Assembly: GCA_031268005.1 (NCBI GenBank)
Contig: JAIRYA010000058.1
Location: forward strand, 1 to 39,513
Source: Puniceicoccales bacterium
GTDB taxonomy: Bacteria; Verrucomicrobiota; Verrucomicrobiia; Opitutales; LL51
Direction: 5' to 3'
Length of the DNA: 39,513 nucleotides
The notes beneath the pieces are model-generated. The model was not told the origin of the DNA. It saw only the letters and a program-made list of their open reading frames with translations, and did not search any database. A program made the position numbers and the translations under genes. Within the stretch, counting starts at the first letter, position 1; the number at the start of each line of letters is the position of its first letter. Below are positions 1-39,513 of the stretch, in pieces.

Positions 1-272
1 CAGAACAGGCAGTGGGGCGTTCCATGGGAACGGAAATGCTTATCATGTTATTTTTATTTTTGGGAATGTGGTTTATTCTCATTACTCCCCAAAGAAAAAA
101 GCAAAAAAAACATGAGGAGATGATCAATGGCTTAAAAGCTGGCGATAAAGTTTTGACCGCGGCAGGAATTTTTGGCGAAATCGAAGCCATTAAGGATAAC
201 CGTTTCAAAATAAAAGTCGATACCCATACGACGTTAGAAATTCACCGCTCCTTTATTTCATCAAAATTATAA
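1..272 (+). CDS. yajC: Preprotein translocase subunit YajC (probably 5'-partial; frame is open to the window edge)
   Basis: TM segment followed by the YajC-typical WFILITPQRKKQKKHEEMINGLKAGDKVLTAAGIFG; no in-frame stop upstream of the GTG at 12. Confidence 0.93.
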   Translation, partial: EQAVGRSMGTEMLIMLFLFLGMWFILITPQRKKQKKHEEMINGLKAGDKVLTAAGIFGEIEAIKDNRFKIKVDTHTTLEIHRSFISSKL

Positions 273-335
273 TTTTTTTGTTGCTTACTTATTTTTTTCC
301 ATAACGATAATTCCATTGATATTTTTTGTTTTTCG

Positions 336-376
336 GCGGTAGTTTTTCCAGAAAATATGGAGAGATTACCGCTTTT
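336..376 (+). terminator. Probable intrinsic terminator after yajC
   Basis: 15-bp stem gcggtagtttttcca (336-350) / tggagagattaccgc (358-372) with 3 G-U pairs that only pair on the + strand, 7-nt loop, followed by tttt. Confidence 0.6.
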
Positions 377-433
377 GTATTATTTAAATATCTCCTAACA
401 AAAAAAACTCTCCTTTCCCTTTCTTTAAAAATA

Positions 434-1171
434 TCACATCGACAGCTTTTCCGAGAACAATAGGACCATTAGAATGGAAATATAATTGAAGAGGCCGTGC
501 ACAATTATGCAGGGAATCAAATTTCCATGGCGCTCATAGAGGCGAACTAAAAATATTCCCATTACAAAAAGAGGGACAAATGCCATTAAATTAAAATGCA
601 ATAGGGCAAATATGAACGCCGCCAGTAGCATGGCTTTGGGCGAAGACATCCATGATTTACAAACGCGGTAGAGAAAATAGCGAAAAATAAGTTCCTCGGC
701 AATCGGCGCCAAAATGACGGTTAAAAGTATAATACCGATCAACTGTCCCTCGCGGGTTAGGTCCGAATGGAGCGACTCAATCAGTGGCTGTTCCGCGATA
801 AGTGACACATTCCAAATGCCCTCTATCCGTAAAAGTATTTTCTCCCATAGAATGCCAATAACATACAATATTGAAAAAATTTTTACTTCCCCAATTATTC
901 CCGCAACGACTTTCCCTAGGGGATCCATTTTTAGCGGATTTATCGAAGGCCAATTCCCCGAATAATGAAACTTAAACAGCAGCAGCACGGCCATGGCATA
1001 GAGCAAATTGCCATTAATAGTCGAATCCATGATCGGATCTCCCAAATAACTTCCGAATAATTTGGAAATTAAAAATACAACCCCAACGGCTCCCCAAAAC
1101 ATTAGGGCAACAACCGCTAGAAAACGATCAAAAGCTAATTTTAAGGGACATAATTCCTGACTTTTCTCCAC
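434..1171 (-). CDS. CPBP (Abi/CAAX-II, Rce1-like) family intramembrane glutamic endopeptidase
   Basis: Multi-TM protein with motifs APIAEELIFR (EExxxR), FALLH (FxxxH) and HGLFN (HxxxN). Confidence 0.9.
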   Translation of the reverse strand: MEKSQELCPLKLAFDRFLAVVALMFWGAVGVVFLISKLFGSYLGDPIMDSTINGNLLYAMAVLLLFKFHYSGNWPSINPLKMDPLGKVVAGIIGEVKIFSILYVIGILWEKILLRIEGIWNVSLIAEQPLIESLHSDLTREGQLIGIILLTVILAPIAEELIFRYFLYRVCKSWMSSPKAMLLAAFIFALLHFNLMAFVPLFVMGIFLVRLYERHGNLIPCIIVHGLFNYISILMVLLFSEKLSM

Positions 1172-1236
1172 AATTTCACTTTCTAGGTATAAAAATACGT
1201 TTCCTGAAATTCAATTTCAAGATTTTTTAAAAATTT

Positions 1237-2367
1237 TCAATTAATTCGCAGGGGCATGACCACGCATAAAAACGTATCATTCGTCTTGATAACTCCTGGA
1301 CTGAGCTCATTTTTAAATTCAAAGTAAATTTCGTCATTGGCCAAAACTTTCAAAGGATCCGTTAGGAATTGAGGATTAAAGGCAATCTCCACCGATTCCC
1401 CATCGTAGACTATGGGTAAATTTTCACAGGCCTCGCCGTAGGCCGAGCTTCTCGCCGACACTTCCAGTAAATTATTGAATAACTTCAGTCGCACGGAATA
1501 ATTTTTCTCATCGGAAACGAGGGCCACCCTTTGGACTACGGACAGTAATTGTTCACGATCCAGGCGCACCCGATAGTCCGATGCGGAGGGAATGACCTGT
1601 TTATAATTGGGGTATTTTCCTTCGACAATTTTTGAAATAATGTAAATACTATCGCAAATGCCGCCTTCCTGATCCGATTTCACGTCGATGGAAAAAGCAA
1701 TTTGCTTATCCGTCATCAGAATTCGCACATTTTCACCAATCCCCAAGGTGCGCTCCAATTCCCCAATCGTCTTTGCGGGAACGATGACATTTTTCTGCAA
1801 ATTACAACTCGGCATCTCATTCGAAACCAGCGCTAGGCGGCGACCATCGGTCGCAATGAAATGAATGTGATTTTCCTCCGCTAAAAAATAAACCCCATTG
1901 AGAATGTAGCGATTTTCGTCCCTGGATTGCGCATAGGAAATGCTTTTTAACATGCGAACGCACTGCATCTGATTGATTTCAATCCTTTGATCCATATCCA
2001 ATTGGGGCAATTTCGGAAAATCATCGGACGCCAACCCTAAAATTTTAAAGCGAGAACCCCCCGAAGAGAGGCGAAGCAATGCGTTGTCTTCCATTTCACA
2101 TTCGACCCCATCGGCTGGTAAAACTTTAACAATGGAAGCTAGTTTTTTTACGGGAAGTGTCACACTTCCCGATTCCGCGACCCGTGCACTAACGACGCAT
2201 CGCATTCCGATATCCAAATTTGTCGTTGAAAGTGCAATTTGATTTCGGTCCGCAATCGCCTCAATCAGCACATTGGAGAGAATTGGCATCGTTAATTTCG
2301 TTCCAACGATATTCACAACCTGTTGTAATCCGGCAATTAAAGCATCTTTTTCTATAACAAATTTCAT
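1237..2367 (-). CDS. dnaN: DNA polymerase III beta sliding clamp
   Basis: 376 aa; MPILSNVLI, RYILNGVY, ATDGRRLA, GKYPNYKQVIP, C-terminal VVMPLR. Confidence 0.98.
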   Translation of the reverse strand: MKFVIEKDALIAGLQQVVNIVGTKLTMPILSNVLIEAIADRNQIALSTTNLDIGMRCVVSARVAESGSVTLPVKKLASIVKVLPADGVECEMEDNALLRLSSGGSRFKILGLASDDFPKLPQLDMDQRIEINQMQCVRMLKSISYAQSRDENRYILNGVYFLAEENHIHFIATDGRRLALVSNEMPSCNLQKNVIVPAKTIGELERTLGIGENVRILMTDKQIAFSIDVKSDQEGGICDSIYIISKIVEGKYPNYKQVIPSASDYRVRLDREQLLSVVQRVALVSDEKNYSVRLKLFNNLLEVSARSSAYGEACENLPIVYDGESVEIAFNPQFLTDPLKVLANDEIYFEFKNELSPGVIKTNDTFLCVVMPLRIN

Positions 2368-2521
2368 AATTATATACTACTTTTTAAACCTAGGGCATCC
2401 TTTTCAAATGACAAGCTAGAAAAAGCCACGAAAAATCGCATTATTATTAAAATATAGGCTTGCATACATTTTTATATTGGCAAAGGATGTTTATGAACTA
2501 GTCTTATTTACAGGCTTTATT

Positions 2522-3886
2522 ATGAATCTCAGTCGATATTTGTCTAAAAATCGTATCATTGAATTAAAAAGCAATGACTTCGACGACGCACTAAGAGAAT
2601 TATTACAGATTTGTAATGTCAATGATAAACCTGGAGAAAGTGCTTCCATCATCAATGAAATTGTGGAGCGCGAAAAAACAATTACTTCCTACCTCGGCAA
2701 TGGCATCGCCATGCCCTATATTCGCCGTCCCATCGGGAAACCCTACATCTTTGCCATCGGTCGATGTAAAAATGGTCTTAATTTTACAAATTCCGGAGAA
2801 CATAAGGACACGCGTGTCGTTTTTCTTATGATTATTTCTACGGAAAATGAAGAATCTTACCTCACCATTCTTGCTTCCATCGCCCGTATTTTTCAAAATC
2901 AGGACAATATCGCCCTCGTTCAAAAGGAACAAAGTATTGCGTCTTTTTGTAAAAATATTCACCATTTATTCGGCACATATAAATCCGCCGCCGATACGGA
3001 TAAAAATTCTATCAATCGCCTCATGTTGAGGGAGGCTCAAAAAATCGCTCGTTTTACCCAGTGCAGTGCCATTCTTATCTTTGGGGATGTTTTGACCAGC
3101 TCCCTTGAAATTAGAGAAAAATTTAGTAACATCCGCCTCTTGCTTGTTGCCCATAAAACGGATCACATTGATCCAAATGAGAATAATTTCAATGAAATTA
3201 TCTACGTTCATCCCTTTTCGAGTTCCCGACTTTCACAGGCTCGAAGTGCAATCCTCATCGCCCTCACACGCGGTATTCTAAACTACAGGGATAAAATTTG
3301 TTGCTTTTCAGGCCTTTCCAAGAGCAATATTTTCGATACCATTTCGGTTATCGACATTGCCAAGGAATTTAGCAATTCCTTTTCCGATAATGAAAATCTT
3401 ATCAAAGAAGGCATTCATCCCGAAGCCCTCGAACGTTTACTCGCCATTGCCGCCGATATTTCTGTCGAAGGACGGGAAGGTAAGCCCGTTGGCTGCCTCT
3501 TTGTCATCGGTGATATCGCTAAAATAAAACCCTATACTAAACCCCTCGTTTTAAATCCATTCTACGGCTACAAAGAAGAAGATCGCAATATTCTTAATCC
3601 TTTCATGGCCGAAACGATTAAAGAATTTTCTTCCATCGACGGTGCATTTATCGTCCGCGGTGACGGCGTCATTGAATCGGCGGGGTCCCTCATTCAGGCC
3701 TCTAGCACCCCCGTCATTGCAATGCCGAGTGGACTGGGTACGCGCCATGCGGCGGGTGCCGCAATTTCTGCGGTTGCGAATTGCATTGCCATCGCCGTCT
3801 CCGAAAGCACGCGCCAAGTCACCCTATTTAAAGACGGAAAAATGATGCTATTTTCGGAACAAAGTTTTTCCTCATCGGCAATTTAA
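2522..3886 (+). CDS. PTS EIIA(Fru/Ntr-like) domain fused to a DisA_N/DAC diadenylate cyclase domain (CdaZ/DacZ-like)
   Basis: N-terminal EIIA-like EREKTITSYLGNGIAMP; C-terminal DAC motifs EGREGKPVG, SSIDGAF (DGA) and LGTRHAA, then IAVSEST. ATG 2522 preferred over TTG 2477. Confidence 0.85.
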   Translation: MNLSRYLSKNRIIELKSNDFDDALRELLQICNVNDKPGESASIINEIVEREKTITSYLGNGIAMPYIRRPIGKPYIFAIGRCKNGLNFTNSGEHKDTRVVFLMIISTENEESYLTILASIARIFQNQDNIALVQKEQSIASFCKNIHHLFGTYKSAADTDKNSINRLMLREAQKIARFTQCSAILIFGDVLTSSLEIREKFSNIRLLLVAHKTDHIDPNENNFNEIIYVHPFSSSRLSQARSAILIALTRGILNYRDKICCFSGLSKSNIFDTISVIDIAKEFSNSFSDNENLIKEGIHPEALERLLAIAADISVEGREGKPVGCLFVIGDIAKIKPYTKPLVLNPFYGYKEEDRNILNPFMAETIKEFSSIDGAFIVRGDGVIESAGSLIQASSTPVIAMPSGLGTRHAAGAAISAVANCIAIAVSESTRQVTLFKDGKMMLFSEQSFSSSAI

Positions 3887-3919
3887 ATTTTTTTTATCTT
3901 TTTATTTTTTTAACTCATT

Positions 3920-5476
3920 TTATTTCATCATTTGCGCCATTCTTTGTAATTTTTGGTGAATAAAATACGTAATAATAGCTAAAATTAGAAAAATTATGAA
4001 AAGTAAAATACCAAAACCGTCGGGTTTTACCGGAAAATTCATGTGCCAAGGAATATATTTTTCCGCCCACAATAGGACGCAATCGATCCATGCCACCCCC
4101 CAGCGCGCACCGAAAAATAGGCAATCACTCAGCCATCCTTCCACATTTAATAGTCCCGTTAGTAGAAATAAAAATCCGCAAACGACGGTTGGTAAGGCCA
4201 TTTGAATGACAACTGGATTCAGTAAAATCCCCGAAAAACTAAACATATTGAAATACTCAAAGGTCAAAGGTGCACTCGCCAGCGTCGCCGCCACCGATAC
4301 GGAAAATAATTCCACTCCCTTTCGTAGTATGTAGGCCTTTTTTGTTGCCCGATTCTCTTTTCTTAAAATATTTCCCCATCCCGTGTGCCTAAAAAAACAA
4401 AGCAATAGGTCCTGCAGCGGCAGGGAAAGTAGTAGTAACATGGCCACTACGCCATAGGAGAGTTGAAAACCGATGTCAAATAGTAAAAGCGGTTCGTAAA
4501 TCAGCGAAAGAATGGCCGCATTGAGCAGTGAATCTATTCCGGAAGTGCTTCGTCGAAATAGTCCTGCCGACCAATGGCAGGTAATCATGAGCCAAGCCCG
4601 GACCGCCGAGGGAGGGAATCCAATCGCCCCAACGTAGAGAAATAAAATGATGAGAATGGGCATTCGCCTCCAATTTTTTCCCAGGAAAAAACAGTGCAAT
4701 AGAAAATCTAAGGCAAAGCCAATCATTCCGATGTGCAAGCCACTTACCGCGAGTAAATGGGCCGCACCCGTATTGTGAAAATTGTCTTTTTGCTCCTTCG
4801 ACAATTCCTTTTTTTCGCTTAGCAACAAACCGTAGAGTATTCCATCGGAAGGATGATTTCCGTGCTTCTGTGCGTAGGATGCCACCCGATCCCGTAGGTG
4901 GCGATTGATGGTCGCGAAAAATGTTTGAGCGGGTTTGGCCTCTTCCAAAATTTCCAGGACCTCACCGCAATAGCCGTAGAGATAAATATTTTTTTGAACC
5001 AAGTAGGAAAAAAATGTTTCGGAACAATGGGGCTTTAATAGACGAATTCCCGATCGCACGCCTACGATTTGGGAAGGAATATAATCCCCATTGCCGTTGA
5101 AATAGAAATAAATTTTATGCCCTTCCAAAAATTTATATTTTTTTCCCGAAATATTTTTTATGATACCATAGCCATAGACCTTTCCGCGACTTGGTTTTTG
5201 ATCAATTTTTATGATTTCAATGGCGTAGGATAATTTCCAAATTTGCGTCCACTCACAGGTAAGTGACTTTTCCATGCGCCAAAAAGTTAGCAGGGCAACG
5301 GTACCCATAAAACACCAGGAATAAATAATTCTTTTCCATTTTATTCCCCATAGGCAATGCCCTAAAATTCCCGTTAATAATAAAATAAGACAAAAAATGA
5401 CACCGCCCCTTAGGTTCCAAAATTTTACACACGCAATCCCTAGCACCATTTGGATAAAAATGGGCAATGATGGCAT
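3920..5476 (-). CDS. comEC: ComEC/Rec2 competence-family membrane protein (no C-terminal metallo-beta-lactamase domain)
   Basis: TGAAHLLAVSGLHIG, PSAVRA and DIGFQLSY motifs; many TM segments. Confidence 0.9.
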   Translation of the reverse strand: MPSLPIFIQMVLGIACVKFWNLRGGVIFCLILLLTGILGHCLWGIKWKRIIYSWCFMGTVALLTFWRMEKSLTCEWTQIWKLSYAIEIIKIDQKPSRGKVYGYGIIKNISGKKYKFLEGHKIYFYFNGNGDYIPSQIVGVRSGIRLLKPHCSETFFSYLVQKNIYLYGYCGEVLEILEEAKPAQTFFATINRHLRDRVASYAQKHGNHPSDGILYGLLLSEKKELSKEQKDNFHNTGAAHLLAVSGLHIGMIGFALDFLLHCFFLGKNWRRMPILIILFLYVGAIGFPPSAVRAWLMITCHWSAGLFRRSTSGIDSLLNAAILSLIYEPLLLFDIGFQLSYGVVAMLLLLSLPLQDLLLCFFRHTGWGNILRKENRATKKAYILRKGVELFSVSVAATLASAPLTFEYFNMFSFSGILLNPVVIQMALPTVVCGFLFLLTGLLNVEGWLSDCLFFGARWGVAWIDCVLLWAEKYIPWHMNFPVKPDGFGILLFIIFLILAIITYFIHQKLQRMAQMMK

Positions 5477-5557
5477 GGGGAAAAAACTGTGTCCTTTACT
5501 CCTAATTACTATTTCCTAGCAGCGCATTTCCCCTAAAGCAAGTGTAAATTTAAGACA

Positions 5558-5814
5558 GCGGGGCTGCTTGCCCTTAGGATCCCCGCCAGGAGACAAGTCT
5601 CCTGGACCTTTTCATCGACCAATGGCTTTGCAATCCCTAAAGGAATTGGACAAAGGGGTCTTTTTTTAAACAAGATCTTCCTTTTCCATGCCAAAACCGG
5701 GGAAGATTCTTCCCCGGTTTTGGCTGAAAGAGGTCAAGGAGTCTGCGACTCCTTGCGGAGTTTGAGGCAGAGCCTCAAGCAAACCTCCTTATAGGTGCAG
5801 GACAACGTCCTGCA
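5558..5814. repeat. Modular multi-hairpin intergenic repeat (REP/BIME-like), copy A
   Basis: Hairpins at 5586-5605, 5690-5724 (perfect 17-bp arms), 5735-5755, 5762-5778 and 5797-5813; collinear homolog at 28550-28792. Confidence 0.88.
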
Positions 5815-5838
5815 ATTCGTTTTTCCGGGAAATAAATT

Positions 5839-6807
5839 TTAAAATACTTTATTTAGGGTGATAGCAATCGTCGAATTTTTATCATTTTTGCCATATCTTC
5901 CCGAAAATGTAAGATCCAAAAAAATGGATTCGGTCCAATGGAAATGGATGTCCGCCGTGGCCAAAAATTTTGTGCCATCGAGACCGGAATGGATGAAATT
6001 TTCGCCAACGGAGTCTATGTTAATTTCGCCACCGGACCAGCGTTTTCGGATATTTTGTTCACCGCCAAGAAATAATTGTAGGTAAAATTTTTCATAATTT
6101 TTTTCGCATCTTATTCCAGCAATGCCATCAATTGTATGCAATCTCAGGGCGCTTTGATCCCATTCTTCGGCACCTTTTTGCTTTAAATTGTCGACGCCCA
6201 GGGCTATGTTTGGGCCAATTTTTAGATCATTCCATTTCCAAGGATAATAGAGATCTATTTTACTATGCAGGATGCGATGGCCGTGGGTAAAGTGATCAAA
6301 ATCCTGACCGTTAGCGGTAAAATTTTCGCAATTTGTATTGGATTTTCCAAATCCAAAAATCGACAGCGTTGAAACGTCCACCCCCAGGATGTGAAAATTA
6401 CCGTAGTAACCTCCAAACCCCATGTGCAAATCGCCTTTTTTCAAAGTATCGCAGCTGTAATGGATAAAATTCTTGGCAAAGCCACTGAAAAATCCCATGG
6501 AACAGGTCCGTTTCAGAATAAAATTATCGTAGTCAAAATCGAATCCCAAAAATGCGATGCCACCGTTGGAACAATGGCGCCTACCGTTTTCATGGGAATA
6601 GTCCACCATTCCATGAATTTCAAAGGGACGTGCACCTTCCTTTGGGAATATTTTTTCAGCATCAACGGAACGCCCCATCACCCCACTGCCCAAGGCGCAC
6701 GCATTATTTTTGAGGAGTGAGGCGAGCTCGGCGTAGGGACTTTCGAAGGCAAGTACCGCATTGCAAAGGAGTGCAAACCCTGGAAATAGAGTTTTTTTCG
6801 ATAACAT
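5839..6807 (-). CDS. Outer-membrane beta-barrel protein resembling an autotransporter translocator domain without a passenger
   Basis: Signal peptide (..LLCNAVLA/FE), short helical linker, alternating aromatic/Gly beta-strands, C-terminal ITLNKVF beta-signal ending in Phe. Confidence 0.65.
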   Translation of the reverse strand: MLSKKTLFPGFALLCNAVLAFESPYAELASLLKNNACALGSGVMGRSVDAEKIFPKEGARPFEIHGMVDYSHENGRRHCSNGGIAFLGFDFDYDNFILKRTCSMGFFSGFAKNFIHYSCDTLKKGDLHMGFGGYYGNFHILGVDVSTLSIFGFGKSNTNCENFTANGQDFDHFTHGHRILHSKIDLYYPWKWNDLKIGPNIALGVDNLKQKGAEEWDQSALRLHTIDGIAGIRCEKNYEKFYLQLFLGGEQNIRKRWSGGEINIDSVGENFIHSGLDGTKFLATADIHFHWTESIFLDLTFSGRYGKNDKNSTIAITLNKVF

Positions 6808-6919
6808 TCTTGGGGAAACCCTATCAAAGTTATGAGAATAATCAAGATCTCATATCTTTTTATTGCCCAATTTTTAAAAACCATAACATTACCCTTCAAT
6901 GACTTTGGAAAGTTAGATT

Positions 6920-7663
6920 GTGGGCACAGCGTTGACAGTTAATCACCTATCAATGGCCTACGATGACTACGTGGTCATGGTTGACCTCGATTTTAAAATT
7001 AATCCGGGAGAAATTTTTCTAATTATCGGCGGGAGTGGTTGCGGAAAAAGTACGCTCCTAAAGCACCTTATCGGCATCGAAAAAGTTATCAATGGGGTGA
7101 TTTACTACGGTGATAGCGATATCAATCAATTGCTTCAATCGGGTAATATTGCACAGAAATTCGGTGTCCTCTATCAAAGTGGAGCCCTTTGGGGGGATTT
7201 AACCATTGCGGAAAATGTCGCATTACCTTTGCATTACCATACGAATTTATCCAAGAAAGAAATCGCGGAATTCGTTTCCTTTAAACTTTCTCTAGTTGGA
7301 TTGGGCGGCTTCGAAAGTTTTTATCCCTTCGAAATTTCGGGAGGCATGAAAAAACGAGCGGGATTGGCACGGGCAATGATTTTAGATCCGGAATTTTTAT
7401 TTTTCGATGAGCCTTCGGCCGGTTTAGATCCCCTATCTTCAAAGCGATTGGACGATTTAATTTTGGAAATTCGCGATTGTTTTGGAACGACGATTGTAAT
7501 CGTTACCCACGAATTGGCGAGTATATTTGCCGTCGGTGACCGGGCAATTTATCTCGATGCAAAGACGAAAACGGCACTGGACATCGGAGCTCCGGAATGG
7601 CTATTGCACCACTCCGATCCCCAGGTGTGCTATTTTTTATCGCGGGGGAAAAGCCATGGCTAA
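6920..7663 (+). CDS. mlaF: MlaF/Mkl-family ABC transporter ATP-binding protein
   Basis: Walker A GGSGCGKST, FGVLYQSGAL, ISGGMKKRAGLARA, FFDEPSAGLDP, VTHEL. Confidence 0.9.
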   Translation: MGTALTVNHLSMAYDDYVVMVDLDFKINPGEIFLIIGGSGCGKSTLLKHLIGIEKVINGVIYYGDSDINQLLQSGNIAQKFGVLYQSGALWGDLTIAENVALPLHYHTNLSKKEIAEFVSFKLSLVGLGGFESFYPFEISGGMKKRAGLARAMILDPEFLFFDEPSAGLDPLSSKRLDDLILEIRDCFGTTIVIVTHELASIFAVGDRAIYLDAKTKTALDIGAPEWLLHHSDPQVCYFLSRGKSHG

Positions 7664-8705
7664 GAAAATCAATCCATTTGCAATCGGTCTTTTCGTTCTC
7701 GGTGCCTTGGCGATTTTTACGACTACCCTCATCCTTTTATTCGGCGGGAATTTTTTTAAAAACAAGGCTTCCTTTGTGCTCTATTTTAACGGTTCCGTGA
7801 ATGGGCTGGATGTGGGATCGGCGGTAAAATTTAAGGGGGTACGCATCGGAAATGTAAAATCGGTCGACGTGGTCTACGACGCCGAATCGGATGTAATCCT
7901 GACACCCATTATCATAGAAATTAACGCGGTTATTTTTTCTCCATCGACCAATCTGCTTCCAAAGGCCGAGAGGAAGGACTTCTATGACCATCAAATTAGG
8001 AATGGCCTTGCGGCGAAGCTGGGGATGGAAAGTTTTGTGACGGGAAAGCTATTTATTGAGCTGGACTATCATCGCCTAAATAAGCCACGATTTCACAGAA
8101 AAAATGGAACTAATTTTATTGCAATTCCGACAATTACTTCGGAAATCGATAAATTTATTTCGGGAGCCGACAGCCTCATCAAGAAATTTGATCAAATCGA
8201 TTTTAAGCACATTTCGGAGAGGCTCATGTCCATTTTATCCAATCTGGACGACCAGATACAGGATTCCAATATTTCGGAAATGATTCAAAATATTTCCAAT
8301 GCGGCGCTGGCAATACAGTCATTTCTAAACTCAGATCGCATGTACGGTCTATTGGAAGATGCCTCCGTTGCCATGGGAGATTTACAGGGCTTCCTGGGGA
8401 AACTTTCCCAGGCGGTCGAACGGTTGGAGACAGACGTCGCCGTGACGACGAAAGCTATGCGGCGCGTTATGAGTGAGGATATTGGCCGAGTGGCGAGCGA
8501 TCTCCATCGGGCAAGTGAAAAATTTGCCGAAACCTGTGCTTCCATTTCGGAATTACTGGGATCGCAATCGGATTTCCGCGAAAGTGCGAAAGTTTTCCTA
8601 TCCCAGGGATCCAAGGCCATCCAATCCCTACGCTATTTCCTCGACCTATTGAACAAAGCCCCCAATGCGATTGTCGCAGGAGTTGACTATGAAACGGAAC
8701 ATTAA
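7656..8705 (+). CDS. mlaD: MCE/MlaD-family protein with long helical C-terminus
   Basis: Start MAKKINPFAIGLFVLG overlaps the mlaF stop; MCE motif SVNGLDVGSAVKFKGVRIGNV, SFVTGKLFIEL, helical tail ending PNAIV. Confidence 0.88.
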   Translation: MAKKINPFAIGLFVLGALAIFTTTLILLFGGNFFKNKASFVLYFNGSVNGLDVGSAVKFKGVRIGNVKSVDVVYDAESDVILTPIIIEINAVIFSPSTNLLPKAERKDFYDHQIRNGLAAKLGMESFVTGKLFIELDYHRLNKPRFHRKNGTNFIAIPTITSEIDKFISGADSLIKKFDQIDFKHISERLMSILSNLDDQIQDSNISEMIQNISNAALAIQSFLNSDRMYGLLEDASVAMGDLQGFLGKLSQAVERLETDVAVTTKAMRRVMSEDIGRVASDLHRASEKFAETCASISELLGSQSDFRESAKVFLSQGSKAIQSLRYFLDLLNKAPNAIVAGVDYETEH

Positions 8706-9321
8706 ATTTTTTCCCTATTATATATTTTTTTTACTCTGTTCGGGATGTTCGCTTTTCGAATCGGTACCCGATCGGACGCGCCTCTTCGACATCGGATTTA
8801 AGCCCAGGGCTTCCCCGGGGAAGGCTTCTTCCTCTTCAACTGACAATCCCTCGATCTGCCTCATTCTGAAGCATTTCCCCGATTATCTCGACGCTCCACA
8901 AATAACCACAAAGGTCGGAGAACATGAATTAAAGAGCAATCCCCTTTACCGCTGGGCAACCCCACTTTCGGAAAACATCTTTCACATCCTTAGGCAAAGT
9001 ATTCAACAGAGTTTTCCAAAGGCACAGATTTACGAGTTCCCCAAGGATATCGTACCCGAAGTCGACCTTACGCTGAAACTTGACATCAATTTACTGGAAA
9101 TTGATGAAACTTCGCAGCGGGTATTTTTTTCGGGTACGTGGACAATTTTAGATAGAAAACAAAAGCGCTCCAATCGCTTCCCCTTCGAATTTTGCGAGTC
9201 CCTGGGGAAAGCTTCCGACCACTACGCGGAAATCGTCGCTAAAATTGAGCAAGTTGTACTTCAGCTGGGCGATGGGATTGTTAATCAAATCAATCTTATA
9301 TTAACGGAAACGACCAATTGA
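8689..9321 (+). CDS. PqiC/ABC_trans_aux-family lipoprotein
   Basis: AGGAG RBS at 8678-8682, lipobox LCSGC, PDYLDAPQI and YRWATPL motifs; follows mlaD. Confidence 0.82.
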   Translation: MKRNIKFFPYYIFFLLCSGCSLFESVPDRTRLFDIGFKPRASPGKASSSSTDNPSICLILKHFPDYLDAPQITTKVGEHELKSNPLYRWATPLSENIFHILRQSIQQSFPKAQIYEFPKDIVPEVDLTLKLDINLLEIDETSQRVFFSGTWTILDRKQKRSNRFPFEFCESLGKASDHYAEIVAKIEQVVLQLGDGIVNQINLILTETTN

Positions 9322-9393
9322 GGCTTCCCTTTAAACTTCAATTTCAGCGAAAATCTCTAGGTAGCCTTAAAAAAACAATCTTGCCTAAAATAA

Positions 9394-10728
<1,335 letters not shown>

Positions 10729-10956
10729 AAAAGATTACAATTTACAATTCTCGCCCACCCTTTCTAAGCTTCGCGTTAGCACATAATTCCACCAAATTTA
10801 GGGCGAGATTTTTCATTTTTCCTTCCCAAACCTCTTTCCCTATCTTCAATTTTTTTACTTCCGCCGTTCCCGTAAAATCCAATGGAAAAGCATTTTCGAG
10901 AATGGGAAAAAAATGGATTGCATTCTAAAAAATAAAAGTAGTTTTTAGGGAAAAGT

Positions 10957-11553
10957 ATGGCATCGGTGCATCGATATTTAATTACGGGAACACACGGCTG
11001 CGGGAAGTCTACGCTGTCCCATCGCATTTGTTCGGAGTTCAAAAAAAGTGGCTACAATGCGATCGTTCTCAGTGAGACGGCCCGCGAATCTCCATTCCCG
11101 ATCAACCGGGGTCAAACCGTAAATTCCTCGCTCTATATTGCACTTAAGCAAGCGGTCAAAGAATTGGAAGCCATTGCCCACGGCTATCAATACTTGGTAT
11201 TGGATCGAGGCGTATTGGATTCCTTCGTCTACTCGGAGGCGACGAGAAAGGAAGAAATTTCCGAAATCGAAAGGGGATTGTTGGAGGCCTTTAAAATTTG
11301 GACCCGCGACTACGACGACATTATTTTTGTTAAAAAAGAGGGAAATGATGCCCTGCAAGCCGATGGTATTCGCGATACGGACATGGAGTTCGCCGAAAAA
11401 ACGGAGCAGCTCTTTGAACATTTGTTGATGGAAAATTTTGGAGACAAGGTGCGTGTCATAACCTATGGTGACATGTTAAAAACTAGGATACGGATCGCCG
11501 ATGGGGGCAAAATTTATTTAGATTATGAGCGACACTACGAACTGGTTCATTGA
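10957..11553 (+). CDS. NadR/Ttd14 (AAA_28)-like P-loop nucleoside/nucleotide kinase-fold protein
   Basis: ITGTHGCGKST Walker A, ETARESP, LVLDRGVLDSFVY and DGIRDTD motifs. Confidence 0.75.
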   Translation: MASVHRYLITGTHGCGKSTLSHRICSEFKKSGYNAIVLSETARESPFPINRGQTVNSSLYIALKQAVKELEAIAHGYQYLVLDRGVLDSFVYSEATRKEEISEIERGLLEAFKIWTRDYDDIIFVKKEGNDALQADGIRDTDMEFAEKTEQLFEHLLMENFGDKVRVITYGDMLKTRIRIADGGKIYLDYERHYELVH

Positions 11554-11809
11554 AAACCAAATGCAAATTGTGCTTTGGATATTTATGGGAATTGCCCTTG
11601 TGGGATCCTACTATAATGCGACCATGCGCTGCAAATTGAGCTACATATTATGGCTATTCAGTAACCTCTTTTTTGTATGGCATAATCTTAGCATTGGGGA
11701 AATTCAGCAAGGTTTGATGTATGGGGTTTATTTCATTTTGGCCATTATTGGCATGAAAAATAGCATCCATCAAAAGGGTTGGTTTAGGCGAGCCTCCATG
11801 GAACAATAG
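11525..11809 (+). CDS. Small 3-TM membrane protein, PnuC (nicotinamide riboside transporter)-like half
   Basis: 94 aa with three hydrophobic segments; WLFSN (WxxxN) and YGVYFILAIIG resemble the PnuC C-terminal repeat; overlaps the upstream gene by 29 nt. Confidence 0.6.
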   Translation: MSDTTNWFIENQMQIVLWIFMGIALVGSYYNATMRCKLSYILWLFSNLFFVWHNLSIGEIQQGLMYGVYFILAIIGMKNSIHQKGWFRRASMEQ

Positions 11810-11919
11810 TGGCTATCATTGGAAGCGATGAACGACACTCAGATGAATTTCCATGGAATAGCAGGGGTTGCGAACGGCATTTGAAATATAATGTATTTTA
11901 AAATTTTTATAGGATAAGC

Positions 11920-13428
11920 ATGGCAGAAATGGAGAAAACTCAAAGACCGACGATGGATCAAATTGTGGGTCTGTGTAAGCGGCGGGGAATTATTTTTCAG
12001 TCCTCCGAAATTTACAATGGCGTTGCCGGTTGCTTTGACTATGGGCCTTTTGGAGCTGAAATTAAGAAAAACATTAAAAATGCCTGGTGGGAGGATATGG
12101 TTCATCGCCGCGGGGATATTGTCGGCCTCGACTGTTCCATTATTATGCATTCCGATGTCTGGAAAGCGTCGGGCCACGTGGATGGATTTTCCGATCCTTT
12201 GGTGGATTGTAAAATCTCTAAAATGCGCTACCGCGCCGACCAGCTCTATTTTGGAAAAGTGACCGTTTCCGGCGAAGTCATTGGCTACGTATCCGTTTTG
12301 GAAGATGAAGCAATGCAGTCCATCGCCGAAAATCAGGCCAATGATTTGAAGCGAAAATTGGCCAAACAGGGGACATTGGAGGAAATTGTTCTGAAGGCGT
12401 ATGCGGAAGCTCGGCCGGAGGAGTACGCTTTGATCCCATCGCCGGCAACGGGAAAGCCGGGTTCTTTGACGGCGCCGCGTGCCTTCAATTTAATGTTTCA
12501 GACGCATCTGGGAGCGATTGTGGATGACTCTTCCGTGGCCTATTTGCGCCCGGAGACGGCCCAGGGGATGTTTGTTAATTTCAAAAATATTTTAAATACC
12601 TACCGCGTTAAATTACCCTTTGGCATTGGGCAAATGGGGCGTTCCTTTCGCAATGAGATTACGCCGAGAAATTTCATCTTTCGCTCCCGGGAATTCGAAC
12701 AGATGGAGATGGAATTTTTCATCCAAGATGATGCGAATTGGCAGGAATGGCACCGCTATTGGGTGAACACGCGCTTTGAGTGGCTAAAAAGTATTGGTTT
12801 AAGGGAAGATTTACTGGGCCTCGAAGTCCACCGTCCGGAAAAATTGGCCCACTATTCCCGTGCCTGTACGGATATCACCTTTCACTACCCCTTCGGCGTG
12901 CAGGAATTGGAGGGGATTGCGGCGCGGGGGAACTTCGATTTGACGCAGCACCAAAACGGGAGTGGAAAAAATTTGGAATATTTCGATGAGCAGCAAAATC
13001 GGAGCTATTTGCCCCACGTCATTGAACCGGCAATTGGTGTGGACCGCCTATTTTTAGCGGTACTATGTTCAGCCTATGTCGAGGAGAAAGTCGAAGACGA
13101 AACGCGCATTGTTTTAAAATTACATCCACGCATTGCGCCCCTAAAGGCGGCGGTTTTGCCATTGGTCAAAAATCGTCCCGAGTTGGTTGATTTGGCAAAA
13201 AATTTATACCAAAAATTATCGCGAATCTGCCATGTGCAGTACGATGAAAGTGGGGCAATTGGCCGCCGCTACCGCCGCATGGATGAAATTGGCACGCCCT
13301 ATTGCATTACCGCGGATTTCGATTCCCTGGAAAGCGGAACATTCACCCTGCGCGACCGCGATACGATGGAGCAGAAACGATTGACGGAAAATGAGATTAT
13401 TACATTTCTATGGGAACATTGCCACTAA
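11920..13428 (+). CDS. glyQS: Glycine--tRNA ligase, alpha2 (homodimeric) type
   Basis: [69 protein letters not shown]. Confidence 0.98.
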
Positions 13429-13554
13429 AATTTTTTAAAAGTAAATAATAAAAGCCCCCTAATATTTCAACGGGAACAGTTTTTTATTTTTCATAAAAAA
13501 ATATCCTACCGTAAAAACCTTGCAAATTATTATAAATTTACAAAATATAAAGAC

Positions 13555-15036
13555 ATGTATGACTTTTTTTCCATAAAGTTTACCCCAAACAACAAACTGC
13601 CGAAGATTGGTACATCCGAACAGCAAGATATAAAGAAAGAAAATCAAATTACCCAAAACAATACATCTCAAAAATCTATTAAGCCAACAAGTGGTCCTCC
13701 TCAGACCCCATCTCTTAATAAACGCAGGACTGAAATGCCTAAAAAAACTTCTTGGCTGTCGAGTCTCTTTAAATTTTTCACTTTTTGGAACGAAAAAAGA
13801 AAATCTTCAAATGCCAAAAACTCTATTTTAAAGGAATTGGAGAGTGAAAATTATAAAACAAAAGAACAGCGGCTTAATCTGTTAAAAAATAAATTGGATA
13901 ATAAAATTTTAGATCTTGCAATAATGATAGACCTTCGCAATGAAGGAAAAATCGATGAATTTGAAATGATGTTTCTTATAAATCGAGACCTTTATGAAAA
14001 AAAAGAAATGGATCAACTATCATTTGCAAAGTCATCCATCCATGCCCTTAAGGATATGGCAACCGAAGAAAAGGGATTGATGGATATTTTGTGTGAACAA
14101 TGTGACATTGAAAAGGGAAGCGATACCCATGTTGCATTGTTGGAACATTGTCTCACGGATCCCGATTTAAGTGATGTGCCACTCGTAATTACTGATATTT
14201 CAGGTGAGCATGTCGATCCCCTAAAAGCAGCGAACAATCCCAACACCAATCCCAACCCGGAATTTTGTAAAAAAGTTATGGACGCAAAAAATGTCAATGA
14301 AATTGCAGAGGTTTTTAATACATTTTTTAGTGATGCAAATGGAGATCCTCGACTGGAATCACAAAAAGACGTTTATGCAAATGGAAATCTATTGCGAGCA
14401 GATCTCGAGCGTAGCCTTCTGAAAGTGAATGTAAATGGGAAAGAAATTCTTCTTTCCGGAAATGAGAGCTCATTGAAATCGTCAGGAAAAGAGGACTATC
14501 AATTAATAAAAGAAGGAAAACAAATAAACGGTTTGCCTTGTGAAGATGTTTTTCAGCTAATGCTGGAGCAAATCCAAAAGCAAGGCGAATTAGCAGAGGA
14601 AGATGCCTTAAAAGTTCTAAAACAAATCGTTTTAGCGTATCGCGGTCAAAACGGTGTCGCCGATGGTTATAACTTAATCAGTGTATCTTTATTGGAGCAC
14701 AACAAATTAATGGCAGCAAATTCAGGCCCCAAAATAAGCATGGAATTTGATAAAAATTTTACTCTTACTAGAAAAACGGAAGATGCACCCATGATTAGCA
14801 TTCAAAGTACAATGACCGGGCAATTCTTTTCCACCGAATGTCGGTTTAAATTTCCCGATGATCCTGAAAACAAAGGAATTCGAACGCAACTACCCATCAC
14901 ATCGACGAGAAAAGAATCGATAGATGGAAGAACGATTGAATGGACTTGCCCCTTTCGAGAAAATCCACCGAACAAAGTTATTTTCTACGGCGGCTGTAAA
15001 AAATCTGAACCTTCGGTATCCCAAGGAATTTCTTAA
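13555..15036 (+). CDS. Hypothetical AT-rich protein, candidate secreted effector
   Basis: 493-aa ORF; low-complexity S/T/P/Q/N/K N-terminus, no signal peptide or TM, no recognisable family. Confidence 0.7.
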   Translation: MYDFFSIKFTPNNKLPKIGTSEQQDIKKENQITQNNTSQKSIKPTSGPPQTPSLNKRRTEMPKKTSWLSSLFKFFTFWNEKRKSSNAKNSILKELESENYKTKEQRLNLLKNKLDNKILDLAIMIDLRNEGKIDEFEMMFLINRDLYEKKEMDQLSFAKSSIHALKDMATEEKGLMDILCEQCDIEKGSDTHVALLEHCLTDPDLSDVPLVITDISGEHVDPLKAANNPNTNPNPEFCKKVMDAKNVNEIAEVFNTFFSDANGDPRLESQKDVYANGNLLRADLERSLLKVNVNGKEILLSGNESSLKSSGKEDYQLIKEGKQINGLPCEDVFQLMLEQIQKQGELAEEDALKVLKQIVLAYRGQNGVADGYNLISVSLLEHNKLMAANSGPKISMEFDKNFTLTRKTEDAPMISIQSTMTGQFFSTECRFKFPDDPENKGIRTQLPITSTRKESIDGRTIEWTCPFRENPPNKVIFYGGCKKSEPSVSQGIS

Positions 15037-15188
15037 AAATCAAAAAAAAATGAGGCATCGCCAACAAAAGCTATAAAATAGTTTGTCACTTTTTGTTGTC
15101 TAGCAAATTTTTAAGGCGATTATGCTATTACAACGCAAATGGAAAAATAAAATCAATTGAAAAGAGGAAAAAAGTGCTGCCAGAAGTG

Positions 15189-15300
15189 GAATAATTTCAC
15201 CAACGATGGAAAACTTTATTTAAAATAAAAGCTTTTCGGAAACCATTGAAATAATTTCACTTCCAATGAAAATTTTCCATCTTAAAATAAAAGCTCTTCG
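15189..15300. repeat. Imperfect ~60-62 bp tandem duplication in the convergent intergenic gap
   Basis: ataatttcac at 15191 and 15251; aaaataaaagct at 15222 and 15284. Confidence 0.7.
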
Positions 15301-15416
15301 CTATCAGTAGAAAAAATCCATTTGAAGTAAAATTTTAATTAGCAAAGAAAATTATTACCGATTAATGTTTTTTTTAATTTCCAGGCGATTGGGATCAAGT
15401 TTTTTTGATTCAAATT

Positions 15417-17552
15417 TTATTTCAAACTTTCATCTAATTTCTTTGAAATATTGACCTTAGCGCCCCTAATATAGGCATTAATTTCGTTACTTTTTTTTCC
15501 ATTTTCCTGAATAGCTTCTGTCAGCATAGATCCAAATGTTTTCATATTAAGCTTTCCCTCCTTCATTTTCGTCTTAAAGGCAGTGTTTAAAGCATTTTGA
15601 TCACCTTCTTTTATCTTTTTTTCATTTGAGTCACTACTTTCATTTATAAATTTTAGAAAAATTTCTTGTGTTGTTTTAGAAAATCGTTCTATGCCGTTGA
15701 TAATATTTGCAAAACTAGACATTTCAAAATTTTCGTTAGGGTCGAATTCTTTACTAAAAACACTTGAAATCCTATCTAAATCTTTTTTGTCGTCATTTAA
15801 TAGCCGGATTTGAGACTGCCCCATTTTTTCAAGGGCATCCTTAGTATCTTTCTTAAATTCTTTACAATCATTGGGATAATTTTTAAGAAAAAAGCTAACC
15901 GCATTCTCATTACCACTTTTTATGGCCCCTAAAAATGCTTCTTTTAAAATTTCTTTTTCTTCGAATTTTAACTTTCCGGACTTTTGTAAGCTTTCTAATT
16001 TTTTTGCATCGCCATTTTCCGCTGCCTTGACAAAATTTTTCCGATTAAGTATTTTTTCTTGTTCTTGCACTATTTCATCAAAACTTTTATCCTCATTTGT
16101 CGCAGCTTTCCAAGCATTTTCAATATTTTTACGAAAATCATTTGAAATTTGTGATTTATTTTCGATGTAATTTTCAATAATTATTAAAGTATGATTTTTT
16201 ATTCGCGTTTGTAAATCTTTTCCATAATCTTTTGCATGCGCAAGGCCTTGAGCAGCGCTAGCACCTTCTAGGGGATTATCGTAAAATTTCTCCACGCAGC
16301 CAATAAAACTTACTATCTCTCCTTTAGAAACAACAGAACCAAAATCGCGATTATTAAATAAGAATAGCATTTTCTGGAGTCTTTCATTTTGTTCTTCAAA
16401 TTGTAAACTCTTGAAATCTTTAGTTAGATCTTTACTGTCGTCGTCTATTTTTTTATAATTTTCCGGTAGAAATACGTTTGGCATTTTATCTAGTTTTTCA
16501 TCTACACTTTTATCTAGACTTTGATTTGGCTTTGGTTGGCCAAACTCATAAGGAATATCATTAATACAACCGCGAGTAAGATCATAATTTTCTTTAAATT
16601 CTTTTGCATATTTTTCAGCCACTTCAGTCCCCGAAGGCAAAGACAAAAATATGGCCAACCTACCCTTAGGCACCATTTGCCTTGCAATATTTACGTCCAA
16701 ACCAAATTCTACTGATGCCGCTAGAGCACAAGCCTCATGTGCTATTTCTTTCACCTGCGATTTTATGGATTCCTTAATATTTTCTGGCGTTTTCGGATTT
16801 TTGTACATTGCTTCTATTAGATCCCCAATTTTTTCTCCGTCTTCTTTCGATAAATTGGGTGCGTTCAGTTGCTCAAATAATCCTTCTACTATTTCCATAG
16901 CTATTGGGTTCAAATTTTCCTTTCCTTTTTGAGTTAAATTGTTTGCGTATAATCCCAACAAAGCTTCACCTTTTTCCATTGCATTAGCATCTACATTTGT
17001 TCCCATTTCGCCTTTTATTTTTCCATCCCTAACCACCATTAATAAATCTTCCCGAAAATCTTTCTGCAAATCACCCAATTGTAAATTTTTTTGCAAATTG
17101 TCCAATCTGTTCTTGCTTGGCAAAATTTGCACGTTTGGCTTGCTGTTTTTGGAGTTTTTTTTACTTTTACTCTTTTCGTGACAAGCCTTTGTACTACTTT
17201 CCAAAAGAGCACAAAATTTACCCTTTTGAATCAATGACAGTTTTGAATTTTGTACTTGATTCCCAATGAGATTTTCGAATATTTTAGCATTTCGCTTTTG
17301 GATTCCTTTACTAAAAAGTATTTTTTTTAACGGAGCACTATATACTGTCTTTTCCGTTATACTTGGGCCAGATAATATATTTATGGTAACCTCTTTTGCT
17401 TTAAACAATCCAGATTTTTTCATCGAAACTTCATATTGTATTCCATTCAAATTAAATTTTTGGTTAACTTCTTTTTCTTTACTTTTTTCACAGTCATTGA
17501 TCATCGCATTAAAAGTCCCGAAATTATCCATGTTTATATTAATCCCACTCAT
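15417..17552 (-). CDS. Hypothetical Lys/Glu-rich helical protein with two ankyrin-like motifs, candidate effector
   Basis: 711-aa AT-rich ORF; FVKAAENGDAKKLESL and AFLGAIKSGNENAVSFFLK resemble ankyrin helix-turn-helix units. Confidence 0.7.
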   Translation of the reverse strand: MSGININMDNFGTFNAMINDCEKSKEKEVNQKFNLNGIQYEVSMKKSGLFKAKEVTINILSGPSITEKTVYSAPLKKILFSKGIQKRNAKIFENLIGNQVQNSKLSLIQKGKFCALLESSTKACHEKSKSKKNSKNSKPNVQILPSKNRLDNLQKNLQLGDLQKDFREDLLMVVRDGKIKGEMGTNVDANAMEKGEALLGLYANNLTQKGKENLNPIAMEIVEGLFEQLNAPNLSKEDGEKIGDLIEAMYKNPKTPENIKESIKSQVKEIAHEACALAASVEFGLDVNIARQMVPKGRLAIFLSLPSGTEVAEKYAKEFKENYDLTRGCINDIPYEFGQPKPNQSLDKSVDEKLDKMPNVFLPENYKKIDDDSKDLTKDFKSLQFEEQNERLQKMLFLFNNRDFGSVVSKGEIVSFIGCVEKFYDNPLEGASAAQGLAHAKDYGKDLQTRIKNHTLIIIENYIENKSQISNDFRKNIENAWKAATNEDKSFDEIVQEQEKILNRKNFVKAAENGDAKKLESLQKSGKLKFEEKEILKEAFLGAIKSGNENAVSFFLKNYPNDCKEFKKDTKDALEKMGQSQIRLLNDDKKDLDRISSVFSKEFDPNENFEMSSFANIINGIERFSKTTQEIFLKFINESSDSNEKKIKEGDQNALNTAFKTKMKEGKLNMKTFGSMLTEAIQENGKKSNEINAYIRGAKVNISKKLDESLK

Positions 17553-17691
17553 ATACTTTATCTTTTTCTTTAAAGAATATTATGATTTAATTTATATTTT
17601 GCAATATATTTTATACTATTCTATTGTTTTTTTTAATATTTTACTGCTTGCATTGTATTCAAGGAGAAGATTTTCATTTCTGGAAAGTGAA

Positions 17692-18852
17692 TCATTGGAT
17701 GAGTGCACTTTGAATCCAGTTTAGGACATCATTTTGTGGCTCCGCTGACAATAGTTGCCGCAATTCTTCCCCATCCCTCTGTGCCTGCGCTAAAATTTCC
17801 GGATTATTTAAACAATCCCGCATGGCACTACAAATCAGTTTCGGTTTTGCGGAAAATTGTAAAAACTCACGGGCCGATTCCCGATTTAGAAGAATATTCG
17901 CGATGTGTAGAAATTTCACCCTTATCAATAGCTTTGCCAATCCGTAGGTGATGGTGCTGGCTTTATAAACGATCACACCCGGAATGCCTGCAAGGGCACA
18001 ATTGAGCGCCATGGTCCCCGAACTCATTAGGGATGCGCAAACCGAAAGTGTACGCGTTCCACTTTGGACAAAGGAAATGGATAAATTTTTATATCTCTTG
18101 CAAATATTTTGCAAAATTTCCAAAATATCGTCATCGGGATAGAGCGTAAGCAACTCCCCCACTTCACCCCATTTTTTGAGCCGATCAATGGAATCGAGCA
18201 TGGTGGGAAAAATCTTTTTTACCGCCGCTTTTCGGCTTCCCGGCAACAGAAGAATTGGTCCATTGGAATTATAAGTTATTGGTAATACGTAATCTCCATC
18301 TAAAAACGGATGGCCCAAAAATTGCACATCCAGGTCCGTATCCTTGTAATAGGCTTTCTCGAAGGGAAAAATAGTTCCAAGCGCATCAATGTATTTCGCG
18401 ATGGAAAAACGACGCTTCGCCTTCCATGCCCAGATTTGGGGACTAATGTAGTGGTATAATTTTACATTTCCACCCGCTTTGTGGCTTACCCCTCGTCGGA
18501 ATAATTCCTTAGCAATGCGCAAATTAAGTCCCGGAAAATCCACAAAACAGACCGCTTTAGGGCGATAGCGCTCGACCCAATCGCAGGTTATTTTTAAAAA
18601 TTTTGCAAAAAAACGAATATTGCGCAGGACTTCTCCAATGCCTACAACCGAAAATTCCACCAAATTAAAGAGAAAACTGATGCCCGTTCTTTCGAGATTA
18701 TCGCCTCCAATTGCACAAATATTATAATGGGGATATTCGATTTTCAATTTTTTAACCAATGCTGCGCCATGTTCATCGCCGGAGTATTCTCCAGCAATGA
18801 TCAGCAAATCGGGGTAATCCGCCACCACTTCATTGAATGTGATTTTTTGCAT
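17692..18852 (-). CDS. lpxB: Lipid-A-disaccharide synthase
   Basis: IAGEYSGDEHG, VDFPGLNLR, YISPQIWAWK, IFPFE, GHP, LLPGSR, SSGT. Confidence 0.96.
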   Translation of the reverse strand: MQKITFNEVVADYPDLLIIAGEYSGDEHGAALVKKLKIEYPHYNICAIGGDNLERTGISFLFNLVEFSVVGIGEVLRNIRFFAKFLKITCDWVERYRPKAVCFVDFPGLNLRIAKELFRRGVSHKAGGNVKLYHYISPQIWAWKAKRRFSIAKYIDALGTIFPFEKAYYKDTDLDVQFLGHPFLDGDYVLPITYNSNGPILLLPGSRKAAVKKIFPTMLDSIDRLKKWGEVGELLTLYPDDDILEILQNICKRYKNLSISFVQSGTRTLSVCASLMSSGTMALNCALAGIPGVIVYKASTITYGLAKLLIRVKFLHIANILLNRESAREFLQFSAKPKLICSAMRDCLNNPEILAQAQRDGEELRQLLSAEPQNDVLNWIQSALIQ

Positions 18853-18854
18853 GA

Positions 18855-19952
18855 CTATGTATTAAAACGAAAAACAACAACGTCGCCATCCTTAACTTCA
18901 TAATCCTTCCCCTCGAGGCGATATTTTCCAGCCTCTTTTGCAGCCAATGTCGATCCCGCGGCAACCAAATCCGCATAGCTAACGACCTCCGCCCTAATAA
19001 ACCCGCGCTCAAAATCCCCATGGATGATAGCGGCACATTGGGGCGCTCGCATCCCCAACCTAAAAGTCCAGGCGTGGACTTCCATTTCACCGGCCGTAAA
19101 ATAGGAAGCCAATCCCAGCAGATGGTAAGTGGATCGAATTAAATTGGAGACACCGCTATCTCGAACGCCGAAATCTAATAGATAGGCTTCCGCTTCTTCG
19201 GGAGAAAAATCGATCAAATCCGATTCCAATTGGGCACAGATGACGCAGCATTCTCCGCCATTTCTGGATTGCACATATTTTTTGACAGCCTCCGCAAAGG
19301 CATTGCCCTTCGCAATTTCACCCTCCGATACATTGCACGCATAAATAACGGGTTTCGAGGAAAGTAAATTGAAGGATTTGAGTAAAATTTTTTCCTCCTC
19401 ACTCATTTCCAGCGTATTGGCCGGATGACTTTGATTGAGATGATTTTGTAGGCGCCCTAGAAGTTCGACGACTTTGACCGCTTCTCCCTCATTGGCTCGA
19501 GATTTTTTTATATTTTTATTGATCTGATTTTCGACGGATTGCAAATCCGCTAAAATTAATTCCGTATGAATAATTTCAATGTCGCGAATGGGATCGATAG
19601 CGCCGGAACTGTGGATAATGTCGCTATTTTCAAAGCAACGTACCACGTGAATGATGGCATCGACCTCGCGAATATTCGCCAAAAATTTATTGCCGAGGCC
19701 CTCTCCCCGATTCGCACCGGCCACAAGCCCGGCGATGTCGACCATTTCAATGGCTGCGGGAACTAATTTATCCGTTTTGGCAATGGGCTTTAGAATTGCC
19801 AGGCGTTCATCGGGAACTTCAACGACGCCGACGTTGGGATCGATGGTGCAAAATGGGTAATTTTCAGCCTGTGCCTTACGCGTACGCGTCAGCGCATTGA
19901 AAAGCGTACTTTTCCCCACATTGGGCAATCCTACAATTCCAGCCTGTAACAT
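18855..19952 (-). CDS. ychF: Redox-regulated ATPase YchF
   Basis: [47 protein letters not shown]-terminus. Confidence 0.98.
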
Positions 19953-20019
19953 GACCTAAGGGTAAAAGAAATCCCTAAAATTTCGCAAGAATTTATGGCA
20001 AAAGGGCAATACTATTTTA

Positions 20020-20110
20020 GGGGCAATGAAAGATCCGAAAGACCGCGTCTCCCGAAGTAAGATCCCAGGGATTCACAGCACTTGGAAGAACCTTGAACTG
20101 CATTGCTTTT
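20020..20110. ncRNA. Candidate structured non-coding RNA (long interrupted hairpin)
   Basis: Outer pairing gcaatg/cattgc, inner stem tctcccgaagt/acttggaaga, apical gatcc/ggatt; a GC-richer island in an AT-rich gap. Confidence 0.3.
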
Positions 20111-20151
20111 CGCCAAAGATGAAATTATAATTTAATTTTTACAAAATTTTA

Positions 20152-20179
20152 TTGCAAAAAAATAATACATTCCTATAAT
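20152..20179 (+). promoter_or_regulatory. Sigma70-type promoter for the SopB-like gene, probably giving a near-leaderless mRNA
   Basis: TTGCAA (20152-20157)-N16-TATAAT (20174-20179), only 8 nt before ATG 20188; no SD sequence. Confidence 0.55.
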
Positions 20180-20187
20180 TGTAAATT

Positions 20188-22197
20188 ATGAATAATCGTA
20201 TTGATTTAGGAAATGGAAGTCCCCCAGGCTTTAGTGGAGCTAATGGTAGTGAAAAGAAAAACCAAATTAATGCTAATTTACATTTCAAAAACGGTAAAAA
20301 TTTTACGATTCATATAAAAATGAAAGATGGGGAAAAGCCTATCGGGATGCAAAGTAGATTTAGTGATTTTTTTACTTTAAAAACCAAAACCATGAAAAAA
20401 TTGGCTGAAAGAAAAACTTTTTCGCCCGCAAAAGCTCGAGCGGCAATGAAAGGTATTGCTAAATACTTTACAAAAAATTGCCAAAGAAAAAACGCAGAAA
20501 AAACAAATGCCATTGAAGAAACATTTAGAAAAAGTGTAACTGAAAAAAAAGTCGACGATGAAATTATTAAAAGTCTTCAGGAGAGCTATGGGCCGGAAAA
20601 ATTAGAAGAAATGCAAAAAGAGAAAGACAAGAAAATTTTTTCTAAAGAGAATCTAGAAGATTGGAGCAATCTTATGGTCGAAATTTTAAAAAAAGCAGGC
20701 AATGATCCATATGTTTCCATATCATCCGAAAACCAGAATTCCGTTGCAAATTTTAAGATAAAAGCCGAAAATTCTCACACAACTCTCCCAGACCCACCTT
20801 CAAAAGATGAAATTTTAAAAAGTGCTAAAACATTAAAAAAAGAACTTATTAAAGAACTGGACAAACTTTCACCGGGAAATGGTGAGAAACTTTTCAAAAA
20901 GTACTATCCTAAGGCCTTAAGCGATAATGATGCTTGGAAACCTTTTCAAAAAAACATAAAACTCTTTACAAAAAACGGAGATCAAAAAAATTTCACCGCT
21001 TTCCTTGAGCCGGCAAATGGGATGGGATGCTTTAGCTATTTGGCAAAACCAGAAGAACCAAAAGATCCAGAAAAACCAAAGGGTGTTTCCTCCATGGAAC
21101 GCTTAGTTCCACATGCCATGAATTTATGGGAAACAAAAATTTCGACTAATTCAGATGAGAATCAGTCGTCTTCTCAAGATAAGCTGCTTTTCCGAGGCAT
21201 TCGCCATGGGAGCACAGGGGGAAATGAAGACGCGAGCAAAGAAATTATAACGGCTTGTTTGGTGCAAAAATTAGGGGGAATTAATGTTCTCGAAGACTCT
21301 ATGAAAGAGAATAATACGCAAGAAGAAAATGGATCAAAGGAGAAACCATTTTCTTTGACAATGAGCAACATTCAACTTATGACGGCAGGGATTTCCGGCG
21401 ATGGCGATATGCCGAAAAATCAAATGGAAACATTTCAAAAACTGGCAAAGGAATCACCCCTGGAATTGCAAATTCCCACACCGGGAGGAAAGCCGGTTTA
21501 TGTGAAATTTGAGTATATAGGATTTAATTATGGCGTGAATTTACAACAATTCCACCTGCCGCCAACCGTCGTAAAAAATTTAACAAAAGAAAATGCTGCT
21601 GCGATGGAAATTTTTCTAGGTAATAGTAAATCTATTGCTGAAAAGAATTTTCATCCTAAAACATTTGAAGATATCGACTTAGAACAAGAAAAAGAACTCT
21701 TTGGCGATTCTGAAGTTGGAAAATTTTTGAATTCAGGTGCTTCCGATGCTGAGAAGAAAATCGTTGTTCAACTCGCCCATCAAATTGCGGACATATTGGA
21801 ATCGGGGAAATATAAGACCGACGAATCCGAACCCTATGCCCTACCAGCACGACTAGTGCTATTGAGCGAAAAATTAGGATTGTCAACAACATACAATTGC
21901 AAAAGCGGAAAGGATAGAACGGGAATAGCAAGTATTGAAATCAATCACTTAGCGACGGAAATTGAAATGAATGGGGGGATTGTCCCCGAACCTTACCATC
22001 CCTTGGATGATCGCGAAAAGTTCAATTTAAACGAAATTAAAAATGAGAGTGGATCCGGTGAGATTACGAAAATAAACACGGGATGGGAAGGATTTAAAAT
22101 TAAAGATGCCATGTTATCCGTAAAAAATATATTCAAAGGGGTTAAAAATAGAATGGGTGATGTTCGAGGTGCATCAAGCTTAGTTAAAGGTGGGTGA
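20188..22197 (+). CDS. SopB/IpgD-family inositol/phosphoinositide phosphatase effector
   Basis: Catalytic CX5R motif NCKSGKDRTG plus collinear family motifs KGVSS..HAMNLW, LFRGIRHG, FNYGVN, LAHQIADI..EPYALPARL and EITKINTG.GFK. Confidence 0.9.
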   Translation: MNNRIDLGNGSPPGFSGANGSEKKNQINANLHFKNGKNFTIHIKMKDGEKPIGMQSRFSDFFTLKTKTMKKLAERKTFSPAKARAAMKGIAKYFTKNCQRKNAEKTNAIEETFRKSVTEKKVDDEIIKSLQESYGPEKLEEMQKEKDKKIFSKENLEDWSNLMVEILKKAGNDPYVSISSENQNSVANFKIKAENSHTTLPDPPSKDEILKSAKTLKKELIKELDKLSPGNGEKLFKKYYPKALSDNDAWKPFQKNIKLFTKNGDQKNFTAFLEPANGMGCFSYLAKPEEPKDPEKPKGVSSMERLVPHAMNLWETKISTNSDENQSSSQDKLLFRGIRHGSTGGNEDASKEIITACLVQKLGGINVLEDSMKENNTQEENGSKEKPFSLTMSNIQLMTAGISGDGDMPKNQMETFQKLAKESPLELQIPTPGGKPVYVKFEYIGFNYGVNLQQFHLPPTVVKNLTKENAAAMEIFLGNSKSIAEKNFHPKTFEDIDLEQEKELFGDSEVGKFLNSGASDAEKKIVVQLAHQIADILESGKYKTDESEPYALPARLVLLSEKLGLSTTYNCKSGKDRTGIASIEINHLATEIEMNGGIVPEPYHPLDDREKFNLNEIKNESGSGEITKINTGWEGFKIKDAMLSVKNIFKGVKNRMGDVRGASSLVKGG

Positions 22198-22234
22198 ATT
22201 TTATTTATTTTTCGCAATAATACAAAACTTATGA

Positions 22235-22534
22235 TCACTCCCCAACGGTGACAATCGCCGTCCAATCATCGCCCACAAAAACCCCTAATTTTCCATGTTC
22301 GATCGATTTTTTATCCAGTAATTCCGTAATCGATCGCATTTCTCCGCCTTGAATTTCCTCTGGATTTTCGCCCGCCACTTTGCGAATGAACATATTTTCA
22401 GGCAAATCAAAGGACTCACCATTTCGCACAAAGGAACGCTTATAGCCCAGTAGCATCAATGCGCGATGTATTTTCCCATTGTTTTCCTCGGAGTCGTGAA
22501 AAATTGTCACTAAAAAATCTTTTAAACCTTCCAT
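22235..22534 (-). CDS. Small GhoS/DUF2622-like ferredoxin-fold protein (99 aa; alternative start 22558)
   Basis: Pattern FLVTI..H..M..GY.RS..G.SFDLPEN.F recalls GhoS/DUF2622; the longer ORF start at 22681 runs through a repeat remnant. Confidence 0.5.
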   Translation of the reverse strand: MEGLKDFLVTIFHDSEENNGKIHRALMLLGYKRSFVRNGESFDLPENMFIRKVAGENPEEIQGGEMRSITELLDKKSIEHGKLGVFVGDDWTAIVTVGE

Positions 22535-22625
22535 AATCCCTGCGACGAAATATTCCATATGAAAATGTGTTCTTTTTGCAAAACAAAAACAAAACAAAAA
22601 ATGGAGACTGCTTCCCAGGGGGTAT

Positions 22626-22670
22626 TTGCCCTTAGAATCCACGCCAGGAGATCTGTTTCCTGGGACCCCT
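22626..22670. repeat. Truncated copy (left module only) of the multi-hairpin repeat, copy C
   Basis: ttgcccttagaatccacgccaggagatctgtttcctgggacc aligns with ttgcccttaggatccccgccaggagacaagtctcctggacc of copy A (5568-5608). Confidence 0.75.
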
Positions 22671-22690
22671 CCCGTGCCCATGAAAAGCTT

Positions 22691-23794
22691 TCAGTGGCGA
22701 CACAATTTCCAGCACATGCCTATCCCTAGAGTTTGTAGCAAAATATTGGGAAGCCAAACGATTAATTCGGGATGTAGCCGGGGTCTTTCCGCCAGGGATG
22801 ACAAAATCATCATCAAAAAATAATAAATTATGCAAATTAATAGGGCAATGGCCACATTGAGCGACGTTCCCCTTCGATTCCATTTAACGGCCAGGGGAAG
22901 CGCCAGGAGGACGAGCACTAAAATTGAAAACGCCATCGCACACTGGGTCTGGATATTGACGGTCAGCTCCATTTGTTTTCGAAAATCACCCTCTCGAATA
23001 CTCTGCCTGCGCAATACTAGCATTTCCGAAAGTGTCATGTGACGAATCTTTTTACGCGTTTGCATGCTTTTAAAAATATTTTCCATGGATAGATCGTAGG
23101 ATAATTCCCTAAAGGAAACCAAAGGTGCATCCTTTCCCTCGGAAAGTGCTTTTTCAGCCGTCCCCTCCGATAGGGTTAGTGTAAGCGCTTGCTTTTGCTC
23201 ATCGTAGCTAAGCGTACCGCATTTGGCATGGATATAGGAGTCAACTTTTTCTTGATCGTCGATTTTCCAGAGGTGAAAATCATTCAATTGCCCATGATCC
23301 AAACTTTGCACAAAAATAATATACCCTGGAAAATCGCGAATAAATTGCTGTGGCGTCACAAATCGCAGGGGTTCCTCGCGAATAATATTTTGAATCTTAG
23401 TTTTAACCCTAGAAATCGCCAGGGGTGCGTAGTGGAAATTGACCATCAGAGATAGCAAAGTCCCACAGCCGGCTAAGAATAAGATGGAAGAAAATATTTT
23501 CAATGGACCTATTCCGGAACTTTTCAGCGCAATAAACTCACGATTGGCGGACATCTCCCCCAGCGTCAATAGCGTCGCCGTAACGAAGCCAAAGGGAAGG
23601 GCATAGGAAACCATCGAAGGCAGTAGGGTCACCATTAAAAAAATACAATTTTCCAGGGAAAGTTTTCCTCCGGAAAGTAAATCCATCATACTCTTCATCA
23701 TATTTCCAAGGGCAAGTACTCCGGCAAAAAATATAATTGTCAGAATCAAATGGAATAAAAATTGTCTCAATATGTACTGATGAAGAAGTCGCAC
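22691..23794 (-). CDS. lptF: LPS export ABC transporter permease, LptF/LptG family
   Basis: 3TM-periplasmic-3TM layout; LHQYILRQ, EMSANREFIALKSSGI, WLPN. Confidence 0.88.
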   Translation of the reverse strand: MRLLHQYILRQFLFHLILTIIFFAGVLALGNMMKSMMDLLSGGKLSLENCIFLMVTLLPSMVSYALPFGFVTATLLTLGEMSANREFIALKSSGIGPLKIFSSILFLAGCGTLLSLMVNFHYAPLAISRVKTKIQNIIREEPLRFVTPQQFIRDFPGYIIFVQSLDHGQLNDFHLWKIDDQEKVDSYIHAKCGTLSYDEQKQALTLTLSEGTAEKALSEGKDAPLVSFRELSYDLSMENIFKSMQTRKKIRHMTLSEMLVLRRQSIREGDFRKQMELTVNIQTQCAMAFSILVLVLLALPLAVKWNRRGTSLNVAIALLICIIYYFLMMILSSLAERPRLHPELIVWLPNILLQTLGIGMCWKLCRH

Positions 23795-23965
23795 GAATTT
23801 CCCAATGGGGTTTATTTTAGGATCTCATCTCCAAATACGAGAAAATATTGCACCAAAATGGCGCAATGTCACAAAATTTTCGAAAAATTTTATAAACAGT
23901 ATTGACAGACGATAAAAATTTTTAGGAGTTAACTACCATGATTTTTATATCATTTTTTTACGTTT

Positions 23966-24241
23966 ATGGCAGATGATTGTATTGAAGTAACAGGAAAAGT
24001 AGTTGCCGTTCTTCCCGGAACGATGTTTCGCGTAGAGCTTGAGAATGGTCACCACGTTCTCGCCCACATTTCCGGAAAATTAAGGAAAAATTTTATCCGT
24101 CTCACCATCGGCGACAGTGTTCGCATGGAGGTGAGTCCCTACGACCTTGAAAGGGCACGCATAACGGTCCGCCTCAAAAATGCGGTTGTTCAAAAAAATA
24201 CGCCCATACATAGCTACGGTCCACGGCGTTCCTCCCGTTAA
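23966..24241 (+). CDS. infA: Translation initiation factor IF-1 with a C-terminal basic extension
   Basis: [40 protein letters not shown]. Confidence 0.97.
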
Positions 24242-24256
24242 ATTCCCATTGTAGTC

Positions 24257-25603
24257 ATGTCCGACACGATTGTTGCTTTGTCCACACCCTTTGGTTTATC
24301 GGCAATTGCAAAAATTCGTGTGAGTGGACCGGCTGTAAAAATACTCCTTAAAAAGTACTTTTTCAAGGAAAATCCGGTGTCTCATTTGGCATTTTTGGCT
24401 CATTACAAAGCCATTTCCGGAAAAATCCTCGACCAGGTCATCGTATTATTTTTTACCGGTGAGCATTCCTACACCGGCGAAGACTCCATGGAGATCGATT
24501 GCCACGGGAATCCGCTCATCATTCGATCGATTCTGGAGGATCTCCAACTTTTTGGATGTCGAATTGCCGAACCGGGAGAATTTACGAAACGAGCCTATTT
24601 GAATCACAAAATTGATCTTTGCCAGGCGGAAGCGGTTTTGGATGTTATTCATGCGACCAATGAGAGTGCCCTTGAAATTTCTCAGAGGCAATTGCAAGGC
24701 ACACTCAGTGAAAAAATTTTCCATCTCGACGACGCTTTACTCTCGTTGCTAGCTGAAATTGAAGCGCGCATTGACTTTGCGGACGAAGGGCTCGAATTCG
24801 ACGAAAAAATTTTGGAAAAATTGATCGAAACATTGGATAAAATTGAAAAAATCATCCATAGTCACAAATTTCGGAGGACATTGCTCAATGGAATTTTGGT
24901 TGCGATTGTGGGTCATCCTAATGCGGGAAAAAGTAGCTTGCTCAATGCATTACTGAACGAGGAACGGGCACTTGTGAGCGACATTCCGGGAACAACCCGC
25001 GATTTCATCAGCGAAAACATTAGCTGCGAAGGATTTCCGATAAAAATTATCGATACGGCCGGTCTGCGTGCGACAAACGATAGCATGGAACGGCTGGGCA
25101 TAAAAAAAACTCTGGAAAATATTCACCGGGCTGACCTCTGCCTAGTTGTCGTCGACCAAAATAATCCCCAGCCCCTCGAAAAGGAGACCATCGCAGAGCT
25201 TGGGAAAAAAACATGTATTTTGGTGATCAATAAAATGGATCTCGAAAAAAAATCGCCATTTCTTCTTCCCAAAGAGTTCCAAAATTTTCCGCAAATATCC
25301 ATCGCCGCTAAGCACGGCATCGCCATGGATGCGCTCAAGTCGATCATCGTAAAAAATATTCATAAAAATAGGCTTCTCCCACGGGATATGGACATTGCGA
25401 TTAACGAACGCCACCGCGAAATTTTTCAAAATGTTGGCGATCTCATTTCTTCCGCAAAAAATACTCTCGAAAATCAGCAATCCTACGAATTATGTGCCAG
25501 TGACCTGAGACTTGCCTTGGAAACGCTTGGCCATATTACGGGAAAATATAATACGGAGGAGATGTTGGCAAAAATTTTCAATCAGTTTTGCATCGGAAAA
25601 TAA
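24257..25603 (+). CDS. mnmE: tRNA modification GTPase MnmE (TrmE)
   Basis: DTIVALSTP, SYTGED, GEFTKRAYLN, GHPNAGKSS, PGTTRD, DTAG, NKMD, C-terminal FCIGK. Confidence 0.98.
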   Translation: MSDTIVALSTPFGLSAIAKIRVSGPAVKILLKKYFFKENPVSHLAFLAHYKAISGKILDQVIVLFFTGEHSYTGEDSMEIDCHGNPLIIRSILEDLQLFGCRIAEPGEFTKRAYLNHKIDLCQAEAVLDVIHATNESALEISQRQLQGTLSEKIFHLDDALLSLLAEIEARIDFADEGLEFDEKILEKLIETLDKIEKIIHSHKFRRTLLNGILVAIVGHPNAGKSSLLNALLNEERALVSDIPGTTRDFISENISCEGFPIKIIDTAGLRATNDSMERLGIKKTLENIHRADLCLVVVDQNNPQPLEKETIAELGKKTCILVINKMDLEKKSPFLLPKEFQNFPQISIAAKHGIAMDALKSIIVKNIHKNRLLPRDMDIAINERHREIFQNVGDLISSAKNTLENQQSYELCASDLRLALETLGHITGKYNTEEMLAKIFNQFCIGK

Positions 25604-25676
25604 AACCTTCCAGGGAAATAAAGTTTAATGTGAGATGCCGTCCCCTAGCCGCAGAGGAGACTAGCTAAGGTTTCTT

Positions 25677-25715
25677 CTCAAAACTCCGCATTCGCCTCAA
25701 ATTTCGCAGGGAATC
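25677..25715 (-). repeat. Degenerate inverted remnant of the multi-hairpin repeat (right modules), copy D
   Basis: Reverse complement of 25694-25715 (gattccctgcgaaatttgaggc) matches copy A 5747-5768 (gactccttgcggagtttgaggc) at 18/22; 25677-25690 is a second piece (tgcggagttttgag). Confidence 0.55.
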
Positions 25716-25789
25716 ATGGTAACTCTCCTCCATATTATTTCTTTGCAATTTTTAAAATATTCCTAGATTGGATGAAAATTTCTGTGACA

Positions 25790-25817
25790 GGAGAGCCGCT
25801 TAGGCGACTCTCCCTTT
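25790..25817. terminator. Hairpin between convergent mnmE and SPFH genes, possible terminator
   Basis: ggagagccgc (25790-25799) / gcgactctcc (25804-25813), one non-WC position, followed by cttt. Confidence 0.4.
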
Positions 25818-25865
25818 GGATGGATGGTTTTACTTTTGGGAAATTTTTTAAAAAATGCCATCTTC

Positions 25866-26771
25866 TCATTGCATTTTATTCATTTGTTGGCCGATAATAA
25901 TCGATTCGCGGAATTGGCTTGCCAAATCGGCAAGATTACCGGGGGAATTGGGAACGAAAATGACATTAGACTTCGAGGATCCGGCAATTTCTTTAAGCGT
26001 ATCGATATATTGAATCAGGAGCACCATTTCCATTACATCCTTTTGGGATAGTTCGGGAACCTGGCGCACAAATTCTTCGACGGAATCCTTCAAGCCCGCA
26101 ACAATCGCATGGCGTTGCCCCGCAAGGCCTTTTCCGTGTAAAATACTCGCTTCCGCTTCCGCCTCCGCCTGCTTAACTTTGAGAATTTTTTCCGCTTCAC
26201 CCTTTTCCGTCGCCGCAACGCGCACGCGCTGGGCCGCATTGATCTCATTCATCGCCGCTTTCACATTGTTTGCCGGAGAAATATCGGTTACCAATGCCTT
26301 AACGATTTCATAGCCAAACTCCGCCATAACATCGGATAATTCCAACTTTACCGCATTGGCAATATCGTCTTTTTTCTCAAATACATCGTCCAGTAAAATC
26401 TTCGGGACCTGCGCTCGCACCACGTCAAAAACAAAGGCTTCAATCTGTTTTGTTGGATTTTGCAGCATATAAAATGCTTCGTAAATTTTGTTTGGCAAAA
26501 TCCGATATTGCACCGAAACCATCAAATTAATGAACACATTGTCCTGTGTTTTTGTCTCAATATTGACATCAAGCTGGCAAATTTTCAGTGACAAACGTAG
26601 ACGAATTTGATCAATCACTGGCACTAGGAGATTAAGGCCAGGACTGGCAACTCGATGAAATTTTCCGAAGCGTTCGACAATGGCACAGGTCTGCTGTTCC
26701 ACCGTAAATAAACTTATAGCGAATGCAACAACCGGTGCCACTATTAATAATATTAGCAAAATAGATTCCAT
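25866..26771 (-). CDS. SPFH/band-7 (stomatin/HIR-like) domain protein
   Basis: N-terminal TM, IVERFGKF, ETKTQDNVF, FVFDVVRAQVP, AMNEINAAQR, AEAEA. Confidence 0.93.
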   Translation of the reverse strand: MESILLILLIVAPVVAFAISLFTVEQQTCAIVERFGKFHRVASPGLNLLVPVIDQIRLRLSLKICQLDVNIETKTQDNVFINLMVSVQYRILPNKIYEAFYMLQNPTKQIEAFVFDVVRAQVPKILLDDVFEKKDDIANAVKLELSDVMAEFGYEIVKALVTDISPANNVKAAMNEINAAQRVRVAATEKGEAEKILKVKQAEAEAEASILHGKGLAGQRHAIVAGLKDSVEEFVRQVPELSQKDVMEMVLLIQYIDTLKEIAGSSKSNVIFVPNSPGNLADLASQFRESIIIGQQMNKMQ

Positions 26772-26789
26772 ATCTTTTAAACGGTCTAT

Positions 26790-26819
26790 ATTATATCAAA
26801 AACACCATACCTAATTCAA
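26790..26819 (-). promoter_or_regulatory. Sigma70-type promoter of the SPFH gene
   Basis: Minus strand TTGAAT-N18-TATAAT, 18 nt upstream of the ATG. Confidence 0.5.
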
Positions 26820-27011
26820 GGTAAAAATGAATTTTTTAGTAAGTAGAAGTTTTTCTTATAATAAATTAAAATTTTATTCATTATAATATTTCCACAGGAG
26901 CCCTAAAAATGAAACGGCGAAGTTAATCCTACTCCACTATTCCGTCGGCGTATAAATTTTCTGAAATTTTGATCGACAATAATACTTAAAATAGCAAGTT
27001 GAAATTCGATT

Positions 27012-27095
27012 GCTCGGGTGGTGGAATGGTAGACACGCCAGACTTAGGATCTGGTGCCGCAGGGCATGAGGGTTCGAGTCCCTCTTCGAGCACCA
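27012..27095 (+). tRNA. tRNA-Leu(TAG)
   Basis: Cloverleaf: GCTCGGG/TTCGAGC acceptor, CCAGA-CTTAGGA-TCTGG anticodon arm, long variable arm, GGTTCGAGTCC, encoded CCA. Confidence 0.97.
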
Positions 27096-27425
27096 CGTTT
27101 TAGGAGAATTTTATGGATTTGATTTTTATCCAAAAAAAATCTATTCTGAAAAAAAAGACAACAACGGGTGGGGCTTTTTATTTCCATTTTTTCACATTAT
27201 AACACTCATCTTCTCCAAAATCAAGATTTTTATCCATGGCATTGCATATGTAATAGAATGCCCATAGAAGACTGATGCTTAAAAAAACAAATACCATCAC
27301 GGACAGGATATTTTTCTCATTGATATTAATCATAGCCTAATTTTAGAAAATTTAGAAAAAAAAATATGAATGGCAAGTTTTTTAGGACTTCCATCCATGG
27401 AAATTAAAAAAAAATAGTGCACTAT

Positions 27426-28496
<1,071 letters not shown>

Positions 28497-28549
28497 CTAG
28501 AAAACAAACTTTTTATTTGCCGTTTGCCACTAAAAACTACTCGAATTCT

Positions 28550-28792
28550 CTAAGTGCTCGCGCCCCTAGAAACCCCGTCGGGAGACTTGTCTCCTGGACC
28601 TCTCCAATAGCCCAATGGATTTGCAATTTGCAAAGCCATTTGGCAACAAAAGTCTTTTTTAAACAGAACTCTCTTTCCCAGGCCAAAGCCCGGCGCAAAT
28701 TGCGCCGGGCTTTGGCCTAAAAGGTCAAGGAGTCCAATGACTCCTTGCAGGTGCAGGACGGCGTCCTGCGAGCCAGCAACGGAATTCCGTTG
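28550..28792. repeat. Modular multi-hairpin intergenic repeat (REP/BIME-like), copy B
   Basis: Hairpins at 28578-28597, 28614-28640, 28680-28718 (perfect 19-bp arms), 28726-28747 and 28753-28769, plus palindrome 28777-28792; collinear with copy A. Confidence 0.88.
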
Positions 28793-28888
28793 GAACAATC
28801 TATTTCGCCATTCACGCTTTATTTTCCCAGGAAAGCATTGCATCCTATTTCAGAAATTTTATAGAAAATAGCATAAAACAATTATTTC

Positions 28889-30316
28889 ATGACTAGGATT
28901 AAACTGTATAACACTCGGAGCCGTCAAATTGAGGAAATTATTCCCGAAAATCCAGATGGAATATTGCGAATTTACTGCTGCGGTCCGACCGTATATAATT
29001 ACGCCCACATCGGCAATTTCCGTACCTTTTTACTTCAGGATGTTTTGCGCCGTTTATTGATTGCAACGGGCTATTCCGTAAAATTCGTCCGCAATTTGAC
29101 CGATGTGGATGATAAAACAATTCGGGGAGCCCAAAAAGAAAACATTTCACTGCAAAATTTTACGGAAAAATGGACGCATATCTTTCATCGCGATTGCGAA
29201 GAACTGAACATCTTAGACGCCGACGTGGAACCGAAAGCGGCGGGACATATCGGGGAACAAATTGCGATGATTGAAACTCTAATTCGAAAAAAACATGCCT
29301 ATATTGCCCCGGATGGTTCGGTCTATTTTCGCCTTTCGTCGTTTCCAAGCTACGGCAAGCTTTCCAGAATTGACCTGGGGAAGCTGACGACACAAAGTGA
29401 AAATAGTTCGGGGCAGGCAAATTTAGCGGATGAGTACGATCGGGATTCGGTCCAGGATTTTGCCCTATGGAAAGCCTACAAACCTGAAGACGGCGATGTC
29501 TTTTGGAAAAGTCCCTGGGGAAAGGGGCGGCCGGGTTGGCACATCGAATGCAGTGCGATGTCGGTGAAATATTTGGGTGAAACTATCGATATCCATGGCG
29601 GTGGCATCGATCTTTGTTTCCCACACCATGAAAATGAAATTGCACAAACGGAGTGTGCGACGGGAAACCCTTTCGTGCGCCATTGGTTCCATTCGGAGCA
29701 CCTACAAGTCGAGGGGCAAAAAATGTCGAAAAGTTTGGGTAATCTTTTTACCCTAGCGGACCTCAAAAACAGAGGCTATGCACCTGAAACAGTCCGCTAT
29801 GCGCTGATCAGTGGCCATTACCGGCAGATTTTGAATTTTACCCTATCCGGACTCGATGCGGCCCAAAGTGCACTGAATAAATTGAAAATTAAAATAAAAA
29901 ATTTACACAAAAATAGTGAATTTACCGGGAATGAAGATGAAATTTTTTCCTCTAAAAATATAACCTATCGCCATTTTAATGGAGCGATTGAAGCGCTAGA
30001 AAATGATCTGAATATCCCCAAATGTTTGGGGGAAATTTTTTCCGTTTTGAATGGGGATGCCACCGGCGGTGAATTATTTTTGGAAGAGTTGTATTTTCTC
30101 TGTTTTATCCTGGGCATTGAGAAATTTATATTTAGTAAAAATCGAGACAGGGAATCCGTCGAAATTCCAGAGGACATCGCCGAACTCGCCGCGAGACGGT
30201 GGGAAGCGAAGCGTAATAAAAATTTTGCGGAATCCGATCGATTGCGACAGTCTCTCTCCGAAAAGGGCTGGAATGTTGTCGATCACAGGGAAGCATATGA
30301 TTTGTACCAACAATGA
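28889..30316 (+). CDS. cysS: Cysteine--tRNA ligase
   Basis: CGPTVYNYAHIGN, DFALWK, GRPGWHIECSAM, FPHHENEIAQ, KMSKS. Confidence 0.99.
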   Translation: MTRIKLYNTRSRQIEEIIPENPDGILRIYCCGPTVYNYAHIGNFRTFLLQDVLRRLLIATGYSVKFVRNLTDVDDKTIRGAQKENISLQNFTEKWTHIFHRDCEELNILDADVEPKAAGHIGEQIAMIETLIRKKHAYIAPDGSVYFRLSSFPSYGKLSRIDLGKLTTQSENSSGQANLADEYDRDSVQDFALWKAYKPEDGDVFWKSPWGKGRPGWHIECSAMSVKYLGETIDIHGGGIDLCFPHHENEIAQTECATGNPFVRHWFHSEHLQVEGQKMSKSLGNLFTLADLKNRGYAPETVRYALISGHYRQILNFTLSGLDAAQSALNKLKIKIKNLHKNSEFTGNEDEIFSSKNITYRHFNGAIEALENDLNIPKCLGEIFSVLNGDATGGELFLEELYFLCFILGIEKFIFSKNRDRESVEIPEDIAELAARRWEAKRNKNFAESDRLRQSLSEKGWNVVDHREAYDLYQQ

Positions 30317-30483
30317 TAATAATGGAGGAGGTTATCTGAGTCCTTGCCTCAAGTTAAAAAAAAATTACAAAAAAGAACATACCCGAATTAAGCGATTCCT
30401 TTCCCATAAATTACTCTTGGAAATATCCCCAAAGATTAAAATATTTATGGATAAGAAATAAAATAATTTGGCCAAATATGGGG

Positions 30484-30554
30484 TGCGGGCAGACGGGATC
30501 GAACCGACGACACTAGCTTGGAAGGCTAAAGTTTTACCGCTAAACTATACCCGC
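30484..30554 (-). tRNA. tRNA-Gly(TCC), CCA not encoded, discriminator A
   Basis: GCGGGTA/TGCCCGC acceptor, TTAGC-CTTCCAA-GCTAG anticodon arm, GGTTCGATCCC; 3' end reads A-CCC. Confidence 0.95.
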
Positions 30555-30673
30555 AAAATTTTTTTAAGCCTTAAATTTCTTCCGGAATCGTCAAGTTTTT
30601 TTCTCGAAAACCCACCCCACAAATGGTCAATTTTTAATTGCAATTGCCCGCAAGGGAAATTTTATGATTTTTT

Positions 30674-31231
30674 TTAATTTCTTAGATTATTTTCGCTATT
30701 TTTGGCAACATTTTTTTTGCTTGATCCCAATGTCTTTTTGGCTTCCTCCGATTTAAAATAGGTTGCAACTATCTTACCATCGAAAATGGGAATGACGATG
30801 GCACTCAATATACCCGTGACGCTCAATATAACGCGATAGGGATCCGGAAACCCTTCACCAAATAATGTAAAATCATTCGTAACAATTCGTAACAATGTTG
30901 GTAAAATAAATAGCAAAACATAGCTCAGAGAAATAACATAGCCAGCAACTAGGAAACGAATACCAAGCATTCCCTGGACGATGCCTTTAATAATAGATAT
31001 TAGGATACAAAATGCACAGATGTCACTCAAACTAGAAGCCGTAACTTTGACCCAAGGGATACCTTGGTAATGTTCACCGGCGAAAGCGGCTTTAAAATAT
31101 TCTGCGCCGGAATAGGAAATACGAATAATTGCACAACCATAGCGGATTATAGCGTAAACAAAAGTAATTGCAAGTAAAAATTTCACTATTGCAAATACCT
31201 GCTCTTTGAAATTTTCTGTATTTTCATTCAT
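30674..31231 (-). CDS. Hypothetical ~4-TM membrane protein (alternative start 31246)
   Basis: Four hydrophobic segments and a basic C-tail; a TTGACA-containing promoter-like element overlaps the 31246 ATG, favouring 31231. Confidence 0.7.
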   Translation of the reverse strand: MNENTENFKEQVFAIVKFLLAITFVYAIIRYGCAIIRISYSGAEYFKAAFAGEHYQGIPWVKVTASSLSDICAFCILISIIKGIVQGMLGIRFLVAGYVISLSYVLLFILPTLLRIVTNDFTLFGEGFPDPYRVILSVTGILSAIVIPIFDGKIVATYFKSEEAKKTLGSSKKNVAKNSENNLRN

Positions 31232-31404
31232 AATATCTATTAACATTATGAATAAAAAATAATTGTCAAGAAATATTTATAAATTAATTAAAATTTATCC
31301 TTTTCCGAAGGTTATCCCCCGATGGAAATCACTGGAACGAATTTTCCACTTGCCTGGTATTCGCGCCTTAGCATCTGTCTTTTAAATTTTTAGGGGTAAT
31401 ATGA

Positions 31405-31866
31405 CTAGGCGGTGGTCGCTTCCGGAACCACATCAAATACAAAATCAACGGTAACATCGCGATGCAATTTAATTTTTGCCGTGCCCTGACCGATGTGCTT
31501 TACCGGATCGAAGTGAATTTTTTTGCGATCAATCGCAATCCCGCATTCCTCCATTTTATGCGTCAAATCGGCGGCCGTAATCGCACCAAACATCTTTCCC
31601 CGTTCCCCCGTTTTGACCGAAAAAACAATGGACAAGCTACGAATTTTTTCTGCCAATTCTCTGGCTTCCTGGAGTTCTTTTACTTCCCGCTCCGCGCGAC
31701 GCGTGCGCAAAACATCGATCTGTTTGCGATTGGCACGCGTCACCGAGATCGCAAACTTTCTCGGCAAAAGATAATTCCTCGCATAGCCCGCCCGCACCGT
31801 TACCACATCACCTTCGTAGCCGAGGTGATCAACCTTTTGAAGTAATAAAATATCTGCCGTAGCCAT
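31405..31866 (-). CDS. rplI: 50S ribosomal protein L9
   Basis: LGYEGDVVTVRAGYARNYLLP, GKMFGAIT. Confidence 0.97.
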   Translation of the reverse strand: MATADILLLQKVDHLGYEGDVVTVRAGYARNYLLPRKFAISVTRANRKQIDVLRTRRAEREVKELQEARELAEKIRSLSIVFSVKTGERGKMFGAITAADLTHKMEECGIAIDRKKIHFDPVKHIGQGTAKIKLHRDVTVDFVFDVVPEATTA

Positions 31867-31893
31867 AATCTTTAAATTTTTCTCCCACTGAAA

Positions 31894-32355
31894 TTAAAAT
31901 GGAACGTCTTCGTCCAGTGCTTCATTGGGACGTGCCATCGAAGGGACATTGGACGTTTCCTCTTTCTTTAAAGCGACCGGAGCCGGATTCGAAAAATTTC
32001 CATCGCCAGTCTCTTCTTCCAATCGAGCGCTTCCGATGAACTGAAAATTTTCCAAAACAACACATAATTTACTCCGCTTTTCGCCCGTAGCCGATTCCCA
32101 TTGGTCGAGACGCAAGCGCCCTTCGATGAAAATCGGACGTCCCTTGGTAAAATAACGCCCAATCACCTCTGCCTGCTTAGCGAAGGCATCCACATCCACA
32201 AAAACAACCTCTTCCCTATTTTCGCCGTCATTTCCCCGCGAAATACGGGTCGTTGCGACACCAAATCGGCATACCGTTGTTCCACTGTTTGTCGTACGCA
32301 CTTCGGGATCTCGGGTCAAATTGCCAAGGATAATTACTTTATTAAAGGAAGCCAT
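31894..32355 (-). CDS. ssb: Single-stranded DNA-binding protein
   Basis: FNKVIILGNLTRDPE, KGRPIFIEGRL, acidic tail DEDVPF. Confidence 0.98.
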   Translation of the reverse strand: MASFNKVIILGNLTRDPEVRTTNSGTTVCRFGVATTRISRGNDGENREEVVFVDVDAFAKQAEVIGRYFTKGRPIFIEGRLRLDQWESATGEKRSKLCVVLENFQFIGSARLEEETGDGNFSNPAPVALKKEETSNVPSMARPNEALDEDVPF

Positions 32356-32645
32356 TATTTCGTCTCAATAAACACGCGATTGACGGTTGAGTCAAGGCTA
32401 AACTTCGAACGGATGAGGCCAAGGGTCGCCGTTGGCGCCTGAAACGCAACGTGCAGGTAGATTCCTAGCGGAAACTTGCGATCGGTAATGCGCCGAAACT
32501 TCATTTGTCCCCTATTAATAATGTCACCAACGATCGCGCCCGTCTCAACGAACTTCGCTTTGATATTTTCGACCAATGCCTCAACGGAATCCTGATACTT
32601 TCGCGTATCAAGAATCATGGTTGCTCTGTAAGATTTTGTTCGCAT
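32355..32645 (-). CDS. rpsF: 30S ribosomal protein S6
   Basis: 96 aa, Y...MILD..G...F......GIY pattern, AGGAG RBS, located between pth and ssb. Confidence 0.9.
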   Translation of the reverse strand: MRTKSYRATMILDTRKYQDSVEALVENIKAKFVETGAIVGDIINRGQMKFRRITDRKFPLGIYLHVAFQAPTATLGLIRSKFSLDSTVNRVFIETK

Positions 32646-33220
32646 ACACTCCTGTTAACCATATTCATGGCGCTCAAAACGCCTTTGTCAAGTAGTAGTT
32701 GCAGGCTATTACAGATATTTGGCATTTTTTTTGCTAAAATTTCCGTTTCCTCGCCATCGAAGCGACTGAGCACGTGATCTGCGAGATCCATGTGGGGATG
32801 TTTTTTTTTGCCAATTCCAACGCGAAATCGAACAAATCCAGGACCCATTTTTTCCAGAATACTTTTAAGGCCATTGTGTCCCGCCGTTCCCGGACGTTCC
32901 GTAATTTTTATTTGACCGAGATCGAGGGTAATGTCATCGCAAACGACGACAACCTCCGAACTTTGGATTTTAAAGAAAGAACAAACTTTGGCGACCGGAT
33001 CTCCGGAAAGATTCATGAAACCAGTCGATTTTAGGAGAAGTAAATGGCCATCGGATTGGGGAATTTTGAGCATGAATACGGACATCGCCCTTTCCTTTTT
33101 CCACAGGATATATCCTTTGGTTTTGGCAAAATAATCGACGACGGCAAAGCCAACATTGTGCCTCGTATTTTCATAGAACACACCACAATTGCCGAGACCG
33201 ACGACGACTTTGAAAAACAT
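32615..33220 (-). CDS. pth: Peptidyl-tRNA hydrolase
   Basis: VGLGN..YENTRHNVGF, FMNLSG, GHNGLKSI, RVGIG, HVLSRF. Confidence 0.97.
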   Translation of the reverse strand: MFFKVVVGLGNCGVFYENTRHNVGFAVVDYFAKTKGYILWKKERAMSVFMLKIPQSDGHLLLLKSTGFMNLSGDPVAKVCSFFKIQSSEVVVVCDDITLDLGQIKITERPGTAGHNGLKSILEKMGPGFVRFRVGIGKKKHPHMDLADHVLSRFDGEETEILAKKMPNICNSLQLLLDKGVLSAMNMVNRSVCEQNLTEQP

Positions 33221-33232
33221 GCTTGCGTCTAT

Positions 33233-33838
33233 TTATTTCTCCGCAGCTTTAGGAACGGAATCTTCGGCTTCTTTCTCCCCTTCCGCTTCCTCACCGATAC
33301 ACGCGACCACGACACCTTTGGGATCTCCAGGATATTCGACACCTTCGAATTGGGGGAGATCTCTAATATGGATACTCTGACCGGCATGGAGATCGGTGAT
33401 ATCAATTTCAATGACCCCGATGAGCTGTTTCGGCAGGCAACGCACCGTTACCTTATGGCGAACAACTTCGAGCATTGCTTTCTCGTTTTTAACGCCGTAG
33501 GCTTCACCTTTGACGTGAATGGGGACCGTCGTTGTAAATTTTTCGTCATTTGATATTTCCTGGAAATCGACGTGCATAAAGCGATCGGTCATCGCATTGC
33601 GTTGGATTTCAGTAATAATCGTAAGAACGGACTTACTATCATTTGTGAGTTGAACGGTTGCAGCCGTATCACCCTTTTGGCGCATGAGCATGCGAAATTC
33701 AACGTCATCGACACTCACGGAAAAGGACCCCGATTTACCGTAAATCACCGACGGAATATGCCCCGCTTTACGCAGTCTCGAAGCGGGATGTCGACCTTTT
33801 TCCGTACGCTCACTAAATTTAAGATGCAATTGCTTCAT
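33233..33838 (-). CDS. rplY: 50S ribosomal protein L25/Ctc (long form)
   Basis: RLRKAGHIPSVIYG, HVDF, GEAYGVK, C-terminal beta domain. Confidence 0.96.
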   Translation of the reverse strand: MKQLHLKFSERTEKGRHPASRLRKAGHIPSVIYGKSGSFSVSVDDVEFRMLMRQKGDTAATVQLTNDSKSVLTIITEIQRNAMTDRFMHVDFQEISNDEKFTTTVPIHVKGEAYGVKNEKAMLEVVRHKVTVRCLPKQLIGVIEIDITDLHAGQSIHIRDLPQFEGVEYPGDPKGVVVACIGEEAEGEKEAEDSVPKAAEK

Positions 33839-34134
33839 ATCTATTTCTCCTGTTAATTAATCAAGTCTAAACGCATTACAAGGTAAAAAAATCATTTTCA
33901 TGGAATCAATTTTCGGAACATTTTTCAAAAATTTAATGGCAATGGAAAATCACTTCGACTGCTAATTCCCACTTCCCATCGATTCATTGCAAAGGAAAAA
34001 TTTGATTTCCCCATCTCAATTTCGCCATTTCCATTGCAATAATTTTTTGTGCTCAGTTTTGATTTCCCACTTCGCCATTCCCGTAAAGCACATTATTCCA
34101 TTTACTTTTTCTTCGGCGTTTTATCCTTTTACCC

Positions 34135-35022
34135 ATGTCGAAATGCTTCCTCATCGATGGTCTCAATCTTATTTTCCGCTGCTTCTATGGCATTCCCCTT
34201 CTCAATAGCAAAAATTTTCCGACCAATGCCATCTTCGGTGCCGTTAAAATTTTATCTAAAATAATCGCTCTGGAAAATCCATCCCACGTGGCCATTTTTT
34301 TTGACAAGGGACGCGATCCCCATCGAAAATTGCTCCTCCCCGAATACAAAGCCAATCGCGGTGAAACCCCCGATCCGATAAAAGTCCAAATCCCCGTGGT
34401 GAAGGAATTTGCCTACGCCTTGGGCTGTACCGTTATCGAACGTTCGGGCATCGAAGCCGATGATTTAATCGCTTCCTTTTCGCAAAAATATCATTCCCAG
34501 TTCGATGAAATTATAATTTTCAGTACGGATAAGGATTTCGCCCAATGTGTCGAAGGGAATATCTATCAAATTATTCCCGAAAGCCACAGAGATTCCCTCG
34601 GCAATCGCCTAGATCGCATGGGTATTTTTGAAAAATTTGGCGCCTATCCGGAGCAAATGATCGATTACCTTGCACTCATCGGGGATCAGGCCGATAACAT
34701 TCCCGGGATCCGTGGCGTGGGACCTAAAACGGCGAGTGCATGGCTCAAACAATTTGGCGCCATGGAAGCATTGCTATCCCAAATTCCCAAAATAAAGCCG
34801 CTACGTTTCCAAGCCCTCCTGGAGGAAAATAGGGCCCTACTCCATCGCAATCAACGGCTGATTGCGCTCAATCGAAACATCGATGACATCTACTGCGAAA
34901 CCTTGAATCCCAATGAGCGACAATATGAACAACTCGTCGATTCCTATAAATTAACTTCCCTGCTGAAGCATCCTTCCAAACTCAAAATTTCCCAACCGGA
35001 TCTTTTTAGCGGTCTAGAATAA
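34135..35022 (+). CDS. Stand-alone 5'-3' exonuclease/flap endonuclease (Pol I N-terminal domain family)
   Basis: LIDG, PTNAIFG, YKANR, EADD, DKDF, GDQADNIPGIRGVGPKTA (H3TH); ends at 295 aa with no Klenow domains. Confidence 0.93.
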   Translation: MSKCFLIDGLNLIFRCFYGIPLLNSKNFPTNAIFGAVKILSKIIALENPSHVAIFFDKGRDPHRKLLLPEYKANRGETPDPIKVQIPVVKEFAYALGCTVIERSGIEADDLIASFSQKYHSQFDEIIIFSTDKDFAQCVEGNIYQIIPESHRDSLGNRLDRMGIFEKFGAYPEQMIDYLALIGDQADNIPGIRGVGPKTASAWLKQFGAMEALLSQIPKIKPLRFQALLEENRALLHRNQRLIALNRNIDDIYCETLNPNERQYEQLVDSYKLTSLLKHPSKLKISQPDLFSGLE

Positions 35023-35090
35023 TGGGAAAATAAATTTTTTATGGGATTGATTTTTCGTGAAAAATTTTTGAGTTATCTTTTTTAAAGATT

Positions 35091-35711
35091 ATGAACAAAA
35101 AAGTGATAAATATAGGTATAGTGTTAGGAAATTGTCTTGGCTCGATGCATTGCCATGGGGCAGCGGATCAATTCATGTTTATGAAAAAAAAGCATTTTAA
35201 AAGAAATGACCAATCGATCTGCGATTTCCAGGAAATAGAAAAAAATAATTCACAATTCATCCAAGAAATAGGGCACGGTGGAAAAATTTTATATGAATGG
35301 GAAAAAATATGTCCCTGTGCGGAAATAGTTCCCGATAAACCTTATGGAAAAAGGACAGTGCTCCATGAAAATATTAAAGCTGCCGTTAGGAATAAAAACC
35401 CTAAAGATTTGGTAAAATTACTGAAAAAACCTTCTTCCCAGAACATACGCGATAAATTTATTAAAAAATACCCATTTCTACTTCACGATGTAATAAGGTT
35501 CTACACTGAAACTTTAGAAAATACGGCAACAATTAATAGCATTATAATGATCATTAACCATTTGATAAAATTTGGTTATTTTAATATTCCCGATGAAAGT
35601 GGAAAAACACCTTCCGAATTGTGGAAAGAATTTTCTTCCAAATGCCAAATCTTACAAATTTACTCGAATAAATCGAGAAGAACATCAAATAGAGGGGGAA
35701 TGCAACAGTAA
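35091..35711 (+). CDS. Hypothetical AT-rich protein with possible signal peptide and degenerate ankyrin-like motif
   Basis: MNKKVINIGIVLG.. N-terminus; LLHDVIR..IINHLIKFG.FNIPDESGKTPSEL. Confidence 0.6.
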   Translation: MNKKVINIGIVLGNCLGSMHCHGAADQFMFMKKKHFKRNDQSICDFQEIEKNNSQFIQEIGHGGKILYEWEKICPCAEIVPDKPYGKRTVLHENIKAAVRNKNPKDLVKLLKKPSSQNIRDKFIKKYPFLLHDVIRFYTETLENTATINSIIMIINHLIKFGYFNIPDESGKTPSELWKEFSSKCQILQIYSNKSRRTSNRGGMQQ

Positions 35712-35713
35712 TT

Positions 35714-37936
35714 CTAGGTATCATTTTCCGAATTAATGGCGACCAGGCCTTGTTCGCGGAGGGTATCCATAATGCGAGCGGCACGATTATAGCCAATCTT
35801 TAATTTCCGCTGCAAGAATGACGTGGAAGCGTGGTCATTGGTGCGAATAATTTCCAATGCGCGGGGAATGAGTTCATCATCCCAACTGCCATCATTGTCA
35901 GCGGCGGATTCGGCGCCGCTTTCGATCTGTTTTTGCACGGATTGTTCAATCATCGGTCCACCATTTTTTTCGTAGAGAAAGTCGACAATTCGATTGATTT
36001 CATCGTCCGAGACCAGCGCGCCTTGGGCCCTCAGTAGCCCCGAGGCCCCCGGAGGAGAAAATAGCATATCCCCTTGTCCGAGGAGTGCCTCCGCTCCACC
36101 CATATCCAAAATGGTCCGGCTGTCCACCTTTGAGGAAACCTTAAAGGCGATGCGGGAGGGTAAATTGGCCTTAATGATTCCCGTGATGACGTTGACCGAT
36201 GGCCGCTGGGTGGCGAGAATGAGATGAATTCCGGCGGCACGTGCCAATTGGGCAATGCGTGCGATACAGGTTTCGATATCACCGGGAGCGATCATCATGA
36301 GATCGGCCAATTCGTCGATAATGCAAACGATATAGGGAAATTTTTTATACTCAAAATCCTCTTCGAAGGAGAGCTTTTTCAGAAAAGGTAATTTTTCGTT
36401 GTAGTTACCGATATTGCGCACGCCGGCTTTTGCGAAAATTTTATAGCGCAATTCCATCTCCGCGATTAGCCACTTGAGGGCATTGGGAACATTTTTAGGA
36501 TCCGTGACGACGGGGATAAGCATGTGGGGAAGTTTATTATAATTTTGCATTTCGACGATTTTGGGATCAACCATGATGAAACGCAGATCTTCCGGCGAAG
36601 CGTGGTAGAGTAAAGAGGCAACGATGGCATTGATACAGACCGTTTTTCCGGAACCGGTAGCACCGGCGATAAGAAGGTGTGGCATTTTGGCGAGATCGTA
36701 GATCATGGGTTCACCGGTAACACCACGCCCAAGAACAATGGGAATGGCCGCTTGGGTTTCGACCCAATTCTTGGATTCGAGAATTTCTCGCAGGTGTACG
36801 CTCGCAGGATTTTTATTGGATAATTCAATGCCAACGCAACCTTTTCCGGGGACGGGAGCGATAATGCGCACGGATTTTGCCGCCAGTCCCAGGGCAATGT
36901 TTTTATCGAGATTGGCAATTTTTTCGACGCGAACGCCCGCTTCCGGCGTAACTTCGTAGCGCGTAATGACAGGGCCTTTGTGGATTTCTCCCGGAGATAC
37001 GGAGACTCCAAATTGAGCCAATACTTCGATGAGACGGCGGATAACAGCTTCGCAATTTTCCTGGCTATTGCTTGAATTTTTCGAAACTTCCAATAGATCA
37101 ATCTTTGGAAAAATATAGTCCGAATCGCATTGCTTTACGGGTATGCTAATCCTATCGATGGTCGTTTCTTCGAAAATTTGAACATCCCGGTGGAATAAAT
37201 CGACTCCATCGACGTAGTCGTGCACATTGCTTGAAACGTCGGGCAACTTATTACTTGGGATATCGGGTAGCCTATGCGTTTCACCGATGGAGTGAAAATC
37301 CTTTCCCTTTGAAAGAGCATTTTCCTTCCCAGTATTATTAGCCTTTCTAAAAAATTTTCGGCCCATTTCGACGATAAATTGAATGGCACTCCCTCCCCAA
37401 GAAAGGGGTTTTAGGAGGAACGGATGCCTGTAGAAAAATAAATATATGGGGAAGGTAATTTGAAGAAACAGTAAGCTGAATAGGATAAAAACACTGCCCA
37501 ATTTTCCAAAAAAGGGGAGAAAAAATCGTTCCAAGGCGAGATTCCCCACAATTCCACCGAGACCGGCCGTCATCGTCATAGGGATATGATAAATTATATA
37601 AAAATGTTGAACCCACTCCAAAAATGTGGACGATAAAAGGAGTACTCCCACCGTCAAAAAGGTGAGCCAAAGGGGAAATTTTCGAGGGAAACAAAAATAA
37701 AAAAGAAGCAATAGGGAAATAGGGAGAAGGAGGTAGGCGGGAGCACCGAATAGGCGAAAAAGCCAAAACGCGGCCGAAGAACCCAGTGCTCCGGCTAAAC
37801 TATTACTCCCGAAGACATAGTCGGTGGTAATAAGATGGCTTTGCTGGGGTGAAAAATCAAAAAGGGCGATACATAGCAGCACGGTAACGATGGCCATGGT
37901 GATTCCCGAAATCATTCTTTTTTTTGTCGACAACAT
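35714..37936 (-). CDS. ftsK: DNA translocase FtsK/SpoIIIE
   Basis: N-terminal TM domain, GPVITRYE, PHLLIAGATGSGKT, IDELADLMM, LATQRPS, gamma domain STSFLQRKLKIGYNRAAR. Confidence 0.98.
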   Translation of the reverse strand: MLSTKKRMISGITMAIVTVLLCIALFDFSPQQSHLITTDYVFGSNSLAGALGSSAAFWLFRLFGAPAYLLLPISLLLLFYFCFPRKFPLWLTFLTVGVLLLSSTFLEWVQHFYIIYHIPMTMTAGLGGIVGNLALERFFLPFFGKLGSVFILFSLLFLQITFPIYLFFYRHPFLLKPLSWGGSAIQFIVEMGRKFFRKANNTGKENALSKGKDFHSIGETHRLPDIPSNKLPDVSSNVHDYVDGVDLFHRDVQIFEETTIDRISIPVKQCDSDYIFPKIDLLEVSKNSSNSQENCEAVIRRLIEVLAQFGVSVSPGEIHKGPVITRYEVTPEAGVRVEKIANLDKNIALGLAAKSVRIIAPVPGKGCVGIELSNKNPASVHLREILESKNWVETQAAIPIVLGRGVTGEPMIYDLAKMPHLLIAGATGSGKTVCINAIVASLLYHASPEDLRFIMVDPKIVEMQNYNKLPHMLIPVVTDPKNVPNALKWLIAEMELRYKIFAKAGVRNIGNYNEKLPFLKKLSFEEDFEYKKFPYIVCIIDELADLMMIAPGDIETCIARIAQLARAAGIHLILATQRPSVNVITGIIKANLPSRIAFKVSSKVDSRTILDMGGAEALLGQGDMLFSPPGASGLLRAQGALVSDDEINRIVDFLYEKNGGPMIEQSVQKQIESGAESAADNDGSWDDELIPRALEIIRTNDHASTSFLQRKLKIGYNRAARIMDTLREQGLVAINSENDT

Positions 37937-37951
37937 TTTCTTATAGAAATG

Positions 37952-37980
37952 ACTGTACCAAAACTATTGGGGAAGTGCAA
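37952..37980 (-). promoter_or_regulatory. Putative sigma70-type promoter of ftsK
   Basis: Minus strand TTGCAC-N17-TACAGT, 15 nt upstream of the ATG. Confidence 0.4.
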
Positions 37981-38068
37981 CAAAATTTATGCGCATGTGA
38001 CAAAATTTCGAAAGTTTTGAGTTTTTTCTTGATCCTAGGAGGGATATTTTTTCGATAAATCCGTTTTT

Positions 38069-38145
38069 GGGGGATTAGCTCAGTTGGTTAGAGCGTTTGC
38101 ATGACACGCAAGAGGTCACTGGTTCGAGCCCAGTATCTCCCACCA
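38069..38145 (+). tRNA. tRNA-Val(GAC)
   Basis: GGGGGAT/ATCTCCC acceptor, TAGCTCAGTTGGTTAGAGC D arm, loop ATGACAC, GGTTCGAGCCC, encoded CCA. Confidence 0.96.
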
Positions 38146-38216
38146 CTTTTGTTGAAGTGGGAATGAAAAAATAAGATAGCATTGCAAAATTTGAAAAAAT
38201 TCTAGGATACGGCGCC

Positions 38217-39305
38217 GTGAATATTCTTTTTGCCAGTGGAGGATCCGGGGGACATATGGCTCCAGCAATTGCCATTGCGGAACAATTGACAAAACATCGG
38301 TGTATTTTCACGATGAGTAACAAAAAAGTGGATGAAGTTTTTTCTAAAAAATACGATCAATTTCCCTTCGTTAAAGCCAGGGTAACGTCTTTCAGATGGT
38401 CGCCCATTGCATTTTTAAAATTTTTTCATTCCCAAATCGCATCCCTACGCTTTGCGCTACGCTTTTTAAAGGAAAATAAAATCGATCTCGTCATTTCCTT
38501 CGGCGGTTTCAGCTCCTTTGCCTTTGTCCTAGCGGCAAAAATAAAAAAAATTCCATCCATTCTCTACGAATCCAATGTTATTCCGGGAAAGGCGATCCGT
38601 ATTTCCTCCCAATTTGCCGATAAAATACTACTTCCCAATGGCGTTTCCCTGGGAGAGAAAAAAAATATCGAGCACGTGGATTTTCCCATTCGCCAAGAAT
38701 TTGTAGATATGTCCAAAGCCGATGCGCGTGCCCAACTCGGTTGGCCCCCTTCAAAAAAAATTATTCTTTTTATCGGCGGTAGTAATGGCGCAATGGTATT
38801 CAATAAGTGGGTTCAGCAAAATTTTATGCGCCTAGCCTACCACAACGTCGACATCCATTGCATCGGAGGCTCCGGATTTAGCGAAGAAAAGGAAATCACC
38901 TTCGAAGACTGCACACTTCGCATGCTTCCCTTTTGCGAAAATATGAACCCGGTTCTGCGCGCATGCGATCTGGTCATCGCACGGGCAGGAGCCGGTACCA
39001 TCGCCGAATGCCAATTCTGTAAAAAGCCAATGATTCTAATTCCCCATCCTCTTTCCGCGGATAACCACCAATTGGCCAATGCAAAAAAAGCGGAAAAACA
39101 GGGAATTGCCGCCGTTGTTGAACAAAATAATCTCGAAAGCTTGGCCAGTCAAATCCTTGAAATGCTTTCAAATTCCTCCATCCTATCCTCCATGCAGCGC
39201 AATCTCGAAAAGACATTCGTTCCCAGAGCCGCCGAACAAATCGCTTCCATCGTTGAAAATTTTCTCCAGGAGAGAAAAAATAAACCGAAAAAACGTCAAA
39301 CATAA
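38217..39305 (+). CDS. murG: Undecaprenyl-PP-MurNAc-pentapeptide GlcNAc transferase MurG
   Basis: GGSGGH, GGFSS, YESN..PG, GGSNGA, RAGAGTIAE, HQLANA. Confidence 0.95.
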   Translation: MNILFASGGSGGHMAPAIAIAEQLTKHRCIFTMSNKKVDEVFSKKYDQFPFVKARVTSFRWSPIAFLKFFHSQIASLRFALRFLKENKIDLVISFGGFSSFAFVLAAKIKKIPSILYESNVIPGKAIRISSQFADKILLPNGVSLGEKKNIEHVDFPIRQEFVDMSKADARAQLGWPPSKKIILFIGGSNGAMVFNKWVQQNFMRLAYHNVDIHCIGGSGFSEEKEITFEDCTLRMLPFCENMNPVLRACDLVIARAGAGTIAECQFCKKPMILIPHPLSADNHQLANAKKAEKQGIAAVVEQNNLESLASQILEMLSNSSILSSMQRNLEKTFVPRAAEQIASIVENFLQERKNKPKKRQT

Positions 39306-39513
39306 AGTTTGCCGCGTTGAAAATTATCGCAAAGCACAATTCTTTCATTATTTTTATTCTATTTTTTATATTTAGGAGTTAAAAATCCTTATGAAAGCCA
39401 TTGCCCTTTTACTTTCCGTTATTTCCAGTACAAAAACCAAAAGCCCTAACTATTAATGACCCTTTCAAAAATTATTCTCCGTTTTTCTATTTATTTCCTA
39501 GCAACCAATTAAA

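Follow-up and report, generated by a model that had tools for sequence, protein, structure and literature searches.

High-Copy Intergenic Hairpin Mosaics With Compensated Stems in a Small Opitutales Genome

Introduction

Palindromic modules that recur in the same order in separate intergenic regions raise the question of whether they belong to a multiplying DNA element, to a structured RNA, or to neither. Two such stretches were noticed in a contig of the Puniceicoccales bacterium assembly GCA_031268005.1 (JAIRYA010000058.1, positions 1–39,513 of the forward strand; contig C43 in the numbering used here), which was analyzed at its full length of 39,513 nucleotides and is referred to below as the window. 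The original prediction, made from the sequence without database searches, took them for members of a non-autonomous, structure-selected repeat family (REPIN/BIME/MITE-like) or of a multicopy structured RNA family, perhaps undescribed for this lineage.

The genome containing the window comprises 919,556 bases in 72 contigs, with a G+C content of 43% and a completeness of 89%, and belongs to a tiny, probably host-dependent bacterium. It encodes an ATP/ADP translocase (580 bits), an ankyrin-repeat protein, a protein with four Myb-like domains and two IpgD-like proteins, as well as ComEC and DprA. The closest CysRS cluster in the Atlas is found most often in Verrucomicrobiota. The reduced Opitutales families with genomes below 1 Mb (LL51 and UBA9783) are described, in the portions of two reports available to us, as gut-associated or putative protist endosymbionts (PMC12306168, PMC11257099), and the available portion of the former, which concerns reduced Opitutales, makes no mention of “repeat.” Elsewhere in the order, genomes mostly measure 2–6 Mb. 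Whereas small host-dependent genomes are expected to shed repeats, approximately one-eighth of the non-ORF DNA in this genome of ~0.9 Mb consists of a single hairpin family.

The Two Copies in the Window

Both look-alike stretches were re-located in the window with their common module order: copy A at positions 5558–5814 and copy B at positions 28550–28792, each a full unit read on the plus strand. The two show 76% mean column identity when aligned over their whole length, and an nhmmer search with copy A as the query recovers copy B at E = 8e-21. When folded as single-stranded DNA, they reach z = −8.5 (copy A) and z = −8.6 (copy B), and none of 200 shuffles folds as well for either.

Copy A, with the modules a-b-c-T-e-f-g-h, lies between ComEC (3920–5476, minus strand) and a 322-aa ORF of no known identity (ORF322; 5839–6807, minus strand), and is thus located 3′ of ORF322 and 5′ of ComEC. 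Its modules, all on the plus strand, begin with module a (5560–5578), a short GC hairpin, GGGGC..GCCC TTAGG, recognized from the family consensus, and module b (5586–5605), which reads CCAGGAGAC-AA-GTCTCCTGG followed by ACC and is of a hairpin type common to unrelated phyla. Module c (5617–5651) is a degraded palindrome with 17-bp arms, GCCCAATGGCTTTGCAA-T-TTGCAAAGCCATTGGGC, and is followed by a T-rich center (5655–5681), GGGGTC-T7-AAACAAGATC, which is the symmetry center of the unit. Module e (5690–5724) is a perfect palindrome with 17-bp arms and one central base; beyond it lie module f (5735–5755), CAAGGAGTC-TGC-GACTCCTTG, module g (5762–5778), TTGAGGC-AGA-GCCTCAA, and module h (5796–5814), TGCAGGAC-AAC-GTCCTGCA.

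Copy B, with the modules a-b-c-T-e-f-h-x, lies between the divergent genes for GAPDH (27426–28472, minus strand) and CysRS (28889–30316, plus strand). Its plus-strand modules include an imperfect module b (28578–28597), TCGGGAGAC-TT-GTCTCCTGG, whose arms (TCGGGAGAC / GTCTCCTGG) contain two wobble-type mismatches; a near-perfect long palindrome as module c (28610–28644); a perfect palindrome as module e (28680–28718); module f (28726–28747), CAAGGAGTC-CAAT-GACTCCTTG; module h (28752–28769), TGCAGGAC-GGC-GTCCTGC; and an additional 16-bp palindrome, x (28777–28792), CAACGGAATTCCGTTG, which was not seen as a family module at other sites.

The observation at the heart of the original prediction holds at base level. 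The arms of the central palindrome, GCCAAAACCGGGGAAGA in copy A (5690–5724) and GCCAAAGCCCGGCGCAA in copy B (inside 28680–28718), differ at 6 of 17 positions, all six differences are compensated, and in both copies the inverted repeat is perfect and centers on a single base, with the arms of copy B extending to 19 bp. The loop changes between copies A and B (AA/TT, TGC/CAAT, and AAC/GGC) and the two extra modules, g in copy A and the 16-bp palindrome in copy B, are likewise present as described. The first reading had overlooked the imperfection of hairpin b in copy B, the degradation of palindrome c in copy A, and a third, partial copy in the window (22619–22680, plus strand), which consists of modules a and b only and lies ~420 bp downstream of an IpgD-like ORF. 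In line with the original statement, no transposase family turned up when 34 ORFs of the window were compared with Pfam (7 at E ≤ 0.001 and 28 at E ≤ 1e-5); approximately nine of these ORFs have no Pfam match.

Size, Placement, and Age of the Family

A search of the genome with copy A as the query matched 131 places. A census of units, performed by three rounds of nhmmer with same-place matches removed, yielded about 149 units at 78 loci, comprising 71 left halves (L; modules a, b, and c plus the T-run) and 78 right halves (R; modules e and f plus g/h/i); the copies in the window are thus clearly not the only ones. Together, the units span 15.4 kb, corresponding to 1.7% of the assembly and, on our crude ORF map, to 12% of the non-ORF DNA. 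At loci holding both halves, L always precedes R on the same strand. Many units are arranged in tandem arrays (e.g., C26:4227-5042, C59:593-1345, C22:15319-16007, and C40:10484-11266), within which a second type of unit carries a GC hairpin, d (CCCCGCGGC-NNN-GCCGCGGGG), in place of e-f.

None of the 78 loci is located in the interior of a long ORF; 23 touch ORFs of the crude map, which on inspection are short ORFs of repeat DNA or contacts with ORF edges. With respect to neighboring genes, 27 loci are convergent, 13 are divergent, 28 are co-directional (18 oriented against the genes and 10 with them), and 10 lie at contig ends. The genes beside the repeats are housekeeping genes, including those for SHMT, a FabG-like protein, Obg, a release factor, Dxr, UppS, Gmk, LigA, and L19.

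Units within one array are closely similar (median identity 0.92, 14 pairs), whereas units from different loci have a median identity of 0.65 (2002 pairs), with a median of 82% to the best non-local partner. This difference indicates that arrays grow by local duplication or are homogenized and that dispersal is old. In 58 left borders read by eye, neither sharp unit ends nor target duplications were seen, and the unit ends are fuzzy.

Anatomy of the Unit

Every module of the unit is a hairpin, and the two halves are related to each other by inversion. The reverse complement of the L consensus aligns with the R consensus at a score of 40, compared with 15.9±2.6 (maximum 27) for shuffled sequences; in this alignment, TTGGGCTAAGGAGAGGTCCAGGAGAC..GTCTCCTGGCGG of the reverse-complemented L is placed against TTTGGCTGA-AAGAGGTCAAGGAGTC..GACTCCTTGCGG of R, so that c matches e, b matches f, and a matches the g/h/i slot. 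Module f with its flanks is therefore the inverted counterpart of b, and the unit is made of the same triplet twice, in opposite orientations, around the T-rich center; each triplet comprises a long palindrome, a hairpin of the AGGAG type, and a short GC hairpin. This inverted pairing also accounts for the opposite-strand self-matches returned by the genome search.

Compensated Changes and Strand Symmetry

A covariation alignment was built from the 64 R units with a profile match covering both e and f, leaving out 14 of the 78. Standard pairs occupy 89.7% of its 1993 cells, compared with 80.1% after shuffling, and 210 cells are changed on both sides, compared with 76.6±7.8 in shuffles, none of which (0/500) reaches 210. 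Because related rows inflate such a shuffle test, the partner was also slid by 1–3 columns, a control that keeps the relatedness of the rows; the number of double-changed cells then falls to 33–51, still far below the real count. Double changes occur at 24 of 33 pairs, distributed as 13 of 17 in helix e, 4 of 9 in helix f, and 7 of 7 in the third slot. The claim that the stems are maintained by compensated changes, originally drawn from two copies, thus extends to the family. An e stem of at least 12 bp is present in 48 of the 78 R units; pairing is perfect in 29 of these 48, and the loop measures 0–1 nt in 40.

Pairing of ~90% at an identity of 65% requires either that selection act on the hairpin or that arms be copied, for example by template switching inside the palindrome. 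Some imperfect copies look composite, with a left arm like that of one variant and a right arm like that of a different one (e.g., C26:4655-4799). The description “structure-selected” in the original prediction and arm correction by template switching cannot be told apart.

The mismatches in these stems bear on the choice between RNA and DNA, and the repeats provide a clean natural data set of compensated palindromes for separating the two kinds of explanation. An RNA under selection on one strand would tolerate G·U but not A·C. Over the three helices, G·T/T·G and A·C/C·A mismatches number 122 and 112, respectively (p = 0.56), and on the mRNA-sense strand of co-directional loci the counts run in the opposite direction, with 35 wobble-type and 63 A·C-type mismatches; since array members share common ancestry, these counts are not independent, and the strand-split counts are read only as offering no support for RNA.

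A search of the window against Rfam at the gathering threshold identified only three tRNAs, and the best sub-threshold match was Termite-leu (28 bits, with 51 needed). Congener arrays, elements from the outgroups and 20 metagenome loci gave only spurious matches to long-hairpin models (miRNA, RRE, and EBV). The repeat thus matched no Rfam family, and the RNA-family identity that had been considered for it was not found. Together with the symmetric mismatches, the lack of a wobble excess on the mRNA strand and the predominance of 0–1-nt loops, this result makes the evidence overall lean toward a DNA-level element rather than an ordinary RNA, as originally suggested.

Relatives and Gene Order

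With copy A as the query, matches were obtained in 8 of the 13 other species of the genus, in none of three genomes of the sister genus, and in none of 24 other families of the order, where the absence of a match applies to this query only. Arrays of six congeners have the same slot order: a, b, a long palindrome, a GC hairpin, an AT-rich palindrome, a second long palindrome, f, and a GC hairpin; in one of the congeners (G003), units of ~275 bp are repeated in tandem. The f hairpin and its flanks are nearly constant across the six congeners examined, f being the best-conserved module in the genus, and the stems of b and of both long palindromes (the c and e slots) are species-specific. A nested palindromic element upstream of GAPDH in congener G011 is matched by the R profile at E = 3.7e-13, and by eye similar elements are present upstream of GAPDH in G005, G006, and G010.

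Gene order was compared at three repeat junctions, GAPDH|CysRS, ORF322|ComEC, and SHMT|LigA, and in all three cases the gene adjacency is exclusive to this species. In ten relatives with a full-length match to ORF322, a prepilin-like gene occupies the place of ComEC; beside SHMT, relatives carry a conserved co-directional gene instead of LigA, without units. On the side without repeats, the neighbors of ORF322 (an ABC ATPase) and of SHMT are retained at 11 of 11 loci, and the other neighbor of GAPDH was found at only two of the relatives' loci, a test limited by flank length. As synteny is broken at all three anchors, no orthologous site could be compared in an empty and a filled state. Three of three loci suggest that the repeats sit at rearrangement junctions, which is an observation rather than a statistic.

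The Core Hairpin in Unrelated Bacteria

An exact scan for CCAGGAGACNNGTCTCCTGGACCT in one genome per species returned seven matches at six loci in four unrelated metagenome-assembled genomes (MAGs). A looser hairpin pattern matched 163 times in a Eubacteriales MAG (G041), 60 times in a Rhodospirillaceae MAG (G042), 10 times in a Clostridiales MAG (G043), and 8 times in a Magnetococcales MAG (G044), with 36 matches in the genome studied here (G000); the reversed control pattern gave no match in any of these five genomes. A pattern of this form, stricter in that C/G is fixed at the loop edge, was found in none of 300 other genomes of the phylum to which the genome studied here belongs.

The agreement extends beyond the stem: the hairpin is preceded by ACCC(C)G and followed by ACCTC (the search required ACC and left the rest free), and in the unrelated MAGs a short GC hairpin comes before it and a long palindrome lies beside it, with inverted pairs 125–235 bp apart. 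Chance is unlikely because flanks and neighbors are shared; convergence may still account for the likeness, since each stem sets an AGGAG-like arm opposite a CTCCT-like one. A metagenome collection contains at least 120 stretches with the hairpin. The motif strings matched only unrelated primers in the open literature. Judged by these pattern matches, the core hairpin is not lineage-specific; within the literature reached, the family is undescribed as the original prediction had supposed, but its core is not confined to this lineage, being present in unrelated MAGs and in metagenomes.

Search for a Mobilizing Enzyme

Candidate partner enzymes were sought at the Pfam level in the 14 genomes of the genus (64–95% complete), and the search covered Y1_Tnp, IS110, TnpB, and GIY-YIG. 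Neither Y1_Tnp (PF01797), the domain of RAYT, nor the IS110 DEDD domain was detected in any of the 14; the TnpB TNB domain was not found in the genome studied here, nor was GIY-YIG (PF01541), which was detected in 1 of 13 congeners. Among the four unrelated hairpin-bearing genomes, only one encodes Y1_Tnp, and it is the one with the fewest copies. The sole GIY-YIG ORF of the outgroup with 163 hairpins has 637 aa and is UvrC-sized, and a small GIY-YIG gene of the Rhodospirillaceae MAG has no such hairpin within about 1.5 kb. None of these four families tracks the repeats.

Three other candidates were also rejected. A UPF0102 (YraN-like nuclease) gene has repeats on both flanks in the genome studied here, an arrangement taken as coincidence: no such hairpins accompany the gene in four of four outgroups, and across 12 congeners only one a-type module (in G007) does so. 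No autonomous element emerged from the ORFs between inverted hairpins in the Eubacteriales MAG, which proved to be ordinary and encode an ABC transporter, a ribosome hibernation factor, a deaminase, a BNR protein, and YkuD. Spread by a phage vector was considered on the basis of the viral collection, in which viral contigs gave only three hairpin matches.

Comparison With Known Repeat Systems

In working and build, the repeats are closest to REP, REPIN, and BIME sequences, and they are placed here among hairpin repeats, as members of neither the REP-RAYT nor the NTS/SRM system. They share with the elements of E. coli and Pseudomonas a short, palindromic, non-coding and high-copy form, an intergenic position with a preference for gene 3′ ends, and an arrangement in inverted doublets, mosaics, and clusters. 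The resemblance to REPINs lies in the two inverted repeats that form a larger hairpin, as reflected by the score of the L–R alignment, and that to BIMEs lies in palindromic units of alternating orientation that are mixed with other conserved motifs and often reiterated. BIMEs are bound by IHF, gyrase, or Pol I. The differences are equally concrete. GTAG (or CTAC) beside the hairpin is the defining signature of REP sequences, but here it lies within 8 nt of only 4 of 138 b/f hairpins; the basic triplet measures ~100 nt including a variable palindrome of 35 nt, compared with ~35 nt for REP; units of 230–280 bp are repeated in tandem; and no gene for the RAYT (Y1/HUH) transposase, which the repeats usually flank, was found in the 14 genomes of the genus. 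Of the REPIN/BIME/MITE-like label given originally, the multicopy, modular, non-coding REP/BIME/REPIN character therefore stands, whereas the MITE-like part finds no support, since no terminal inverted repeats with target duplications were seen and the ends are fuzzy, and the RAYT partner of REPINs was not found in these genomes.

BOX elements of Streptococcus pneumoniae and NIMEs of Neisseria consist of intergenic modular boxes that vary in number and order and form stable hairpins; to our knowledge, neither has a transposase of its own. The present repeats resemble them in this modular intergenic hairpin build without a known transposase of its own, and differ in that there is no sequence likeness, each module forms a hairpin by itself, and the unit as a whole is an inverted duplication. 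A parallel is offered by the palindromic elements of Rickettsia (RPEs), which likewise prosper in the small genome of a host-dependent organism and have no known transposase; RPEs are often found in frame inside genes, but the units here keep out of the interior of long ORFs.

Another comparison is with the NTS/SRM hairpin repeats, which, in the portion of the report available to us, are served by Ssn GIY-YIG single-stranded DNA nucleases (PMC11893778). By that account, the likeness includes oriented hairpins, conserved non-palindromic flanks, many clustered copies, occurrence across phyla, and genomes with competence genes (PMC11893778). Ssn genes are small GIY-YIG genes (cd10448) that often have the motif on their flanks. 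No Ssn-type gene was found here in the PF01541 search, the stem sequence differs, and the degenerate SRM pattern, as given in the available portion of that report (PMC11893778), is not enriched, with three matches in the genome and 1–5 in shuffles.

Nature of the Repeat Family

On balance, the repeats are probably a DNA-level, REPIN/BIME-like mosaic family without a known mobilizing or maintaining factor. They constitute a mosaic of hairpin modules that would work or persist at the DNA level. In the basic triplet, a long variable palindrome is followed by a 9-bp hairpin of the AGGAG type, whose flanks are fixed, and then by a short GC hairpin; the full unit is two such triplets placed head to head around the T-rich center, like REP doublets (REPINs) and BIMEs. 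Local multiplication would proceed by tandem duplication, giving arrays of up to 0.8 kb, and the family would have reached dozens of intergenic sites, for the most part at the 3′ ends of genes, via a process acting on extruded hairpins. The hairpin may be what the spreading or maintaining machinery sees, or template switching during replication may copy one arm of a palindrome onto the other; either way, changes that appear “compensated” would arise without any RNA. As a side effect, ectopic recombination may leave the repeats at synteny breakpoints.

The unlikely alternative that the units act as RNA deserves attention because several observations agree with it. Located in 3′ UTRs or intercistronic regions, they could block exonucleases, act as terminators or insulators of transcription, or mask AGGAG-like sites, and either orientation would serve because the hairpins are palindromic. 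REP sequences in E. coli mRNAs have such RNA-level roles. The preference for gene 3′ ends (27 convergent versus 13 divergent loci), the strong folding of copies A and B combined with clear covariation, the purine-rich, AGGAG-like 5′ arm and CTCCT-like 3′ arm that each stem has on both strands, and the two terminator-like sites called by a simple scan on the plus strand of copy A are all consistent with this function. Against it stand the mismatch counts, which show no excess of wobble-type mismatches in total or on the mRNA-sense strand, the dominance of 0–1-nt loops, and the failure of any Rfam family to match; moreover, 13 loci (one in six), copy B among them, lie between divergent gene starts, the T-runs do not directly follow strong stems, the scan called no terminator-like site for copy B, and neither copy received a promoter-like call. 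Two readings that place the function in protein recognition are each improbable to the same degree, and more so than an RNA function. If the hairpins were recognition sites of a site-specific single-stranded DNA nuclease, or of a similar factor that modulates natural transformation or recombination, the retention of ComEC and DprA and the multicopy b/f hairpins with flanks in unrelated genomes would find a place, and their format (oriented hairpins between fixed flanks, present in tens to hundreds of copies that cluster around genes, and found across phyla) would be that of the hairpins in the available portion of PMC11893778; such a role is at odds with the distribution of GIY-YIG genes, namely none in this genome, one among 13 congeners, only a UvrC-sized ORF in the outgroup richest in hairpins, and a small gene in the Rhodospirillaceae MAG that lacks a nearby hairpin, and with the published SRM pattern, none of whose three genome matches falls inside a unit.

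The modules may instead be double-stranded sites for host proteins, such as nucleoid-organizing proteins, gyrase, an IHF-like protein, or a dimeric regulator, in which case the palindromy would mirror dimer symmetry. Protein binding to the duplex has been shown for some BIMEs of E. coli. Strand-symmetric mismatches, palindromic symmetry that reaches the center, the fixed flanks of b and f, and the location of the gene for the protein with four Myb-like DNA-binding domains beside one repeat locus would suit such sites, but long palindromes that vary freely and still remain symmetric (13 of 17 e pairs double-changed) misfit a sequence-specific binder, as do the stems peculiar to each species. 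It is hardly credible that mis-assembly or a chimeric MAG produced the repeats: the assembly consists of 72 contigs at 89% completeness, and at 14 of its 144 contig ends a unit is found within 600 bp, but this enrichment is slight (9.7%, compared with 7.1% for random 600-bp windows), and units occur inside long contigs between intact housekeeping genes, have diverged from one another, and recur with the same architecture in the assemblies of eight other species.

A bolder, tentative proposal, which we consider rather doubtful as a whole, is that the a-b hairpin doublet would mark an uncatalogued, cross-phylum superfamily of hairpin-based DNA elements. The enzyme serving these elements would act on single strands or cruciforms and would differ from both RAYTs and Ssn nucleases; horizontal transfer would have brought them into a reduced, host-dependent lineage, where they may have expanded to ~12% of the non-ORF DNA and may now drive changes in gene order. 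The hairpin and its flanks recur in Eubacteriales, Clostridiales, Rhodospirillaceae, and Magnetococcales MAGs and in metagenomes without both enzyme families known to serve such repeats, which points to a missing player in the spread or use of hairpin repeats. The proposed core of the superfamily is ACCC(C)G-CCAGGAGNC-loop-GNCTCCTGG-ACCTC, with a short GC hairpin before it and a long variable palindrome after it. Among the 120 metagenome matches listed, the median G+C content is 66%, the consensus is the three-hairpin array CAGGGC-tcc-GCCCTG AAACCCG CCAGGAGGC-nnn-GCCTCCTGG ACCTCCGCCAAAGGCC, and the R profile aligns across f and the next hairpin in 45.

Diverged Forms and Neighboring Repeats

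Nested palindromic elements were identified upstream of GAPDH in four congeners, G011, G010, G005, and G006 (stretches L049, L050, L052, and L055, respectively); inside a long outer stem, GGGGCAAAAGC...GCTTTTGCCCC, each element has two or three smaller hairpins, arranged in either order. The element in G011 is matched by the R profile, the nhmmer profile built from the right halves of the hairpin repeat (E = 3.7e-13), indicating that additional diverged forms of the hairpin family occur in genomes without a match to copy A.

Within the Puniceicoccales genome itself (G000), at least three tandem copies of a 19-bp unit, GGGGCTGCGGTTTGTCCTA, lie immediately upstream of an L unit, the left half of the repeat (contig C40, 6260–6329), and many L units are preceded by shorter versions of this sequence. 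In the congener G002, a putative RNase P RNA-like sequence is located directly 3′ of a repeat unit composed of the a-b doublet and the d hairpin (contig C5, 3800–4245; L130). A Clostridiales MAG contains an element of ~167 bp in two direct copies (contig SVGT01000003.1, 65567–66957; L033), both of which begin with a GC hairpin followed by a CCAGGAGAC hairpin, the a-b doublet that also characterizes the window's family.

Genes Adjacent to the Repeats and Other Notable Genes

The 322-aa ORF beside copy A (window 5839–6807, minus strand; no Pfam match) is fast-evolving: its identity falls from 59% with the nearest congeners to 31% with the most distant ones. A prepilin-like gene with a GFT-IE motif follows this ORF in all ten relatives with a full-length match, and is absent beside it at the G000 site. 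Repeat units flank a gene for UPF0102, a YraN-like nuclease, on both sides in G000 (contig C59, 22506–22874); this association was not seen in the congeners and outgroups in which it was sought. Another repeat locus and DprA adjoin a gene whose 308-aa product carries four Myb-like DNA-binding domains (contig C1, 189–1115; L030:189–1115; PF00249, 189 bits), a eukaryote-type domain in a bacterial protein. An uncommon domain combination, a fusion of PTS EIIA, a DacZ_P sensor, and a DAC (c-di-AMP synthase) domain, is encoded at window 2477–3886 (plus strand).

Two ORFs match the inositol-phosphatase effector family IpgD (PF05925), one of 669 aa (window 20188–22197, plus strand; 107 bits) and one of 713 aa (contig C21, 4974–7115; 74 bits), and each adjoins a repeat locus. 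Such a pair is out of the ordinary for a 0.9-Mb genome and would fit a eukaryote-associated lifestyle. A predicted ATP/ADP translocase (TLC/NTT; contig C62, 19723–21180; L132; PF03219, 580 bits) may be a sign of energy parasitism.

Follow-up and report, generated by a model that had tools for sequence, protein, structure and literature searches.

Three AT-rich genes among the housekeeping genes of a small-genome Opitutia bacterium are likely effectors of a scattered type III secretion system

Why do three large, AT- and lysine-rich genes stand one by one among the housekeeping genes of a very small bacterial chromosome, and could their products act on a eukaryotic host? The question is raised by a stretch of 39,513 nucleotides (hereafter the window), which is contig C43 in the genome of a Puniceicoccales bacterium (G000; 919,556 bases in 72 contigs, 89% complete, ~750 called genes). 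The family includes 16 other genomes of 0.6-1.1 Mb each, and its named relatives are MAGs labelled Puniceicoccales. A first-pass annotation had read the three genes, here A, B and C (Table 1), as an uncharacterised secretion-effector system for manipulating a eukaryotic host, long integrated in the core chromosome.

The description of the genes themselves proved accurate, with the open reading frames and the quoted polar N-termini as reported. GC is 0.366, 0.321 and 0.366 for A, B and C, and among the 545 genes of this genome that encode at least 200 aa and have their 5' end, only 24, 4 and 23 are lower in GC, while lysine content is exceeded by 44, 6 and 9, respectively. Peak N-terminal hydropathy (computed without SignalP) is 0.46, 0.22 and -0.19, values so low that none of the three carries a Sec-like stretch. 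A search for an N-terminal module shared by B and the other polar candidates gave no significant result. The genes were also said to be slotted between housekeeping genes; the flanks are indeed of this kind, except that a 148-aa ORF separates C from lptF. A lies 126 nt downstream of glyS and B 139 nt downstream of lpxB, in both cases on the same strand, and C is antisense within the lptF-ychF-lpxB run.

Table 1. Features of the window discussed in the text, with positions counted from the first base of the window.
Feature	Position	Strand	Basis
Glycine-tRNA ligase, single-chain type, followed by gene A here and in most A-bearing relatives	11920..13428	+	NCBIfam NF003211 over cut-off; synteny
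TTGCAA, likely sigma-70 -35 element upstream of gene A, starting 35 nt before ATG	13520..13525	+	sequence; genome-wide spacing
Gene A, 493 aa, polar N-terminus and conserved ~340-aa core, undescribed family	13555..15036	+	homologue, tree and structure searches
A D283-x-x-R286, candidate arginine-finger motif at helix end	14401..14412	+	D in 34/34, R in 32/34 aligned members; model
A Y362-R-G-Q365, candidate glutamine finger, loop between helices	14638..14649	+	Q in 33/35; model
Gene B, 711 aa, predominantly helical, with polar N-terminus, at local inversion junction	15417..17552	-	sequence; synteny
B residues ~501-580, predicted ankyrin-like repeats	15813..16052	-	prediction
TTGCAA, likely -35 element upstream of gene B, 52 nt before ATG	17599..17604	-	sequence; genome-wide spacing
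ychF-lpxB housekeeping pair	17692..19952	-	Pfam
TTGCAA-N16-TATAAT, likely sigma-70-type promoter of gene C, ends 8 nt before ATG	20152..20179	+	sequence; genome-wide spacing
Gene C, 669 aa, SopB/IpgD-family inositol phosphate phosphatase	20188..22197	+	Pfam, NCBIfam and PDB matches; synteny
CKSGKDR catalytic Cx5R motif, C residues 571-577, intact	21898..21918	+	sequence; SopB alignment
Conserved ORF between C and lptF, 148 aa, function not assigned	22235..22681	-	ORF list; synteny
lptF/lptG-family permease	22691..23794	-	Pfam

A search for secretion machinery had been proposed, and judged by profile matches this genome carries the genes of a non-flagellar type III secretion system. SctV scores 882 bits against a cut-off of 692, with the FlhA model under its own cut-off. 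In the NCBIfam profile search SctR and the secretin SctC are over the injectisome cut-offs, and SctR is also under the flagellar one. The ATPase SctN, the needle protein SctF and TyeA likewise exceed their cut-offs, SctI, SctQ and SctY fall just below, and SctJ, SctU and five CesT-type chaperones are also encoded. No flagellin was found in this 89% complete genome. The genes for SctC, D, F, I, J, N, Q, R, U, V, Y, TyeA and CesT form small clusters on contigs C37, C41, C53, C56, C62 and C66, so that the system is spread across at least six contigs. A search for an SseC-type translocon gave no match in this genome, where a candidate gene is cut by a contig end, and matches in seven of the 16 relatives are weak and below threshold. 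SctV is over its cut-off in 14 of the 17 family genomes and, outside the family, in all six genomes of up to 1.9 Mb and in one of 18 larger ones. Genes of a type II-like secretion system are encoded as well. A secretion apparatus thus exists, as the first-pass annotation had supposed, but it is a machine of known kind, an injectisome, and no new system.

Gene C had been called a clear SopB/IpgD homologue, and this holds. It matches Pfam PF05925 (IpgD) with an E value of 1.2e-30 (107 bits, cut-off 22) over residues 246-660 and Salmonella SopB in the PDB (8jzl) with an E value of 1.6e-20. It stays under the cut-off of the NCBIfam SopB equivalog (144.7 bits vs 615), and by these scores C is therefore a relative of SopB and no orthologue-level member. 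The motif of the CKSGKDR type is found in all 11 C-terminal relatives examined, C counted in, and the branching order in a tree of SopB-like proteins is not resolved. SopB and IpgD dephosphorylate host phosphoinositides, and it is on this established function that we base the proposal that C would act on the same host lipids. By analogy, C is very probably a phosphoinositide phosphatase, and there is a strong likelihood that it is injected through the type III system. A second copy resides on contig C21. Relatives occur in six of the 13 congeners, each adjoining ychF (the copy of G012 is split), and the same site is empty in the remaining seven. Outside the family they occur in three of 24 genomes, all three with SctV. 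In G017, a C relative lies 2.3 kb from sctV, between type III and type II clusters.

Gene A belongs to a family with 38 representatives among 1.84 billion proteins. Neither A nor B has a Pfam or NCBIfam match; A also has no match among PDB sequences and no usable one in the ESM Atlas. Its structure model (pLDDT 93.5) has EspG at Foldseek rank 1, and when 999 chains were re-aligned the top four places went to EspG/VirA, the likeness being a weak one of alpha/beta fold over 150-165 residues. Comparisons at the level of sequence did not recover this likeness: 22 A-family members have no match to Pfam EspG, profile comparison with VirA and EspG (hhalign) gave a probability of 0.1, and the 12 proteins collected by a search seeded with EspG/VirA all belong to Pfam EspG, with no A-family member among them. 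VirA and EspG are TBC-like Rab GAP effectors, with VirA using the fingers D185-x-x-R188 and Q280 (PMC3674391). In the alignment and model of A, a hydrophobic-x-x-D-x-x-R motif stands at a helix end and Q365 is conserved with an aromatic residue at Q-3, where the motif of VirA/EspG is aromatic-x-Q. Many polar residues of the core are invariant in the family alignment.

A is probably injected into the host. What it would do there is less certain, and we tentatively suggest from the model that it may switch off a host Rab-type GTPase by an Arg/Gln dual finger. A serious alternative, at somewhat below even odds, is that A is injected yet is no GAP, its core being another enzyme or binding fold common to uncharacterised proteins of protist giant viruses, which the model indeed matches. 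These matches are, however, as weak as those to EspG/VirA and come without a known function, whereas two of three PDB searches have as their best solved matches members of the only effector family to employ DxxR plus Gln.

The A family also differs internally in export signal. We classed N-termini by hydropathy and by eye in a tree of 32 rows, from which six of the 38 representatives had been removed as duplicates or fragments: 13 are Sec-like (maximum hydropathy 1.79-3.02), 12 are polar (-0.59 to 0.89) and seven are unusable. The three members most remote from the rest have polar N-termini, eleven of the Sec-type members form one clade (100/99), and the distribution of signal types across the tree requires at least three changes. 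The signal of P0027 resembles that of the eleven-member clade, while its core is sister to the polar P0017 (97/98); a single Sec clade is narrowly rejected by the AU test (p = 0.037, simple model). Tandem copies are present in G008 and G010, the G010 pair having one member of each type, and the change of signal was likely caused by exchange of 5' ends between neighbouring copies. As members at the same chromosomal site differ in their export signal, a change of route by effectors becomes directly testable.

For gene B, no homologues were found among the 7999 candidates scored, and its predicted repeats have no match to Pfam ankyrin. In G003 and G011, B-like genes are direct neighbours of the needle block tyeA-sycN. 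We lean slightly towards the view that B binds a host protein through these ankyrin-like repeats.

Could C be the only injected protein of the three? A and B would then be fast-evolving, lineage-specific proteins that work inside the bacterium or at its surface, with a low GC caused by relaxed selection. The missing family matches of both proteins would fit, as would the failure to find A in five of the 13 congeners, and neither a low GC nor a polar N-terminus is a strong marker, since the 26 matches of the polar filter include housekeeping-looking genes. We nevertheless consider this improbable: the Sec-like signal in 13 of the 25 classifiable A members argues that the A domain works outside the cytoplasm, the A core keeps its many invariant polar residues, and B has both its predicted repeats and B-like genes next to type III genes in relatives.

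The history of the locus agrees with long residence, as had been claimed. A is found at the same chromosomal site in eight of the 13 congeners and C in six, and we therefore regard both as long resident. A tree built from four genes shows A, C and Myb proteins to be limited to a subclade of 12 genomes (support 91), the sister pair G001/G004 having none of them. In all ten genomes compared, A and C have a lower synonymous GC than the housekeeping genes, yet their values track those of the latter (r = 0.78, n = 10, the genomes being kin and so not independent). Both the subclade distribution and the synonymous GC are compatible with long residence and losses. Homologues are confined to the reduced-genome clade and type III-bearing relatives. 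None of 31 window proteins scanned matches an integrase or transposase family, which bears out the reported lack of flanking integrases and IS elements, and the window tRNAs (27012, 30481 and 38069) lie away from A, B and C. Recent insertion as an island or between IS flanks is further contradicted by the five spacers, which have no long copy elsewhere in the genome (best 28-55 nt).

The hexamer TTGCAA does precede all three genes, with gaps to the ATG of 29, 46 and 30 nt, and had been taken for a shared effector motif; this did not stand. Its density across the genome is 0.70 per kb. Among 398 lead genes with an upstream spacer of at least 80 nt (start codons set by a simple rule, some of them wrong), 40 have TTGACA or TTGCAA at a distance of 33-40 nt from the start, compared with 2-10 genes per bin for the eight other bins, and this peak includes housekeeping genes. 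TTGCAA is present in six of 36 low-GC lead genes and 17 of 362 others (p = 0.012), but with the three discovery genes removed the counts are 3/33 and 17/362 (p = 0.23), and only one of 22 upstream regions of homologues has it. TTGCAA is thus a generic sigma-70 -35 element of the housekeeping type. In front of C, TTGCAA-N16-TATAAT followed by 8 nt to the ATG is the spacing of a leaderless transcript, and by this spacing the C mRNA is likely leaderless. That the three genes form a co-regulated regulon with a dedicated TTGCAA box, or a recently acquired island, is therefore very improbable in spite of the shared hexamer, given the loss of enrichment, the genome-wide peak and the synteny of A and C in relatives.

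Myb proteins, kinases and ankyrins with export signals are encoded as well. Among 62 proteins selected as low-GC, signal-bearing or needle-cluster, ten have ankyrin, four Myb, three kinase and one patatin domains. Myb repeats occur in 11 of the 14 genomes of the genus and in none of 27 others.

Based on these findings, we propose, with a probability of about 0.72, that this is a reduced-genome Opitutia bacterium with a scattered injectisome and that A, B and C are likely effectors injected into a eukaryotic, probably protist, host. The data show directly the type III genes, the family of C with its intact motif, and the sites that A and C retain in relatives; the earlier host-manipulation reading stands. 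Each gene would be transcribed from its own housekeeping sigma-70 promoter, and a polar N-terminus together with a CesT-type chaperone would route each protein to the needle. C would then dephosphorylate host phosphoinositides on the membrane surrounding the bacterium, as SopB/IpgD do, A might inactivate a host Rab-type GTPase through its Arg/Gln dual finger, and B might bind a host protein with its ankyrin-like repeats. In relatives, duplicates of A probably traded the injection-type N-terminus for a Sec signal, so that the same domain would be rerouted via Sec and type II. We further speculate, as an unlikely extension, that the bacteria of this clade live in protists, target the nucleus and send out effectors by two routes: the injectisome for effectors of membrane traffic, namely SopB-like phosphatases and A as a new dual-finger Rab GAP family, unrecognisable by sequence and with giant-virus look-alikes, and Sec/type II for Myb transcription-factor mimics, kinases and ankyrins, with domains changing route by 5'-end swaps between tandem copies.

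The new part is the A family with its two types of export signal and its possible GAP chemistry, the machine and C being of known kinds. These data provide a parts list of the means by which small-genome Opitutia symbionts, a group known mostly from 16S and microscopy, would get into protists and manipulate them, and extend SopB-type phosphatase effectors to Verrucomicrobia. If A is truly a Rab GAP, VirA/EspG chemistry would reach far wider than enteric pathogens. In a search of the openly accessible literature, we found no publication on the secretion system or effectors of this lineage.

Type III genes are dispersed in Chlamydiae, and our genome is alike in its small, scattered clusters of sct genes; its SctV is nevertheless closer to its nearest named counterpart, from another Puniceicoccales MAG (L026, 74%), than to chlamydial SctV (48-50%). 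With SopB (SigD) of Salmonella and IpgD of Shigella, C shares the region of residues 246-660 including CKSGKDRTG, but the alignment with SopB leaves out ~210 residues at its N-terminus, it has no adjacent cognate chaperone gene, and it belongs, with a second copy, to the core chromosome of a symbiont from the Verrucomicrobia. Like VirA/EspG, as described in PMC3674391, the A family has a helix that ends in DxxR and leads into a beta-hairpin, and its conserved Gln lies 61-94 residues past DxxR, compared with 92 in VirA. The Candidatus Nucleococcus cluster comprises verrucomicrobial protist symbionts, and for intranuclear Ca. Nucleococcus PMC8204192 cites a genome, itself unpublished, of ~1 Mb and ~700 CDS; ours is similar in size (0.92 Mb, ~750 called genes) and contains no 16S gene for comparison with it. 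Clostridial endosymbionts of termite-gut protists, with a ~1 Mb genome, secrete eukaryote-like proteins via Sec according to PMC10579323, and our genome likewise encodes Myb-like proteins and Ser/Thr kinases with signal peptides. Those endosymbionts belong to another phylum, however; in our bacterium such proteins occur together with an injectisome and type II genes, and no Rab-like gene was found in the 17 family genomes.

Gene B, which encodes a 711-aa protein with predicted ankyrin-like repeats (15417-17552, minus strand), sits at the junction of an inverted block in the window. The AAA_28-orf-glyS segment (10957-13428) is inverted relative to the ychF-lpxB pair (17692-19952), and in six relatives it lies head to tail after lpxB; in the compared genome G002, a 723-aa ankyrin gene occupies the position after lpxB instead. 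The region upstream of gene B (17553-17691) shares a 33-nt AT-rich stretch (85% identity) with positions 986-1018 of contig C29 of the source genome, where it precedes an ankyrin gene whose product begins with a polar segment; in both places the stretch lies equally far from the start codon. This likeness may be due to chance. Promoter spacing of the leaderless type occurs commonly throughout the source genome: ahead of start codons, -35 boxes are most frequent at 33-40 nt and -10-like boxes at 12-15 nt, and Shine-Dalgarno-like words were found at 44 of 398 lead genes.

Elsewhere in the source genome we identified a second homologue of gene C, the SopB/IpgD-family phosphatase gene, with near-average GC content, as well as further secretion-related and DNA-binding proteins (see table). 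Two further paralogue families mix polar and Sec-like N-termini among their members, a pattern that may reflect decayed signals or miscalled starts.

Features in contigs (C) of the source genome, G000, with locus handles (L)
Feature	Location	Locus	Remark
SopB/IpgD homologue, intact	C21:4974-7115	L013	48% identity to gene C
ORF, at least 2184 aa	C66:2-6553	L008	two genes downstream of sctV
GspD- and GspE-like type II secretion-type genes, pilus-type secretin	C24:2334-9938 (L011) and C8:2621-4879	L011	
Multi-repeat Myb DNA-binding proteins	C1, C18, C34, C55	L185, L204	majority with signal-like N-termini
Mixed polar/Sec-like family 1	C63:19572 vs C45:21226		
Mixed polar/Sec-like family 2	C36:37266, C36:38688 vs C70:7919, C26:2		

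The Myb proteins account for 35 repeat matches in the source genome, and Myb repeats occur in 10 of 13 congeners versus none of 27 other genomes. Stray eukaryotic contigs were ruled out as their source, since the Myb genes on C18 flank bacterial housekeeping genes. These proteins are possible mimics of host transcription factors.

The long ORF near sctV had no match in Pfam or NCBIfam. Among 24 out-of-family genomes (G017-G040), non-flagellar SctV, an export-apparatus component of the injectisome, is present in all six other Opitutales-order genomes of at most 1.9 Mb, versus 1 of 18 larger ones. An injectisome may be a marker of several families of symbionts with small genomes.
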